Of a DNA stretch of 64,000 nucleotides, positions 1-64,000 are shown one piece after another. The notes below the pieces were generated by a model. The model was not told the DNA's origin. It did not search any database and saw only the letters and a program-made list of their open reading frames with translations. The stretch comes from Spirochaetaceae bacterium. GTDB taxonomy: Bacteria > Spirochaetota > Spirochaetia > DSM-27196 > SKKC01. A program made the translations under genes and the position numbers. The stretch is taken from the NCBI GenBank assembly GCA_046542845.1, contig JBKHAN010000002.1:15396-79395 (forward strand). Reading direction: 5' to 3'. How positions within the stretch are numbered: the stretch's first letter is position 1; each line of letters starts with the position of its first letter.

Positions 1-3000
1 CTCAGCCATACGAAACAACAGTAATTCGGACACCGTCAGCTCGTGTTGCGACAGTTCGACGCCGTAGTCGGCCATCATCCGATCGGCCATGTCCAGCCGG
101 GATCTGACCGCATTCACCGTCTCGGCCACTTGCGACTGCTGTGAGCGGACCCGCCCGTCCCGGTGCGACTCGTGCTCGAGGGCAAGCCCTGCGAACAGAC
201 GCGAAGCTCTCGCCGCAGGGTCCACGCCCCTGTCTCCAAGGCTCGCGAGATGAACTACGTCTGCGGTGGCATCGCGAACCCGCTCGGCCACGACTGTACC
301 GGTGGCGGTGCCGACCGAGAGCGTCACCGCACCCGACAGCACATCCGAGTACAGCCGCTCACCTGCCTCGCTGCCGAAACTGTAGAGGCTGCGAAGGGCA
401 GTACCGACGGAACGCGTCCCCTCGTAGTCCGGTGCAAAGACGGTCGTTCGGCTCAATGCGTGCGCTGCTATCTTCAACTGCTCGGCGTACACGGGAAGCC
501 CCGAAGCGAGGACCTGAAACCGGCGTGCGCTCGCGTCGATTCCACCGGAACCGAGCCGTATACCCGCCGCTGTCCCGCCGACATTCAGCTCTGCCAGCCC
601 GGCAGATGCGCCGGTCCGAAATCCCTGTATGCCCGCGATCTGCGTAAGATCGGCGAAATTCAGTACATTGAGCGTTGCGGACCCGGTGAGCCCGTGTTGC
701 AGCCCGAACTCCACGGCGCTGCCCACGCCCCCCGCGACCGCGCTCGCCGCCCCCCGATCAGCTGCGGAGAACCCGTTGAGGTCGCCGGTAAGAAGACTTC
801 CGCTGATGCGGCCCGCCGTACGGGCAATCGTGTCCGGCCCGGCGATGCCTCGCAGAAACCGTTCAGTCGAAAAACCGTTTGTCCCGAGGGCGTACACTGC
901 CGACCGCCCCGTGTTCGTGATCGCAAGTTCTCCAGCGGTGGACGCGAGCTCTCCGCCCCATCCCCGGCCGATTGCTCCTGTAATGCGGGATCCGGCAGAC
1001 CCTCCGAGGCTCCCGATTCCGACCGATGCAGCGTTCGTCAGGCTTCGAAGTGCGGCCTCTGAGGCGTCGGCCTCGCCGGACACAACATCCAGCGCAGAGG
1101 TGAGCGTGCTCGTACCAAGGCTCAGAGCGAGAGAGGCTCCTGCCGACATGAATCCACCGGCAACGCCGGCCCCGACGTGCAGAACATCGGAGATGGAAAA
1201 GGCGTTCTCGGCGTCCCAGAGACGGACGTTGTGGAAACCCTGTTGCAGTTCGCCATAACCGAGTCCCTGAAGCGATTGATAGTACATGAAGGGTCCATAC
1301 AGCGAGTGAAGCTCACCGCGACCGCGAAAGGCAATGTTCCCACGCCACCCGAGAGCCGTGTCGACACGGGGGAAAAGCTCCGGCGCATATCCGACGTGAG
1401 CGCCGAATGCACCGGGCATCAGCGTCGCCGCTTGATCGCGGTGCAGCACCTCCTCCTCATCGCCGTAGTCGATCAGCTCGGCGAGCCACCCGCGTTCGAG
1501 GCTCCGGCGAAGTACGGTGGCGGCATCCGGGTCGACGCGCCCCCCACCTGAACGCTCCGCGTCGCTGCCGAAGATCCGTTCGAGTTCGGTCGCGACCGAC
1601 TGCTGCGCCGCGGCGACCCGTTGTGAGACCGCAACGCTGCCTGAGGCGGCGAGACTGTGCAGGGACGTCCCTGAAGGCAGGTCGAAGCGGAAATCGCGAA
1701 AGGCTCTGTAGGGACGAATGCGGTGTCGCTCCCGCGTGCTCCCCTGCATCGTGTTTCCAACGAGCGTATCACGAACATATGAATCGGCCTCGCGGCGAAA
1801 TCCGGCTCGTGTAAAGGTGCGATGAATCGACTCTGCTACAGCGGCATTCGCTGAGTCGACCATGTGCATGGCTTCGTTTCGAATTCCATTCAGCTCTGAG
1901 ATAACATGTCCCGAGTGCACAAGGCTCAATCGCCGGGCAGTCTCGTCGTCTCCCCGGGACCGTGTCTCCTGCACGTGACGCAGTATCTCGACTTCAGATA
2001 CCGTCGCAAAGGGTCGCCCTGCGGCCACGCTCGTGCGATCGAACAAGTCCTCATGGTCACGGTTCGCGGCGGCATCGTGCAGGGAAAGGTTTTCGCGCGC
2101 AGCACGCAGCACACGTGAAAGTGTGTAAGCCGGCGAAAGATCGTCCACAAGTTCGTGCAACGCACCATCCCTGCTTTCCGTATGCGAACGAACCACGGGA
2201 GGCACGGCACGCGAGAGAATCTCGCGGACCAGGCGATCCGGTGATTCGTGGCCCTCGGCGTCGCGTGTCCATCCTCGTCGAAGCTCAAGCAGTTGCTCGT
2301 GACGCAACTCGTATTCGGCAGCTGTACGTTCGTAGGCGTGTGCTCGGTCCTGAAGCACGTCCGCGTAGCGCGAAACCAGTTCGTCGCCCGCGTCCTGCCA
2401 CGCCTGCCGCCCTCGGTCTTCGACTTCTTTGAGCTGGGCATGTCTCTGCCGTGCAGCGGCCGCGAGTCCGTCACGCATTAGATCCGTCCGCTCGCGAAAC
2501 GCCGCGCGGTCGTACTCGTCCCGCTCGTCGAGCCGTCGTCTGTAGTACTCGTGCAGAGTAGCGATCCGCTCCTCAGACAGAGACTGATGATGAAACGGCA
2601 GCTCCTGCGGGAACCGCTCGTACGCGTCGAGGAGGGCGCGCTTCAGACCTGCCGGGTCACGGTTCCCGGTGTCCTGTGCCGCCGCCTCAAGGAACGCGTC
2701 TTCGTCGCGTCGGAAGGCGAGCGATACGCGTTGCAGCTCTGAAAAAAGGTCGTGCGTAGCGTCGTTCAAACGCACACGGGGATTATCCGCTGTTCTTTCT
2801 ACGAGCGACACTGCGAAGGACTCTGCGCCTCCCCTGCTCCCGGGGGAAGACGCTATAATATGCGGGAGGTCGCTCAGCCCGCCGCGGGTCAGGGCTTCTC
2901 GCCGTGATTCAAGCTCTGCGTGACGCGAGGACAACGAGGCGTATGCACGAAACTCCGCTTCGATGTCGGCCACGCTCTCCCGGTATTCCTGCGCAAAGCC

Positions 3001-6000
3001 GAGTGCCGACAGATCGTCATGGAGCTCCTCATAACTGCCCGCGGCCCGACCCGCGGCCGCAGCGAGACTCAACTCAACAGTAGAACGAAGCATGAGCGTC
3101 GCCATGAGCGGTGGCGAGAAGAAGCTCGCAAGTCCCGAGAAGTAGAAACCCATTCCGATTGCGGTGAGCGTCCGGCTGCTGCGTCGACTCCGGCGGGCGA
3201 GCTCGCTGCTCCGGTCCATCGCGTGAGCAACCACGGTCGCGGGAGCCGACAGATACTCGATTTCCGACAGGAGATGATCGCCCTGTAAGGCCGATTCCTC
3301 GCGGTATGCGCGGTAGCTGCGGTACAGACTGCGAAGCTCCTGGTCCGCTTCGATGTGCGCGAGCGCTGCCTGCCCTTCTTCAAGGATGTACGCACCGAGA
3401 TCGGTGGGACTGCGAAAGGCGCCACCCCGCGTCAATGCATCGTGCAGAACAGGAGATACTATGCGCTCGGGTGTCATGAATCCGGACTCCGACCCGTTCC
3501 GGCCAGCTTCATAATCTCCGTAGGCTTCCGCATACATGGCCAGGCTGAAGCGATTCAGAAGCGTGCTTCCGTCCTCCTGAAGACGATCGGCAACCCGCAA
3601 AAACCAGTCGTGCCTGTCGCCGAGCGCGTCGCTCTCCGGACTGCGGAAGACGCCGTCGCGGGCGACCTGCATTTCCCGCGAGACGTCCTCGGTCTCCTCG
3701 TGTATGTCGCGGGTCAGTTCGTGAACCTCGCGCAGCAGATACTCCGCTTCAAGGCGTCCGGTGGCCAGGTCCGTGTATTCTGCGAAGCGCTCTGTGTCCC
3801 GCTCCACCACGTGCAGCTCCTCAAGCTCGTCGTGCGCCGCGGCGAGCGCTGACACCGCCTGATCGTAGCGCATCTCCACGTCCTCAGGGGTAAGCGAGAA
3901 ACTCCTCGCGTACACATCGACACTGCGCGCAATGGTGTACGCGTGCCGAGCCGCTTCTTCTTCGTCAATCGCATCCTCAAGGCTTGACTGTACCGTCTCG
4001 AGAACGCGGATCTCGTCCGAAAGCATCTCGAGCTGGCCTTCCCACTGTCGTACGATCGATGCCCGCTCGTCCCGGATCTGTTCAATCCGGTGGTTCATCT
4101 CGTGGAGCTCAGCGGCAGCCTCCTCCGGGTCATGCTGCAGCGCTTCCTGCAGCTGCGATCGTCGCACCATGAGGTTCGAGTAGAGACGGTCGTACTCTGA
4201 TCGGAGTTCGGCCTCCTCCGCGTAGCCCTCCGCCGACCGTTCCAATAGCTCTTCGGCAGCGGCGAACAGCTCCCCGGCGCTGCCGGCGGGCGTGGTCACG
4301 CCGTCGTAGGGCTGCAGTGCCGATACCATGCCGTTCAGCACCTCGCGTTCGCGGCGGTACACCCGGAGAGACTCGTCGGACCCGGCTGAAGCGGTTGACC
4401 CGGCCTCGAGCAGGGCCTGTGTCGTCCGGAGGTACTGCTCCTGAAGCACGGGTACGGAATCCATTTCAGGATCGAGTTCGTGATGCAGACCGGCGTCGAG
4501 GAACGCGTGCAGGTCGTCGCCGGCGGGAAGCGCAGACACACGTTCCCGGGCAGATTCGATGCGCGCGGGCGTCAGGACGTACTGTTCGAGATACTCGTAG
4601 CGCAGGGCTGCGTTTCGAGCAGAGGTCCGGGCGTTCGCGTCCCGCCAGCCGTCGATCGCGTGCGCGGACAGCTCACGCGCGACCGACGCCGAAGAAATCG
4701 CGTGTAAGATAGTCGGATCCTCTCGCTCCATGCGACTGAGTGCTTCCTCAAGCGCGTCGCCCGCCTCAGAGGATGCCGCGTCCTCCGGCAGGCCGTCGAG
4801 TAACTCGTCGATCCACGCTGCGACCCGCAGAACATCGCCGCTTCCGTATGCAGCATCCTCTGCCCCCGTCGCTCCGTGCAGCAGGATTCGCGCTTCGACC
4901 GACAGCTCAGTTTCGTCGGCCGCTGTGTCTTCGACGAAACGCGCGCGCTCAAGCTCGAGTGACAGCTGGGAGCGTATCCGCTGCAGTTCAAGACGTGCAA
5001 ATGTATCCGCGTTCGACTCCGGCTCCCCGGCATACGGGTCGAGCGCGTCGGCGAATACACTGACCTCAAGAATCGATGCACGGAGCATGTCCCGGAGTAC
5101 GCGCGCAGCGTGCGGGTAATCGGAAGCTGCCTCGGACAAGAGGTAGGTGGCCGAATCGGTCTGTGCTGAAGCGCGTATGCTTCTGAGAGCCGTTTCGGTA
5201 TCGCCGGCGGCGAAAGCCCGGGATGCGCTTTCAGCAGAATCGCCGCCAAGCTGGTCGAATACCGCTCGCGAATGCTCTTCGAGCGCTTCTTGCCGCTCGC
5301 CGAAATACAGGAACCGCTCGGCGTCGTGTTCCCGCTCCATGACACCGATCAGCACGTCGAGAAGCGCGTCGGCGTCATCGACAGCATCCCCGCCTCCGGT
5401 GAACCCGGTCCACGCTGCGACCGCATCAGCGGCAAGACGTTCGAGGAGTTCTTCCCCCGGTGCATCGAGGCGGCCGAGATACGCCCGCTGTCGCTCGTTC
5501 AACTCGGTAATTTCGAGGTCTGTTTCCCGAACAAGATCCGCGAACGATCGCTGCTCGGTCCTCAGTGACTCGATGCGAGCGGAAAGCTCGCGCATCTCCG
5601 CGCTGAGCTCGTGTACCGTCGCGGACGCGCGGGAAGCAGCCTCAGAGGCATACAGCAGGTTTTCTGCCGTCTCGGCAGCCGTTTCCCTGTTCGGGGACTC
5701 AGTACGTGCGTAGTCGCGGACGTGTTCCCAGACCGCGAGTTCCTCTTCGGCGCGGTCGATCGCGTATTCGGCGCGCGCGATTTCCCGGCTTTCGGGACCG
5801 TACCCCGCGTCGCCGTGGTATTCGTTCACAAAGCGGTCCATGGCATGCGCAGTGTCCGCTGCGATGCCTGCGTGGCGTTCTGCTTCCTGTTCCCAGTAGT
5901 CCCGCTCTGCGGCCGACTCGGGTCGGTCCAGAGACGTCCAGAGCTCCGCGGCGGTTCGTGCCGTTCGCTCGGCGGCCCGGCTTGAGCGGTAGAGGTTTAC

Positions 6001-6939
6001 GGCTGCCGAAAGCCGCTCATCCGCAGCGCTTCGGCGAGCCCGTATCGCTTGTGCCTCCGCGTCGGCTGCAACGGCGCGCTGCCGTTCGAAGGCCTCCCGC
6101 TGCTGTTCATGCCACATCGTTTCATTCGATACGAGCTCGCGAAACGACTCTTCCCAGGTCTGCCGCTGACCGGAGAGCCGGGAAAAGGCGTTCTGCCACG
6201 TCGCTCGCTCCGTCGAATACGCGGCATGCGTCGCTTCCTCCCACCGGAGACGTTCGGCGAGCAGGTCGGCTTCGGCTTCGTTCCACAGACCCTGAGCTTC
6301 GGCCACTGCCGCTGCGTAGCTTTCGTGGTCGGACGACCGCGGACCGTCCGGACGGCCGGTAACCGCAGGACGAACCGACGAAGAAGATTCGAAGAGCCAC
6401 GGCGCGTTGAGATACGATGCTGTCTCCAGGGGGGAGTTTCTCTCGGTAATGCGTCTGAGGCTTTCATGATCATATTTCCGTCTCGAGGTCACACGAGCCG
6501 ACTCAAGCTCTATGACGGTCTCAAGAGCGGGAACCTGACGACGGGCGTTGTCCCAGATCGCTTCGCGTTCTTCATGGTCTGAGTCTGCGTCGAGGCTGTC
6601 GACGCGACGCAGAGCGTCAAAGAGTCGCAGGCTTTCAAGTCCCGGCTCCCGCGTCGTTTCCCGGCTGTCACGCCAGCTGCGAAACGCTTCGTGCAGATAC
6701 GCGTCGAGATCCGCCTCCAGCTGTGCAGATGACTCCTGCGGCAGCCGGGAATGGCGGATGGCATAATCCCTTGCGGACGAGCCGTAGCTCCACCATTCTT
6801 CCTCGGTATTCGCGCGGGATGCGCGATCGAGGTACTCGTCAAGGTCCTGTCCGGGAATCGCATCGAGAGTCGTCGCGGCAAGCCCGAAAACAAGCGCCGC
6901 CGCGGCGTGTGAGAACCGTCTGCGTTCGGTCGTCGGCAT
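1..6939 (-). CDS. Giant hypothetical protein with a signal peptide, rich in Glu/Ala/Arg/Leu. At least 2,313 aa are visible and the C-terminus lies beyond base 1. It is not in the supplied ORF track.
   Basis: Manual minus-strand translation from ATG 6939-6937 stays open through every codon down to base 1. AAGGAGG lies at 6950-6944 and there is an in-frame TGA upstream at 7008-7006. The last visible residues are ...VELSQHELTVSELLLFRMAE at 60-1. The track lists no minus-strand ORF in this frame (end coordinate divisible by 3) anywhere in 1-6962, as expected for an ORF with no stop in the window. Every ORF the track does list there is a short Arg/Ser/Pro-rich off-frame product. The N-terminus MPTTERRRFSHAAAALVFGLAATTLDAIPGQD looks like a Sec signal. 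A hydrophobic stretch TLTAIGMGFYFSGLASFFSPPLMATLML lies at about 3171-3085, and a Gly/Ala/Ser-rich hydrophobic region at about 1185-640. Confidence 0.85.
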   Translation of the reverse strand, partial: MPTTERRRFSHAAAALVFGLAATTLDAIPGQDLDEYLDRASRANTEEEWWSYGSSARDYAIRHSRLPQESSAQLEADLDAYLHEAFRSWRDSRETTREPGLESLRLFDALRRVDSLDADSDHEEREAIWDNARRQVPALETVIELESARVTSRRKYDHESLRRITERNSPLETASYLNAPWLFESSSSVRPAVTGRPDGPRSSDHESYAAAVAEAQGLWNEAEADLLAERLRWEEATHAAYSTERATWQNAFSRLSGQRQTWEESFRELVSNETMWHEQQREAFERQRAVAADAEAQAIRARRSAADERLSAAVNLYRSSRAAERTARTAAELWTSLDRPESAAERDYWEQEAERHAGIAADTAHAMDRFVNEYHGDAGYGPESREIARAEYAIDRAEEELAVWEHVRDYARTESPNRETAAETAENLLYASEAASRASATVHELSAEMRELSARIESLRTEQRSFADLVRETDLEITELNERQRAYLGRLDAPGEELLERLAADAVAAWTGFTGGGDAVDDADALLDVLIGVMEREHDAERFLYFGERQEALEEHSRAVFDQLGGDSAESASRAFAAGDTETALRSIRASAQTDSATYLLSEAASDYPHAARVLRDMLRASILEVSVFADALDPYAGEPESNADTFARLELQRIRSQLSLELERARFVEDTAADETELSVEARILLHGATGAEDAAYGSGDVLRVAAWIDELLDGLPEDAASSEAGDALEEALSRMEREDPTILHAISSASVARELSAHAIDGWRDANARTSARNAALRYEYLEQYVLTPARIESARERVSALPAGDDLHAFLDAGLHHELDPEMDSVPVLQEQYLRTTQALLEAGSTASAGSDESLRVYRREREVLNGMVSALQPYDGVTTPAGSAGELFAAAEELLERSAEGYAEEAELRSEYDRLYSNLMVRRSQLQEALQHDPEEAAAELHEMNHRIEQIRDERASIVRQWEGQLEMLSDEIRVLETVQSSLEDAIDEEEAARHAYTIARSVDVYARSFSLTPEDVEMRYDQAVSALAAAHDELEELHVVERDTERFAEYTDLATGRLEAEYLLREVHELTRDIHEETEDVSREMQVARDGVFRSPESDALGDRHDWFLRVADRLQEDGSTLLNRFSLAMYAEAYGDYEAGRNGSESGFMTPERIVSPVLHDALTRGGAFRSPTDLGAYILEEGQAALAHIEADQELRSLYRSYRAYREESALQGDHLLSEIEYLSAPATVVAHAMDRSSELARRSRRSSRTLTAIGMGFYFSGLASFFSPPLMATLMLRSTVELSLAAAAGRAAGSYEELHDDLSALGFAQEYRESVADIEAEFRAYASLSSRHAELESRREALTRGGLSDLPHIIASSPGSRGGAESFAVSLVERTADNPRVRLNDATHDLFSELQRVSLAFRRDEDAFLEAAAQDTGNRDPAGLKRALLDAYERFPQELPFHHQSLSEERIATLHEYYRRRLDERDEYDRAAFRERTDLMRDGLAAAARQRHAQLKEVEDRGRQAWQDAGDELVSRYADVLQDRAHAYERTAAEYELRHEQLLELRRGWTRDAEGHESPDRLVREILSRAVPPVVRSHTESRDGALHELVDDLSPAYTLSRVLRAARENLSLHDAAANRDHEDLFDRTSVAAGRPFATVSEVEILRHVQETRSRGDDETARRLSLVHSGHVISELNGIRNEAMHMVDSANAAVAESIHRTFTRAGFRREADSYVRDTLVGNTMQGSTRERHRIRPYRAFRDFRFDLPSGTSLHSLAASGSVAVSQRVAAAQQSVATELERIFGSDAERSGGGRVDPDAATVLRRSLERGWLAELIDYGDEEEVLHRDQAATLMPGAFGAHVGYAPELFPRVDTALGWRGNIAFRGRGELHSLYGPFMYYQSLQGLGYGELQQGFHNVRLWDAENAFSISDVLHVGAGVAGGFMSAGASLALSLGTSTLTSALDVVSGEADASEAALRSLTNAASVGIGSLGGSAGSRITGAIGRGWGGELASTAGELAITNTGRSAVYALGTNGFSTERFLRGIAGPDTIARTAGRISGSLLTGDLNGFSAADRGAASAVAGGVGSAVEFGLQHGLTGSATLNVLNFADLTQIAGIQGFRTGASAGLAELNVGGTAAGIRLGSGGIDASARRFQVLASGLPVYAEQLKIAAHALSRTTVFAPDYEGTRSVGTALRSLYSFGSEAGERLYSDVLSGAVTLSVGTATGTVVAERVRDATADVVHLASLGDRGVDPAARASRLFAGLALEHESHRDGRVRSQQSQVAETVNAVRSRLDMADRMMADYGVELSQHELTVSELLLFRMAE

Positions 6940-6980
6940 GGCACCTCCTTCTGACAGTACATACACAGCGAACACTCGTT

Positions 6981-7009
6981 TTGATTGGCGGAAATTTCTT
7001 TTCAATCAA
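6981..7009. promoter_or_regulatory. Inverted repeat TTGATTG-N15-CAATCAA in the 108-bp divergent intergenic region; candidate operator
   Basis: TTGATTG at 6981-6987 and its exact reverse complement CAATCAA at 7003-7009. The repeat sits between the giant ORF start (6939) and the TolC-like start (7048), and the spacer is AT-rich. No regulator gene is visible in the window. Confidence 0.3.
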
Positions 7010-7047
7010 CCTTCGGATCAGCCGTGTACATAGCGTCGGAGGGTCCC

Positions 7048-8448
7048 ATGCACGTACGAACGATTCTTGCGCCGGGAGTGCTTCTCGCGAGCCTGTCGAC
7101 CGGACTCATTTTAAGCCCTGTCGAAGCGGCTCAAGCGGAAGCGCTCTCAAACGCCGTCATCATTACACGTACGGCCGACGCGCTTGAGCTTGCGCGTGAA
7201 CACGACATCGCGATCGAATACTACCGTAGCGAAGAAGCGTTCGTCCGGCGCAACCTCGATGACCTGACCCGCATACGCCTGCCTGAGATACAGGGTTCGA
7301 TCGCGAGCAGCAGGAACCGGGTGCAGAACCAGGCTGATGCACACAGCGTTGAACTGCAGGTCGGCGCATCACTGCCACTGTACGACGGGGGACGTCGTGA
7401 CGCTCAACGGAACGCGGTGAGCGCTGAACTTGGCCTGCGTGCCATCGGGCGGGAAGAACACGAGTCACAGCGAACGGCCTCGGTTGTGGAACTCCTCGCA
7501 AGCTATGAGTTTGCTGTGCAGGCGGCACGAATCGGGGAGCAGCACTACCGCCGGTCGCAGGTCGAACTCGACGCGCGTTTGCGCGATCACGAGCTGGGAC
7601 TGCTTACCGGCTACGAGCTTCAGGTCATGGAGCTGTCGGTAGAACGGGCGGCGATCGAAGTCGCGCAGCGCAGCAATACCGCAGAGGATCTTCACAGCAG
7701 ATTGAGGATCATGCTGGGTGTCGAAGAACCCGTCGCGCTTACGATACATCCGACGATCAGGCCCGGCAGCGATCCGCCTTCGATACGAAACGGTTTCGGG
7801 GTACTTCTTTCCGAAGCACTCGGATCCGATCCGACCATACAGCGTCTGCGCTTCGAGCGCGACAGAACCTCCGCGCTGCGCGACGCGATGCCTTCAGCGC
7901 TCACACCGGTCGTCGAGGGAACCGCCGGTGTGTCCATGAGAGGTGAGCCTCTGCCGCTTGCCTCGCCTGCGCTGCGCTTCGAGTTGCGCTTCTCGTGGCC
8001 GGGGCTCCGTAGCGGATATCTGGGATTCGGCGGTGGTCTCGCATTCGACACGGGGAACACCGCCTCGCGAAGGCTGAGCGTACAGACCGGCTCGTCAACG
8101 CGGGTTCAGTCCGAGGCTGCCCTGACACGTCGTCGCGTGGATGCCGGGCAGGCGCAGGAGGCGCTTGAGCGTGGTGAACACGAACTCGCGAGCTGGATAC
8201 GCAGAGCGCTGCGTGACTACACGCATCTGGGCACCGTTCGCGACACGGACCTGGAGGCGATTGCCCTTGCCGAGCTTGTCGTCGCGCGTACACGCCGCGA
8301 GGCCGAAGACGGACACAGTCGTTCGACCGCAGTTCTCGAAGCAGAATACCAGCACGCTCAGGCACAGCTGGCCGAACTTGAGACGACGTTTCAGATGGTA
8401 CGGCTGTACCAGCAGCTTCAGGTCCGCACGGGACTCGCACAGCCATGA
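7048..8448 (+). CDS. Outer membrane efflux protein (TolC/OEP family)
   Basis: Track ORF 6985-8448 (TTG start) trimmed to ATG 7048, with GGAGG at 7038-7042. Signal peptide MHVRTILAPGVLLASLSTGLILSPVEAAQA. OEP-like helical repeats with the LPLYDGGRRDAQRNA motif. The stop overlaps the next start (ATGA, 8445-8448). Confidence 0.8.
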   Translation: MHVRTILAPGVLLASLSTGLILSPVEAAQAEALSNAVIITRTADALELAREHDIAIEYYRSEEAFVRRNLDDLTRIRLPEIQGSIASSRNRVQNQADAHSVELQVGASLPLYDGGRRDAQRNAVSAELGLRAIGREEHESQRTASVVELLASYEFAVQAARIGEQHYRRSQVELDARLRDHELGLLTGYELQVMELSVERAAIEVAQRSNTAEDLHSRLRIMLGVEEPVALTIHPTIRPGSDPPSIRNGFGVLLSEALGSDPTIQRLRFERDRTSALRDAMPSALTPVVEGTAGVSMRGEPLPLASPALRFELRFSWPGLRSGYLGFGGGLAFDTGNTASRRLSVQTGSSTRVQSEAALTRRRVDAGQAQEALERGEHELASWIRRALRDYTHLGTVRDTDLEAIALAELVVARTRREAEDGHSRSTAVLEAEYQHAQAQLAELETTFQMVRLYQQLQVRTGLAQP

Positions 8449-9788
8449 AGCGTCTGGTTCTCGCCTCTGCGCTGCTCTCAGGCGCGTGTACCGCAACCCC
8501 GCACACGACCTCCGGGCCCGAGGAGATTCGACGCGTTCACGTCGGCGAACTGCGGCCGGAGCAGGTCGAGGAGACGATACCCGTTTTCGGGACGCTCGTG
8601 CCGCGGCAGGAAATACGTGTCAGCGCGCCGTCGTCCGGAACCGTCGCCGGGATCGAGGTCGAGGAGGGAGCCACGGCGAGTCGCGGCGTTCTTCTCGTAC
8701 GCATACAGAACGAACAGATTTCCGCTCGCAGGCGTCAGGTCTCCGGCGAGGTGTCTGCCGCCGCGCATGCCGTGCAGCTGGCGAAAGCGAGGATTGACGC
8801 GACGCGCAGGAACATCTTGCAGCGTGTCACACGGCTTGGAGGACTCGCGCACGCGACGGAGCTCGAACGAATCGAGTACGAGCGTGCGGCGGAGCGACTC
8901 CGGCAGGCGGACCAACGTCTGGAATCCGGTGGTATCTCGCCTGAAGAGCACGCGTCCTTCGCTCATGCTTCTTCCACCGCGGAGCTTCACCTGCGCATCG
9001 CGGAGAACGAGCAAGCGGTACTCGCCGCCGAGCTTGGTGCAGACACACAGGCGGGAGCGCTCGATGTCGCAAGCCGGATGTACGTCGAGGAAATTCTGTC
9101 GCACAACCTCCATATGGTACGTGCACAGCTCGCCTCCGAGGAAGCACGCCTTCGCGTAGCAGTCGCCGAGCAGGACGCAGTTGTCGATCTCCATGAATCG
9201 CTGTCGGTACGCGCCCCGGGCAATGGTCGCATAGCGCGCGTTCACGTCGAGTCCGGTGAACGGGTAGAACCGGGGACCCTGCTGCTCACGCTGCACGGCA
9301 CGTCTACTCCCGATCTGAATGTTCGGCTTCACGAGTCAGGCCTTCAACAGATTCGCATAGGTTCCAGGGTTGCGGTAACCATTCCGGCAGTCTCAGCGGA
9401 GCTGCGAAGCGCTGAAGTGCGACGCATCGGGGTGGCTGCTGATCCACGTTCGGGGTCGGTGTCCGTACTGATTCGGCTGCACGGGACCGCAGCCGAGTTG
9501 CGACCGGGTATGTACGCAGAAGCGAGCATACACGCGGAACGCGCGAGAAGCGGGATCCATATTCCGGCTTCAGCCATGCGCGAGCACGAAGCGGACCGAG
9601 CCTCGGTCTGGGTACTCGCGGCAGACCGTGTGTTTCCCCGGGAGATCTCAGTCTCTGAAGCGCGTAGGGATGGCAGCTATCGCCTCCTGAGCGGTCTCGA
9701 GGAAGGGGAGATCATAGTCCTGGAGAACCATTCCGGACTGCGCCCGGGAGAACACGTTCATGCGGTGTTCGAAACAGAGGAGGATTAA
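8445..9788 (+). CDS. Periplasmic adaptor (membrane fusion protein, HlyD/RND-MFP family); probable lipoprotein
   Basis: N-terminus MKRLVLASALLSGAC has a relaxed lipobox. Two lipoyl-like half motifs are present: IRVSAPSSGTVAGIEVEEGATASRGVLLVRI and LSVRAPGNGRIARVHVESGERVEPGTLLLTL. They flank a long helical hairpin, which is typical of MFPs. Confidence 0.8.
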   Translation: MKRLVLASALLSGACTATPHTTSGPEEIRRVHVGELRPEQVEETIPVFGTLVPRQEIRVSAPSSGTVAGIEVEEGATASRGVLLVRIQNEQISARRRQVSGEVSAAAHAVQLAKARIDATRRNILQRVTRLGGLAHATELERIEYERAAERLRQADQRLESGGISPEEHASFAHASSTAELHLRIAENEQAVLAAELGADTQAGALDVASRMYVEEILSHNLHMVRAQLASEEARLRVAVAEQDAVVDLHESLSVRAPGNGRIARVHVESGERVEPGTLLLTLHGTSTPDLNVRLHESGLQQIRIGSRVAVTIPAVSAELRSAEVRRIGVAADPRSGSVSVLIRLHGTAAELRPGMYAEASIHAERARSGIHIPASAMREHEADRASVWVLAADRVFPREISVSEARRDGSYRLLSGLEEGEIIVLENHSGLRPGEHVHAVFETEED

Positions 9789-9789
9789 C

Positions 9790-11190
9790 ATGAAGCCGTT
9801 CGGTGTCTGGATAGTACCGCTGTGCGCTTTCCTTACGAGTAGCTGTGCCGTCGTCGACTTTACTCAGCTTCACGTCGAGATCGACCCGGGAGAACGGTAC
9901 AGCGTTGTATCGCCGGACTCCGGTGTGTCACTGCGCTTCTCTCACGGCGTTGACCGCGACCAGGCCGAAGACCTCGTCCGCGTGGTCGCACGGAGCCGCA
10001 CCGTCGCGCACGCGATGACCTGGGAAGGAAGAACGCTTACGATTACACCCGTCGAGCCACCCGAGGCGGGGACGGTACACGAGCTTCAGATACAGGGAAT
10101 CGTTCGCGATACACGCGGACGAGCGCACACCGTCGCGGTTCTTCATCACCTGTTCTACGGTTCCGATGCACCGACGGCGCATCTTGTATCGAGCAACCCG
10201 GCCGACGGAGTTCTCGCCGGGAACGCTGGTCAGATAGGTCTCCAGTTCAGTATGGCCATGAACGGACCGAGCGTCGAAGAAGCGGTCCGTATAGTCCCCG
10301 CGGTGGACGTACGGTTTGACTGGAACGAAGCAGGCGACACCCTGAGTATTGTACCTCGCAACGCCTGGAACAGCGCACAGACCTACGACGTACTGATAGA
10401 ACCCACCGCGCGCAGTCGAGCCGGAACCGGACTCGCAGGGTCGATACGCCGTTATTTCCGCTACGATGTCTCAGCGGTCCCGCTCGAAGTGAGGGGCCAT
10501 CGCTTCGAAATGGCTGCCGGCGAGCCCGGACAGACCGTTCCGGTACCGGAGGGTCGTGACCCGGTCATTCTGACCTTTTCTGCTCCCGTGGGCCACATGG
10601 ATGTACAGCAAGCCGTCCGCGTTCGCCCCGCTTTGTCCCTGGAGACACGACAGCACTCTGCCGCCGAAGTGAGCCTGCATCCGCGCGATACCTACGAACC
10701 GGATACCGACTACCACATACTCATTCCTCCGGGGCTTGAGGACAACCGGGGAAACATACTGCGAGAAGCCTACTCGCTCTCGTTTCACACTCCCGATCGC
10801 AGAGCCGCTCTGGAGTCGGTTCGATTGATCTGGCCTGACGGTGACGTGCAGATTACAGATTTTGATGGTACCGGTGTTCACGCCGTCGCGCCGACCGGCC
10901 CTGACTACCTGCTTCATGCGGTCATGGCCTTCGATCGCGTTGTCGAAATCGGAACGCCCCGGCAGAACATGCTCGACACTCTCGGTGTGGAGCGGGTCGT
11001 CCCCGAGGGCGGGACTCCGATCGTGCTCGATCAGTTTGTCTGGACATCGGACGGTCGTGAACTGACCACGGTGTGGTCCGGGGTCACTCCGTCTGGTTTC
11101 ACCGACGCGCATGCCTTGTACCGACTGTCGCTACCCGATTCCCGGGAACGACAGGCCGTCGAGCTGACCCTTTCGCACGAGGCGCGCTGA
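9790..11190 (+). CDS. Lipoprotein with about three SbsA/Big_5-like Ig-fold domains
   Basis: Track ORF 9760 trimmed to ATG 9790, with GGAGGA upstream and only 1 nt after the MFP stop. Lipobox LTSSC. Recurrent Big_5-like pattern: SPDSGVSLRFSHGVDRDQAEDLVRVV..., NPADGVLAGNAGQIGLQFSMAMNGPSVEEAVRIVPA..., DPVILTFSAPVGHMDVQQAVRVRPA...DNRGNIL. Confidence 0.75.
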   Translation: MKPFGVWIVPLCAFLTSSCAVVDFTQLHVEIDPGERYSVVSPDSGVSLRFSHGVDRDQAEDLVRVVARSRTVAHAMTWEGRTLTITPVEPPEAGTVHELQIQGIVRDTRGRAHTVAVLHHLFYGSDAPTAHLVSSNPADGVLAGNAGQIGLQFSMAMNGPSVEEAVRIVPAVDVRFDWNEAGDTLSIVPRNAWNSAQTYDVLIEPTARSRAGTGLAGSIRRYFRYDVSAVPLEVRGHRFEMAAGEPGQTVPVPEGRDPVILTFSAPVGHMDVQQAVRVRPALSLETRQHSAAEVSLHPRDTYEPDTDYHILIPPGLEDNRGNILREAYSLSFHTPDRRAALESVRLIWPDGDVQITDFDGTGVHAVAPTGPDYLLHAVMAFDRVVEIGTPRQNMLDTLGVERVVPEGGTPIVLDQFVWTSDGRELTTVWSGVTPSGFTDAHALYRLSLPDSRERQAVELTLSHEAR

Positions 11191-12635
11191 TGAAGGTACC
11201 GAAGCGTCTGCTGTGGAACTTCGTGAGCGCCATGCTGCTCCAGGCGGTGTTCGGATGCAGGCTTTTTCCCATGGCCCCGCTCGAGGTTGTGCGCGTATGG
11301 CTCGACAGCCCACAGCGGATATCGGTCGAGTTTTCCGCGCCTCCCGACCCGGCACGTTTTGAAGCTGCGGTGCTCCTTCAAAAGAACGATCGGACTGTGC
11401 ACGGGCGCGTTTCTGTGGAAGGCGTCGCTGCACACTTTTACCCGGATGAGCCGGTCGACAGACGCCACCCGTACCGGTTCACCGTTTCGACTGTCGCCGA
11501 GGATATGCACGGAAACACGCTGCGACGACCCCTGGCGCACGAGTTCGGTCCACAGCCGGACGACTCGCCTCTTCGCGTCGCGGCAGCAGCGACGCGCCCG
11601 CACACCGTCACCCTTTCATTTTCTGAAGCCGTCGCGCCGGACGCGTTGTACGGACATCTGCAAATTGCACCCGACCGCCGGTACAGAATCGAGTTTGCAG
11701 ACAGAGGGCGAACGGCTCACGTTGTGTTTCTTTCACCGGATGCTCCGGAAAACGAACACAGCCTGCGTGTGATGCAGGGATTAACCGGTGCCCGGGGTGG
11801 TGTACTTCCGGCAGCATTCGAGTACCGCTCCCCTGAAATCGACGTCACCGAGTCGACACAGGAGGTCACGCTGCACTTCCATGAACCGGGCTTTGACACT
11901 ACATCGATCACCCCGGTAGCCGGGTATACGGAACCCGACCTCTTACCGACATACGAGCACTACGGAAGGTCTACGACCGTAGAAATCGAGTTCGCCGAAG
12001 CGGTACGCGCCGCAGACGTCGAGCAGGCGATACGGATATCTCCCGAGGTACCGGTGACCATTACCACGGGTGCGGGTACGCACGTGCACGAGGCTCGTGT
12101 GGACCTCGGGGGGCCACTCGACGCGGGAACCCTGTACCGGATCGAAATCGGGACGAGGGTGCGTGACCGCGAGGGCAGGTTCTTGCCGCACGTGCTGTTC
12201 GCCGGCATAAAGCCGCTTGAGCATGAGTTTCAGCCGCTTCAGGTGGAGGAGATTCGATTCGACGGCGAGGTGCTCGTCGACGGGGGAACGCTCGACCTCG
12301 GAGGGTTCGTTCCGCACACCGACATACAGTTCGCCGAGATCGAGATTGCGCTGGCCCATGGCGCAGGGGCGACGGTCAGTTCCGTCGATGTAGCTCGCGC
12401 CTTCCGCATATATGCCTGGGCCAACTCCGCGCGCTTCAGGCTCATTTCGCTTACCCGAACGACCGAGTCACAGACTGAAACCCGCTTTCGGCTCCGGCTC
12501 GAGGTCACAGATGAAGCAGGACGCTTCGGCATCGTCTCGGTTTATCTGCTTCAGGAGCTTACCGATTCTCTCGGAAACGAGCTGGAGCAGGACTGGCGCG
12601 TGGATCTGAACCAGATCGGAGGGCCGAAACCGTGA
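11190..12635 (+). CDS. Second lipoprotein with about three SbsA/Big_5-like Ig-fold domains
   Basis: Track ORF 11073 trimmed to ATG 11190, which shares one base with the upstream TGA (TGATG). Lipobox AVFGC. Big_5-like pattern: QRISVEFSAPPDPARFEAAVLL...EDMHGNTL, HTVTLSFSEAVAPDALYGHLQIAP, TTVEIEFAEAVRAADVEQAIRISP...RDREGRFL. Confidence 0.75.
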   Translation: MKVPKRLLWNFVSAMLLQAVFGCRLFPMAPLEVVRVWLDSPQRISVEFSAPPDPARFEAAVLLQKNDRTVHGRVSVEGVAAHFYPDEPVDRRHPYRFTVSTVAEDMHGNTLRRPLAHEFGPQPDDSPLRVAAAATRPHTVTLSFSEAVAPDALYGHLQIAPDRRYRIEFADRGRTAHVVFLSPDAPENEHSLRVMQGLTGARGGVLPAAFEYRSPEIDVTESTQEVTLHFHEPGFDTTSITPVAGYTEPDLLPTYEHYGRSTTVEIEFAEAVRAADVEQAIRISPEVPVTITTGAGTHVHEARVDLGGPLDAGTLYRIEIGTRVRDREGRFLPHVLFAGIKPLEHEFQPLQVEEIRFDGEVLVDGGTLDLGGFVPHTDIQFAEIEIALAHGAGATVSSVDVARAFRIYAWANSARFRLISLTRTTESQTETRFRLRLEVTDEAGRFGIVSVYLLQELTDSLGNELEQDWRVDLNQIGGPKP

Positions 12636-15556
12636 GGCGAATCATCGACTGGGCGCAGACGCACCCGGTGGCAGTATTGACCACGATGGTGATCGTTGTC
12701 CTCATCGCAATCGTGAACGCCGGCAGCATGCCGGTGACCTTCATGCCGGAGGTCGAGCGGCCGGTTTTCATTGTCCGCACCGAACTCCCCGGATTGCCGT
12801 CAGCTGAGGTGGTGGACCTTTTGACCCGCCCCGTCGAACGAGCGCTCTCGGGCATCGGCGGTGTCGCTGCGATCAGAAGTACAACCCGTGCGGGTGTTTC
12901 GGCGGTTGAAGTTCGGTTTCACGCAGGGGTGTCCCGCGAGCACGCACGAGCCGAAGTACGGCAGGTGGCCGACCGGGTCTACCCCGGTCTGCCGGATGCG
13001 GCGGATCGTCCCTCGGTCCTGTCGGTTCCCGTGTTTCGCGAACCGGCTGCGATTATCGCGGTGCTTCCCGGAAGGACTCGCCTCGGCGAGCTCCAGCGGC
13101 TCGCCGACCGGCAGCTCCGCTCACAGCTTCAGCAGCTCCCGGGGACCGGCACGATTACCGTAACAGGCGGCGAGCGCGCGGAAGTGCACGTACGCGTCGA
13201 TCCTCACCGCATAGCCGCGAAGGGTGTCGCCTTCGGGCATGTTTCCGGCGCGATCGAGACGTCGGTGTTTGAACACGCGGTCGGGACGATACAGATCGGT
13301 GAGCGCGAACTGAGCGTCGTGACGGACGCGGCTGTCGCGACGGTGGATGCGCTCGGCGGTTTACCCGTCGCCGGAGAACCGGGAGATCATCCTGTTCTTC
13401 TCCGTGATGTGGCGGTGATCGAAGCCGGTGTTTCCGAACAACAGTCGATGTTCAGCTACCAGGGAGAGGAAGCTGTCGGAATATCGATCTACGCGCGTCC
13501 GGGACACAGCCCTCCTGAGGTGGCACGACGCGTCGTTGCGTTCGTAAGTGCGTACAACGCCGGAAACACCGGCGATGTACGGCTGGTCATTGCTGCCGAC
13601 GGCGCGGAGCCCCTGAGAAACGCCGTGCAGGATATTGTCATATCGGGATTACTCGGAAGCGTATGCGCATTCTGCGTCATTATCATGTTTTCGCGCAGTC
13701 CGGTACTTGCGCTACCTGTGGTCTGCTCCATACCCGCGTCTCTTGCGCTTACGCTGTTGCTGCTGCAGCAGTCCGGGCTGGGCGTCAACCTGATGAGTCT
13801 CAGCGGGTTGCTCGTTGCCATCGGAATGATCGTTGACAACAGCATAGTCGTCGCGGAGAATCTCGCGCTCAAACCGGACAGGCCCGGTGAGGCAGTCCAT
13901 GAAGTTGCCGCCGCCGGTGTCTCGGGAACAGCAACAACAATCGTGGTGTTTATCCCACTCGCCGGCCTGCCCGGTCTGCTTGGAAGCATCTACCGCGATC
14001 TGGTGATCACAGTGGCTCTCGCACTGGTGTCAAGCTACATCGTGTCGCTGTTACTCGTTCCCACACTCAGGGCTCTCTTCCCTGCAGCCGCTCCTCCCGG
14101 AACGCGCGAAGACGCCTGGACATCGCGCTTCGCCGGCTCCCTCGTAAGCAGGCGCGGCACGACCGGGTTCGCATCGCTCGCGATGCTGGGGATTGCGATC
14201 GGGGGCAGCTTCCTGGTGTCATGCTCGCCGACAGAAGCGCTCGACTCGGGTACAATCTCCGTCCGAACGCGAACCGATGCGAACAGCCCCTTTGCATCTG
14301 TGCGCGCACAGGCTCTCGCGCTTGAAGCCCTCATTGCCGCTCACGAGTCGGTACGGGATGTACATTCGCTGATCGGCGGAGAGCCCGACGATCCGGTGTT
14401 CCTCAGCACTATAGATCTTGAACCGCGTGAGATCCGATCGACGGTACGCGTGCGCGAGGGCTCATCGGTCTTCGATGTGGTGTCCGACCTGGGTCGCGTC
14501 TTCGCGCGCGCCGGAATAGACGCGTCGATAACGGTCGCCCGGTCACCGCTCGCCCGCATCGTTCACGGCGAACTGAGCAGAGGGGAAGCAGTCGGCGGGG
14601 CAACCGTAGCCGAGGCAACTGAAGCCGCCCACACCATCCTCGCGCAGTACAATCCGGACATGCCCGGGCGCGCCCGCGCAGCGGCAATCGTACCATCGGC
14701 CTCCAGCACCAGCGTATACGTTCGCCCTCGTATGCCCACGCTTCAGCGTTACGGGATGAACGCAGCCGATGTCACGCGGCTTCTGTACGCGCAGACCACC
14801 GGGATCGTCACGGGAAGCATACATACCGCAGGTGTTCGAAACGATGTCCGGGTGTTCTTTGGTTCCGACGCCGAACGAAGCGCCGCTGAGGACCTTGTAC
14901 TCGTGAGCGGGACGGGGGACCTTACCTCGCTGTCGCAGATCGCTGATCTCGAGCGCGTCGATGCGCTATTGACCAGGATACGGGTAAACCAGACAGACAC
15001 GGTATACCTCAGTGCGGGCTTCGGACCTGAGGTTCCAGCGCCGTCGCTTTCGCGTTCTGATCTGTACCGGTTGTATCTGGTCTTCGCGGGTGCGGCTGCT
15101 ATCCTCTTTCTCGTGCTCGTGTTCCATTTCAACCAGATTACTCACGCACTCGCCATAATGTGCATAATCCCTGTCTCCTGGGCAGGAGCCCTGTGCGCAC
15201 TTACGGTCACGGGTCGGGTTCTGACGCTCGAGTCGGGGGTCGGTCTTCTTATACTGACCGGGTTGACCGTCAATCCCGGAATCATCCTTATCGAGACCTA
15301 TGAAGCCTTGCGTCGGAGGGGGCACATACTGCGGGATGCGATTCATGACGGCACGGCGCGCAGGCTGCGTCCCGTTCTCATGACGGGCATAACAACCGTC
15401 GCAGCGCTGGTCCCGCTTGCGATCGATCCCGGGCTCCAATCGATGCAGAGCAATACAGCCATTGTCGTTATAGGAGGGATCAGCGCCGGTACCATCGCAA
15501 CGCTGACCGTCATTCCGCGCCTCTACCTCCGTTCGTGCGGGAACGGCCTCTCGTGA
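12632..15556 (+). CDS. RND efflux permease (AcrB/AcrD/AcrF family), 974 aa
   Basis: GTG 12632 overlaps the upstream stop (GTGA), with GGAGGG at 12619-12624. Canonical RND landmarks are present. The N-terminus reads MRRIIDWAQTHPVAVLTTMVIVVLIAIV...PEVERPVFIVRTELPG, TM4 reads AIGMIVDNSIVVAEN, TM10 reads GLLILTGLTVNPGIILIE, and RRLRPVLMT is also found. Confidence 0.92.
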   Translation: MRRIIDWAQTHPVAVLTTMVIVVLIAIVNAGSMPVTFMPEVERPVFIVRTELPGLPSAEVVDLLTRPVERALSGIGGVAAIRSTTRAGVSAVEVRFHAGVSREHARAEVRQVADRVYPGLPDAADRPSVLSVPVFREPAAIIAVLPGRTRLGELQRLADRQLRSQLQQLPGTGTITVTGGERAEVHVRVDPHRIAAKGVAFGHVSGAIETSVFEHAVGTIQIGERELSVVTDAAVATVDALGGLPVAGEPGDHPVLLRDVAVIEAGVSEQQSMFSYQGEEAVGISIYARPGHSPPEVARRVVAFVSAYNAGNTGDVRLVIAADGAEPLRNAVQDIVISGLLGSVCAFCVIIMFSRSPVLALPVVCSIPASLALTLLLLQQSGLGVNLMSLSGLLVAIGMIVDNSIVVAENLALKPDRPGEAVHEVAAAGVSGTATTIVVFIPLAGLPGLLGSIYRDLVITVALALVSSYIVSLLLVPTLRALFPAAAPPGTREDAWTSRFAGSLVSRRGTTGFASLAMLGIAIGGSFLVSCSPTEALDSGTISVRTRTDANSPFASVRAQALALEALIAAHESVRDVHSLIGGEPDDPVFLSTIDLEPREIRSTVRVREGSSVFDVVSDLGRVFARAGIDASITVARSPLARIVHGELSRGEAVGGATVAEATEAAHTILAQYNPDMPGRARAAAIVPSASSTSVYVRPRMPTLQRYGMNAADVTRLLYAQTTGIVTGSIHTAGVRNDVRVFFGSDAERSAAEDLVLVSGTGDLTSLSQIADLERVDALLTRIRVNQTDTVYLSAGFGPEVPAPSLSRSDLYRLYLVFAGAAAILFLVLVFHFNQITHALAIMCIIPVSWAGALCALTVTGRVLTLESGVGLLILTGLTVNPGIILIETYEALRRRGHILRDAIHDGTARRLRPVLMTGITTVAALVPLAIDPGLQSMQSNTAIVVIGGISAGTIATLTVIPRLYLRSCGNGLS

Positions 15557-18162
15557 CTCCGTTTCGTGCACGCATCCTGCTGTGTGTTCTGCCGGGCTTC
15601 GCATGGATCATGTCGGCGATATCGCCGCCGACGGTATCGCAGACCTACGATACGCGTATCCGTGTCGTGCTCCTGCGTCGCGATACAAGTGCGGAGATCC
15701 TTGCGACGGAGGTTCTTCCTGCGTTCGACCGGATACTTCGCGAATTGAGCGCGCTTGAGCACAGCAGAAGCACCACCGAAACGGGGAGAATCACGCTTGA
15801 TCTGTACCTGAAGCGGGACGCGGACCCCGCTGCCGTGGCTGCACAGGTGAGGGAAGCTGCCTACCGTATATACGAGGGTATAGGCGGTCGTCTCGAACGC
15901 CCGCAGGTCCACATTGCCGGTGATCGTTCCGAGTACATGTCTGTGTGGTCTCTTTTCACCGACGGTGGAGGCTCTCCGGACAGGCAGTCCGTTGAAGACC
16001 GGCTCGTGTGGCAGATTGAACGGGTACAGGGCGTCGCCCGTGTGGACGTTTTTGGAGGCTCCCGCGAAGAGATATACGTCTCGGTTCCGACTGGTCTCTT
16101 GAGGACATATGCTTTGACGCCGCAGGACGTAAGCGCCGGCCTGCGACTGGGCGAATTGATCGCTTCGGTCGGACGGCTCGACGATGGTCTGAACCGGACG
16201 GCGCTGGTGTACGACAGCAGAGCCCGCACTCTCGCGGAAATCGCCTCAAACACCCTTTCCCAGGTACACAATATGCGTCACGCCGGTCTGCCCGGCGGCA
16301 CGACACGGCTCGTGGCGAGCGTACCGGATCGTATTGTGCGTATGGACGGGCTTGAACATATACACCTGGGCGTTGTTGCCGACGGTACGCGATCGATCAC
16401 CGCTATGTCCCGCGAGCTCACGCAGCTGTTCAACGAGTCGAACCTGTCTCCCGGAGTCACCGCGACACCGGTCTTCGACGGCGGAGCGATCGAACGGTCA
16501 AACATGCGAAGGGACGTTCTGTTCTACACTTCGGCGCTCGCGAGCTTTCTCCTGTGTCTCCTGATCCTCGGGAACACCGTTCTCAGGACGGGGCAGACCG
16601 CACTCTCGATCCTGTGTGCCTTCGCGCTCGTTCAGGCCGTAACTGCCACCCCGCTTGCGTCGTGCACAAGCCCGGATCTTCTGCCGCATACGGCGACCGG
16701 GCTGTTCATCGCCACGGTCACCCTGCACAGCGGTCTCCTTCGGCTTGAGGTGTTTTCTCTCGGGCTGACCCTGGCTCTGTCACTTCTGCTGCAGGATCCC
16801 GCGTGGGCGTGCGTACTTCGGGTGTATCTGCTCGCGCATGGCGCGATGCGCATCACCTGGCCTCTTTCACAGCGTGCCGTGTACGCTCGTCGGGAAGCAT
16901 CAGCGGGAACACGCTGGATCAGCGCTACCCCCCTGCTTTTATTGCTTCTCACCCTACCCGTGCCGGTGTTCCTGATACTGGTCGACAACGCGGAGCTTAT
17001 AGAGGATCTGCACCTCGATATAGATGCCTACGCTTCAGCGGAGGCGGCCGACTCTGAGCTTCAAGCGGCCGCGGCCCACTTCAGGCGTACGCTGTCACCG
17101 ACATTCGTGCAGACGCAGGCACGAAGGGGATCAGGGTCGCTCCGCGCGGGTTTTCACCCGCATACCGACCGGAACGAGGTCATGCAGGCTATACAGGCCT
17201 TCAACAGCCTCGAGCGACGGGGGCGCCTCATTCCCCGCGCCGACGAACTGCCGGGTACCGTACATCGGGTACCGATGTACGCGACGGCTCCAACAGCCGA
17301 AACAGCGCACGCGACCGCGCGTCTCGCTGCGCGCGAGGCAGGCGACGCTGTCCTTCACTTTCGCGAGGATAGCGAGCGTGTCGTGCTGCGACCTCACCGA
17401 ATCGCCGCGCATACGCTCGGAGTAGACCTTGGCCAGGCAACGCTTCTGCTGCAATCGATTATCTCACCGGCGGTGCATCACAAGCGTATCGTTTCAGGGC
17501 GCGAGACAGACGTCCGCGTCGAGATACGCCCACCAACCACCATACCGCCGCCCTCAGGATCAACCGTGCACATCGAATCCCTGCTCGACACGGCATCGGT
17601 TACGTCGCTCACGGGCGATGCTGTACCGTTGTCCTCGGCATTCTACCCGTCCCGTGAGCGAAGACCCGACGTGCTGACCCACGCAGACCGCAACCCGTCG
17701 GCCCACTTCAGTCTCTTCGTGGCCGCGCCGTCGATGCGCGAGGCGGTACAAAGGGCAGAACAGGCAGTGTCCAGGGTCACGCTCCCGCGTGGAGGACGGC
17801 TGCGCTACGACCCCACATCGGCATCCGCTCACGCCACGACATATGTGCATCCTCCAGCCGTGCTTCTGTCGCTGTACGCGTCGGTGGTATTCCTCCTCGC
17901 CGCGTGCGTAGAGGAATCCTGGAGTGAGGGCCTGAAATCAGTCGTGTATACGGGAATTCTTGTCGCAAGCATGTCGATAGCCGTGCCTGTCATAAGTCAG
18001 TGGGACAGCATCGAGATTGCCGGGTATCCGGGTATGGCCCTGCTCAGCGCGGTGACGGTGCTGAGGTTGCGACACATGCATGTGGGCGCCGTAATCGAGG
18101 CTGCGCGTCAGCGTCTTCGCATTTCTTCGCGCTGCCGGGCGATACGCTGCATCTTTCGATAG
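15535..18162 (+). CDS. Degenerate RND-like membrane protein, 875 aa. It has porter-like periplasmic domains but lacks the transmembrane motifs of active pumps.
   Basis: Start is GTG 15535, or alternatively GTG 15553, which would give a GTGA overlap with the RND stop. The porter-domain-like motif IERVQGVARVDVFGGSREEIYVSVPTGLLRTYALTPQDVSAGL is present. There are three hydrophobic clusters (N-terminal, central, C-terminal). I found no VDD/VDN..EN or RLRPxLMT motif. Confidence 0.7.
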   Translation: MRERPLVTPFRARILLCVLPGFAWIMSAISPPTVSQTYDTRIRVVLLRRDTSAEILATEVLPAFDRILRELSALEHSRSTTETGRITLDLYLKRDADPAAVAAQVREAAYRIYEGIGGRLERPQVHIAGDRSEYMSVWSLFTDGGGSPDRQSVEDRLVWQIERVQGVARVDVFGGSREEIYVSVPTGLLRTYALTPQDVSAGLRLGELIASVGRLDDGLNRTALVYDSRARTLAEIASNTLSQVHNMRHAGLPGGTTRLVASVPDRIVRMDGLEHIHLGVVADGTRSITAMSRELTQLFNESNLSPGVTATPVFDGGAIERSNMRRDVLFYTSALASFLLCLLILGNTVLRTGQTALSILCAFALVQAVTATPLASCTSPDLLPHTATGLFIATVTLHSGLLRLEVFSLGLTLALSLLLQDPAWACVLRVYLLAHGAMRITWPLSQRAVYARREASAGTRWISATPLLLLLLTLPVPVFLILVDNAELIEDLHLDIDAYASAEAADSELQAAAAHFRRTLSPTFVQTQARRGSGSLRAGFHPHTDRNEVMQAIQAFNSLERRGRLIPRADELPGTVHRVPMYATAPTAETAHATARLAAREAGDAVLHFREDSERVVLRPHRIAAHTLGVDLGQATLLLQSIISPAVHHKRIVSGRETDVRVEIRPPTTIPPPSGSTVHIESLLDTASVTSLTGDAVPLSSAFYPSRERRPDVLTHADRNPSAHFSLFVAAPSMREAVQRAEQAVSRVTLPRGGRLRYDPTSASAHATTYVHPPAVLLSLYASVVFLLAACVEESWSEGLKSVVYTGILVASMSIAVPVISQWDSIEIAGYPGMALLSAVTVLRLRHMHVGAVIEAARQRLRISSRCRAIRCIFR

Positions 18163-19337
18163 TATTTCGCCTGCTTTTCGACTTCTACAATGTCTGAGAC
18201 GAAGATCCTGTTATCGACAGCCTTGACTTCTTTGCTCTTCAGAAGCTCGCGTATCGCCGAGTTACCCTCGCCCATGGGCAGCCCGATCATGTTAATGAGT
18301 TCCTTCGGTCCGAAGTCGAAGGTGTGGGTCTGCCCCGACCGGATCGGTACTCTCGCTTTCTCGAGCTGTATCCAGAGAGCGTCCCAGAGACGCCCCGTGG
18401 TATCGGTCAGCAGGGTATTCGCGAGCTGTTTGTAGATGAACCAGATCCGCTCCGCGAGCAGCGTCGTAAGCCGCGCGATAATCTGCGGCTGACTTCGCAC
18501 CATTCGCCCGAAATTCTCCCGGTTCACCGCGAGCACCGTTGTGTCTTCGTACGCTACAGCCGACGCGCTTCTCGGCTTGTTTTCGATAAGACTCATTTCA
18601 CCGAAAATATCGCCGGGCTTCAGAACGGCGAGTAACACCTCGGTGTTGTTTACGACCTTGGTGATTTTGACGCTACCCTTCTGAATAATGTAGAGTTCCT
18701 GACCGGGCATGCTTTCGGTAAAAATCATGGTTTCTTTCGGATAGACCCGGTTGAACTGTGTGTCGTCTCCGTCGAGGTAAACCGTTTTTGCGTAGGGCTC
18801 GATTTTCTTCAGGCGCTCGGTCGCCGTATCCCGGTTTTTCCCTTGAGGGCAGAACTTCAGGTACTGATAGTATGCGTAGTAGGCCTGGTTGTACTGGTTC
18901 TGCTTCGCATAGAACTCCGCCACAAAGAACAGGTGCTCGGTGCCTTCGTCTGCCTGCTCTTTGAGCGTCAGACGAGCGAGGTGCTCGTCGAGATACCTCA
19001 TTCTTCGTGAGAAGCCTTCGATAATTTTCATGGCTACGGGGGTATTTTTCTCTATGAGCATCCCGTACTGCTCGCGGTGAACCGAAATAAGCGTGACGTC
19101 CGTGACGGCCTGAGCGGTCTCGATATGGCTGTGATTGCTCATAGTCGAGACGACACCGAAGAAATCTCCGGGGCCGAGTATGTTGCCGCCTTCCTCCTCG
19201 ACAACTTCGACTTCCTTGCTGATACGGATCTTTCCCTGCCGGATTATATAAAAGTGGTCCGCCTTCTGTTTACCCTCAACAATGATGTACGCACCCTTGT
19301 TGAAGTTGACCATTGATAATTGAAGCGGGTTACTCAT
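18108..19337 (-). CDS. Protein with two tandem cyclic-nucleotide-binding (CAP_ED) domains
   Basis: Two cNMP-binding signatures: FNKGAYIIVEGKQKADHFYIIRQGKIRI...GPGDFFGVVS and GQELYIIQKGSVKITKV...LKPGDIFGEMSLIENKPRSASAVA. The 3' end overlaps the convergent RND-like gene by 55 nt. Confidence 0.88.
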   Translation of the reverse strand: MSNPLQLSMVNFNKGAYIIVEGKQKADHFYIIRQGKIRISKEVEVVEEEGGNILGPGDFFGVVSTMSNHSHIETAQAVTDVTLISVHREQYGMLIEKNTPVAMKIIEGFSRRMRYLDEHLARLTLKEQADEGTEHLFFVAEFYAKQNQYNQAYYAYYQYLKFCPQGKNRDTATERLKKIEPYAKTVYLDGDDTQFNRVYPKETMIFTESMPGQELYIIQKGSVKITKVVNNTEVLLAVLKPGDIFGEMSLIENKPRSASAVAYEDTTVLAVNRENFGRMVRSQPQIIARLTTLLAERIWFIYKQLANTLLTDTTGRLWDALWIQLEKARVPIRSGQTHTFDFGPKELINMIGLPMGEGNSAIRELLKSKEVKAVDNRIFVSDIVEVEKQAKYYRKMQRIARQREEMRRR

Positions 19338-19392
19338 GGCGAAATCCGGTTAACAGCCTTGAGTGAAGTATAGGAGCCGGTGATTTCCTTTG

Positions 19393-20706
19393 TCAATTGG
19401 ACGCAAAGAGAGGATACTCCCGTGTGAGATTCTGGACTTCCGCTCCAACCTCGCGGACGACGTTGTCGTCGCCGCCGGATTCCAGCACCCGGATAATGAA
19501 CCTGGCGATGTGCGACATCTCCGTCGGTCCCATGCCCCGGGTGGTTACAGCCGGTGTGCCTATGCGTATACCCGATGTAACCAGCGGACTGCGGGTATCA
19601 AAGGGTATGCCGTTCTTGTTCACCGTAATGTGAGCCCGATCGAGCGCTTTCTCCGCTTCCTTTCCGCTGATGCCGAATGGGGTAACGTCGACGAGGCAGA
19701 GGTGGTTGTCGGTACCGCCCGAGATAACCCGTCCACCTGCAGCGGAAATCTCCCGAGCGATGACGGACGCATTTTCGACGACCCTTCGCTGATAGTCGAT
19801 AAACGACGGTTCAAGAGCGAGCTTCAGGGCAACTGCTTTTGCTGCGATTATGTGCATCAGCGGACCGCCCTGTACGCCGGGCATCACCGACGAGTCAATA
19901 AGCTCCGACCAGTTTCGGGTGCGTCCGGACTTCGGAGCGACGACTCCCTTGTTGTTTGGCCCATCGGATCCGATGATGATGAGCCCCCCGCGCGGGCCCC
20001 TCAGGGTTTTGTGCGTCGTCGTTGTCACGAAGTGCGCGTGCGGGACCGGAGACGGGTGCACGCCCGCGGCGACAGGCCCGGCGATATGCGCCATATCCGT
20101 GAGAAAATACGCGCCAACTTCGTCGGCAATCGACCGAAACGCCTGAAAATCAATGACGCGGGAATAGGCACTCGCCCCTGCGATAATGAGCTTTGGTCGG
20201 TGCTCGCGGGCTATACGTGCGATCTCATCGTAATCGAGACGTTCGGTATCGCGATCTACCCCGTAGGTTACCGTCGTATACAACTGCCCGGAAAAGTTGA
20301 CCTTCGCACCGTGGGTCAGATGCCCCCCGTGGGCAAGATCCATGCCCATTATGGTGTCACCGGGTTCGAGGAGGCTGAAATATACCGCCATATTGGCAGT
20401 GCTGCCGGAATGCGGCTGCACATTCACGTATTCGGCCTCGAACAGGCGTCGTCCCCGATCTCGCGCCAGGTCTTCGGCAATATCGACAAACTCACAACCG
20501 CCGTAATAGCGGTTGCCGGGATAGCCTTCGGCGTACTTGTTCGTCAGGATACTGCCGGCCGCTTCAAGCACTTCCGGTGAAGCATAGTTCTCGCTTGCGA
20601 TCAGCTCGAGGTTTCCACTCTGGCGTTCCTGTTCCTGCTCGAGTACGCGCGCAAGTTCAGGATCGACGGACGCAAGACCCCTGGCTATCGTCTGCAAATC
20701 GGACAT
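19393..20706 (-). CDS. glyA: Serine hydroxymethyltransferase
   Basis: [43 protein letters not shown] and the PLP-lysine motif [14 protein letters not shown]. Confidence 0.97.
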
Positions 20707-20807
20707 GAAGTACCTCGTTTAAAAAGGGCATGAATCGTTCGGGCTGCAGTTTGAGAATAGGAGATGCGTCGACCCATGTCAACGACAGAACCGTGGAACG
20801 CTTTCTC

Positions 20808-20836
20808 TTGTAACCTGCAGGGCCACGGGATACACT
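20808..20836 (+). promoter_or_regulatory. Sigma70-like promoter TTGTAA-N17-TACACT immediately upstream of the MCP start; possible leaderless mRNA
   Basis: -35 TTGTAA at 20808-20813 and -10 TACACT at 20831-20836. Only 7 nt separate the -10 element from ATG 20844, and there is no Shine-Dalgarno in between. Confidence 0.35.
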
Positions 20837-20843
20837 AATAATC

Positions 20844-22748
20844 ATGAAACTCGGTACTAAATTGAATCTCTCTATTATTGTCGTTGTGATCGGTTTCGCG
20901 GTGAGCATCAGCTTTCTCGTGCTGACCATACAGAACGCGCGGCGGCTGCAGTCACTCATGGTCAGTACACAGAGAGCTCTCCTCGCGACAAGCAGCTCAA
21001 CAATAGCCTCGCAACAGCTGTTGAATACAACGACGTCGCTCGAAGAAGCGTACTCGGAATTTCTGGAGAAGCGCGATGAGGCGCACGTTGCCATACAGGA
21101 CCTCGCCGACCATCCCACGCTGGCGATGCTGCCGTCTGAAGCACGCGACGTTGCGCGAGGTTCTCTTTCCGTCTGGGAGCTTAACCTTGAGCAGTACAAC
21201 CCGGTTGACGACAATCTGGACATCATCCTGGAGGCCGAGCTTCCTGTTGGTGTGATTCGAACCGGGCTTACTCGAATGGCGCGGTCGCTGCAGTCCTTCG
21301 ACGACCGAGCGAGTCAGTCACTCATGTTTCGCATTATCAACACCGAGTCCACGATTACCAGGGTTGTTGATCTCTCAGCCGAGTTTGTCGCGGAACGACT
21401 CGGCCTTATAACCGAGGCAATCGCCGGAACATCAGCAGAGATTATCGACCGGAACCTGCGGATCTCCCTCCTGACCGCCGCTGTCATGACCATAGCGGGG
21501 ATGCTCTTCATGGTACTCTACACCCGCAGAATCGCGGCGAGAGTCGGCAGATTGCTGGCGGTCGTTACCCGTATCGCCGATCAGGACCTGACGGCGACAT
21601 ATGCCGATACTACCCGGGACGAAATCGGCGAGCTCGCCGGCTCGGTACAGACGGTGACCAAAGGACTGCTCATATTTCTCACGTCGGTCATCGAGGCGAT
21701 CCGGCGAGCCGACGAACTTCAACAGACGCTCGGAGCGGCGAACGAAGAGTCCGCATCGGCTTTGAACCAGATCACGCGAAACATCGAAAACATACGGGCA
21801 CGCTTCAACTCGCTCAACGAGAGCGTTAACGGTTCGAGCGACGCCGTCAGCGCCATAGACGAACGGATACAGGGACTTCGCACCGATATGGCAAAGCAGA
21901 CCGAAAACATCGAGTCGATCTCAAGCTCGATCGAAGAGATGGCCGCGAACATTCAGAACGTCGCGCGTCTGAGCGAAGACCGCCGCGTTCGTGCTGACGA
22001 GATATCGACGACCGTGCACGACGGCAGCGAGAAAATGGAATCGACGACTGCCATAATTCGGAGCGTCTCGCAGGACATCGACAATATTCTTGAGATTATT
22101 GAAATTATTAACGGGGTCAGTGAACAGACCCACTTGTTGAGCATGAACGCCGCGATCGAGAGCGCTCACGCGGGAGAGGCAGGCCGCGGCTTTGCTGTAG
22201 TCGCAGAGGAGATTCGCAAACTTGCTGAAAGCACGAGTGAAAACGCGGGAAACATAGACCGGACGCTCCGTGACATTACCTCAAAGATTTCCGAGGCGAC
22301 ACGCTCGAGTGAAGTATCCCTTTCGTCGTTCGAGGAACTACAGGGAGACATGAAGGATTTCGCCTCCGCGATGAAGGAAATATCGGAAAGCATGCAGGAG
22401 CTGGCGATGGGAAGCAACGAAGTGCTTGGCTCGACGCAGAATGTGCGGGAGTACACCGGCAGTCTGAATGAGACCTCGGGTCGCATGGCCGAACGGAGTA
22501 CCGAAATACGCGCGGCGATGCAGACGGTCCAGGATATTTCCACCGACGTTGTGAACGGTGTATCCGAGATAGAAACCGGAGCGAAGGAAATTCTCACGAG
22601 CATGATGGAAACAGGCGAACTGACCGATATGAACAGAAACCAGATGCTGAAGCTTGAGGGTATCGTCCTGAAATACACCCTTCCGTCGACCGAGTCTGAT
22701 GATCAGGAGACGGGGGTCAGTCTTCTCGATCAGGAGGAGACGACCTGA
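20844..22748 (+). CDS. Methyl-accepting chemotaxis protein (two TM segments, HAMP, MCP signalling domain)
   Basis: N-terminal [26 protein letters not shown] and second [22 protein letters not shown]. Signalling hairpin [35 protein letters not shown]. Confidence 0.93.
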
Positions 22749-24363
22749 AAACCGGGGGCATTTCCAGCAAAGTGACCGGCGCTACGCTCAGGTCGACCTC
22801 GGTGTCCGTGCTCGACCACTCCGCGTGAAAGTCAGACTGGGTCAGCCCCACGGGGTGCCGAACGGTCCGAGAGGACGGCAGAAGGCGCACCGCTGTCTGA
22901 GCTCCGGCGCTGAGCTCGAGGCGTCGCGAATCAATTCGTCCAAACCCTGAAATGATGCCGGTCTGCGGGTCCTCCGGCGAATCAAAAAAATGCTCGTCTG
23001 CTCCGGCCTCCGCGGCGGGATCCGCCGGGGCCCATCCGGCACCGGGTATCAGGAACTCGACCCAGCTGTAAAACGGCAGCTCGCCGGCCTCCGTCATACG
23101 AACGCCGTGTACTACCCGCGCGGGAACACGGCTGAGCCGCAGGAGGCCGACCATGTAACGCGCGATCGCCTGCGAGTTTCCCTGCCCCTGTTCGAGGGCC
23201 GCATCGACCCCCGCCGGCCCGTCGATATCGAAACTCAGGCTCTCGACGACGGTGTTGAACGCACGTCGTGCGGATGTCAGCGGGTCATTCGATGAGGCGA
23301 CATTGCGCGCCGTTGCGGTGACGCGTTCGGTCGTCATACCGTATTGCGGGTCTTCGGCGGTGTACCGCTCGTATATTGGGGATGCCCGGTTATACTCTCT
23401 CCGTACCTGTGACGGATTGAATTCGAACTCTACTGACGTCCGGGACGCGAGAATCGTCTGCCGGACGCCAAGCCGCGACGCAGCTGTATTTCGCCACTCA
23501 AAAAGAAGCATGTCCCGCTCACGGGCAAGCTCGTCCGGCGAGTACGAACTGACCACCTCAAACGAGCCCTGCATTTGCCGTGGTCGAGGGGACGGCCACC
23601 AGAGCCAGAGACCGGCAGGAAGCTGTTCGGCGCCTGTGGATAATCGCGCGAATAGTTCAACCGCGAATGATACGGGCTCGCCGTACCGACGGGTGACGCC
23701 GGGCGTTCTGATCGCAACGTCCCCAGGGACGCGCCGTTCATCAATAAACTCGACAGACACGGGCCCGGACGCGGCTCCATCGGGAACTCGAACCCGGATT
23801 TCCCTGTCCGTCCACAGCTCGACCTCGTCGTTATCCACGGGAACCGGAACCCCCGCGGCCCCGGTAAAGACGACGGGGCGGCGGTGGCGTGCATTACCGA
23901 GAAAACGGCCCTCTATGACGAGGACATCTCCGACCGTCAGCGTATCGGAAGACAGATCGTCGAACTCGGGTCTGTCGACGCGGTCAGACGAGTGCTGCCG
24001 GGGTATATCGTCCCGATTCCGGACAAGGAGGCCGCTACTCTCCCTGCGATCGGTATGCACGACAAGCAGCCCGGACTCGGAAAAGTCGGGTACCCGGACC
24101 CGTATGCGGGTATCAGTCCACTCAAGATAGCCGGAGGCGGTGATACGACGCCCCGCGATGGATATAGACGACTGTCCTCGCCGCTCACCAAAGTTATCGC
24201 CCGTGATCGTCAGCACGTCACCGTCGCTGTACTCGCGTGGAGTCACATCTTCGACGCTGGGCGTGCGCTCGGTGAAGACCAGCAGCAGCAGGAGAGCGGC
24301 CAGCACCGTGAAAAACAGAAGGAAGACCACGAGGAAGGTGCGAGTGGAGCGAGACGTCTGCAT
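22717..24363 (-). CDS. Membrane-anchored protein with two IPT/TIG-like domains and a C-terminal transglutaminase-like domain whose catalytic triad is substituted
   Basis: N-terminal [26 protein letters not shown]-like segments: [17 protein letters not shown]...[16 protein letters not shown] and [13 protein letters not shown]...[18 protein letters not shown]. The transglutaminase-core-like stretch is [26 protein letters not shown]...[19 protein letters not shown]. Confidence 0.75.
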
Positions 24364-24379
24364 GATGATCGAGAGAATA

Positions 24380-24859
24380 TCAGTTTACGCTTGTCTGTTG
24401 AAATGCCTCTATTCGCACTTCAAGCTCAATATTCAGTGCCTCGGGGTACCCGGGCCGCTGTTCTCCGAGGGGGAAAAACAGAACCGATTCGCCCAGGGAG
24501 ACCGGCAGGCTTTCGAAGGCAGATCGGTAGGTGACCTCCGTCGAGTCTTCGCTGGTGATCCACGTCTGTCCCTGCGCAACGAGAATAATGGACTGTCCGG
24601 ATTCATATGGGGTGAACTGCGCCCGCGCGGTCATGCCGCCGCCTTCAAGCTCGATGTGAACGGCACGTCCCGAAATCGTAATTTCGGTCAGTTCCATGTT
24701 CCAGACCGTCTCACGATCGTTCTCGGTGACACGCGCTGTAATCTCAACGACCAGAGCACTGTCCTGAAGCAGCTCGATCGCGTCCTCGATCTCTATCGCG
24801 TGTACACTGTACACGGTACACAGAAAAAGGGATGTGATCGCAGCCATTCGTCGCATCAT
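24380..24859 (-). CDS. Small secreted hypothetical protein (159 aa)
   Basis: Signal peptide MMRRMAAITSLFLCTVYSVHA. The start overlaps the anti-sigma stop (ATGA, 24856-24859). I recognise no motif. Confidence 0.7.
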   Translation of the reverse strand: MMRRMAAITSLFLCTVYSVHAIEIEDAIELLQDSALVVEITARVTENDRETVWNMELTEITISGRAVHIELEGGGMTARAQFTPYESGQSIILVAQGQTWITSEDSTEVTYRSAFESLPVSLGESVLFFPLGEQRPGYPEALNIELEVRIEAFQQTSVN

Positions 24860-25434
24860 TGCTGTCCTGTGTCTCCGAACGGGCGGGAACCGCCTAGATC
24901 GACCGCGCGAATAAGTCGCGGTTCTCCGGAAAACTGGAATCGACTCTGATCGGGCAGATCAATCTGCACCTGGCGCACCGGTTCAGAGGAATTGACGAGC
25001 CTCAGAAGCTGTTCCACGTCTTCAGCGCGAATCGTAAGATCGGTGTCAAGACCGTCCTGATCTGCTGTGGCACCCGCAAACGCCGGTACCCTGAGAGCGA
25101 GGAAGCTCGCAAGCACCCCGACGGCCAGGATAGCCATTGCCGCGACTGCTGCCACGGGAAGCGACACCGAGATGGTCCGGAATCGATGCGCCGCCGGGAC
25201 GTAGACAGTACGCTTCTCAAGCGCGCTCCAGACCCGCTCCTGCGCGGCGGCGAAATCCGGCTGTGGAGCGGTGTGCAGCTTTGTGTGTGTCGTTGAAATG
25301 CGCTGAAACCGCTGTCTGCATTCCGCGTCCGAGGCGAGGATCGAGTCGATTCGTTCCTTCCACGGAGATGGAACTTCGCCGTCCAGGTGGGCAGACAAAA
25401 GATGGTCGTCAGGGCACATAGACGTCTCCTGCAT
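24856..25434 (-). CDS. Anti-sigma factor (single-pass, zf-HC2-like N-terminus)
   Basis: MCPDDHLLSAHLDGEV...C motif at the N-terminus and one TM segment, VSLPVAAVAAMAILAVGVLASFLAL. It overlaps the 3' end of the ECF sigma gene. An alternative start is ATG 25419. Confidence 0.75.
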   Translation of the reverse strand: MQETSMCPDDHLLSAHLDGEVPSPWKERIDSILASDAECRQRFQRISTTHTKLHTAPQPDFAAAQERVWSALEKRTVYVPAAHRFRTISVSLPVAAVAAMAILAVGVLASFLALRVPAFAGATADQDGLDTDLTIRAEDVEQLLRLVNSSEPVRQVQIDLPDQSRFQFSGEPRLIRAVDLGGSRPFGDTGQQ

Positions 25435-25939
25435 CGAGATTCTTCATGAGATGTTCGCGAGCGCGAAACACTCTGATTTTCACGTTGCCTTCGCTGATGC
25501 CAAGCACCGTGCCAATTTCTTTGTAACTGAGGTCACCGTATTCTTTCAGAATAAGAGCAGTGCGGAGTTTTGTGGGTATACCGTTCAGGGCGTGTTGCAC
25601 CGTTTCCATGGACTCGTCACGCAGAACGAGATCCTCACCTGACTCGGACCGTGGTTTCGGCTCGTGGAAGACCCGCTCGTATGCGCGTCGCTCCCTGCCC
25701 TTGCGTTTCTCGTAATTCAAGGCCAGATTTTTACTCACCCGTATAAGCCAATACTTGCCCTGCTGGGCGTCGGGGATGGAGTCCATCCGCTGATAATACC
25801 GAATGAAGGCTTCCTGACAGATCTCCTCGGCTGCATCCATGTTACCGGTAATACGATACACCACCCGAACCAGAATAGGAAAGGCGTCTTCGTACACGTG
25901 TTGAAACGCTTCTTCGCGATCCCTATTCACCGACTTCAT
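25409..25939 (-). CDS. ECF-type RNA polymerase sigma-70 factor
   Basis: Region 2: FPILVRVVYRITGNMDAAEEICQEAFIRYY...WLIRVSKNLALNYEKRK. Region 4: LILKEYGDLSYKEIGTVLGISEGNVKIRVFRAREHL. Confidence 0.92.
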   Translation of the reverse strand: MKSVNRDREEAFQHVYEDAFPILVRVVYRITGNMDAAEEICQEAFIRYYQRMDSIPDAQQGKYWLIRVSKNLALNYEKRKGRERRAYERVFHEPKPRSESGEDLVLRDESMETVQHALNGIPTKLRTALILKEYGDLSYKEIGTVLGISEGNVKIRVFRAREHLMKNLDAGDVYVP

Positions 25940-25997
25940 ACAGCTAACAACTCTCCGACGTACAGGTTACAATCCACGCTACTAATCCGCGACATTT

Positions 25998-27437
25998 TCA
26001 CACGTCGCGTCGTGTCACACGCGGTCCGTCGGCACTATCGACTATAGCGTAACCCATTTCAAGTACCTCGTCCCGGATTTCGTCTGCGCGGGCGAAGTCA
26101 CGCCGCTCACGGGCGCTCTGTCGCTCTTCGACAAGACGAAAAACCTCGTCGGGCACTGAGGATGTCGTCGCAGGTTGAACCGTATCCAGACCAAGTCCAA
26201 GAACGGCGTCCATCTGTACAATCGCAGAACAGCCCTCTGCGGGAGTCACATCGCGGTCCTTCAACAATCCCCAGACGCGCGAGAGCGCGCGCGGGGTGTT
26301 CAGATCATCCTCCAGGTCGGAACGAAAATCGGACAGGTAGACTGCCACCGGCGATGTCGCCGGTATCTCCATGTTCATGATCCGGTCCCGGTCGGCATCC
26401 GCCGCAACCGCGTCCATGAGCTTCTGAACCTGAGACACGACCCTGCGACGCGCTGCGCGTGCCGCATCGAGCGCTTCAAATGAAAACCGAAGCTCACTGC
26501 GATAGTGGGCGAGCAGGCAGAAGTACCGGTAGTCCAGAGGATCGTATCCCTTCTCGGTCAGCGTATCGAGCGTCAGGAACTCCCCGGCGCTCTTTGACAT
26601 TTTTCCCTTGTCCATGACAAGGAACTCGTTATGAAGCCAGTATTTCACGTACTGCTTCCCGGTCGCAGCTTCTGCCTGGGCGATTTCGTTCGTATGATGC
26701 ACGGGTATGTGGTCGACGCCCCCGCAGTGTATGTCAAGCTGCTCTCCGAGGTATTTCATACTCATGGCACTGCATTCGATATGCCATCCCGGGTAGCCCC
26801 TGCCCCACGGTGAATCCCAGACCATAGCCTGGTTTTCGAACTTGCTTCGGGTGAACCACAACACGAAATCACCGGGGTTGCGCTTGTTTGCATCGACGGC
26901 AACGCGAGCGCCTGCTTTCAGGGTCGACAAGTCGAGCCCCGCCAGTTCCCCGTAGCGCGGAAAGCGGGAGATATCGTAATACACGTTCCCGCCTGAAACG
27001 TAGGTATATCCTTTCACCTCAAGCCGCTCAATGAGCTGTATCATGTCCTGTATATGCCCGGTGGCACGAGGAGCGTGGTGCGGAGGCAGTATGTTGAGCC
27101 GCCTGGTGTGCTCGAAAAAGGCGTCGGTATATAACGCGGCAATGTCCCAGACGCTTCTGCCGCTTTCCCGTGAGCGCCGCACAAGCTTGTCTTCGCCGTG
27201 GTCCCCATCGTCGCTGAGGTGACCCACGTCGGTGATGTTCATGACGTGGTTCACGCCATAACCGAGATACTCAAGCGTCCGTCGTAATACGTCGACGAAC
27301 ACGTATGCGCGCAGATTCCCTATATGAGCGTAGTTGTAGACGGTGGGCCCGCAGGAGTACAGCCGTACCGACGACGGATCGAGAGGCTCGAAATCCTCAG
27401 TTGTACGACCGAGCGTGTTGTGAAGTTTAAGACTCAT
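25998..27437 (-). CDS. cysS: Cysteine--tRNA ligase (canonical copy)
   Basis: CGPTVYNYAHIGNLR (HIGH motif), NITDVGHLSDDGDHGEDK, PWGRGYPGWHIECSAM, HCGGVDHIPVHHTNEIAQ, and KMSKS in DKGKMSKSAGEF. It has a full-length C-terminal anticodon-binding extension. Confidence 0.96.
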   Translation of the reverse strand: MSLKLHNTLGRTTEDFEPLDPSSVRLYSCGPTVYNYAHIGNLRAYVFVDVLRRTLEYLGYGVNHVMNITDVGHLSDDGDHGEDKLVRRSRESGRSVWDIAALYTDAFFEHTRRLNILPPHHAPRATGHIQDMIQLIERLEVKGYTYVSGGNVYYDISRFPRYGELAGLDLSTLKAGARVAVDANKRNPGDFVLWFTRSKFENQAMVWDSPWGRGYPGWHIECSAMSMKYLGEQLDIHCGGVDHIPVHHTNEIAQAEAATGKQYVKYWLHNEFLVMDKGKMSKSAGEFLTLDTLTEKGYDPLDYRYFCLLAHYRSELRFSFEALDAARAARRRVVSQVQKLMDAVAADADRDRIMNMEIPATSPVAVYLSDFRSDLEDDLNTPRALSRVWGLLKDRDVTPAEGCSAIVQMDAVLGLGLDTVQPATTSSVPDEVFRLVEERQSARERRDFARADEIRDEVLEMGYAIVDSADGPRVTRRDV

Positions 27438-27481
27438 GAATGCTCACGTGGCGCTCTTGGACCTGACTGCGCGCTTCCTTT

Positions 27482-28429
27482 ATGATGCGAGTTGTGAACA
27501 CGCTACACGAAATCATGGGCCAAATCAACATTGACGGTATGGTACTCCTGAACGAGCCTATGAGTCGGCACACGACGTTCGAGGTCGGCGGCCCGGCGGA
27601 CCTGTATATACGACCGGAAAGTTCGTCCGACCTGCAGCGTGCGCTCGGGTTCCTGCGGGCGAAGCACATACCGGTAACGGTCATCGGTGGTGGTGCCAAC
27701 GTGGTCGTTTCCGATGCAGGTATTCGTGGTGCAGTCATCGATACGACCGCGGTTTCCGCTATCAGCATAGAAGGAACGACCGTGCGGGTCGAATCGGGGG
27801 CAATGATCAGCGACGCGGCTGAACTGACGGCGCGCTCGGGGCTCGCCGGACTCGAGTTTCTGTATTCGATGCCGGGAACATGCGGAGGGGCAGTCTGGAT
27901 GAATGCCCGCTGTTACGGTTCGAGCATCGACGACGTGCTCGAGTCGGTCCGTTATGTAGACGAGCATACTGAAGTGCGGACGCTCACCGCAGCACACGAG
28001 GAGTTCGCCTACAAGCTGAGCCCGTTTCAGCTGCACGACTGGACGATCATCGAGGCTGTGTTTCAGCTTACCCCCGGCAACGCGGAGGAGTTGACAGAGC
28101 GAATGCGTGAATACTACGAGGATCGCTCCGTAAAAGGCCATTTTGCCCTGCCCTGCGCGGGCAGCGTGTTCAAGAACGACCGCAGATTCAACGCCCCGAG
28201 CGGCAAGATTCTCGACGAACTCGGGGTACGGGGCATGCGCATCGGCGGTGCTCAGGTTTCCACACTGCACGCCAATATAATCGTTAATGCCGGTAATGCG
28301 CGCGCACAGGATATCCGCGACTTGACGGATCGGCTTCGCGAGATGGTCGAAGCCGCGCGTGGATGGACGCTCGAACCTGAGATTCTCTTCATTGGGGACT
28401 GGGAATCGCACCCGAATACGTCCAACTGA
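27482..28429 (+). CDS. murB: UDP-N-acetylenolpyruvoylglucosamine reductase
   Basis: EPMSRHTTFEVGGPADLYIRP...VTVIGGGANVVVSDAGIRGAVI and C-terminal ...GGAQVSTLHANIIVN. The exact start among several N-terminal Met codons is uncertain. Confidence 0.93.
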   Translation: MMRVVNTLHEIMGQINIDGMVLLNEPMSRHTTFEVGGPADLYIRPESSSDLQRALGFLRAKHIPVTVIGGGANVVVSDAGIRGAVIDTTAVSAISIEGTTVRVESGAMISDAAELTARSGLAGLEFLYSMPGTCGGAVWMNARCYGSSIDDVLESVRYVDEHTEVRTLTAAHEEFAYKLSPFQLHDWTIIEAVFQLTPGNAEELTERMREYYEDRSVKGHFALPCAGSVFKNDRRFNAPSGKILDELGVRGMRIGGAQVSTLHANIIVNAGNARAQDIRDLTDRLREMVEAARGWTLEPEILFIGDWESHPNTSN

Positions 28430-29678
28430 GCGCGAGCGGCGCAGTTCCGTCCTCGTCGCTTTGGGCGTCTATCCGGAATGTTCCGGAATCGCGTGTCACA
28501 ACGACGAAATACCGGGCACCGTACACCGCTTCGCTCTCGGTGAGTGTTCGCCGGACGTCCGCACCGACCCGTACCAGTGGAAGGCGCGCCTCCACGGAAA
28601 CGTCGATCACAGTATTGTCGTCGCGACGTTCGATGCCGGCGTGCAGGCTGCCGCATGTACCCTGATATCCGGCGCTCACGCCGCTTCGAACAGCATGCTC
28701 GGCCACGCCGCGGTGATCAGTCTCCCGCTGGAGCGAGGATTCACCGCGAAAACTGAGCTGCGCGGGACTGAACACAGCCCGCAGGCGCGCTGTTGATTCG
28801 GTCTCCCGGAACTCGCGCGGGATCGGGTCCCGGGGAAGAACCGCTCCACTCACCGCAAACGTGACCGTCAGGTCCTCCGCGGCGCGAAGGTCCATCGCGA
28901 GGAGCGCCGCGGCTTCGCTTGTTGTGCCTCGCCCCTGCGCGTCGATGTATCCGGGGGTATGTATGAGACCAGCGATATCGATTGAGGAACGCAGCACCGG
29001 GAGCCTCAAGCCAAGCTGCATTCGAAGCGCCGGCGCTACGGTGGCACCGAACGGCATCGCAAACCGATACCTGAGATAGCGGTGTCTGAGCTCGAAACCA
29101 AGGTGCCCGAGCGTACGCTTACGCGTGTAGTCGGCGGGCAGTCGCCAGAAACCCGGGGATTCGTCGGTTTCGAGGAGAGTTCGCATGTACACGAATCGAG
29201 CGCCGGGTGCTTCTTCCGAATCCCCCTCAAGGTAGACAGCCGCCGCAGCGCGGGTCCAGCGGGACTCGACCCGGAGCACCGAGAAGCTCAGATTTCCCGC
29301 ACGGGCGACCATACCAACCGGACCAGCGCGGGCGGGGTCGGTCGCGAGCACAGGGCTGTCCGGTCCGAACATGCTGTCGAGCGAGATTGGAAGTGCCGGG
29401 GCGGCGTGCAGGTCGCGCTGCAGCCCCCGGTATCGTACGGGTCCTGCGATAAGCGCGGGTACCGCTAGTCCCGAGGCAAAATACTCGCGCGTTCCGTCTC
29501 GAACGACGTCACTGTACAGGATACGCAGAGAATCCTGATCGTAGATCAGACGCCGTTGCTGTTGCCCGGGTTCCGGGCTCCGAAGCGATACATCGAGTTG
29601 ACCGTCTACGGGAATGGCCTGCGCATACCCTGCCGTAAACAGAAGCGCGTACGCGCACAGACGAATAAACGTGTTCAC
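28389..29678 (-). CDS. Secreted hypothetical protein, possibly an outer-membrane beta-barrel
   Basis: Signal peptide MNTFIRLCAYALLFTAGYAQA. The composition alternates and is aromatic-rich. No known motif. The 3' end overlaps convergent murB by 41 nt. Confidence 0.65.
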   Translation of the reverse strand: MNTFIRLCAYALLFTAGYAQAIPVDGQLDVSLRSPEPGQQQRRLIYDQDSLRILYSDVVRDGTREYFASGLAVPALIAGPVRYRGLQRDLHAAPALPISLDSMFGPDSPVLATDPARAGPVGMVARAGNLSFSVLRVESRWTRAAAAVYLEGDSEEAPGARFVYMRTLLETDESPGFWRLPADYTRKRTLGHLGFELRHRYLRYRFAMPFGATVAPALRMQLGLRLPVLRSSIDIAGLIHTPGYIDAQGRGTTSEAAALLAMDLRAAEDLTVTFAVSGAVLPRDPIPREFRETESTARLRAVFSPAQLSFRGESSLQRETDHRGVAEHAVRSGVSAGYQGTCGSLHAGIERRDDNTVIDVSVEARLPLVRVGADVRRTLTESEAVYGARYFVVVTRDSGTFRIDAQSDEDGTAPLALSWTYSGAIPSPQ

Positions 29679-29730
29679 ACATATCTATACGCAGGCGAGC
29701 TCGTCGTTGATTGCAGAAAACAGGACGGAT

Positions 29731-32100
29731 TTACGCGTCCTCCGCGCGTTCCCAGTCGGGCCGAACATCCGGCAGAGGTTTTTGCACTTCGTGTCCGGAC
29801 GTGAGGCGCACTTCGTCGGCTTCGTGGTAGATGACCAGCGTCTCGCCCTCGATCAGGGTATAGCGGACATGTTCACGCTCGACCTGCACCTCAAGAAGCC
29901 CGTCGCCGAGGCGTATGCGGAATCCTATTCGAGACCACTTCTTCGGGAGCCGCGGGCTGAACCGTATCGTCCCCCCCCAGTCGCGCATACCCCCGAAGCC
30001 GAAAACCAGGCTCAGCCAGCACCCGGCCATGTTCGCAAAATGTATGCCGTCGCGTACGTTCCTGTTTATATCGTCCAGATCCATCCGCGCCGTTTTCATG
30101 AAGTACTCGTACGCACGTTCGACGTAGCCGAGTTCCGCGGCTACGACGCACTGTATGCACGAACTGAGAGAGCTGTCACCGGTGTTCAGGGCGTCATAGT
30201 AATCAAAGTTCCACCGCTTCTCTTCGGCAGTGAACCTGTCGCCCTGCAGGAGCAGCGCGAGGACCACATCCGGCTGTTTACAGACCTGAAAACGATAAAT
30301 CGACAAGGGGTGATAGTGCAGAAGCAGCGGGTAGTGCTCCGAAGGGGTGCCTGGGAAATCCCACACCGCTTTCCGGAAAAATGAGTCGTCCTGCGGATAC
30401 AGCCCACGTTCCTCGTCATAGGGAATGTGCATAGCCTCGGCAGCTTCCGTCCATTGGCGAAGCTCGTCGACACTTATCCCCGTGAGTTCGACAAGCCGCT
30501 TCCAGTCCTCGGGCCAATCGTTTCGAAGCGTCCGGCCAATTTCGTTCGCGTAGCGTAAATGGTCCTGAACCATGAGATTGGTGAAAACGTTGTTGTTTAC
30601 AAGAGCAGTATACTCGTTGGGACCGGTCACCAGATTCAGGCAAAAGCCCTGACCATCAACATAGTTTCCGAGGTCGTAATAGAAACGCGCGGTCTCGAAA
30701 ATCATTTCCGCGCCGTACCGTTTCAGAAAAACCTGATCGTTACTTGCCCGAACGTATTGCCGGACTGCGTACATAATGTCTGCATTAATATGATACTGTG
30801 CGGTTCCGGCCGGATAATAGGCGCTGGCCTCCTCCCCGTTTATGGTCCGCCACGGATAGAGCGCCCCACGGTGTTTCAGCTCCGCGGCCCTCTCACGTGC
30901 CTTCGGCAGTGTGTTGTACCGGTAGGTAAGAAGGCGTCGGGCTATGAATGGTGTGGTATAGCTGTAGAACGGAAGCGCATAAATCTCCGTGTCCCAGAAA
31001 TAATGCCCCTCATAGCCGTCTCCCGTAAGGCCTTTTGCACCAATATTGGTCCGACCATTCCGACCCGTCGACTGAAGCACGTGAAACAGGTTGAACCGCA
31101 GGCTTTGCTGAACCCACTCGTCTCCGTCTACCTGTATTTCACTGCCGGTCCAGAACTCATCGAGATACATTTTCTGTTCGTCGAGTATCGTGTCGAACCC
31201 GGACGCAATTGCCCGCTCCACCTCGCGTTCGGCAAGCTCTTCAAGCCTGTCATGTGCAGCGTCGTAGCTGTGATAGTAGGCCACATACTTTTTGAGTTCT
31301 ACAGGTACCCCGGCCTCGCCCTGAATACGCCACTCATGCCAGACGCGACCTCCATGCGATTTTGCCGAAACCGTGTGAAACGAGTCTGTCTGGAGCTCAT
31401 TTGTCATTCTGCAGAACAGCTCGGTCTGCATTCGCTTCGTCATATACCGCACGACAGCGTGCTCGTCGTCAATGCGCTTGTTCCGAAGAATAAGCCCTGT
31501 GCTCGACATGTCTTCACCGACTCGTGGATCGTTGGGATCACGACCGGAGCGGTTCAGGAGCTCCATTGAAGAGACGATCCTGAGGTATGCGTCCTGTTCC
31601 GGTAACTCAAGGCTCCAGCGCTGCGCTGCAAGGTGCTCGCGCAGGAACGATGCAACCCGAATCGTTCTGAGGATAACGCGGACGCCACCCGGACTGACCC
31701 ACTCGACCTCACGTTCGAGTCGTCCGAGTCTCAGATCGAGCACGCGCGTGCACACCTGTACCGTCCCGGTTGACAGATCGAGCGGCTCATCGTTCACAAA
31801 AAGGTCAATGTGCGTCCCGTCGGAAACGTTGAGCATGCTCTGGTTGTTTCGAGCGTATCCGTAGGCCGATTCCCCATACTCGATGGGGGCTGACTCGTAG
31901 AAACCGTTCAGGTAGGTTCCCGGTCGATACATGAAGCGATGTTCTTCAAGCGATCCGCGTATACCCAGGTATCCGTTCCCCAGCGCGAATACCGTCTCAG
32001 TGATACCGGCTCGCTTCGGATCGAAACGGGTTTCCACGATACGCCAGGTGTCAAGGGGAAAAGTATGCCGGTCGTTGTTCCCGGTTCTGTCCATAGTCAC
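29731..32100 (-). CDS. Glycoside hydrolase family 65 disaccharide phosphorylase (kojibiose/maltose/trehalose phosphorylase type)
   Basis: The N-terminal FALGNGYLGIRGSLEE motif, the 789-aa length, and central (alpha/alpha)6-region motifs (GEGYEGHYFWDTEIY, PWRTINGEE) are typical of GH65. Substrate specificity cannot be determined from sequence alone. Confidence 0.88.
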   Translation of the reverse strand: MTMDRTGNNDRHTFPLDTWRIVETRFDPKRAGITETVFALGNGYLGIRGSLEEHRFMYRPGTYLNGFYESAPIEYGESAYGYARNNQSMLNVSDGTHIDLFVNDEPLDLSTGTVQVCTRVLDLRLGRLEREVEWVSPGGVRVILRTIRVASFLREHLAAQRWSLELPEQDAYLRIVSSMELLNRSGRDPNDPRVGEDMSSTGLILRNKRIDDEHAVVRYMTKRMQTELFCRMTNELQTDSFHTVSAKSHGGRVWHEWRIQGEAGVPVELKKYVAYYHSYDAAHDRLEELAEREVERAIASGFDTILDEQKMYLDEFWTGSEIQVDGDEWVQQSLRFNLFHVLQSTGRNGRTNIGAKGLTGDGYEGHYFWDTEIYALPFYSYTTPFIARRLLTYRYNTLPKARERAAELKHRGALYPWRTINGEEASAYYPAGTAQYHINADIMYAVRQYVRASNDQVFLKRYGAEMIFETARFYYDLGNYVDGQGFCLNLVTGPNEYTALVNNNVFTNLMVQDHLRYANEIGRTLRNDWPEDWKRLVELTGISVDELRQWTEAAEAMHIPYDEERGLYPQDDSFFRKAVWDFPGTPSEHYPLLLHYHPLSIYRFQVCKQPDVVLALLLQGDRFTAEEKRWNFDYYDALNTGDSSLSSCIQCVVAAELGYVERAYEYFMKTARMDLDDINRNVRDGIHFANMAGCWLSLVFGFGGMRDWGGTIRFSPRLPKKWSRIGFRIRLGDGLLEVQVEREHVRYTLIEGETLVIYHEADEVRLTSGHEVQKPLPDVRPDWERAEDA

Positions 32101-32161
32101 GTTCGCTACCTTACACGATCGGGTATACCGGTAGCATAGTCAGGATGCGGTTCCGGGGCAA

Positions 32162-32974
32162 TCAGGCTTCCAGCTGAGGTTCATGTACGAAGGGATAACG
32201 CGCAAAATCGATACCCTCGGTAGAAAACCTCTTGTGCAGACCGATAAGCACACCGTTTTTTGCCGCCAGGAACTGATCTCGTGGAAACCAGACACCAAAG
32301 AGGACATCGACGCCGATGGGTGTGATCTGCTTGATCAGGAAAAACGGTTCCGGTTCGTCGAGCGTAACTTCAATCTCGCTGGAAAGCTCCAGGAGTAACT
32401 CCTTAACGCGCTCAAGATCCACGTGTGGTTCGAGGGTAAACTCGAAATCCATGCGACGAATCGGGAAACGGGTTACGTTTATGACATCGGTCTTGATGAT
32501 GTTTTCGTTCGGCACCCGGATATAGCGATTATCGAAGGTGCGAATCTTCACCGAGAGCAGATCGATGGAGAGGATTACTCCGGTGGTTTCACCGATAGTA
32601 ATAACGTCGCCAACGGAGAACGCCTTCTCTGAAATCAGAAAAAGCCCGCTTATGACGTTCGAGATACTGGTCTGTGCGGCGAAACCAAGGGCAACACCAG
32701 CGATACCGGCGGCGCCGAGAAAGGCGGTAAGGTTGGTGCCGAGTTGCGCGAGCAGCGTAACCACGAGGATAGCCATTCCACTGTAGACAATGACTTTCCG
32801 AAGGATCATTGCCGATTGCGGCGACAGCCGGCGCTCGAACCAGCGGCCGGCGAAAAAAACGAACACTTTCAGGATCAGAAAACCGGTGACCAGGACCACA
32901 AAAGCCCAGAAAAACCGTGAAAGGTTGTCCGGTTGTAAGAATTCCAGTAGCTGTTCGGGTACCATGCCAGTCAT
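32162..32974 (-). CDS. Small-conductance mechanosensitive channel (MscS family)
   Basis: Three N-terminal TM helices followed by FSVGDVITIGETTGVILSIDLLSVKIRTFDNRYIRVPNENI. Confidence 0.9.
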   Translation of the reverse strand: MTGMVPEQLLEFLQPDNLSRFFWAFVVLVTGFLILKVFVFFAGRWFERRLSPQSAMILRKVIVYSGMAILVVTLLAQLGTNLTAFLGAAGIAGVALGFAAQTSISNVISGLFLISEKAFSVGDVITIGETTGVILSIDLLSVKIRTFDNRYIRVPNENIIKTDVINVTRFPIRRMDFEFTLEPHVDLERVKELLLELSSEIEVTLDEPEPFFLIKQITPIGVDVLFGVWFPRDQFLAAKNGVLIGLHKRFSTEGIDFARYPFVHEPQLEA

Positions 32975-32991
32975 AGCGTGCGACCTTGCTT

Positions 32992-33858
32992 TCAGTAGTT
33001 ACTGATCCTTCGCAGAAGGATCAGCCCGCGGCGGATTATGTTGTCGGCGTCCTGATTCCGTGGTCCGTTCAGCAGCGTCAGGGTGGCCGGAATCTCCGGC
33101 GAACGATCAGATACCGAGATGTTCAGCTCCTCCTCGGTGGAGTACACAGCGATAGCTTCGTTCGTCCAGAGATCACCCAGAGCGACCGGAATGTGGACGC
33201 CCTTTCGAACACCTCTTCGCTTTCGACGCGATGGATTCGCCGGTGTCGTATCGGTTGTCTCGTAAATACGCATAAGGTCTGCGAATATCGGCAGTTTATT
33301 GAAGCTCAGCGGCACATGCGCATTATTGCGCACCGATACCGGACAGTACGCCGAAGGCGCGCCATCTGCGGCATGTACGCTGTGCGCGTGCCGTACGACC
33401 TGCTCGGAACTCGTGTAACACAGGCGACCGGTCATAGCACCGCCAAACCAGGTACTGGAAAAACGTCTCGTCGGTACATCAAAAAGAAGCTGTGTACCCG
33501 GTCTGCCCACCCAGGCCTGTATCCATAACGGAATCGCAGTGAAAAACGTATAGGAAGCCCCAGGCGCGACGTATATCTGCTGCTCGGTCCTGGCGACAAG
33601 AGGCCTGTCGGGCGCTGCTGGAAGTAAGGTAACAAGGTCTACCCTGGAATCGCTGATGAATGTGGACCACGTCATGTCTTCGCATGCACCGGATTTCACA
33701 CCTTCGCCGGTTTCGGGAGAACTGACGGGCAGCTGCCGGAACGCGTACTGCCAGGTTGTCACCGTCCTGCGTATGCCGATGTCGAGCCGGCCCAGGGTAA
33801 AGCACCGCTCTTCTCCTACACTGAAGCTGTGGGAACCCCACAGAGGTGTTTCAGCCAT
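32992..33858 (-). CDS. Hypothetical protein (288 aa)
   Basis: This is the only non-shadow ORF in the interval, and it is tightly spaced between the small basic protein gene and mscS. Its composition is protein-like. I recognise no motif. Confidence 0.6.
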   Translation of the reverse strand: MAETPLWGSHSFSVGEERCFTLGRLDIGIRRTVTTWQYAFRQLPVSSPETGEGVKSGACEDMTWSTFISDSRVDLVTLLPAAPDRPLVARTEQQIYVAPGASYTFFTAIPLWIQAWVGRPGTQLLFDVPTRRFSSTWFGGAMTGRLCYTSSEQVVRHAHSVHAADGAPSAYCPVSVRNNAHVPLSFNKLPIFADLMRIYETTDTTPANPSRRKRRGVRKGVHIPVALGDLWTNEAIAVYSTEEELNISVSDRSPEIPATLTLLNGPRNQDADNIIRRGLILLRRISNY

Positions 33859-33879
33859 GGTGTGGACCGTGTGGAGGTG

Positions 33880-34170
33880 TTACTCAGACGCTGTTTCGGT
33901 ACTTTCGGCTTCCGGCGTCGGGGCGGCGTCCTGTGCAGCCTTGGCCTGAGTCTGCGCTTCTGCGGCCGCGCCGGCAGCCTTACCCGCCCTCTCCTGGCGT
34001 CGTCGCTGATTCGTGATGTGTGCCTTAGCGGCTTTCGAGATCATTACCTTTTTTCCATCAATCTCGTGCTCGTACATGAGCTTTACACCGGTCTTACCGG
34101 TTATAGGGCAGGTTCCGCGCCCGTGGTTGTACTGGTCGCGTATTCCCGAACCCCTGTGTGCTTTGGACAT
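33880..34170 (-). CDS. Small basic protein (96 aa) with a low-complexity Ala/Gln/Glu-rich tail
   Basis: MSKAHRGSGIRDQYNHGRGTCPITGKTGVKLMYEHEIDGKKV... It is preceded by AGGAGA and a strong promoter-like element at 34201-34228. Confidence 0.65.
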   Translation of the reverse strand: MSKAHRGSGIRDQYNHGRGTCPITGKTGVKLMYEHEIDGKKVMISKAAKAHITNQRRRQERAGKAAGAAAEAQTQAKAAQDAAPTPEAESTETASE

Positions 34171-34200
34171 AAAATTCTCCTGATTTGTGTGGGGAGGTAG

Positions 34201-34228
34201 AGTATAGGTACCCCGGTATGCAGGTCAA
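34201..34228 (-). promoter_or_regulatory. Sigma70-like promoter TTGACC-N16-TATACT for the small basic protein operon
   Basis: Minus-strand -35 TTGACC at 34228-34223 and -10 TATACT at 34206-34201, followed by ...AGGAGAATTTT-ATG (34170). Confidence 0.5.
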
Positions 34229-34240
34229 GACCTCGAGTGA

Positions 34241-34264
34241 GCCGGGTGTCAATCGACACCCGGC
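34241..34264 (-). terminator. Perfect 10-bp GC-rich stem-loop 13 nt downstream of the OmpA/FlgD-Ig gene; possible terminator or insulator with no U-tract
   Basis: GCCGGGTGTC-aatc-GACACCCGGC. No T-run follows on the minus strand, so the terminator assignment is weak. Confidence 0.3.
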
Positions 34265-34276
34265 GTGGCGCACGGC

Positions 34277-37156
34277 TTATGGCCGTTCGAGCAGAAACTC
34301 GACCCTTCTGTTCTGCCATATATTGTCGTAGTCATCGAATGGCACTACCGGTCGGTCACCTCCGATCGCCTGTATCGTCATTCTGTCGAGGTCGACACCG
34401 AGGATCGCCAGAGCGTCACGGACCTCCCGGGCGCGCTGTTCGCTGAGCGGAAGGAGGAAGTCACGCTGCTCGGCCCTTCGCTCTGCGGCGGTGGCAAAGC
34501 GAATATGGTTCGCGTGCCCTTCGACCACGATGTCCCTGTCGGGAAACTGGTTCAGAATCCGTGCGAGATTCTGAAGCGTATCAAGATTACTCTGCAGGCG
34601 GTCGTTCAGCTGTTCAAACAGATATCCGCTGTTCGGCTCAAACTCGATCGACGAAATGACAATTCTCAGGCGACCGTTCTCCTGCCTGACGATAATGTCC
34701 GTCAGAATATCCAGATCTTCGACCGTGACGTTTCGAAGCTCGTCCTCAACAGTAAGTCGGCCGGTGTACAGCTGTGCACTCTGCACGAGGGTCCCGTCCG
34801 CAAGCGTTCCGTCCCAGGTCAGTCCTTCGGGTGGTGTACCGGAACCTTCGATCGTACCAGCGTTGTTGCCTGCAGGGTCTATGAGGTCGATCTGCCAGCT
34901 CTCGATATCGGACCATTCGTCCTGCGCTGAAATCTCTACATTCAGATTCTCGCTTTGACCGTTGAACTCGGGTCGGAACGGAAGCGGCTCCGCGCTTACC
35001 TCGATCTCAGGACCACTGGCGTCGAGCAGGACCTCTTCGTCGGCAAAGTGTTCTACCCGACCACCGCCTTCATAATTCAGACGGATCCCAACGCGGTATC
35101 GTCCGTCGACAATATCACCCGTATCGGTTCGACCGTCCCATTCAATGCGGCTCGGTGGTACACCATCTCCTGCGACGGTCCTCACAACATCACCGTCCGC
35201 GCTTCGTACGATCGCCGTCCACGATTCAAGTCCTTCGGTTTGCGCCGGTGCAACGCTGATCGGGAGCGTATCCCGGTATCCGTCGCCGTTCGGTGCAAAC
35301 TCGGCGTACTCCGGGGTAATGCCGATCCGGGGTGCGTCGCGGTCTACCGCGACCGGCCCGACCGTAACCACAGGCTGGTTGCCGTTTCGGTAAAACACCT
35401 GAAGCTCCGTCTCGTAGCTTCCTTCAGGCACAGCGATACCGGCGTCGTCTCGACCGTCCCACGCAAATTCGGTAACAACACTCTCCGAGGTGAACGTCCT
35501 CACTACGTCTCCCTCAGATGACCGTACGGTGAAGACCATGGACTCGACGCTGTCGGTGACCTCAAGCTCCGGACGGTAGACTACTTCGTCGTTTACGCCC
35601 TGAAAGTCCGGCGATACGGTATCTGATTCCTGAGTAAGGTCAATGGGTGTCGCTCGCGTATCAAGCACAAAGACGACGCGGTTCGATTCACCGCGGTTCC
35701 CCGCCGCATCCTCTCCGTCAAGCCATGCAACATACTGCCCGTCCGGCAACTCCGAACCGTCAAGATCGCGACCGTCCCACTCGAGCGGGAAAATGTCGGG
35801 CGTGACATTCAGCTCTCCAAACACCTCATCGAGATCGAATCGGAACTGCTCGTCGTCCAGCTGAACCCACCCGGTCCACGATGCTTCGGTCTGCCAGTCA
35901 GCGTCGATTTCGAGCGTCGGCTTTGTATCGCCGCCGAAAACCTCGTGATTGACGGAAACCTGTGCCGAAGGTGCCACCGAATCTATGACCACAGGTTCAC
36001 CAAGAGAACTGAGGCTGACCCCGTTCTCGAATGTCACGGTGAACACCGTGTGATAGGTCGCATCCTCCATGATCCGGTTTGTGTCGTCACGACCATCCCA
36101 GGTAACAGCCTCGGGCGGTTCACCCGTACCTTCAAAGCGACGGTATACCTCTGTCTCGGTAGCCTCGTCGCGCACCTCAAGACTCCAGCTGTCGATCTCA
36201 AGCGGATTCTCCACCGACAGATCGAAATCAACCGTCCTGATCCTTCCCGACGGGTTAAAGGCCTCACGGTCTGCCGCGACCACGACGTCTCCTTCCTCGG
36301 TCGCTACACGGATGCCCGATACAGTTTCGCTGACCTCGTTCCCGGGGCGATCACGCCCGACAAGCTCGTAGCTGTACTGCCCGTCAGGGACTATGTCTCC
36401 GTCGTCGTCCCGACCATCCCAGTTCCAGGTTGTCGGACGCTGATCGTTGGCCAGGTCCTGGCGTTGCGGTGTCGCCGGATCGTACTGTATCGGATTTTCA
36501 AAGCGCTCGGTACGGACGACTTCACCGGCATCGTTGAGTATACGCGCGACCCAGGACACTTCCGCGCTTCCGTCCTGCTCTATCGTCACGCTCTCCCGTC
36601 CGCTTTCAATACCCGGGCTGAAGACCATGACAGGTATCTCAAGATTCTCGATTACGGGGGGCGTTGTGTCGACGGTGATGTTCTGCGGCGGAGTACGACG
36701 AGTCATGCCTTCATCGTCCACAACAAAAAGTTGATAGATATAGTCGCCGTCGGGTACAATGTCTCCGTTATTGTCACGGCCGTCCCACTGAAGACTACTG
36801 ATAAGCTCAGGGTCTATCTGGGGGACATCGCCGATGTTGAACAGGTTGCCGAAAAAGCCGCGAGTCTCGGTTTCTTCCTCGATCTGCTGATATACAATAT
36901 CGCCCTCGGCGTTAAAGACGTTCAGCTCAAAGGATCGAATAACCCGGTCGGGAGCCGGCGCTATTTCAGGATCGAGTCGCAGCACCTGATGCTCCGCCTC
37001 GGCTACACCCGGTGCTATGAAAATCCTGGGTTGTCGAGGTATGTCAATGACAAACTCGCCGTCTTCCTGGGTCCCACCGGCGAATACCGGCACTGCAAGA
37101 GCTGAAAGCGCCAACAGCAGAATGGTCGCCCTTAATATCCTCGAATGACTAGTCAT
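34277..37156 (-). CDS. Large envelope protein: signal peptide, seven FlgD-Ig-like modules, C-terminal OmpA peptidoglycan-binding domain
   Basis: Track ORF (GTG 37177) trimmed to ATG 37156, with AAGGAA 8 nt upstream. Signal peptide MTSHSRILRATILLLALSALAVPVFA. C-terminus: IVVEGHANHI...LSEQRAREVRDALAILGVDLDRMTIQAIGGDRPVVP...NRRVEFLL. Confidence 0.88.
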   Translation of the reverse strand: MTSHSRILRATILLLALSALAVPVFAGGTQEDGEFVIDIPRQPRIFIAPGVAEAEHQVLRLDPEIAPAPDRVIRSFELNVFNAEGDIVYQQIEEETETRGFFGNLFNIGDVPQIDPELISSLQWDGRDNNGDIVPDGDYIYQLFVVDDEGMTRRTPPQNITVDTTPPVIENLEIPVMVFSPGIESGRESVTIEQDGSAEVSWVARILNDAGEVVRTERFENPIQYDPATPQRQDLANDQRPTTWNWDGRDDDGDIVPDGQYSYELVGRDRPGNEVSETVSGIRVATEEGDVVVAADREAFNPSGRIRTVDFDLSVENPLEIDSWSLEVRDEATETEVYRRFEGTGEPPEAVTWDGRDDTNRIMEDATYHTVFTVTFENGVSLSSLGEPVVIDSVAPSAQVSVNHEVFGGDTKPTLEIDADWQTEASWTGWVQLDDEQFRFDLDEVFGELNVTPDIFPLEWDGRDLDGSELPDGQYVAWLDGEDAAGNRGESNRVVFVLDTRATPIDLTQESDTVSPDFQGVNDEVVYRPELEVTDSVESMVFTVRSSEGDVVRTFTSESVVTEFAWDGRDDAGIAVPEGSYETELQVFYRNGNQPVVTVGPVAVDRDAPRIGITPEYAEFAPNGDGYRDTLPISVAPAQTEGLESWTAIVRSADGDVVRTVAGDGVPPSRIEWDGRTDTGDIVDGRYRVGIRLNYEGGGRVEHFADEEVLLDASGPEIEVSAEPLPFRPEFNGQSENLNVEISAQDEWSDIESWQIDLIDPAGNNAGTIEGSGTPPEGLTWDGTLADGTLVQSAQLYTGRLTVEDELRNVTVEDLDILTDIIVRQENGRLRIVISSIEFEPNSGYLFEQLNDRLQSNLDTLQNLARILNQFPDRDIVVEGHANHIRFATAAERRAEQRDFLLPLSEQRAREVRDALAILGVDLDRMTIQAIGGDRPVVPFDDYDNIWQNRRVEFLLERP
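34745..36830 (-). repeat. Seven tandem coding repeats of about 100 aa each (FlgD-Ig-like)
   Basis: Each module contains WDG(R/T).. followed by G..V.DG.Y. The seven cores are WDGRDNNGDIVPDGDY, WDGRDDDGDIVPDGQY, WDGRDDTNRIMEDATY, WDGRDLDGSELPDGQY, WDGRDDAGIAVPEGSY, WDGRTDTGDIVDGRY and WDGTLADGTLVQSAQLY. The first Trp codon is at 36787-36785 and the last at 34816-34814. The outer boundaries are approximate. Confidence 0.75.
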
Positions 37157-37227
37157 GTGCGTGGGTTCCTTATACACCTAAAATTCGCCGTCTCAAGTAC
37201 GACACCGATTATCCCTTGTAGAATGAA

Positions 37228-37257
37228 ATTATACACCGGGAACCGGGTATTCCTCAA
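37228..37257 (-). promoter_or_regulatory. Extended -10 sigma70-like promoter TTGAGG-N18-(TG)TATAAT for the OmpA/FlgD-Ig gene
   Basis: Minus-strand TGTATAAT at 37235-37228 and TTGAGG at 37257-37252, inside the relatively AT-rich divergent intergenic region. Confidence 0.4.
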
Positions 37258-37340
37258 ATCGCAAACAACAAACACCGCAATTATGTTACGGTATAGTAAA
37301 AGATTTCCCTGATTTTTCCTTTCCAGCAAGGAATCGGGTT

Positions 37341-38660
37341 GTGCTGTGTGTCCACAAGGGTAGGAGCCCGGGTAGATTTCGCAGGCAGGCAACAATCCCG
37401 ATATTGCGCTACATTTTCCCCATGCTCTTGTATCGTCTCTCGTGGACAGGCTGTATCCTTGTTTTTCTCGCCCTTTCTGCTGCCTCGGCGCAAACGCCGG
37501 TGACCACTGCCAGCTCGGCCGTTCCCTTGCTGAATCCGGGAGAGCGTCTCGAAATTACAGAACACGCGAACTACACGGTTCATCGCAACAACGAGTACGC
37601 CGGGCATCTGCAGCGGGAGACGCGGATATCCCTTGTGGCATCGCACCGTGACGATCTGCAGTCGATGCCACGGAGTTATCGCGGTGAGGTTCTTGTGACC
37701 GAAGATACGATCCGAAACCTCCGGACGATCGCCAGTCCTCTGTCGGTGCGTGCAGCGACGACGGTAGAATTCGACGGGACTCGTCTTCTCAGACGAGCCG
37801 GGGCGTCGGTCACACAAGGTATACCCACAGTACCAGCTCGCGGGGTCGATGCCGGTTGGGAGGCGCCGGCGGTGGTCCGGCTTCAGCTGGATAGCGAGAC
37901 GACCCGGAGCATTCCCGTGGTGGTTGCCTACCGTCCCCGCGGGTACGAGGTGTATCGGGGCGAGCGCGTATTCCGCATCGAATACGGCTACGCGCTCAGG
38001 TGGCCACTTGCCCCGCTGCAGCTCGAAGAGCACCCGGCAGCGGACTTGTTTGAGGCGGCTGACCTTCCACAGGACACGGTTTCGATTACCGGGAATCGTC
38101 AGGGGGTTGTACTTCTGCCGGCCGCTGGAGGACTGCCGGTCCTTCACCGTACCGAGCTCACCGAGCAGATCGTTGCATCAGGTGGCGATGTAGAGGACAG
38201 ACGAGGTTTTCTCCTGCGATGGTATCGTGGACCGACTGGCTCGCCCCGGATTGTCGAGCGACTTCAGGATCGAACCATTCCCGGGGTGGATATCGAACGC
38301 GACCCCTACGATCGGGTGCGTCTGTCGATCCGTGATCTTCAGTTTGTCGCAGATCAGGCGGCACTGCTACCAGGCGAGACGGGCCGACTCGACGCGCTTT
38401 CAGAACTCCTCCAATCGCTTGGTGAAACGACGATCCTTGTAACCGGCCATACCGCGGATATCGGCCTGGTCGAGAACCAGATGAACCTGTCGGTCGCCCG
38501 GGCGCGTCGAATCACCGAAGAGTTGATTGCCCGGGGCGTTGCACCGGGACGCCTGCGATACGAGGGACGCGGGGCGACCGAGCCGATCGGCGACAACAAC
38601 ACAGAACAGGGGCGCGCTGCAAACCGGCGGGTGGAGATTACCCTTCTGCAGGATTCGTGA
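37341..38660 (+). CDS. OmpA-domain envelope protein (unknown N-terminal domain plus OmpA C-terminal domain)
   Basis: C-terminus: ILVTGHTADIGLVENQMNLSVARARRITEELIARGVAPGRLRYEGRGATEPI...NRRVEITLL. GTG 37341 has AAGGAA 7 nt upstream. The alternative start ATG 37422 (MLLYRLSWTGCILVFLALSAASA) has no SD. Confidence 0.85.
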   Translation: MLCVHKGRSPGRFRRQATIPILRYIFPMLLYRLSWTGCILVFLALSAASAQTPVTTASSAVPLLNPGERLEITEHANYTVHRNNEYAGHLQRETRISLVASHRDDLQSMPRSYRGEVLVTEDTIRNLRTIASPLSVRAATTVEFDGTRLLRRAGASVTQGIPTVPARGVDAGWEAPAVVRLQLDSETTRSIPVVVAYRPRGYEVYRGERVFRIEYGYALRWPLAPLQLEEHPAADLFEAADLPQDTVSITGNRQGVVLLPAAGGLPVLHRTELTEQIVASGGDVEDRRGFLLRWYRGPTGSPRIVERLQDRTIPGVDIERDPYDRVRLSIRDLQFVADQAALLPGETGRLDALSELLQSLGETTILVTGHTADIGLVENQMNLSVARARRITEELIARGVAPGRLRYEGRGATEPIGDNNTEQGRAANRRVEITLLQDS

Positions 38661-38708
38661 ACCGCCTTTCCCCCAATCACCAAGCACTTTTCACTCGTAT
38701 AAAGAAGC

Positions 38709-39368
38709 ATGATGTACATAAAAGACATGCCGCCTGAGAACAGGCCACGGGAGCGCATTGCCACCACCGGCGCGCACGCGCTCTCTGACCGTGAACTCGT
38801 CAGTGCCGTGCTCGGCTCGGGTATCAAGGGTAAACGCATCGATCTGCTCGCCGACGAGGTGCTCGGCATACTCGACCGCGCCGGGCGGGGGCTCGACTAC
38901 GAGGACCTGCGTGCGGTCAGCGGTCTTGGTGAAGCAAAATCAAGCGTGCTGTGCGCAGCGTTCGAGCTCGCGCGGCGGGTGTATTCCCCGGACCCGTCGC
39001 GAATCCGCGTCCCGGCGGATGTGCTTCCGGCGATACGGCACTACGCCGACCGCAAGCAGGAGCACTTCCTTTCGGTGTCGCTCAACGGAGCGCACGAGAT
39101 TATCGCGGTGCGGGTGGTGTCTATCGGACTCGTGAACCGCACAATCGTACATCCCAGGGAGGTGTTTGCCGATCCGCTGACCGACCGGGCCGCGGCGGTC
39201 ATAGTCGCCCATAATCACCCGAGCGGGCAGGTGCAGCCGAGCATGGAGGACCGCGACGTCACCCGCAGGCTCAAGAGCGCCGGCGATACCCTGGGCCTGA
39301 AACTCCTCGATCACGTGGTGTTCAGCGCGCTTGGTTATTACAGCTTTCTGGAAAACGGGGAGCTGTAA
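38709..39368 (+). CDS. radC: RadC-family JAB/MPN-domain protein
   Basis: HNHPSGQVQPSMEDRDVTRRL JAMM-type motif and the N-terminal helix-hairpin-helix-like region ELVSAVLGSG. Confidence 0.9.
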   Translation: MMYIKDMPPENRPRERIATTGAHALSDRELVSAVLGSGIKGKRIDLLADEVLGILDRAGRGLDYEDLRAVSGLGEAKSSVLCAAFELARRVYSPDPSRIRVPADVLPAIRHYADRKQEHFLSVSLNGAHEIIAVRVVSIGLVNRTIVHPREVFADPLTDRAAAVIVAHNHPSGQVQPSMEDRDVTRRLKSAGDTLGLKLLDHVVFSALGYYSFLENGEL

Positions 39369-39405
39369 CACACGGTACATATATATTTCAGTATACTCAG
39401 GGTAG

Positions 39406-40899
39406 ATGGGCATTCCACTCGACGCATACAACCGCCTTACTCGCAAGCCGCGTGGCGAGTTTTTCGATCTTGAACTGCCGGTGGACTCCGGGGTTCTCCC
39501 GGATACCCTCAAGGGCGTCCTCTTCCGCAATGGTCCCGGTAGCCTCGAAAGCTACGGGGTGCCGTATGAACACCTTTTCGACGGCGACGGGTACATTCAA
39601 CGCTTCGAATTCGACGGCACGTCGGTGCGGTATACGGCGAAATTCGTTCGCACGCCGGAGCTGCAACGCGAATGGCAGGCGGAACGGCCTTTGTACCGGA
39701 GCTTCGGGACCAATCTGCCCGGCGGCATGCGCGCGAATGCCCTGCGCTTTCATTTCAAGAACGCAGCAAACACGAATCTGCTGCCCATTGGATCCGAACT
39801 GCTGGCGCTGTGGGAGGGAGGGTCTCCGTACCGGGTCGACGCCGCGACCCTCGACACGCTCGCCGGCCAATGGACAAATGGGGGCATGCTCTCGCCTCGC
39901 GGACTGGTAGAGAGACTCATGGGTGTCGGTCTGCCATTCTCGGCTCACCCGAAACACCTCGTCGACCGTCACGAGATTATTAACTTCGGCCTGCTGCCCG
40001 GGTTGCGGCAGAAACTGCTTCTGCACCGGCTTCCAGCGACCGAACACGGGGCGATCGCCGGCGACAGCAGCGAGCGCCTCGGGCAGCTGACCGAGCTGAT
40101 CCTGCCCAAACTTACCTTTATCCACGATTTCGTAGCACTGAAAGACGGGCGGCGGGTCATGTTCGACGTACCGGTGGCGTTTCATCTGGTTCCGGCCTTT
40201 CTGGGATTGAGTTCACCTGCCGCCGGCATTCGAGAAGATCGTTCCAAGCCGACGGTTATCCGCATCATAGACGATCGTCAGCCGGATGCCTCGCCGACGC
40301 AGCAGACGGTGGAAACGGAAGCTCTGTATGTCTTTCATTTTCCCAACGGCTTTGTCCGGGACGACGGGACAATCGTTGTCGACGCGTGCGTCATGGATCA
40401 CTTCCCCTCTGCCGCAGATATTCGTGGTCTGCTTCACGGGGTCAAACCTGCACATCCATTTTCCGCGCTGCTCACGCGCTTTGAAATTGACCCGGAATCG
40501 GGATCGGTCAGCCGTCGCACGGTATCCGATCTGCCGATGGAGCTCCCCACTGTAAACCCTGCGTACCGTAACCGCGACTACCGCTACGTCTGGGGCATGG
40601 CAGACCCCCCAGGTCGCTCCGAAACGGGTGCGCTTCACGGCATCGCGAAGTTTGACGTGCAGACCGGGCAGGACGTATTCGTCGACTTTTTTCCGGGCTT
40701 TCCTGGCGAGCCTCTGTTTGTGCCGAAGGAGCACGGCGGGAACGCGAGCGAGGATGAGGGATGGATACTCGTGCTTGTCGTCGATACTATCGAAGAAGCG
40801 GGGCGCATCCATGTCCTTGACGCACAAACCATGGAAGAGACCGCGCGGCTGCGTCTACCGCAGGCAGTACACGTCGGGTTTCACGGTCTGTGGCGCTGA
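39406..40899 (+). CDS. Carotenoid oxygenase family protein (RPE65/CCD-type non-haem iron dioxygenase)
   Basis: FDGDGYIQRFEF, SAHPKH, FIHDF, VFHFPNGF and C-terminal VHVGFHGLW match the family's four-His propeller pattern. Confidence 0.85.
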   Translation: MGIPLDAYNRLTRKPRGEFFDLELPVDSGVLPDTLKGVLFRNGPGSLESYGVPYEHLFDGDGYIQRFEFDGTSVRYTAKFVRTPELQREWQAERPLYRSFGTNLPGGMRANALRFHFKNAANTNLLPIGSELLALWEGGSPYRVDAATLDTLAGQWTNGGMLSPRGLVERLMGVGLPFSAHPKHLVDRHEIINFGLLPGLRQKLLLHRLPATEHGAIAGDSSERLGQLTELILPKLTFIHDFVALKDGRRVMFDVPVAFHLVPAFLGLSSPAAGIREDRSKPTVIRIIDDRQPDASPTQQTVETEALYVFHFPNGFVRDDGTIVVDACVMDHFPSAADIRGLLHGVKPAHPFSALLTRFEIDPESGSVSRRTVSDLPMELPTVNPAYRNRDYRYVWGMADPPGRSETGALHGIAKFDVQTGQDVFVDFFPGFPGEPLFVPKEHGGNASEDEGWILVLVVDTIEEAGRIHVLDAQTMEETARLRLPQAVHVGFHGLWR

Positions 40900-41313
40900 T
40901 CATGCACGCTCCAGGGCTCGACGCGCCGCAGCTATGACACCGCGGACTGAAGGGTAGCGAACCGTTCGGAAGGCGTCATCCAGACGAAACCAGCGCGTAT
41001 CCCGTATCTCTTCGGGCTGCGGTGTGAGCTGTCCGGCCTTGACGTGGGCGAGGAAGTACACGACCTCTTTCGTTTTTCCGCTCGGGAGCGTGTAGACTAC
41101 AGACTCTGCAAAGCCTTCGGCCGGCGTAATCGATAGCCCGGTTTCTTCGCGCACCTCACGGATAGCGGTCTCTGCATCGCTCTCACCAGCCTCCACGTGG
41201 CCTTTCGGCAGTCCCCAGTCACCGTTGTGCTGGAGTACAAGCACGCACTCCCATTCCCCGAAGCCGGTTTTCCTCACGACTACCGCGCCGGCAGCCCGTT
41301 CGTCAGTGCCCAT
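40900..41313 (-). CDS. NUDIX hydrolase
   Basis: Nudix box GLPKGHVEAGESDAETAIREVREETGL. Its stop abuts the convergent oxygenase stop (TGA|TCA, 40897-40902). Confidence 0.9.
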   Translation of the reverse strand: MGTDERAAGAVVVRKTGFGEWECVLVLQHNGDWGLPKGHVEAGESDAETAIREVREETGLSITPAEGFAESVVYTLPSGKTKEVVYFLAHVKAGQLTPQPEEIRDTRWFRLDDAFRTVRYPSVRGVIAAARRALERA

Positions 41314-41906
41314 TACATCTGCTCCAGAAAGCGTGTAAGTCCGCCTATGAGCATTTCAAACGAAAGCGTGACCAGTATCATGCCCATAAGTCGCTCGATT
41401 GCGACAAGAAAGCTCGATCCCAGCCGACGGCGCAGTCTGTCGGCGGATACAAGAATCAGGCAGGATGCGAGCCATGCGAGAAATAGAGCCAGAAACCACA
41501 CCGGCACACGCTCAGGATGCTGGGTCGCGATCAGCATTACCGTAGCGATCGATGAAGGGCCCGCGATAAGCGGTACGGCCAGGGGTACGACAATGGGATC
41601 GCTGTGCGGAACGCCGCCCGCGATACTGTTTTCGGCGCTCGGGAATATCATCTTGATTGCGATCAGAAAAAGCACCACGCCGCCCCCCATGCTGAGGCTT
41701 GCTTCGGAGATCTGAAGGCCGTTGAGGAGAAGGCGTCCGAAAAAGAGAAAGAGGGTCAGCACGCCCAACGCAATGAGCATCTCACGGAGAATAACCAGGC
41801 GGCGGCGCCTGTCGTCGACATTCCGCAACACCGAGATAAACAGGGGTATATTGCCAAGAGAATCCATGACCAGGAACAGCGTCAGGGCTGCGGAAAACAG
41901 CGTCAT
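41313..41906 (-). CDS. MarC-family (UPF0056) integral membrane protein
   Basis: Six-TM pattern with MDSLGNIPLFISV near the N-terminus. The stop shares one base with the Nudix start (TAATG). Confidence 0.85.
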   Translation of the reverse strand: MTLFSAALTLFLVMDSLGNIPLFISVLRNVDDRRRRLVILREMLIALGVLTLFLFFGRLLLNGLQISEASLSMGGGVVLFLIAIKMIFPSAENSIAGGVPHSDPIVVPLAVPLIAGPSSIATVMLIATQHPERVPVWFLALFLAWLASCLILVSADRLRRRLGSSFLVAIERLMGMILVTLSFEMLIGGLTRFLEQM

Positions 41907-41918
41907 TGCTCAGACCTC

Positions 41919-43037
41919 TCAGGTTCGGCTCACCAAGTAATCGGGACTCAGGGCAAGGTTGATGCGTGCTGCGAGCCCGAGCGTTTCCCCATAGGTAAGC
42001 CGTCCAACCGGCACCTGTACGCCAATTACATCGCCGGCATCGGATCGTGCCGGTTCTATGCCCCGTGCGCGCTGTATCTCATTCTCTCCAACACCCGGAA
42101 AGACGAGATAACGCTCGGGGCGATCCGGATTCAGCGCAACCACACATCGATCGACCGAGTGCCGGGGGAGCGTCAGGTGGACTCCCTTCCACCGCGTTTC
42201 GAGTTCGAACACGTCCTCGGAGATAAGAAGATCAAACTCCTGCCGTTGTATGCGGGTCAGACGATACAATAGCCGGAGCGTTCCGGCGCCGACTAGTAGA
42301 AACAGGATGTTCTGCAGGGTGTCGCTTATCTCGGGTGACACAGCCCATACCACCAGCACGAGACTCAGCACCGACATGAGGCGAAACCTGACCGCGCGCC
42401 CGAATGCACGCGGTCGCCACGTCAGATTGACGACATGCCCGCTTTGGTATTCGCGCAGCAGTCCGGCGGTTGGATCATGAAAGCCGGATGTAGTAACAGG
42501 TGCCGCCACGTAGAGGTCGCCATCATCTTTCTGGGGATGATCCTGAAGACCGACCTGAGACGGGAAGTCCCGCGTTATCGGTTTTTCGGTCCCAGCGATG
42601 CGAAAACTCAACGTGCCACCGCCCTGCAGATGGACCCGTACCGGCACCCTGCCGCGAAAACCGGGTTCACCGATCTCGACAAAGTGCACCGAGTCGTAAT
42701 CGAGCGCTACCGTCGGCATGGACCGTACAAAAAACGATTCCTGCAGGATCAACTGTCGCGAGACGAGGTCAAACTCCAGAGTCGCAGGAGGTCGCGAGTC
42801 GAAAAGAATCGAAAAGCCCAGACAAAGGAGCGCGAGACCGGTTCCGCTGGCAGCCTGCATAAGATGGGGCTCCATGAATCGGCTCGTCGCGTAGAGCCCC
42901 GCGAAGACACCAATGAAACCGCCGACAACCAGGATGCTTCCCGCTGCCGAATACGGTTGCGGCGCACAGGGCAGCGCAACCGCGCCGGGGGTTATCGAAT
43001 CGCCATCGTCTACCGGTACAGCACGTTCATCGCTCAT
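41919..43037 (-). CDS. Membrane protein with an internally duplicated (2 TM plus soluble module) architecture
   Basis: The track ORF starts at TTG 43094; ATG 43037 (MSDERAVPV...) is preferred but uncertain. There are two hydrophobic pairs. Each is followed by a module beginning EFDL(V/L)(S/I): ATLEFDLVSRQLIL and RQEFDLLISEDVFEL. Confidence 0.6.
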   Translation of the reverse strand: MSDERAVPVDDGDSITPGAVALPCAPQPYSAAGSILVVGGFIGVFAGLYATSRFMEPHLMQAASGTGLALLCLGFSILFDSRPPATLEFDLVSRQLILQESFFVRSMPTVALDYDSVHFVEIGEPGFRGRVPVRVHLQGGGTLSFRIAGTEKPITRDFPSQVGLQDHPQKDDGDLYVAAPVTTSGFHDPTAGLLREYQSGHVVNLTWRPRAFGRAVRFRLMSVLSLVLVVWAVSPEISDTLQNILFLLVGAGTLRLLYRLTRIQRQEFDLLISEDVFELETRWKGVHLTLPRHSVDRCVVALNPDRPERYLVFPGVGENEIQRARGIEPARSDAGDVIGVQVPVGRLTYGETLGLAARINLALSPDYLVSRT

Positions 43038-43103
43038 TAGGTGTATAGTATAGACACAGCGAGGGAAAAACGCGACCCCGAAGCCGGCGAGCAATTCGGC
43101 GCA

Positions 43104-45797
43104 TTATACGGCGTTGCGACTCGCGTTCACGTTTGCGGCCAGACTTTTCACGATAAGCTTCTCGAAAGAAACCGCTTCGTCGTCGGAGTACTCCTTATCC
43201 CCTGCGTCGCGCGCGCGCAGCTGGTCCAGCGCGTATCGCTGTATGACGAGAGACGGGAACACGACCTGCTCGCGCAGTTCTATCGAACGGCGGATAACCG
43301 GATCGTTTTCGAGCAGAAACGACTGGCCCGAAACGTTCTTTATTTCCTGTATCGTGAGCTGCGCCTCCTCGAATACCATGGTCCAGATTTCGCCGAATCG
43401 TTTGTCGCGCTGGATGTAATGGGTCAGCGAGAAGCGGGTTTTCTGCAGCGCCTGCATTGCGTTTTCGACGAGGGTACGGAAGAAAAGGCTTCGCCGGTAC
43501 AGATTCCGTATTTCGTCTTCGCGGCCGTTCTGCCGAATCATGGAAAGGCCGGTTCCCAGGCCGTAAAACCCGGGAACATTCTGCTTCAGCTGACTCCATG
43601 CCCCGACGAATGGAATGGCCCGAAGGTCCGAAAAGCTGAATTCCGAGCTCGTGCTGCGCGATGTCGGCCGACTTCCGATATTGGTCATGCCGTAATACTG
43701 CAGCGGACTGCACTCAAGCAGGTAGGCGATAAAATCAGGGTGCGCTTTCAGGTTCCGATACGCCGTGTTGCACTTCGCCGACAGCTCGTCGAGCAACGCT
43801 CGATCCTCCACGCCGAGGTCGTAGACATCCTCCGGGAACAGGGCTGCATCCACGCCCGCCGAAACGAGTTGCTCCATGTTGTGAGTCGCCGCCGGCGGCG
43901 TCCCGTATTTGCTCGATATGGTCTGCCCCTGTATCGTCAGATGCAGTTCGCGGCTTTCGATATTACGCCCGAGGCTCCGGTAAAACTTGTGCGTATTCCC
44001 CCCGCCCCGCGCCGGTGGTCCCCCGCGGCCGTCGAAAAAGACGACGCGAAAGCCATGCCTGCGCGATACATCGGTCAACTCCTGCTTGGCCCGGAAAATC
44101 TTCCAGTTGGCGGTCATATAACCGCCGTCCTTTGTGCCGTCGGAAAAGCCGAGCATTATGGTCTGCGTACTGTGCCTCGAAGAGAGGTGCTTTCTGTACA
44201 GCGGCATGCTGTAGAGCGTGTCCATGACCTCACGAGCGCGTTCGAGGTCGTCAACGGTCTCAAACAGCGGAACTATGTCCAGCGAACTTTCTGCCGCCGA
44301 CCACCCCGCGAGCTGAGCCAGGAGCCACACTTCCATGACGTTGGCCGCATTCCGGGTGTTGCTGATAATGTACCGATGAACCCCGCGCTCGCCGTTCAGG
44401 TGCTGTATGGATCGCGCAGCGCGCAGACTCTGAATGGTGTCGCGACTCACTCCCTCATCAAGATCATCCAGGATTTCCCGGTCGAGGGGAAAAAGGTCCG
44501 AGAGCTCTTCGACAAGCGCAAGTCGCTCGCCGACTCCAAGGTCGGTGTACGAGCGACGGCTGCCGGTCGAAGAGAGCGTCTGTATGGGCTGTCCTTTATC
44601 GCTGCAGTACTGAGCGAGGAGATCGACGAGCGAGGTCACCAGACGTTCGTGCACCCGGCTGTCCTGGCGTATGTCCATGGTAGCAAAATGAAACCCGAAG
44701 ATACGCACGCGATAGATCAGCTCGTTCACCAGCTCGACGTACAAGCCACCGTGGCGAGACTGTATCTGTTCGCGAAGCGAGGTAAGGTCGCGGAGAAACG
44801 CGTCAGCCGAATCGTAGCCGAGATCGGCGCGGTCCTCACAGCCCGACGCGTCGTCGGCACCCTCACCGTGGCGCACAATGAAGGGGTGCAGCGTAAAATC
44901 GAGGCGTTCGTGTATCGCCTCCACCTGCTCGACGACGCCGTCGAATGTGAGTCGTCGGAGAAGCGCCTGCATATCGTTCAGATACAGCGCGAGGATGCGG
45001 GCTCGCAGCGTGTGTCCGATCTGCACGGTCAGCTCGCTCGTAACAAAGGGGTTGCCGTCACGGTCCCCGCCGGGCCAGAACCCGAGCTCGAGCGACGAAC
45101 TCAGTGCGAGCGCGTCGGTTTCGCTCAGAGCGGTCGCCTCAAGCAGCCTGCGATGGATATCGGGTATGGTGTGATAAAACACGTTCTCCATGAACCAGAG
45201 CAAACTCTTCGCTTCATCGTAGGGAGTCGGCTTTTCCTTGTTCTTGAATCTCGTCATGCCCATCTGAAGCAAAAGGTCATGGACGCGCCGAATGTCGTTC
45301 ACGTCGAGTGCGTCGCTGAGATCGGTAATGATGCCGAGAATCTCGTCCGGATAAAACTGCGTGGGATGCGCGGTCAGGACCAGGCGCACGCGGTATTCGC
45401 GAAGAATCTCCGTGAGCTCCTGCTGACGCTGTTTACTCTCTACCCGGCTCACGAGCTCACGAAGGCTGCCGGGCCCTTCCACGTCGCGTATTCTGGAGTA
45501 CGCAGCATCTTCGAGGGCGTCAAACAGGACGACCTGTCGTTCGACAAGCTGCATGAACCGGAAGAGCATTCCGGTTCGCTCCTCGGCGCTTGCACCGGAC
45601 ATTTTCTCACGAAAAAAGCCCTCGACAGCCTCCACAGGTGTTTTCCCGCGCTCAAGCTGCTCGCTGACGTCGGCAGCGAAAATCGGCAGCATAAGCCCTG
45701 CGTCCGTGACGCCTTCAAACGGCAGAGTCAGAAACATGCCGTTGAAGACGTGATACTTCATGACAACGTGCTCTTCGAAGGCTGTCAGACTATCCAT
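43104..45797 (-). CDS. ppc: Phosphoenolpyruvate carboxylase
   Basis: VLTAHPTQF, MLGFSDGTKDGGY and FFDGRGGPPARGGG motifs; 897 aa. Confidence 0.96.
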   Translation of the reverse strand: MDSLTAFEEHVVMKYHVFNGMFLTLPFEGVTDAGLMLPIFAADVSEQLERGKTPVEAVEGFFREKMSGASAEERTGMLFRFMQLVERQVVLFDALEDAAYSRIRDVEGPGSLRELVSRVESKQRQQELTEILREYRVRLVLTAHPTQFYPDEILGIITDLSDALDVNDIRRVHDLLLQMGMTRFKNKEKPTPYDEAKSLLWFMENVFYHTIPDIHRRLLEATALSETDALALSSSLELGFWPGGDRDGNPFVTSELTVQIGHTLRARILALYLNDMQALLRRLTFDGVVEQVEAIHERLDFTLHPFIVRHGEGADDASGCEDRADLGYDSADAFLRDLTSLREQIQSRHGGLYVELVNELIYRVRIFGFHFATMDIRQDSRVHERLVTSLVDLLAQYCSDKGQPIQTLSSTGSRRSYTDLGVGERLALVEELSDLFPLDREILDDLDEGVSRDTIQSLRAARSIQHLNGERGVHRYIISNTRNAANVMEVWLLAQLAGWSAAESSLDIVPLFETVDDLERAREVMDTLYSMPLYRKHLSSRHSTQTIMLGFSDGTKDGGYMTANWKIFRAKQELTDVSRRHGFRVVFFDGRGGPPARGGGNTHKFYRSLGRNIESRELHLTIQGQTISSKYGTPPAATHNMEQLVSAGVDAALFPEDVYDLGVEDRALLDELSAKCNTAYRNLKAHPDFIAYLLECSPLQYYGMTNIGSRPTSRSTSSEFSFSDLRAIPFVGAWSQLKQNVPGFYGLGTGLSMIRQNGREDEIRNLYRRSLFFRTLVENAMQALQKTRFSLTHYIQRDKRFGEIWTMVFEEAQLTIQEIKNVSGQSFLLENDPVIRRSIELREQVVFPSLVIQRYALDQLRARDAGDKEYSDDEAVSFEKLIVKSLAANVNASRNAV

Positions 45798-45800
45798 GAA

Positions 45801-46445
45801 TTACTCCGTGAGATAGCGCAGATACCAGTCAATCGCATGCGCGGCGACCTGGGCAAGCGCACCTTCCTCTTCAAAAAGATGTGATGCATCGGGAACAATG
45901 CGTAGATCTTTCGGCCCGTTCAGCTGCTCCATCGCCCGCTCGTTATACTGCCGAATCTGATAATCGAACCCGCCGACGACGAGCAGGCTTGGAACCCGAA
46001 TGCGCTTCAGGTCGCTGAGCACGAGATCCGGTCTGCCCCCGCGGCTGACCACGGCCTTCACGTCAGGCTTGCCCGTCGTTATGACCTTGAATGCCGCGGC
46101 ACTTCCGGTGCTCGATCCGAAATAGCCAACAGGCAGCTTCGAAGCCCAATCCTGGGCTCGTACCCAGTCGGTCGTCTCCGACAGTCTCCCGGCCATGAGG
46201 CCAATATCGAAGCGATTGTCAGGATCTTCGTCTTCTTCGGCGGTCAGAAGGTCGAAGAGCAGTGATCCGATGCCGGCGTCCGAGAGCTGTTGCGCCACAA
46301 AACGGTTACGCGGACTCATGCGACTCGACCCGGTTCCGTGCGAAAAAATCACAAGGCCAACTGCACTGTCCGGCAGATAGAGACTACCCGGGAGACGGAC
46401 ATTCGGAAGCGATATTTCCAGATCCCGAGACGATTCGTCGCTCAT
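45801..46445 (-). CDS. Alpha/beta hydrolase (dienelactone-hydrolase-like)
   Basis: VIFSHGTGSS..., nucleophile elbow GSSTG, C-terminal ...PDASHLFEE. Its stop is 3 nt from the ppc start. Confidence 0.8.
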   Translation of the reverse strand: MSDESSRDLEISLPNVRLPGSLYLPDSAVGLVIFSHGTGSSRMSPRNRFVAQQLSDAGIGSLLFDLLTAEEDEDPDNRFDIGLMAGRLSETTDWVRAQDWASKLPVGYFGSSTGSAAAFKVITTGKPDVKAVVSRGGRPDLVLSDLKRIRVPSLLVVGGFDYQIRQYNERAMEQLNGPKDLRIVPDASHLFEEEGALAQVAAHAIDWYLRYLTE

Positions 46446-47083
46446 GCCTTGAGATCCGTCGACTGTATGTACCCGACGTTTCGCTCCTGCATGCTTCGGC
46501 GCGCGGTCTGTACGGACCCCTGCGGAATATCCACGCCCCGGGTGCAGTCGGCGATTACAAAGGTCTCGAAGCCGCAGCCCACCGAATCCTCAGCGGAGAA
46601 GCGAACACAGAAATCCTCTGCGAGACCCGCGATGTACACCTTCTGTATCCCGAGTCCCCTCAGATAACCCTCAAGCCCCGTAGGGGTCGTATGGTCGTTT
46701 TCGAAGAACGCGGAATAGCTGTCAAGCTCTGCCGACGTTCCTTTGTGCAGAATCAGGTTAACAGGTTTCCGATCGAGGTCCGGGTGGAAATCGGCTCCGG
46801 GGGTCCCCTGAACACAGTGCACGGGCCACAATTGCTGCTGTATGCCGTTGTACGTAACGGTATCCCCGGGGGTGCCGCCGGGGTGCGCCTCCGCGAAACT
46901 CACATGCCCCGAAGGGTGCCAGTCACGAGTAGCAACGACAAGCGGAAAACGGTGCATGAGAGAGTTGATACGCGGAATGATCGTGTCTCCATAGTCCACT
47001 GCAAGAGACCCCCCCGGGCAGAAGTCGTTCTGAACATCAATAATCAGGAGGACAGAGTCTGTCCGGTCAATCCGTTCTTTCAT
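46442..47083 (-). CDS. pncA: Nicotinamidase/pyrazinamidase (isochorismatase family)
   Basis: LLIIDVQNDFCPGGSLAV, ATRDWHP..H, and the catalytic-Cys context IAGLAEDFCVRFSAED. Confidence 0.88.
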   Translation of the reverse strand: MKERIDRTDSVLLIIDVQNDFCPGGSLAVDYGDTIIPRINSLMHRFPLVVATRDWHPSGHVSFAEAHPGGTPGDTVTYNGIQQQLWPVHCVQGTPGADFHPDLDRKPVNLILHKGTSAELDSYSAFFENDHTTPTGLEGYLRGLGIQKVYIAGLAEDFCVRFSAEDSVGCGFETFVIADCTRGVDIPQGSVQTARRSMQERNVGYIQSTDLKA

Positions 47084-47175
47084 GGAATGAGACTACTAAT
47101 TATCCCGGGTACTGAAAAGACCGACCCGTACACGCGTACCATCCACCGTCAGGAAGCTGCTTCATGGTGTTCGCT

Positions 47176-48456
47176 TTATCCGAGTATCTGCAGGACTTCG
47201 TCCATGTTCCTCAGGCTTTGTGCGATGTGGCGCCGCGTGGTGTCGTCGAGTGACGCCGGCGAGAGTCTCGCGAGCACCGCGTTCACCGAATCAATCGCGC
47301 GACCGGCCGACAGGTCGTCGTTCATTCCCTCTTCGAACGCGCTGCTAAGCTGCGTCGCCGGGTGCTCAGGCGGAAGTTCCGGCAGGTCACCGGGCTCATC
47401 GGGAAGACGCTCGGCCTGCACAACGTCGTTGATGCGTGCGCGCAGGGTGTCAAGGAAGGCGGCGGTGCTTTTCATAGCCTCGGCGGTAAAGTTCATGCGC
47501 GAGCGATAATGAACCGACATGAGCATGTATCGCAGGTGTCGCGGCTCGTATCCCGCGTCGATCAGGTGCTCCGGATAGGTAACGTTACCCGCGCTTTTGC
47601 TCATGACTTCGCCGTCTATATACAGGTGTTCCCCGTGAAGAAAATAGCGTGCGAAATCCTTCCCGGTGTACGCTTCCATAACGGCAATATTATAGTCGTG
47701 GTGCCGGTACAGATTATCGATACCACCGCACTGTATGTCGATCTGGTCCCCCAGATTTTCGATGATCATGGCGGGGTCCTGAATGTTCCAGCCCGGTCTC
47801 CCGCGTCCGATGACGGTGTCCCAGGACGATCCCTCCGGCATTACCCCACCCCGATGTTCGGGATGCCAGAGTACAAAATCGCCGAGGTTCCATCGACGCC
47901 CCTCGTAGGTATCGAAGCCGAACCGTACACTTCGTTTCGGCATGCGGCGTGTATCGAGGCCATACAGGCGGCCGAAATTTTTCACGCTCACCGGCCGAAA
48001 ATAGTATTTCCCGTCGTGCTCGTACGCAAAGCCGTCGGCGACGAGTTTCTGTATCATCCTGACGGCGGTTTCAACCGACTCGGTTGCCCGCGGAATCTTC
48101 TCCGGGAGCTTGAGCTTCAGGAGTGCGGTCTCGTCGAAAAAGTGATCCTGCACCGAACCGGTAATCGCCTGTATGCTTTCGCCCGCTCCCGCTGCTTCGG
48201 AGACGGTCTTGTCCTCGACGTCGGTAAAATTGATGACCCGGTGCACCGTATACCCCAGGTACTCAAGATAGCGCACCAGAAGGTCTTCGTAGGTAAAGCT
48301 GCGGTAGTTTCCGATATGCGGTCGACGATAGGTCGACGGACCACAGGTGAATATTCGCACCGTGCCTGCTTCCCGGGGCCGAAACAGTTCTTTTTTTCGA
48401 CCGAGCGTATTGGTAAGGGTGAGGCATTCTCGCGTGCTTTGCATAGAGCACAGCAT
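47176..48456 (-). CDS. Divergent CysRS-like class I aminoacyl-tRNA-synthetase paralog (426 aa) with altered zinc/cysteine-site residues
   Basis: It retains CGPSTYRRPHIGN and NFTDVEDK. Where cysS has GWHIECS, HHTNE and KMSKS, the paralog reads GWNIQDP, HHDYN and VMSKS. It is shorter than the canonical copy at 25998-27437. Confidence 0.85.
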   Translation of the reverse strand: MLCSMQSTRECLTLTNTLGRKKELFRPREAGTVRIFTCGPSTYRRPHIGNYRSFTYEDLLVRYLEYLGYTVHRVINFTDVEDKTVSEAAGAGESIQAITGSVQDHFFDETALLKLKLPEKIPRATESVETAVRMIQKLVADGFAYEHDGKYYFRPVSVKNFGRLYGLDTRRMPKRSVRFGFDTYEGRRWNLGDFVLWHPEHRGGVMPEGSSWDTVIGRGRPGWNIQDPAMIIENLGDQIDIQCGGIDNLYRHHDYNIAVMEAYTGKDFARYFLHGEHLYIDGEVMSKSAGNVTYPEHLIDAGYEPRHLRYMLMSVHYRSRMNFTAEAMKSTAAFLDTLRARINDVVQAERLPDEPGDLPELPPEHPATQLSSAFEEGMNDDLSAGRAIDSVNAVLARLSPASLDDTTRRHIAQSLRNMDEVLQILG

Positions 48457-48477
48457 ACTGAAGCGCTTGGTAAACGT

Positions 48478-49569
48478 CTACGGCGCGGGTGGTGCGTCGC
48501 GTTCGCGGCGATGCTCGGGCATAAGGCTCGCGCGCATTCGCGGGAGGTGATCCGGATATGTCCGGGCGGCCCAGGTAATCAGGCCTTCACGTACGTTACA
48601 GCGAAGATCCCAGAGCGACGGAGCATCCGCAGCGCTCACCAGTGCGCGGAGCTCCATGCACCAGGTCTGCGCCTCGGTGACCTGCACAATACCCACACGA
48701 CCATCCCACAAGCTTTCTTTACTCAGAATACGGGTCAGTTCCAAGCGCACCTCATTGACCGGGACATCGTAGTCCACATACAGGAATACCGTGCCGATAA
48801 GCTCGCTCGTTACGCGGGTCCAGTTCTGAAAGGGTTTCTCCAGGAAGTAACTGCACGGCAGGACCATTCGTCGCTGATCCCATATCCGCAACACGACATA
48901 GGTTATCGTGATCTCCTCGACCTTACCCCACTCGCCTTCGGCGATCAGGACGTCGTCGAGGCGAATCGGTTGCGTAATGGCAAGCTGCAGCCCACTGAGA
49001 ATAAGACCGAGCGATCGCTGCGCCGCGAGTCCTATTATGATCCCGGCTACACCCGCTCCGGCGAGGAGCGTCGCTCCGACCTGCCGAACCGGTTCAAAAC
49101 TCAACAAGCCCATTGATATCCCGAGCAGGAGGACGACGACGATCCCAATCTGGCGAATCACGCGGACCTGCGTATGGACCTTCCGTGCTTTGAGATTGTC
49201 CCGCACGGCGAACGGATTCTTGTGCGAGACGTAGGCTTCCAGAACGTAGAACTGGTTTGCGCACAGCCAGGTTACCAGTGTGACAAAGAGGAGCGACACC
49301 AGATGTTCGAGCAGCTCCATGTGCGCATCCGGCAGCTCAAGCAGAGGAATCGCAGCTGAAACTGCAATCAGCGGCAGAAACCAAATCGCCGGACGCCCCA
49401 CGTAGCGCACCAGAATCGCTGCAAGCGGCTTGTCGGCACCGGCAAACACCCGCCCGACAACGTAGCGGACGAGAAGGGAAAGGAAGACCGCGGCAGTCGC
49501 GATCAATGTAAGCACGGCCCAGGGTCCTAAAACCTCGAACACGTCTTCCACGATCGCTACCGGGGTCAC
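48478..49569 (-). CDS. Mechanosensitive ion channel family protein (MscS-like, larger paralog)
   Basis: Several N-terminal TM helices followed by LQLAITQPIRLDDVLIAEGEWGKVEEITITYVVLRIWDQRRMVLP. The start overlaps the M16 peptidase stop by 4 nt. Confidence 0.88.
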   Translation of the reverse strand: MTPVAIVEDVFEVLGPWAVLTLIATAAVFLSLLVRYVVGRVFAGADKPLAAILVRYVGRPAIWFLPLIAVSAAIPLLELPDAHMELLEHLVSLLFVTLVTWLCANQFYVLEAYVSHKNPFAVRDNLKARKVHTQVRVIRQIGIVVVLLLGISMGLLSFEPVRQVGATLLAGAGVAGIIIGLAAQRSLGLILSGLQLAITQPIRLDDVLIAEGEWGKVEEITITYVVLRIWDQRRMVLPCSYFLEKPFQNWTRVTSELIGTVFLYVDYDVPVNEVRLELTRILSKESLWDGRVGIVQVTEAQTWCMELRALVSAADAPSLWDLRCNVREGLITWAARTYPDHLPRMRASLMPEHRRERDAPPAP

Positions 49570-52517
49570 AACGTCAGTTCCTCTATGGTCGCATCCAGCC
49601 CGGGAATTTTGTCGCGCACAGCTTCGATGCGTTCCGCACGGGCAATGACGCAGGCTTTGGACTCGCTCCAGCGATCAAGGAGGCGTCGAGCGGCAAGCTG
49701 AATATCCTCAGGCGTGGTACGAAGCAAGGAGTCCCGCTTAAGCTGTCGGAGCTCGTCGGTGATATTCAAGAGGTATCGACGCAGATCGATCATGTTGGTT
49801 TCCGAGGGCGAATAGGGTCTCAGATCCTTTCCGACGATCCCGATAACCGCAAGTTCTACATCCCGCGCCGACGGCGCCTCCATGGCGTAGCGCTTAAGCC
49901 CCTCCTCAAAGGCCTGAAACGTCTCCACGATTCGCGGGTCTCGATAACTTGCAAAGGAAAACACGCCCTCCGTTGCCGAGGACACGGCGAAGGCGCCGTA
50001 GGCTCCGCCTTCCATGCGGATGCGCTCCCAGAGAAAACCGGTCTTCAGAAGATGGCTCAACACCAGCTCGTGCGCGTATCCGTCGTCGTCAAGCTTTGAC
50101 CCGGGAACGACGCGGGCCACGTAGCCGACATCGCCGGGAACACCGTATCCCCGGACCGCACTGCCGGTGTTCGGGGCAAAACTATCGGGATGCTGCGGTA
50201 CCACGTGGTCTATAGACCGGGCAAAATCCCGGAGAATCCGGTCGGCCAGAGGCAGATCGGGCGCTTCGGCGGAAACAGATGCCTTGAGCCTCGTTGCGGT
50301 GAAAACCTGCCTTCTGAGCGCCTCCAGGTCCTCGGTAAAGCTCTGCATGGACGACTGTATATCCACCGAGTTCATGAACTCCAGCTGTTGTATGCCCCGG
50401 AACCGGTTGCTCAGCGCCTCGGCGGCTGAGAGCCGGGAGGCGGCCTCGAGCCGCGCAAACGCGCTTCCCCCGGGAAGGACGTTACTGCGGAGATCGTTTC
50501 GAGCCTCGACGAAAAGGTCGCGAATACGTCGTTCGTCGGAGAAGTCCGGTGACCGAAGGCAGTCGAATGCGAGTGCGCTCCCGGTTTCGAGCGTCGACGC
50601 GAGCGCCTTGAGCCGGATATAGAGATACGGTATCGGCTCGGTGGAACCGAGGGGCTGGTCCACATCGACGCCGCCTGAAAACCCTCCCGTGGTCAGATCG
50701 AGCCTGCGCGCGACCTCGTCGTACGACATACCGGGCAGTCCGACGTCGGTCACGGCGTTCGCGAGGAACGGGACGAGCGGAAGGAGCCTGTTCTCTACAC
50801 CTCGAAGGTCAAATGCAAGGTCGTAGTACACGATACCGCCGGTCTCAATGGTGTGAAGCAGCGATACACCGCCCCCGGCTACACTCCCCGCATCCGACTC
50901 GATACGCCGTATGTCGCGCGGTACATCCGACAGCGTCAGAAATGGTACCCGCGCGACCGCCTCGGGTTCGTCTGGTTCGCGTTGCAGCCGTTCGAGAGCT
51001 TCGTTGGCCTGCCTCAGAAGCTCGAGGTCGGCTTCCGTCATTCCCCCCTTCACGCTCTCAAGCTCCGCCCTGGCGCGGGCGTCTTCTTTTTCGGCGAGCT
51101 CCGGATCCGGAGTGACTACGAGGGTTGACCGGTGAGGATTGTTGATCAGGTATTCGTCTATGAGAGACTCGAAGTATCGCGGATGTGCGGACAACGCTTC
51201 GCGCAGCCCGGCAAACGGAGCCTCGAAGGCGAGCGTTGACTCCGGCGCATCACCATGGAGCCAACCCCTGAGCGCGCGCCGCATAAGCCTCAGTCCGTAC
51301 CCGACACCCGGGCGTTCACGGTGGCTGAACTCCATTTTCCTGAGTGTGCCCTCAATAACGTCGGGGTCGATTCCATTATCACGAAGACTCACGAGCGTGG
51401 AAAAAATGATCTGTTCGATCTCCTCGCGACGTTCCGGATCGGTGCCGCGTAAACCGGCGGAGAACACGATCTGCCTGAGTTCCGTCTCTATCCCCGTCGG
51501 TGCGCTCAGGTCTTCACCGAGCCCGCTTTCGATCAGGGCAACGTAGAGCGGGGATCCGCTCCCGCCGAGAAGTATATCGGCGAGCGCGCTGAAACGGATA
51601 AGCTCCTCGGCGCGGGTGCTTTCGGGCAGAAGCCAGTTTACGGTTACCGAAGCCTGTCGGGCCGTATCGGGATTTTCTGTCGGGTACTGTGCGTATTCGA
51701 CTCTTGGAGCATCCCACCGTGACTGAAGTGCAACGTCAACCGTCGGCTGGGAATCGTGAAATCGACCGAGAAATTCATCGTGCAGAAAGTTCAGGTATCG
51801 CTCGGTCGGCACGTTGCCGTACAGAAAGATTCGCGCGTTCGACGGATGGTAGGCACGTCGGTGGAAATCTATAAAATTCTCGTAGGTCAACCGCGGAATG
51901 TCTTCCGGACGGCCGCCCGAGTCGTACCCGTACGCGGTGTCCGGGAATATCGACCGGATGGACAGCTCACCGGCGATAGCGTCGTGCGTCGAGTAGGCGC
52001 CTTTCATCTCGTTGTATACGATTCCGGAGTATTGCAGCGAGCCATCGTCGTTGACGATAAGCCTGTGCCCCTCCTGCCGAAACATTTCTTCTTTCAACAG
52101 CGGGAAAAACACCGCGTCGCCATAGACTTTCATGAGATTGAACAAATCCGCATCGACGGTACTGCTGGCCGGGTACACGGTCTTGTCGGGAAAGGTAAGC
52201 GCATTCAGAAAGGTATACATGCTTCCTTTCAGGAGAAGCAGGAAGGGATCCTTCACCGGATAGCGTTCCGAACCGCACAGCACGGTATGCTCGAGAATGT
52301 GAGCAACCCCCGTTGAGTCCTGCGGCACGGTCTTGAAGACGAAGGCGAACAGGTTCTCTTCGTCGTCGTTGGACAGGTGATACACTTCACAACCGGAGGA
52401 CACGTGGCGAAACAGGCGCCCGACACCACGGTACTCGGGCAGCGGGGTGTCGGATACGTGCTCGTAGGCGTCGTGCTCTGGAAAAAGCGGGTGAGTATGT
52501 TCCTCGTTCGTGCTCAT
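49566..52517 (-). CDS. M16-family (insulinase/PreP-like) zinc metallopeptidase, 983 aa
   Basis: Inverted zinc motif HILEHTVLCGS (HxxEH) near the N-terminus. The length and four-domain layout are typical of PreP/M16C. Confidence 0.92.
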   Translation of the reverse strand: MSTNEEHTHPLFPEHDAYEHVSDTPLPEYRGVGRLFRHVSSGCEVYHLSNDDEENLFAFVFKTVPQDSTGVAHILEHTVLCGSERYPVKDPFLLLLKGSMYTFLNALTFPDKTVYPASSTVDADLFNLMKVYGDAVFFPLLKEEMFRQEGHRLIVNDDGSLQYSGIVYNEMKGAYSTHDAIAGELSIRSIFPDTAYGYDSGGRPEDIPRLTYENFIDFHRRAYHPSNARIFLYGNVPTERYLNFLHDEFLGRFHDSQPTVDVALQSRWDAPRVEYAQYPTENPDTARQASVTVNWLLPESTRAEELIRFSALADILLGGSGSPLYVALIESGLGEDLSAPTGIETELRQIVFSAGLRGTDPERREEIEQIIFSTLVSLRDNGIDPDVIEGTLRKMEFSHRERPGVGYGLRLMRRALRGWLHGDAPESTLAFEAPFAGLREALSAHPRYFESLIDEYLINNPHRSTLVVTPDPELAEKEDARARAELESVKGGMTEADLELLRQANEALERLQREPDEPEAVARVPFLTLSDVPRDIRRIESDAGSVAGGGVSLLHTIETGGIVYYDLAFDLRGVENRLLPLVPFLANAVTDVGLPGMSYDEVARRLDLTTGGFSGGVDVDQPLGSTEPIPYLYIRLKALASTLETGSALAFDCLRSPDFSDERRIRDLFVEARNDLRSNVLPGGSAFARLEAASRLSAAEALSNRFRGIQQLEFMNSVDIQSSMQSFTEDLEALRRQVFTATRLKASVSAEAPDLPLADRILRDFARSIDHVVPQHPDSFAPNTGSAVRGYGVPGDVGYVARVVPGSKLDDDGYAHELVLSHLLKTGFLWERIRMEGGAYGAFAVSSATEGVFSFASYRDPRIVETFQAFEEGLKRYAMEAPSARDVELAVIGIVGKDLRPYSPSETNMIDLRRYLLNITDELRQLKRDSLLRTTPEDIQLAARRLLDRWSESKACVIARAERIEAVRDKIPGLDATIEELTL

Positions 52518-52564
52518 GCTCCGAATAATACACAGAGCCGGGGCGAAACTCTACCGTCAGACGC

Positions 52565-53287
52565 TCAGATAAACTGAATATCGGTGAGCAGGGTCAATCG
52601 CGTTTTGGTTCGCTCGTCTGCCGGGTTAATATCCAGGGCTTTGCGATAGCTCTGCACGGCTTTGGCGTTGTCGTGCATACCGTAGTAGACTGTTCCAAGC
52701 ATGTAATGAACTTCAGCGAAGTGTGGTGTCTGCTCCGCGAGTTCGAGGAGCAGCGGGAGCGCCTCTTCGTACTTCTTGGCTTTCACCTTCAGCTGCGCGA
52801 GATACATGTTGGCGATAATGCTCTGTTCACTCTGTACCTTGAACGCCTCGAAGCCCTTCGCTGCGTCCTCGTCGTTCCCGAGATACATGTGAATAAGGCC
52901 TATGAAGTAATTCGCGAGTGCGTGACTGTTAGGCCCGGTAGACACGCGCTGGAAAGCCTCAAGCGCGTGCCGCAGATGCCCCTTCCGGTAGAAGCATACG
53001 CCGAGCTTGTAATATGCGAGTGTGAACTCAGGATTCAGCAGAATAGCCGCGTGATACATCTTGACCGCGTCGTTGAGTTTGCCGATGGAGTAGTACACGT
53101 CGCCAAGCATAAGGCGCACGAAGGTACTGCTCTCATACCTGTCGCACAGTTCCTTGAATTTGGGCTCGGCTTCTTTCCAGTGTCCGGAAAGATATGCGTT
53201 CATGGCGTCGACGTAATCGGGATCCGCGTAGTTCAGTTCCATAGGCGACAAGTGTACACCGGCCTCGTCGGCACTGCAATAGATCAT
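52565..53287 (-). CDS. Tetratricopeptide-repeat protein
   Basis: Several TPR-like units, for example AVKMYHAAILLNPEFTLAYYKLGVCFYRKGHLRHALEAFQRV and AVQSYRKALDINP. The start may be an internal Met (MELNY...). Confidence 0.8.
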   Translation of the reverse strand: MIYCSADEAGVHLSPMELNYADPDYVDAMNAYLSGHWKEAEPKFKELCDRYESSTFVRLMLGDVYYSIGKLNDAVKMYHAAILLNPEFTLAYYKLGVCFYRKGHLRHALEAFQRVSTGPNSHALANYFIGLIHMYLGNDEDAAKGFEAFKVQSEQSIIANMYLAQLKVKAKKYEEALPLLLELAEQTPHFAEVHYMLGTVYYGMHDNAKAVQSYRKALDINPADERTKTRLTLLTDIQFI

Positions 53288-53313
53288 CAGGCCGACGTTC
53301 GGTGCTCCCGTGA

Positions 53314-54699
53314 TCAGACCATAGAGCGGGGATCGAGGATGTCGTTCAGCTCGCTCTCGCTCACCACCTTCGCTTCGAGGCAGACGTCGCGTATGGTACG
53401 CTTTTCCTTGAACGCCTTGTACGCGAGCTCACTCGCCCGGTCATATCCGATCGTGCGGGCAAGCGGCGTTACCATCGCGGTACTCCACTCGATCCAGTGT
53501 TCGCAGCGTTCGGTGTCCGCCGTTATACCGTCGATGCAGCGCTCCGCGGCGGCGGTACACGTCGCGGCGAGCGTGGTCATTGCGTCGACCGTCTCATAGG
53601 CAATAAGCGGGTTCATCATGTTCAGCTGCAGTGGTGCGTTCTGGGCACCCATGGTCACCGCGAGAACCTGGCCATGAACATGCGCGGCAACCTGAATCAT
53701 CATTTCCGGGATAACCGGATTCACCTTCCCCGGCATGATACTGCTTCCAGGTTGCAGGCTCGGCAGCGCGATCTCACCGAGCGCGCTTCTCGGACCCGAA
53801 TCAAGGAGACGAAGGTCATTTGCTATCTTCATGATTGCGACGGCAAGCCCGTTTATCGCTCCCATGAGCTCGACCTGCGCGTCGCGTGCGGCGATTCCTT
53901 CGAAGGGAAGACCCGAGGGCCGAAACGGAAGCCCCGTTGCGCGTGCAATTTCAGCAACGACCGCGGGGCGGTAGTCGGGATGCGCGTTCAGGCCGGTGCC
54001 GACCGCGGTACCTCCGAGCGGGAGCTCCTCGAGCGACGCTGCGGTGCGCTGTATTCGATCGTGCGCTTTCCGAATCTGCAGGGCGAACGTGGCAAACTCC
54101 TGACCCAGGGTCATAGGAACCGCGTCTTTCAGGTGGGTCCGTCCGAGCTTGACCACATCCTTGAACTCTTCGGCTTTGCGATCGAGCGATGTCGCGAGTT
54201 TCATGACACCGGCAAGCAGGTCCTCAAGCACCATGCGGTCGGCAACGTGAACGGCTGTCGGTATAACGTCGTTCGAGCTTTGTCCGCGATTCACGTGGTC
54301 GTTCGGGTGAACGGGTTTCTTGCTGCCTATCGTACCCCCGAGAATCTCGATTGCCCGGTTCGACAGCACCTCGTTGATGTTCATGTTCCACGAGGTGCCG
54401 CTTCCGGTCTGAAACACATCGATGGGAAACTGATCGTCCCACTTCCCCGAAATGACTTCGTCGGCGGCCTGTATAATCGCGTCGGCGAGCGAGCGGTCGA
54501 GCTCGCCGAGATCCGCGTTTACGACCGCTGCTGCGCGTTTTATATGACCGAGCGCGCGTATCATGGCGACTGGAATCCGTTTGTCCGAAATCGTGAAGTT
54601 CTCAACCGCCCGTTGTGTCTGCGCCCCGTAATAGGCTGATGCGGGAAGCTTTACCTCTCCCATTGTATCTGCTTCGATGCGAAATTGTTCAGTGCTCAT
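53314..54699 (-). CDS. fumC: Fumarate hydratase, class II
   Basis: Track ORF 54831 trimmed to ATG 54699 (MSTEQFRIEADTMGEVKLPASAYYGAQTQRAVENF). Signature GSSIMPGKVNP. The trimmed protein is 461 aa. Confidence 0.95.
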   Translation of the reverse strand: MSTEQFRIEADTMGEVKLPASAYYGAQTQRAVENFTISDKRIPVAMIRALGHIKRAAAVVNADLGELDRSLADAIIQAADEVISGKWDDQFPIDVFQTGSGTSWNMNINEVLSNRAIEILGGTIGSKKPVHPNDHVNRGQSSNDVIPTAVHVADRMVLEDLLAGVMKLATSLDRKAEEFKDVVKLGRTHLKDAVPMTLGQEFATFALQIRKAHDRIQRTAASLEELPLGGTAVGTGLNAHPDYRPAVVAEIARATGLPFRPSGLPFEGIAARDAQVELMGAINGLAVAIMKIANDLRLLDSGPRSALGEIALPSLQPGSSIMPGKVNPVIPEMMIQVAAHVHGQVLAVTMGAQNAPLQLNMMNPLIAYETVDAMTTLAATCTAAAERCIDGITADTERCEHWIEWSTAMVTPLARTIGYDRASELAYKAFKEKRTIRDVCLEAKVVSESELNDILDPRSMV

Positions 54700-54730
54700 G
54701 CCGCAGATCATACAACAGGATGTCGGTCTC

Positions 54731-54759
54731 GTGACAACTGATTTTTGCCATTGTATACT
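54731..54759 (+). promoter_or_regulatory. Sigma70-like promoter GTGACA-N17-TATACT upstream of the mdh-family tandem
   Basis: -35 at 54731-54736 and -10 at 54754-54759, followed by AGGAGAG (54774-54780) and ATG 54788. Confidence 0.45.
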
Positions 54760-54787
54760 GCTTCCAAGACTATCAGGAGAGAAAATC

Positions 54788-55696
54788 ATGAAACAGATAG
54801 GCATCATAGGCGCCGGCAACACGGGCGCCAATACCGCGTTTTTCCTCGCGGAAAAGCGGGTTGGACGTGTCGTGCTTCAGGATATCAAGGAAGGCCTCGC
54901 TCTCGGCAAGGCGCTGGATATAATGGAAGAAGCTCCCCTGGCACGCTATCAGTTCTCGATTACGGGAACCGATAGCGAACAGGAGGCACTGAACTCCGAC
55001 GTTGTGCTGCTCGCAATCGGCGCGGTCCGACAACCGGGACAAGACCGAACCAGCGTCTGGCCTGAGAACAGAAAGCTCGTGACGTCCTTCGCCGAGAAGC
55101 TCAGAGGCTTCAACGGCGTCGTTATTATCGTGACGGAACCCGTTGACGCCTCGGTCACGCTGTTTCAGTCGGTCTCCGGCATCGAAGCAGGCAGGGTGCT
55201 CGGCATAGGTGGCGCGCTCGACGGCGAGCGCATGCGGTACCTCGTATCGCGCGAGCTGCATTGCGTAACCGAGGATATCGACGCCCTGGTCATTGGTCGA
55301 CACGATCAACATATGATCGTCCCGCAGGACTATACCCGCGTATCGGGCATTCCAGTCCGATACCTCATGGATCAGGCGAGTCTGCATGCGATTGTCCAGA
55401 AAGTGAAAAACGCCGGTGACATTGTACTCGAGTCGAGCAAGCGAAGCAGCGCGTTCTATGCGCCTGCGATGGTCACCGCCGATATCATTCAGGCCATTCT
55501 GAACGACAGCCGGCGGATGTTCAGTGTTTCAATGAAGCTTACCGGTCAGTACGGCGTGACTGACGCTGCGCTCAGCGTGCCGGCCATGATCGGTGAAAAC
55601 GGCGCCGGCACGGTGCTCGAACCGAAGCTGTCGGACGCCGAGCTGCAGACCTTCCGCGAATCTGCCGCAGAAATTGCAGCACTGGTTCAATCCTAA
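54788..55696 (+). CDS. Divergent lactate/malate dehydrogenase family paralog (302 aa)
   Basis: Track ORF 54677 trimmed to ATG 54788. Rossmann motif MKQIGIIGAGNTGANTAFFLA. The substrate loop reads AVRQPGQDR and the catalytic-His region VIGRHDQH. The canonical copy downstream has GIPRKPGMDR and LGGHGD at these positions. Confidence 0.85.
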   Translation: MKQIGIIGAGNTGANTAFFLAEKRVGRVVLQDIKEGLALGKALDIMEEAPLARYQFSITGTDSEQEALNSDVVLLAIGAVRQPGQDRTSVWPENRKLVTSFAEKLRGFNGVVIIVTEPVDASVTLFQSVSGIEAGRVLGIGGALDGERMRYLVSRELHCVTEDIDALVIGRHDQHMIVPQDYTRVSGIPVRYLMDQASLHAIVQKVKNAGDIVLESSKRSSAFYAPAMVTADIIQAILNDSRRMFSVSMKLTGQYGVTDAALSVPAMIGENGAGTVLEPKLSDAELQTFRESAAEIAALVQS

Positions 55697-55707
55697 GGAG
55701 TACAACA

Positions 55708-56640
55708 ATGGCAAAAGTATCAATTATCGGAGCAGGAAACGTCGGGGCGACAACGGCGTATTTCATCGCAAAGCAGAATATTGCCGACGTTGTCGTTCTC
55801 GATGTTGTCGAAGGCATGCCTCAGGGCAAAGCGGCCGACTTTCTGCACGGTTCAGCATCGGCGGGCTTCAGCCGTAACACCCATGGGACGAACGACTACG
55901 CAGACATCGCGGGTTCGGATGTTGTCGTGCACACGGCCGGCATACCACGAAAACCAGGCATGGATCGAATGGATCTGCTGAAGACCAACGTCAATATTGC
56001 CAAGAACGCCGCGCTGAACGTACGCAAATTCGCCCCGAATGCAGTGGTTATCGGAGTCGCAAATCCGCTCGATGTCATATGTATGGCGCTGTACCGCGAG
56101 ACCGGATTCCCGGTCGAACGGGTCATAGGTATGGCCGGTGTCCTCGACTCGACGCGCTTTCAGTATTTTATCGCAGAACACCTGAATGCGTGGCCGGGAG
56201 ACGCAAAGGCCATGGTCCTCGGCGGCCACGGGGACAGCATGGTGCCGGTCCCGGACTACACCTCACTCGGCGGGTTCGCGCTTCCCGAGGTTATGGATAG
56301 CGACACGATCGACCGTCTCGCCGGCCGGACGAAGACCGGTGGAGGAGAGATCGTGAAATACCTCAAGACCGGAAGCGCGTACTATGCGCCGGCGGCGAGT
56401 GCAGCAAAAATGGTCGACGCGGTCATTACCGGCAAGCGCAGGGTGTGCGCCGCAAGCGCGTACCTGCGGGGTGAATACGGCTACCGCGATATTTTCCTCG
56501 GTGTTCCCGTTATCATCGGCTCAAGCGGTCTCGAGAAGGTTATTGAGCTGCCGCTGACCGACGCACAGAAGTCTGCGCTCGACCAGTCCGCGCAGGCGGT
56601 TAAGGACGGAGTGGCAACGCTCGACTCGCTCGGCGCGTAG
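55708..56640 (+). CDS. mdh: Malate dehydrogenase (LDH-like, NAD-dependent)
   Basis: MAKVSIIGAGNVGATTAYF, TAGIPRKPGMDRMDLL, VLDSTRF, VLGGHGDSMVP. Confidence 0.93.
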   Translation: MAKVSIIGAGNVGATTAYFIAKQNIADVVVLDVVEGMPQGKAADFLHGSASAGFSRNTHGTNDYADIAGSDVVVHTAGIPRKPGMDRMDLLKTNVNIAKNAALNVRKFAPNAVVIGVANPLDVICMALYRETGFPVERVIGMAGVLDSTRFQYFIAEHLNAWPGDAKAMVLGGHGDSMVPVPDYTSLGGFALPEVMDSDTIDRLAGRTKTGGGEIVKYLKTGSAYYAPAASAAKMVDAVITGKRRVCAASAYLRGEYGYRDIFLGVPVIIGSSGLEKVIELPLTDAQKSALDQSAQAVKDGVATLDSLGA

Positions 56641-56655
56641 CCACACGCTCAAGGT

Positions 56656-56685
56656 CGCGGCTTTGAACTGCCGCGGCTTTTTTTT
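56656..56685 (+). terminator. Rho-independent terminator after mdh
   Basis: CGCGGC-tttgaact-GCCGCG stem-loop, extendable by G-C and G-U pairs, followed by an 8-T run (56678-56685). Confidence 0.7.
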
Positions 56686-56700
56686 GCAGGAGAGCCCTGA

Positions 56701-58794
56701 ATGAACGAACACAGCGCGTTTTTTAACCCGTACACGCACGGATTCGCACGGGTGGCCGCAGGAATACCGCGGCAGCACCTGTGCCAGCCCCATCGAAACG
56801 CAGAGGACACGATCGCGCTCGCTCGCCTTGCGGCGGACCGGGGAGCGCTGTGCGTTGTTTTTCCCGAGCTCGGTCTGACCGGATACTCCGCTGACGACCT
56901 GTTCCATCAGACCACGCTCCTGCGGGAGGCGGAGCGGGCGCTCGAGACGGTGCTCAGAGCCTCCCTGACCATCGACACGATAATTGCGGTCGGATTACCG
57001 CTGCGGCGTGAAGGCGCCATCTGGAATTGTGCGGCGCTATGCCGGCACGGAGAGGTGCTATGCATCGTGCCGAAAACCTTCCTTCCCACCTACCGGGAGT
57101 TTTACGAGAAGCGATACTTCGCGTCGGCCACGCAGGCAACCTTTTCGAGCGTCTCTGTCGCGGGCGCGACCGTCCCGTTCGGCACCGATATTATCGTGGA
57201 CGTCCCGGCGGCAGGTGATTTCCGACTGCACGCAGAAATCTGTGAGGACCTCTGGGCACCGGTGCCACCAAGTACCCGCGCAGCGCTGGCGGGCGCTACG
57301 GTCCTTCTGAATCTCAGCGCGAGTAATATAACGGTTGCCAAGGCAGACTACCGGCGTCTGCTCGGGGCCGGCCACTCCAGCCGCTGTCTCGCTGCCTACG
57401 TGTATGCCGGTGCGGGTGAGGGCGAAAGCACGACCGATATGGCGTGGGATGGACACGCGATGATCTGGGAGAACGGTGTCATGCATGCCGAAAGCAGGCG
57501 GTTCGCGCGGGATGAACAGCTGATCTGCGCCGATATCGACCTCGAAATGCTGGTGAACGAACGTATTCGCATGAGCAGCTTCACCGACGCCGCGGCGGCC
57601 TCCGCAGCGCCCATGCGCACCGTGCAGGTTCCCGCTATGCAGCGTCCGCGGCTTTCCTCACTCCCCCTTCGGACGGTCGCGCGCTTTCCCTACGTCCCTG
57701 CCGACTCGGACAGTCTCGACGAACGGTGTTTCGAGGCGTATAACATACAGGTTCAGGCGCTGGCCACGCGCCTTGAAACAAGCGGGGTACAGCGCATAAT
57801 TATCGGCGTTTCCGGCGGACTCGATTCCACACACGCACTGCTTGTAGCCATACGCGCGATGGAGCGGATAGGCCTGCCCGCTACAAACGTACACGCGTAC
57901 ACCATGCCTGGTTTTGCGACGTCGGAACGAACCCGGAAAAACGCCCACGCGCTCATGGCAAGTCTCGGCGTTACCGCGGGCGAAATAGATATTCGCGATG
58001 CCTGTCAGGCTGTGCTGAAAGATCTCGGGCATCCCGCCCACGACGGGAGCCCCGTATACGATGTGACCTACGAAAATGTGCAGGCCGGAGAGCGCACCAG
58101 CCGTCTGTTTCGTCTCGCGAATCACCTGGGAGGACTTGTGCTCGGTACCGGAGATCTCAGCGAACTCGCGCTGGGGTGGACAACCTACGGGGTAGGTGAT
58201 CACATGAGCCATTACGCGGTGAATGCATCGGTTCCCAAGACCCTTATCCGGCGCCTCATTCGATGGGTGGCCGATACCGGGGAGGTGTCCACGGAATCGG
58301 CAGACGTACTTCGTCAGATTCTCGCGACTGAAATATCGCCGGAACTTGTACCCGCGAGCGGAGGACGTGGGGGCGAAGAACCGTCGCAGCGGACCGAGCA
58401 GTTCGTCGGCCCCTACGAACTGCAGGACTTCAATCTGTACTACACGAGTCGGTACGGCTTCGCTCCGGCGAAAACGGCCTATCTGTCCTACGCTGCCTGG
58501 CACGACCGGAACCACGGTGTCTGGCCGTCGGATCTATCCGACGACGAACGACACCAGTACTCACTCGGCGAGATCAAGCACTGGCTCTCGGTATTTTTAA
58601 AGCGTTTCTTCGGTATGAGCCAGTTCAAGCGCAGTTGTATTCCCAATGGACCCAAAGTCGGCTCTGGTGGTTCGCTGTCGCCTCGAAGTGACTGGCGCGC
58701 CCCGAGCGACGTCAGCGCCACACTCTGGCTCGAAGAACTCGAACGAAGCATACCGGATGAAACGCCAATGGAGCTCCCGAAAGCCGATACATAA
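56701..58794 (+). CDS. nadE: Glutamine-dependent NAD+ synthetase (long form: CN-hydrolase domain plus NAD synthase domain)
   Basis: N-terminal nitrilase-like domain with EICEDLW (catalytic Cys context) and C-terminal ATP-PPase motif GVSGGLDST; 697 aa. Confidence 0.94.
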   Translation: MNEHSAFFNPYTHGFARVAAGIPRQHLCQPHRNAEDTIALARLAADRGALCVVFPELGLTGYSADDLFHQTTLLREAERALETVLRASLTIDTIIAVGLPLRREGAIWNCAALCRHGEVLCIVPKTFLPTYREFYEKRYFASATQATFSSVSVAGATVPFGTDIIVDVPAAGDFRLHAEICEDLWAPVPPSTRAALAGATVLLNLSASNITVAKADYRRLLGAGHSSRCLAAYVYAGAGEGESTTDMAWDGHAMIWENGVMHAESRRFARDEQLICADIDLEMLVNERIRMSSFTDAAAASAAPMRTVQVPAMQRPRLSSLPLRTVARFPYVPADSDSLDERCFEAYNIQVQALATRLETSGVQRIIIGVSGGLDSTHALLVAIRAMERIGLPATNVHAYTMPGFATSERTRKNAHALMASLGVTAGEIDIRDACQAVLKDLGHPAHDGSPVYDVTYENVQAGERTSRLFRLANHLGGLVLGTGDLSELALGWTTYGVGDHMSHYAVNASVPKTLIRRLIRWVADTGEVSTESADVLRQILATEISPELVPASGGRGGEEPSQRTEQFVGPYELQDFNLYYTSRYGFAPAKTAYLSYAAWHDRNHGVWPSDLSDDERHQYSLGEIKHWLSVFLKRFFGMSQFKRSCIPNGPKVGSGGSLSPRSDWRAPSDVSATLWLEELERSIPDETPMELPKADT

Positions 58795-58799
58795 AAAAA

Positions 58800-58829
58800 G
58801 GCAGTCTGAATACGGTGATTCAGACTGCC
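58800..58829 (-). terminator. Perfect 12-bp stem-loop between convergent nadE and gltA; the T-tract is on the minus strand
   Basis: GGCAGTCTGAAT-acggtg-ATTCAGACTGCC. The plus-strand A-run at 58793-58799 gives a U-tract for minus-strand (gltA) transcripts. The hairpin alone could also stall nadE transcription. Confidence 0.6.
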
Positions 58830-58902
58830 GTCTCACGCACTGCCGCGTCGCCACAGTGTTCGGATCGTTTCTGTAACCCGCCGCGCTGTGTTCCGTTCGG
58901 TC

Positions 58903-60054
58903 CTACTTCCGCTCGGACATTGGAATAAACGGTCTGTCGATCTCGCCGGTATATATGGACGACGGGCGGTAGATGCGATTGTCGTGCCGTTGTTCAATAA
59001 TGTGGCTCAACCACCCGCTTGCTCGCGACATCGCGAAAATGGGCGTAAAGAGCACGGTCGGAATACCGAGCATGCGGTAGACCGCTCCCGAGAAGAAGTC
59101 AACGTTCGGGTAAATGGGCTTACCCTTCTCTTCCATTCTCTCACGGAAGACCCGCTCGACATCCTTGAGCATTTCAAAATAGGTGTTGTCACCGCTCTGC
59201 GTTCCCAGTTCTTCGAGATAGCCTTCGATGATAATCGCACGCGGGTCCTTGGCTCGGTATACGCGGTGCCCCATACCCATGACCTTGCGCTTCTCGTCGA
59301 GTGCTTTGTTGACCCAGTCGACAGCCGAACTCGAGGGGTCAGATTCGATTTCGTTGACCATATCCATGACCTTCTCGTTCGCTCCACCGTGGAGTGGTCC
59401 GTACAAAGCCCCGATGGCAGCGGCGATCGCGCTGTAACAGGTGCTCAAGGTCGAGGCCACGACACGCGCGGTAAAGGTCGATGCATTCAGGCCGTGTTCG
59501 GCGTGGAGAATGAGACATCCGTCCATGATCCTGCCGGCGACTTCCGATGGCTTGTCTCCGGTGAGCATGTACAGGAAGTTGGCACCATGACTGAGGCTGT
59601 TGTCCGGATCGACGATGGGCAGGCCCTGCTGCACGCGCTGCCACGCGGCTACCGCACTTGCGAGCTGCGGGATCAGATGTTCGGCGTACAGGCAGTCAAA
59701 TTCCGTATCCCGGCACCCCTCGGGCCCCGAATATGCCGCAAGGTACGGCACAACCGTCTGGAGCATCTCCATAGGGTGGCTGTCCCGGGGAAAGTCGGTG
59801 ATCATGTTCTTGACGGGGTCCTCGAGTTTCCGTTTGGAGCGCATGGCAGACGAGAAATCCTCGAGCTGCTCTTCATTCGGAAGCTCTCCGTACAGCAGCA
59901 GAAACGTGACTTCTTCAAACGTACAGTTCTGGACAAGGTCCTGAATCGAATAACCGAGATAATAGAGGCGCCCGTTTTCGCCATCTACTTTGCAGATTCT
60001 ACTCTCGGCGGCAACAACGCCTTCAAGGCCCTTGGAAAACCCAGGATTCGACAT
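58903..60054 (-). CDS. gltA: Citrate synthase (short, type I-like form, 383 aa)
   Basis: GHRVYRAKDPRA, HAEHGLNASTF, LYGPLHGGANE. GAGGAGA SD upstream. Confidence 0.95.
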   Translation of the reverse strand: MSNPGFSKGLEGVVAAESRICKVDGENGRLYYLGYSIQDLVQNCTFEEVTFLLLYGELPNEEQLEDFSSAMRSKRKLEDPVKNMITDFPRDSHPMEMLQTVVPYLAAYSGPEGCRDTEFDCLYAEHLIPQLASAVAAWQRVQQGLPIVDPDNSLSHGANFLYMLTGDKPSEVAGRIMDGCLILHAEHGLNASTFTARVVASTLSTCYSAIAAAIGALYGPLHGGANEKVMDMVNEIESDPSSSAVDWVNKALDEKRKVMGMGHRVYRAKDPRAIIIEGYLEELGTQSGDNTYFEMLKDVERVFRERMEEKGKPIYPNVDFFSGAVYRMLGIPTVLFTPIFAMSRASGWLSHIIEQRHDNRIYRPSSIYTGEIDRPFIPMSERK

Positions 60055-60125
60055 ATTCTCTCCTCGTTGAAATAAATATTTACGCCGCAGTATATAATAC
60101 TTTTGCCGTGCAGGGTATCAGGATT

Positions 60126-61547
60126 CTACACGCTGTTCAGCGGCATCCCCGCCGCGGACAGAGCCGCTTCGCGAACGGCCTCCGGCAAAGTCGGGTGCGC
60201 ATGAACAATTCGTGCCAGATCCTCCGCAGATCCACAAAACTCCATGGTGACGACTGCCTCAGAAATCAGATCTCCGGCCGAAGGACCGACTATATGACAC
60301 GCAAGCAGGCGATCGTTCTCCTGGTGTGCCAGTACTTTCACGAAACCTGCGGTGTCCCCGGTCGCGAGCGCACGTCCATTCGCGGCGAAACTGAACTGAC
60401 CTTTCGTATACGGTATTCCCTGCTCTTTCAGCTGCGCCTCGGTTGGTCCAACAGATGCGACTTCGGGAGAGGTGTATACGACGTTTGGTATAACCGCATA
60501 ATTCACGTGCCCTGCTTTTCCGGCGATTATCTCGGCAACCGCGACCCCCTCGTCTTCTGCTTTATGCGCAAGCATGGGTCCTTCAATGATGTCTCCGATC
60601 GCGTAGATGCCGTCCACGGAGCTTCGAAAATGCCGGTCCACGGTGACTTTTCCCTTGTCCAGCGATACTCCGACCGCGTCAAGTCCCGCGCCTTCGGTAA
60701 ACGGCCTGCGCCCTACCGAGACAAGAAGCTTTTCGCCTTCGAATGACACGGTCGAACCGTCGGAGCTCTCCGTGTGCAGGGTTACGGTCTTCTTACCGCT
60801 TTTGGCACCGGTCACTTTTGTGTTTACGAGAATTTTTACACCGATCTTCTCGAGTTCTTTGTGCAGCGCTTTGGCAAGCGCGGCATCCCAACCCGGAAGT
60901 ATCTGAGACTGAAGCTCCACGACGGTGACCTCGCTCCCCAATCGCGCCCACACGCTCGCCATCTCAAGACCTATAGCCCCTCCACCAACGACGAGCAGGC
61001 GCCGGGGTACTTCGTCGAACTCAAGCGCTTCGGTTGAGCTCACGATCATGCGCCCGTCGAACTTGAGGAATGGAAGCTCCACGGGTTCGCTGCCCGTTGC
61101 AAGAATCACGTTTCGGGCGCGTATGCGTTCGTCGGTTTCTCCCTGTACGCGAACGGTGTGAACACCGTCCTCCCCGGACGGCGCTTCCAGGCTCCCGATG
61201 CCGTTGTACACGGTGACGCTGTTCTTCTTCATGAGCATGGCGACACCGCCGGTGAGCTTTTTGACCACGCCATCTTTCCGCTTCATCATTCTGGAAAGAT
61301 CGAGCTCCACCTCGCCGGTCGTAATTCCGTGTTCCTCAAGATCGTGACTGACCTGGTGGAACCGTTCGCTTGAGTCCAGGAGTGCTTTCGACGGGATGCA
61401 CCCGATGTTCAGACAGGTTCCACCGAGAGCGGAGCGCTTCTCTACAATTGCGGTAGATAATCCGAGTTGCGCGGAGCGAATTGCTGCTACATAACCGCCA
61501 GGGCCGCTGCCGACAACCACAACATCAAACACCGTTTCTTCGGCCAC
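60126..61547 (-). CDS. lpdA: Dihydrolipoyl dehydrogenase (E3)
   Basis: VVVVGSGPGGYVAA, redox-active disulfide GGTCLNIGCIPSK, C-terminal HAHPTLPEAVREA. Confidence 0.96.
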   Translation of the reverse strand: MAEETVFDVVVVGSGPGGYVAAIRSAQLGLSTAIVEKRSALGGTCLNIGCIPSKALLDSSERFHQVSHDLEEHGITTGEVELDLSRMMKRKDGVVKKLTGGVAMLMKKNSVTVYNGIGSLEAPSGEDGVHTVRVQGETDERIRARNVILATGSEPVELPFLKFDGRMIVSSTEALEFDEVPRRLLVVGGGAIGLEMASVWARLGSEVTVVELQSQILPGWDAALAKALHKELEKIGVKILVNTKVTGAKSGKKTVTLHTESSDGSTVSFEGEKLLVSVGRRPFTEGAGLDAVGVSLDKGKVTVDRHFRSSVDGIYAIGDIIEGPMLAHKAEDEGVAVAEIIAGKAGHVNYAVIPNVVYTSPEVASVGPTEAQLKEQGIPYTKGQFSFAANGRALATGDTAGFVKVLAHQENDRLLACHIVGPSAGDLISEAVVTMEFCGSAEDLARIVHAHPTLPEAVREAALSAAGMPLNSV

Positions 61548-61572
61548 AATATTCTCCTGTTCCTACAGTTTC

Positions 61573-62811
61573 CTACAGTCCAATGAGAATCTGTGTGGGA
61601 TCCTCAACGTATTCCTTGATTTTTTTGAGAAAACCTATCGCTTCCTTTCCGTCTATCATGCGGTGGTCGTAGGTGAGCGCAAGATACATCATTGGTCGAA
61701 CGACAATCTCGTCGTTTATAACGACCGGTCGCTTCTGTATCGTATGCATACCAAGTACGGCGGTCTGCGGAGGATTCGGTATCGGCGTTGACAACATGGA
61801 ACCAAAGACGCCGCCGTTGGATATCGTGAAAGTCCCGCCGGTAAGCTCGTCCGGCATAAGCTTTTTCTCGCCGGCTCGCTGTATAAAACCCATGATGTTG
61901 CGCTCGATGTCGGCGAAGCTCATAGACTCGACATGTTTCAACACCGGAGTCATGAGGCCACGCTCGGTCGACAGCGCAACCCCTATGTTGTAGTAGTGAT
62001 TGTACACGATCTCGTCTTCTTCAAGATACGCGTTCACCTCCGGGTAGGACTCCAGCGCATGAGCTGCTGCTTTCACGAAGAAGCTCATAAACCCCAGCTT
62101 GATATCGTGCTGCTTTTCAAACTGCTCCTTGTACAAAGACCGAATCTCCATAATGCGACTCATATCGACTTCGTTAAAGGTCGTCAGATGAGCCGCGCTC
62201 TGTTTGGAGGCAACCAGATTCGCGGCAATCTTCTTACGCAGATTGCTGAGCTTTTTTCGTGTCTGGTCGCCGTGCGGTCCGGAAGCCGCAGGGCCTTTCG
62301 GTGCGGGTGCCGGCGTGCTGCTCGCCTGCGGCGGGGCATCGGTTTTCGCACTCGAGCTCGAAGCCTTGTCCACGGCCTTGAGTACATCTTCCTTGGTCAC
62401 GCGACCGTCCTTGCCGGTACCCGTGAGCGTCGCCGGGTCTATCCCGTGTTCTGCCGCCACACGCCGTGCGGCAGGCGGCAGTTCGTCGAGCCCCGGGGCA
62501 GGTTCCTCGGGCGCGGGCGCTGAGGAGTCCGATTCGGAGTCAGTTTCGTCGGTCGGGGCCGGCTCTTGTCCAGCAGCCTCGGTATCGATCTGCCCGACCA
62601 CCTGACCGACTTCAACTTCGGTGTCGGCTTCAACCGAGGGCATCAACACCCCGCTGGCAGGCGCCGGCACACTCAAAGTTGCCTTGTCCGTCTCAAGCTC
62701 GAAAATATCTTCGCCTTCCTGAACTACCTCACCTGCATTCTTTAACCACGCCGCGAGCACGCCTTCCTGTACGCTTTCCCCGACTTCGGGGACCAATATA
62801 TCCTGTTTCAT
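61573..62811 (-). CDS. sucB: Dihydrolipoyllysine-residue succinyltransferase (E2 of 2-oxoglutarate dehydrogenase)
   Basis: Lipoyl domain ELETDKATLSVPAPASG, E3-binding PAARRVAAEHGIDP, catalytic LALTYDHRMIDG. Confidence 0.93.
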   Translation of the reverse strand: MKQDILVPEVGESVQEGVLAAWLKNAGEVVQEGEDIFELETDKATLSVPAPASGVLMPSVEADTEVEVGQVVGQIDTEAAGQEPAPTDETDSESDSSAPAPEEPAPGLDELPPAARRVAAEHGIDPATLTGTGKDGRVTKEDVLKAVDKASSSSAKTDAPPQASSTPAPAPKGPAASGPHGDQTRKKLSNLRKKIAANLVASKQSAAHLTTFNEVDMSRIMEIRSLYKEQFEKQHDIKLGFMSFFVKAAAHALESYPEVNAYLEEDEIVYNHYYNIGVALSTERGLMTPVLKHVESMSFADIERNIMGFIQRAGEKKLMPDELTGGTFTISNGGVFGSMLSTPIPNPPQTAVLGMHTIQKRPVVINDEIVVRPMMYLALTYDHRMIDGKEAIGFLKKIKEYVEDPTQILIGL

Positions 62812-62814
62812 GTT

Positions 62815-64000
62815 TTATCCTCGGGTGAAGGCATTCGTCAGAATGTCCTGTAACTGCCGGGCGTGATCCTCGTGGCTGCCCGTTGCAGGACTCGCCGCTG
62901 CCGGTCTGCCTACGTATTCAATTCGTGCGCGTCCGATCATGTCTTCGATCCAGGTGTGAACGAAGCTCCAGCCGCCTCGATTCTGCGACTCCTCCTGCAC
63001 CCACGCAATGCGCTCGACTTTTCTGTATGCCTCAAGTATCCCTGCCATGTGCTCGTCGGGACGGGGGTAGAACTGCTCAAGGCGAATGATCGCCGTTTTT
63101 CCGTCGCCTCGCTTCTCACGCTCAGCCGCCAGATCGTAGTACACCTTGCCGCTGCACAGAAGCACATTGTCCACCTTTGCCGCGGGAACATCATCATCTA
63201 TAACCGTCTGAAACGAATGGTCGGTAAAGTCCGCCACACGCGACACACACTCTTTTCGTCGTAAGAGGCTCTTGGGCGTCATGAGCACCAGCGGCTTGCG
63301 GAAGGGTCGCTTCAGCTGCCGACGCAGTACATGAAAGTAATTGGCCGGCGTTGACGGATAACACACCTGCAGGTTGTCCTCGGCACAGAGTTGCAGGAAT
63401 CGCTCGAGATGGGCCGAGGAATGCTCCGGACCCTGCCCTTCGTAGCCGTGCGGAAGGAGCATCACAAGGCCGCTGGAACGAAACCACTTCGTTTCCGCGG
63501 CGGCAATGAACTGGTCAATAATAACCTGTGCACCGTTCACGAAATCACCGAACTGAGCTTCCCAGAGGGTCAGAAGATCGGGCTGCGCAATCGAGTATCC
63601 GTAATCGAAGCCGAGTACGCTGAACTCGCTCAACGGGCTGTCGTATACGCTGAATGCAGCCTGATCCGGCGAAAGATTTCGCAGCGGAGTATACGTGCGT
63701 GGAATGGGACTGCTTACGTCCCACCATACCGCGTGGCGCTGGCTGAAGGTACCTCTCGAGGAATCTTCCCCGCTGAGTCGTATCGGAAAACCATCAAGCA
63801 GCAGTGAACCGAATGCGAGGGATTCGGCAAAACTCCAGTCTATGTCTTCCCCACTCTCAAAAGCCTTTTTCCGGTCGGACACGAAACGCTTCAGTTTCGG
63901 ATGAAGAGAAAAGTCTTCGGGTACGGTTATCAGGCACTTCGCAATATGGCCCAACTGTTCAGGATCGACGGCGGTGTCTCCGGAATCGTGGGTATAGCCT
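62815..64000 (-). CDS. sucA: 2-oxoglutarate dehydrogenase E1 component, C-terminal part (the N-terminus lies beyond the window)
   Basis: LLPHGYEGQGPEHSSAHLERFLQL and the downstream transketolase-like region. The track ORF starts at internal Met 63954, but the frame continues to the window edge. The stop is 3 nt before the sucB start. Confidence 0.9.
   Translation of the reverse strand, partial: GYTHDSGDTAVDPEQLGHIAKCLITVPEDFSLHPKLKRFVSDRKKAFESGEDIDWSFAESLAFGSLLLDGFPIRLSGEDSSRGTFSQRHAVWWDVSSPIPRTYTPLRNLSPDQAAFSVYDSPLSEFSVLGFDYGYSIAQPDLLTLWEAQFGDFVNGAQVIIDQFIAAAETKWFRSSGLVMLLPHGYEGQGPEHSSAHLERFLQLCAEDNLQVCYPSTPANYFHVLRRQLKRPFRKPLVLMTPKSLLRRKECVSRVADFTDHSFQTVIDDDVPAAKVDNVLLCSGKVYYDLAAEREKRGDGKTAIIRLEQFYPRPDEHMAGILEAYRKVERIAWVQEESQNRGGWSFVHTWIEDMIGRARIEYVGRPAAASPATGSHEDHARQLQDILTNAFTRG

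Follow-up and report, generated by a model that had tools for sequence, protein, structure and literature searches.

A conserved paralog of cysteinyl-tRNA synthetase with a remodeled zinc site in anaerobic spirochetes and Thermodesulfobacteriota

Locus and domain architecture

The window, a 64-kb stretch of spirochete DNA, carries two genes of the cysteinyl-tRNA synthetase (CysRS) family. The canonical cysS (25998-27437, minus strand) encodes a 479-aa protein with intact zinc ligands, a DALR_2 domain and a CysS_C anticodon-binding domain, and it scores 461 bits against TIGR00435, above the cut-off of 340. The second gene, an ORF at 47176-48456 on the minus strand, specifies a 426-aa protein of the CysRS fold that shares 35% identity with the window's canonical enzyme; public gene calls place its start 4 codons later, yielding 422 aa (P0001). 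No other PF01406 genes than these two were found in the whole genome. The paralog begins 21 bp downstream of a gene for an MscS-family channel (48478-49569, minus strand), with which it is probably cotranscribed, and is followed by an isochorismatase/PncA-like gene (46442-47083, minus strand). A preliminary description of this DNA had reported the ORF and its two codirectional neighbors, all of which are present as described, and each motif coordinate that it gave translates, upon rechecking, to the residues claimed. The MscS/pncA arrangement is shared only with two close relatives (L001 and L019), which makes it uninformative on function.

The Pfam domain tRNA-synt_1e (PF01406) matches the paralog with 247 bits over residues 26 to 331. 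Both DALR_2 and CysS_C, which the window's canonical cysS has, are missing; the anticodon-binding domain model PF23493 (CysS_C) finds no match, and the alignment to TIGR00435 spans model positions 1 to 401 of 466. The C-terminal region is shorter, as noted earlier. The paralog stays below the cut-offs of TIGR00435 (283 bits versus 340) and NF011108 (266 bits versus 780). Against TIGR03447, which models the MshC ligases, it reaches 183 bits for a cut-off of 485 and so is no nearer to MshC than the window's real cysS, which scores 200 bits, in agreement with the earlier proposal that it differs from MshC-type enzymes. An AF2 model computed from a multiple sequence alignment (pLDDT, 90.6) has the CysRS fold. 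Its closest PDB matches are the CysRS structures 8qhp, 1li5 and 1u0b (TM, ~0.8), and an MshC structure aligns with a TM of ~0.78.

Active site

The HIGH-type ATP motif of the paralog follows a family-specific Arg-Pro pair, R45-P46-H-I-G-N (48307-48324, minus strand). R45 and P46 do not vary within the family, but they do in canonical CysRS. HIGN itself (48307-48318, minus strand) had been singled out as a landmark; it is present, with H47, G49 and N50 invariant, but is ordinary among canonical CysRSs, being carried by the window's own cysS and by 71 of 84 canonical sequences. The KMSKS-type loop reads VMSKS (47593-47607, minus strand). Across the family its first position is P, T, K, V or A, and its second Lys (K287) is invariant, as are T78, D79, W223 and GG-D. 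All that is required to hold ATP and, by its alpha-amino and carboxyl groups, the backbone of an L-amino acid is retained in the paralog: HIGN, GG-D, Gly39, Thr78 and Trp223 (Thr68 and Trp205 in E. coli) and the catalytic Lys of MSKS. Invariance was computed over 51 to 125 family members, among which the altered pocket residues described below are equally invariant, a combination that marks purifying selection acting on a new active site. A noncatalytic pseudosynthetase with a regulatory or scaffolding role, one of the candidates of the preliminary description, is highly improbable in light of these constraints on the ATP and amino-acid-backbone sites and of the Rossmann fold second half, the most conserved domain of the family (entropy, 0.79 bits), even if most members have lost the first Lys of KMSKS and the zinc site has changed.

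Metal-based amino acid selection has its textbook example in CysRS, whose zinc-thiolate bond is the reason why the enzyme needs no editing domain. In the E. coli enzyme, zinc is reportedly held by Cys28, Cys209, His234 and Glu238. HMMER alignment placed the paralog motifs opposite GWHIECS, DIHGGG, HHENE and KMSKS of E. coli CysRS (1li5). Cys28 is kept as Cys38 (48343-48345, minus strand), which is invariant across the family. W205-H-I-E-C209-S is replaced by WNIQDP (47773-47790, minus strand), where Trp is retained, His206 becomes Asn, Glu208 becomes Gln and the zinc ligand Cys209 becomes Asp. Opposite H234-H-E-N-E238 lies HHDYN (47689-47703, minus strand), with the ligand His234 retained, Glu236 changed to Asp, Asn237 to Tyr and the ligand Glu238 to Asn. 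DIQCGG (47722-47739, minus strand) takes the place of DIHGGG, as pointed out earlier. Canonical CysRSs invariably have His at position 224, where family members have Asn or Gln; the Cys of this motif is no peculiarity, as the window's canonical enzyme has it too.

These altered residues are essentially invariant in a family alignment of more than 120 members, far beyond what chance would give. At the zinc-ligand positions the paralogs have C, D, H and N, versus C, C, H and E in every canonical sequence inspected, a comparison set partly selected by the same motifs that were then compared. In that partly motif-selected set, the positions of Glu238, His206, Glu208 and His224 are likewise without variation. 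Asp at position 209 is also found in a few otherwise canonical-looking CysRS-like sequences (P0144 and P0202). The earlier claim of altered zinc-ligand positions is therefore borne out for two of the four ligands (C209D and E238N). To call the site dismantled overstates the case, given invariant Cys28 and His234 equivalents and replacements that are fixed and conserved. "Remodeled" fits better because two ligands remain and Asp, a common and competent metal ligand, can bind metal. From its residue pattern the site looks rebuilt rather than decayed, and the gene is not a decaying copy, sitting as it does in a tight clade with essentially invariant residues.

Substitutions at these ligands have precedents in E. 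coli CysRS. C209D on its own causes a large drop in translation activity (PMC10655014, reporting Akaike 2017), and C209D and C28D lose translation activity while persulfide synthesis is kept (PMC10655014). The natural Asp at position 209 could accordingly mark a dedicated cysteine persulfide synthase, i.e., the PLP-dependent CPERS side activity surviving the loss of aminoacylation. We regard this as improbable. CPERS requires the four lysines K73, K76, K266 and K269 (PMC10655014), but the family has conserved just two of them, at the K73 and K269 positions, the K76 position being E, V, S, Q or A and that of K266 P, T, K, V or A. Moreover, the reaction needs neither ATP nor tRNA, which would make the strict conservation of HIGN and the ATP site unnecessary.

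The CP1 loop of the paralog, MPKRSVRFGFDTYEGRRWNLGDF (47875-47943, minus strand), is a basic and highly conserved segment. Its family consensus is W-P-K-x-K-V-R-F-K-K-D-T-Y-x-G-x-R-W-N-L-G-D-F, with P173, D182, T183, Y184, G186, W189, N190, G192, D193 and F194 invariant. [quoted passage not shown] In the pairwise alignment, PKRS of the paralog CP1 lies opposite KAGA of the window's canonical cysS. Together with the Arg-Pro pair before HIGN, the invariant basic loop suggests an anionic acceptor. Conservation assessed domain by domain did not discriminate between a tRNA and a small-molecule acceptor.

Phylogeny and distribution

A phylogeny of CysRS-like sequences, as proposed in the preliminary description, resolves the paralogs as a distinct clade with 100/100 support on a stem of 0.9 substitutions per site. 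Family-HMM scores are bimodal, with 608 to 651 bits for the family and at most 405 for canonical enzymes. The nearest relatives are short (~410 aa) CysRSs in which the anticodon domain is missing and the zinc ligands are intact; two come from DPANN archaea (Ca. Ainarchaeum MDD5317817.1 and Micrarchaeia MEM3399896.1) and one is metagenomic (P0155). The split of the family and these relatives from all other CysRSs has 100/98 support, and P0155 is sister to the family with 96/88 support; a search for relatives of P0155 returned only ordinary CysRSs, at ~40% identity. The sister sequences have the zinc ligands and are already without the anticodon domain, which places the change of the pocket on the family's own stem, after domain loss.

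The clade occurs in ~2 to 3% of Spirochaetota and Thermodesulfobacteriota species, with roughly 370 species carrying the paralog, and record titles describe the hosts as anaerobes of sediments and soda lakes. A canonical CysRS accompanies the paralog in 7/7 spirochete and 17/21 deltaproteobacterial genomes. In the four deltaproteobacterial MAGs with the paralog and no detectable canonical cysS, the paralog could suffice, and MAG incompleteness explains the pattern equally well. In public annotation, members are called "cysteinyl-tRNA synthetase" at JGI, whereas NCBI uses "class I tRNA ligase family protein." The former is probably a misnomer and will swell the number of CysRSs counted. The family was not found described in the literature searched.

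Genomic context

The preliminary description had proposed looking for co-occurring genes. Neither all-against-all clustering of ORFs from 81 loci nor Pfam assignments tallied for 141 flanking genes revealed a conserved neighbor beyond sub-clade synteny, namely CNNM/CorC in Syntrophobacterales and DHO_dh and Gfo/Idh/MocA in some spirochetes. Zinc-uptake, COG0523, glycosyltransferase and deacetylase genes were absent among recurrent neighbors. A class V aminotransferase adjoining the divergent member L091 was considered as a partner and discarded, having no homolog in the other loci. Neither the window nor 11 loci displayed a riboswitch or T-box leader. The window has no tRNA genes, and no dedicated tRNA was found in the paralog's own genome (91% complete), which has one ordinary tRNA-Cys(GCA) with G1, no tRNA-Sec-like gene above the Rfam threshold and no SelD. 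A 99-nt "tRNA-Phe(AAA)" called there by ARAGORN looks like a false positive.

Some Desulfobacterales possess CysRS* (cysS*), a second CysRS without the anticodon-binding domain (Mukai et al. 2017, PMC5389517). The cysS* gene is encoded directly downstream of selC*, a tRNA(Cys) with a UCA anticodon and A1:U72, and selB*; the enzyme is described as cysteine charging, and its CP1 motif has "PTVS" in place of "MSGA" at the first-base-pair recognition site (PMC5389517). The paralog resembles CysRS* in the missing anticodon-binding domain and in overlapping host orders, with members in Syntrophobacterales and Desulfobacterales (PMC5389517), and may do so in an altered CP1 loop. Its CP1 reads PKRS in the window and WPKxKVRF in the family, CysRS* being compared by its description only. 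An identity with CysRS*, as a synthetase dedicated to a tRNA(Cys) that resembles tRNA(Sec), or some other role linked to selenium found further initial support in a Sec-containing SelD in 12/14 of the first paralog-bearing genomes (baseline, 58/201), including 6/7 in the spirochete subset (P = 0.003), and in a selC*-like tRNA-Cys in one paralog-bearing spirochete. This association vanished once 39 more genomes were added, of which 8 have SelD; in the pooled spirochetes, SelD is no commoner with the paralog (12/44) than without it (52/194; Fisher P = 1.0). Unlike cysS*, the paralog gene is not beside selC* or selB*, with no adjoining tRNA or SelB-type GTPase (P-loop) in ~150 loci, its own genome has no selC*-type tRNA, and the family shows no association with selenium use. 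A search seeded with a Desulfococcaceae paralog member did not return D. biacutus, a carrier of cysS*. The selenium reading is thus largely refuted, and we consider it the most improbable of those weighed here.

Discussion

Our analysis points, with a probability of roughly 55%, to an active aminoacyl-adenylate-forming class I ligase with changed substrate recognition, derived from a short CysRS lineage without the anticodon domain. The protein keeps the ATP chemistry and its zinc pocket has been rebuilt; therefore, it probably performs a different ligation. The side-chain end of the pocket has gone from Cys/Cys/His/Glu with His206, Glu208 and Asn237 to Cys/Asp/His/Asn with Asn, Gln and Tyr. 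The paralog would no longer select cysteine via the canonical zinc-thiolate mechanism; the aminoacyl-AMP would be formed from another substrate or, by way of a different metal site, from cysteine. The aminoacyl group would then be passed to an acceptor recognized without an anticodon, for which the tRNA acceptor end is somewhat favored over a small phosphorylated compound, in the manner of MshC-type ligases. On this reading, the paralog acts in addition to the housekeeping CysRS and is not a substitute for it. Asp at position 209 in the otherwise canonical-looking P0144 and P0202 weighs against this proposal, as does a context in which no conserved neighbor, riboswitch or dedicated tRNA points to any pathway.

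Cysteine activation via a Cys/Asp/His metal site could still occur because the Cys28 and His234 equivalents are retained and Asp can ligate zinc. The paralog would then be either an MshC-like ligase for a low-molecular-weight thiol or a second CysRS, with zinc or Fe(II) in a Cys/Asp/His(/Asn) site, that charges tRNA(Cys) through the acceptor stem only and suits sulfidic, zinc-poor anoxic habitats. Invariant Cys38, His252, Trp223 and Thr78, the metal-binding competence of Asp, a domain architecture equal to that of MshC, anaerobic hosts and the annotation of the closest relatives, short DPANN proteins also without the anticodon domain, as CysRS are all compatible with this scenario. We nonetheless deem it rather unlikely. 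The translation activity of E. coli C209D is strongly impaired (PMC10655014), and Glu238, His206, Glu208 and His224 have given way to Asn, Asn, Gln and Asn/Gln at positions that are constant in the partly motif-selected canonical set. The described Zur-regulated CysRS paralogs retain their zinc ligands (PMC2770081), and neither zinc-uptake or COG0523 genes nor the glycosyltransferase/deacetylase genes were seen nearby. A habitat explanation also sits uneasily with a family present in just 2 to 3% of species of the same anoxic lineages.

A more specific form of the changed-substrate ligase can be put forward tentatively, at clearly less than even odds. The family may be a previously unrecognized class I adenylate-forming enzyme that has discarded zinc-thiolate recognition, activates a different amino acid, proteinogenic or not, and loads it onto the acceptor stem of a tRNA or onto a small molecule as a new acceptor. 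With Cys, Asp, His, Asn and Tyr, the predicted pocket is polar and would be well matched to a hydrogen-bond-donating or positively charged side chain. More speculatively, Cys38, His252 and Asp227/Asn256, once free of metal, might form a thiol-based catalytic triad working on the bound substrate.

The family is conserved but rare and hitherto unstudied, a variant on the known theme of CysRS paralogs. In this natural lineage, half of the zinc site has been replaced and the adenylation machinery kept, next to a normal CysRS in two phyla, which makes it a natural experiment in the rewriting of synthetase specificity. It is a probable source of new enzymatic activity, e.g., a new aminoacylated tRNA or metabolite, in anaerobic spirochetes and sulfate reducers or syntrophs. 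If a different amino acid is indeed activated, this would be a synthetase-like specificity of a new sort, a discovery of the same kind as that of MshC, GluQRS or PoxA. The cultured hosts Salinispira pacifica (WP_455383462.1) and Desulfurivibrio sp. C05AmB render the family directly testable.

Compared with canonical CysRS (E. coli CysS, 1LI5/1U0B), the paralog has the same fold and the same domain order through the helical bundle, and shares the HIGH- and KMSKS-type motifs, Cys28, Thr68, Trp205 and His234. It departs from that enzyme in Cys209 (Asp), Glu238 (Asn), His206 (Asn), Glu208 (Gln), His224 (Gln/Asn) and Asn237 (Tyr), in the rewritten CP1 loop, in scoring below the equivalog cut-off and in lacking the anticodon-binding domain, which is missing from some archaeal CysRSs as well. 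The short DPANN CysRSs and P0155 have the same size class (~410 aa), the same truncation and a CGPSxY..PHIGN-type N-terminal motif, but they keep the canonical zinc ligands in GW(H/S)IEC and HH(E/D)NE, and the paralog family does not. MshC (TIGR03447; 3C8Z, 8HFM), the cysteine:GlcN-Ins ligase of mycothiol synthesis, is likewise a ~410-aa CysRS paralog without the anticodon-binding domain that exists beside a true CysRS. It reportedly retains a Cys/Cys/His zinc site, the second Cys of which is Asp in the paralog. In contrast to MshC of Actinobacteria, the paralog belongs to Spirochaetota and Thermodesulfobacteriota, and mycothiol-type genes are not among its recurrent neighbors. Zur-regulated CysRS paralogs have conserved zinc ligands and cluster with COG0523, znuABC or zur (Haas 2009, PMC2770081), whereas the ligands are changed here and no such neighbors were seen. 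GluQRS/YadB and other truncated synthetase paralogs combine a catalytic core, no anticodon domain and a new acceptor (PMC9437257). Like YadB, the paralog is a truncated core kept beside the housekeeping enzyme; YadB, however, stems from another synthetase family and has retained its amino acid specificity, whereas in the paralog the amino acid site itself has changed.

A second CysRS-like protein and its zinc site

The shorter CysRS-like gene of the window (47176-48456, minus strand; hereafter the paralog) encodes 426 aa, or 422 aa from the start placed four codons later in public gene calls (P0001). Its class I (C) catalytic domain (Pfam PF01406) covers residues 26-331 with 247 bits, and neither DALR_2 nor CysS_C from Pfam matches the protein; both are present in the 479-aa product of the canonical cysS (25998-27437, minus strand). 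The paralog misses all curated NCBIfam cut-offs, including those for cysS (TIGR00435; 283 versus 340 bits) and for the mycothiol-pathway ligase MshC (TIGR03447; 183 versus 485 bits), and the canonical gene exceeds the TIGR00435 cut-off at 461 bits. The two proteins are 35% identical across 425 residues and are the only PF01406 members of their genome (3.15 Mb, 91% complete). Antisense open reading frames at 47362-49116 (584 aa) and 46262-47509 (415 aa), both on the plus strand, run across the paralog, MscS, and pncA genes. Antisense clustering across loci only mirrors the real gene (cluster 1), as high G+C content would lead one to expect, and these frames should not be annotated.

An AlphaFold2 model built from the family alignment (pLDDT 90.6, pTM 0.91) matched CysRSs best among PDB structures in Foldseek (8qhp, 1li5, and 1u0b; TM ~0.8), with MshC (8hfn and 3c8z) slightly behind and MetRS next. 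The paralog is a full CysRS-fold protein, and it is under strong purifying selection. Two alignments, one to E. coli CysRS (1li5) by HMMER and one of 120 members by MAFFT, gave the residue equivalences. E. coli C28, T68, W205, H234, H235, and K269 are retained as C38, T78, W223, H252, H253, and K287, and H206, E208, C209, H224, E236, N237, E238, and K266 are replaced by N224, Q226, D227, Q242, D254, Y255, N256, and V284, respectively. We take C28, C209, H234, and E238 to be the zinc ligands of the E. coli enzyme. The residues that bind ATP and the amino acid backbone are intact, and the side-chain/metal site is systematically altered.

CysRS selects cysteine via zinc, which is bound by two conserved cysteines (PMC10655014 among other sources). 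The paralog would still form an aminoacyl-adenylate but would have given up canonical, zinc-based cysteine selection, a reading supported by experiment in E. coli CysRS, whose translation activity C209D alone greatly reduces (PMC10655014). The preliminary description had regarded the zinc site as dismantled. All of its motifs translate at the positions assigned to them and the alteration is real, but "remodeled" is the safer term because a thiolate could still be bound through zinc or iron at the resulting Cys/Asp/His site. Its observation holds, and its interpretation is supported in part. An anionic acceptor is suggested by the basic CP1 loop, which is invariant, and by the Arg-Pro preceding HIGN; this would somewhat more likely be a tRNA acceptor end than a phosphorylated small molecule.

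Two otherwise canonical-looking CysRS-like proteins from the representative search, P0144 (858 aa; HHTNE retained) and P0202 (462 aa), have Asp in place of Cys209, within the motif GWH[VI]EDT; this substitution therefore arose more than once.

Conservation and phylogeny

A search over 5.8 billion proteins returned >4,000 CysRS-like matches, the best 120 of which are 49-78% identical to the paralog. RHHDY[NTS] and x-MSKS (or a close variant) occur in all 120, and CGPS[TIV]Y-x-x-PH[IVL]GN and DI-x-CGG-x-D in nearly all. A 51-sequence family alignment has 79 invariant columns; the altered pocket residues are invariant in it, except N224, Q226, and N256, each at least 90% conserved. When 1.84 billion representatives at 50% identity were searched exhaustively with HMMER, all but a handful of sequences fell cleanly into two groups, one with W-N-[IV]-Q-D plus HHDY[NT] and the other with G-W-H-x-E-C plus HH-x-N-E. 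The sequence pattern is that of a conserved family, not of a decaying copy.

The possibility of a distinct clade, raised earlier, was borne out by an IQ-TREE phylogeny of 64 sequences (LG+C20+F+G4), which recovered the family as one clade (100/100; stem length, 0.9 substitutions per site). The metagenomic protein P0155 is its sister (96/88), and a further split (100/98) separates both, together with the short CysRSs of two DPANN archaea (Ca. Ainarchaeum and Micrarchaeia), from the remaining CysRSs. P0155 and its DPANN relatives (~410 aa) lack the anticodon-binding domain and retain GW(H/S)IEC and HH(E/D)NE; therefore, domain loss came first and the zinc site was rewritten on the family's own stem.

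Distribution and genomic context

The family is rare and patchy, and it accompanies canonical CysRS in most genomes checked. A family HMM detected the paralog in 7 of 201 sampled Spirochaetota species (608-651 bits, versus at most 405 bits for canonical enzymes), all seven of which also carry a canonical copy, and 7/301 species have it in the phylum of a Syntrophobacter genome (G207). Scanning 185,579 species genomes for sequence patterns yielded 162-372 relatives, almost all in MAGs of Spirochaetaceae, Syntrophobacteraceae, Desulfobacterales, Desulfobulbales, Desulfarculales, and Desulfohalobiaceae, plus one Nitrospiraceae; the two cultured hosts are Salinispira pacifica (WP_455383462.1) and Desulfurivibrio sp. 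C05AmB (L140). Canonical cysS was found in 17 of 21 paralog-bearing deltaproteobacterial genomes, its absence from the other four being consistent with MAG incompleteness.

A third CysRS-like gene type, with open frames of ~740-890 aa, occurs in 19 of these 21 genomes. In each of the three genes inspected (L087:4414-6744, plus strand, G221; L088:4461-6740, minus strand, G211; L089:4281-6677, plus strand, G207), a PLP domain of the cysteine synthase type (PALP) is joined to a full-length CysRS module, which includes DALR_2 and, in one of the three, CysS_C. The synthetase motifs have degenerated (HIGH to ANLGH, RLHPGE, or LLTLQE; KMSKS to KMSQD or KKLDLN), and the L089 fusion has also lost its zinc ligands (TGPP, WHIAAA). 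This type appears to be a fusion of CysK/CysM with a pseudo-synthetase.

In the window, 21 bp separate the paralog from the MscS-family gene upstream of it, which itself overlaps a PreP-type M16 peptidase gene, and pncA-like, dienelactone-hydrolase-like, and ppc genes follow on the same strand. The array showed no convincing internal promoter or terminator, and no Rfam element was found upstream of the paralog. The arrangement is common only to two relatives (paralogs 75-76% identical), and no neighbor gene is shared across the family. At one locus (L091:6659-8407, plus strand; GCA_963992685.1), a 582-aa class V aminotransferase resembling cysteine desulfurase/selenocysteine lyase directly follows a divergent family member, an association seen in no other locus.

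Selenium genes and known CysRS paralogs

The window's genome has a single ordinary tRNA-Cys(GCA), and neither tRNA-Sec nor SelD was found in this 91% complete assembly. A 99-nt "tRNA-Phe(AAA)" called by ARAGORN outside the window (C56:65162-65260) is probably a false positive because its length and anticodon are implausible. Sec-containing SelD occurred in 12/14 paralog-bearing genomes of a first sample versus 58/201 of the phylum sample, and SelD in 8 of 39 further paralog-bearing genomes, among them the closest relatives (L001 and L019); with spirochaetes pooled (12/44 with the paralog versus 52/194 without it; p = 1.0), the apparent enrichment was gone. In spirochaete G108, a tRNA of 85 nt with the Cys anticodon GCA and apparently U73 (L256:1505-1589; contig C49:7268-7356) lies between FdhA-like molybdopterin oxidoreductase and HdrA-like genes and reaches 66 bits with the Rfam model for tRNA-Sec. 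The selC* tRNA(Cys) described by Mukai 2017, which it resembles, is reported from Firmicutes, Thermodesulfobacteria, Nitrospirae, and Proteobacteria, with no spirochaetes among the hosts (PMC5389517).

The paralog belongs to an uncharacterized, widespread yet rare, CysRS-derived family among the synthetase paralogs turned to new uses, whose substrate and acceptor are testable questions of real interest for the synthetase field. Two CysRS paralogs, MshC and CysRS*, are named in PMC9437257. Zur-regulated CysRS paralogs keep their zinc ligands and lie beside zinc-homeostasis genes (PMC2770081), whereas the family has neither feature. The cysteine persulfide synthase (CPERS) side activity of CysRS requires K73, K76, K266, and K269 (PMC10655014), just two of which are conserved in the family. 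CysRS*, whose gene follows selC*-selB* in some Desulfobacterales, lacks the anticodon domain, reads PTVS in place of MSGA in CP1, and is inactive in E. coli as the native protein (Mukai 2017; PMC5389517). Identity with CysRS* is very unlikely, as none of ~150 family loci had an adjacent tRNA or SelB-type GTPase motif. Nevertheless, CysRS* as described and the paralog family have in common the missing anticodon domain and a rewritten CP1, which in the window reads PKRS in the paralog where the canonical cysS has KAGA.
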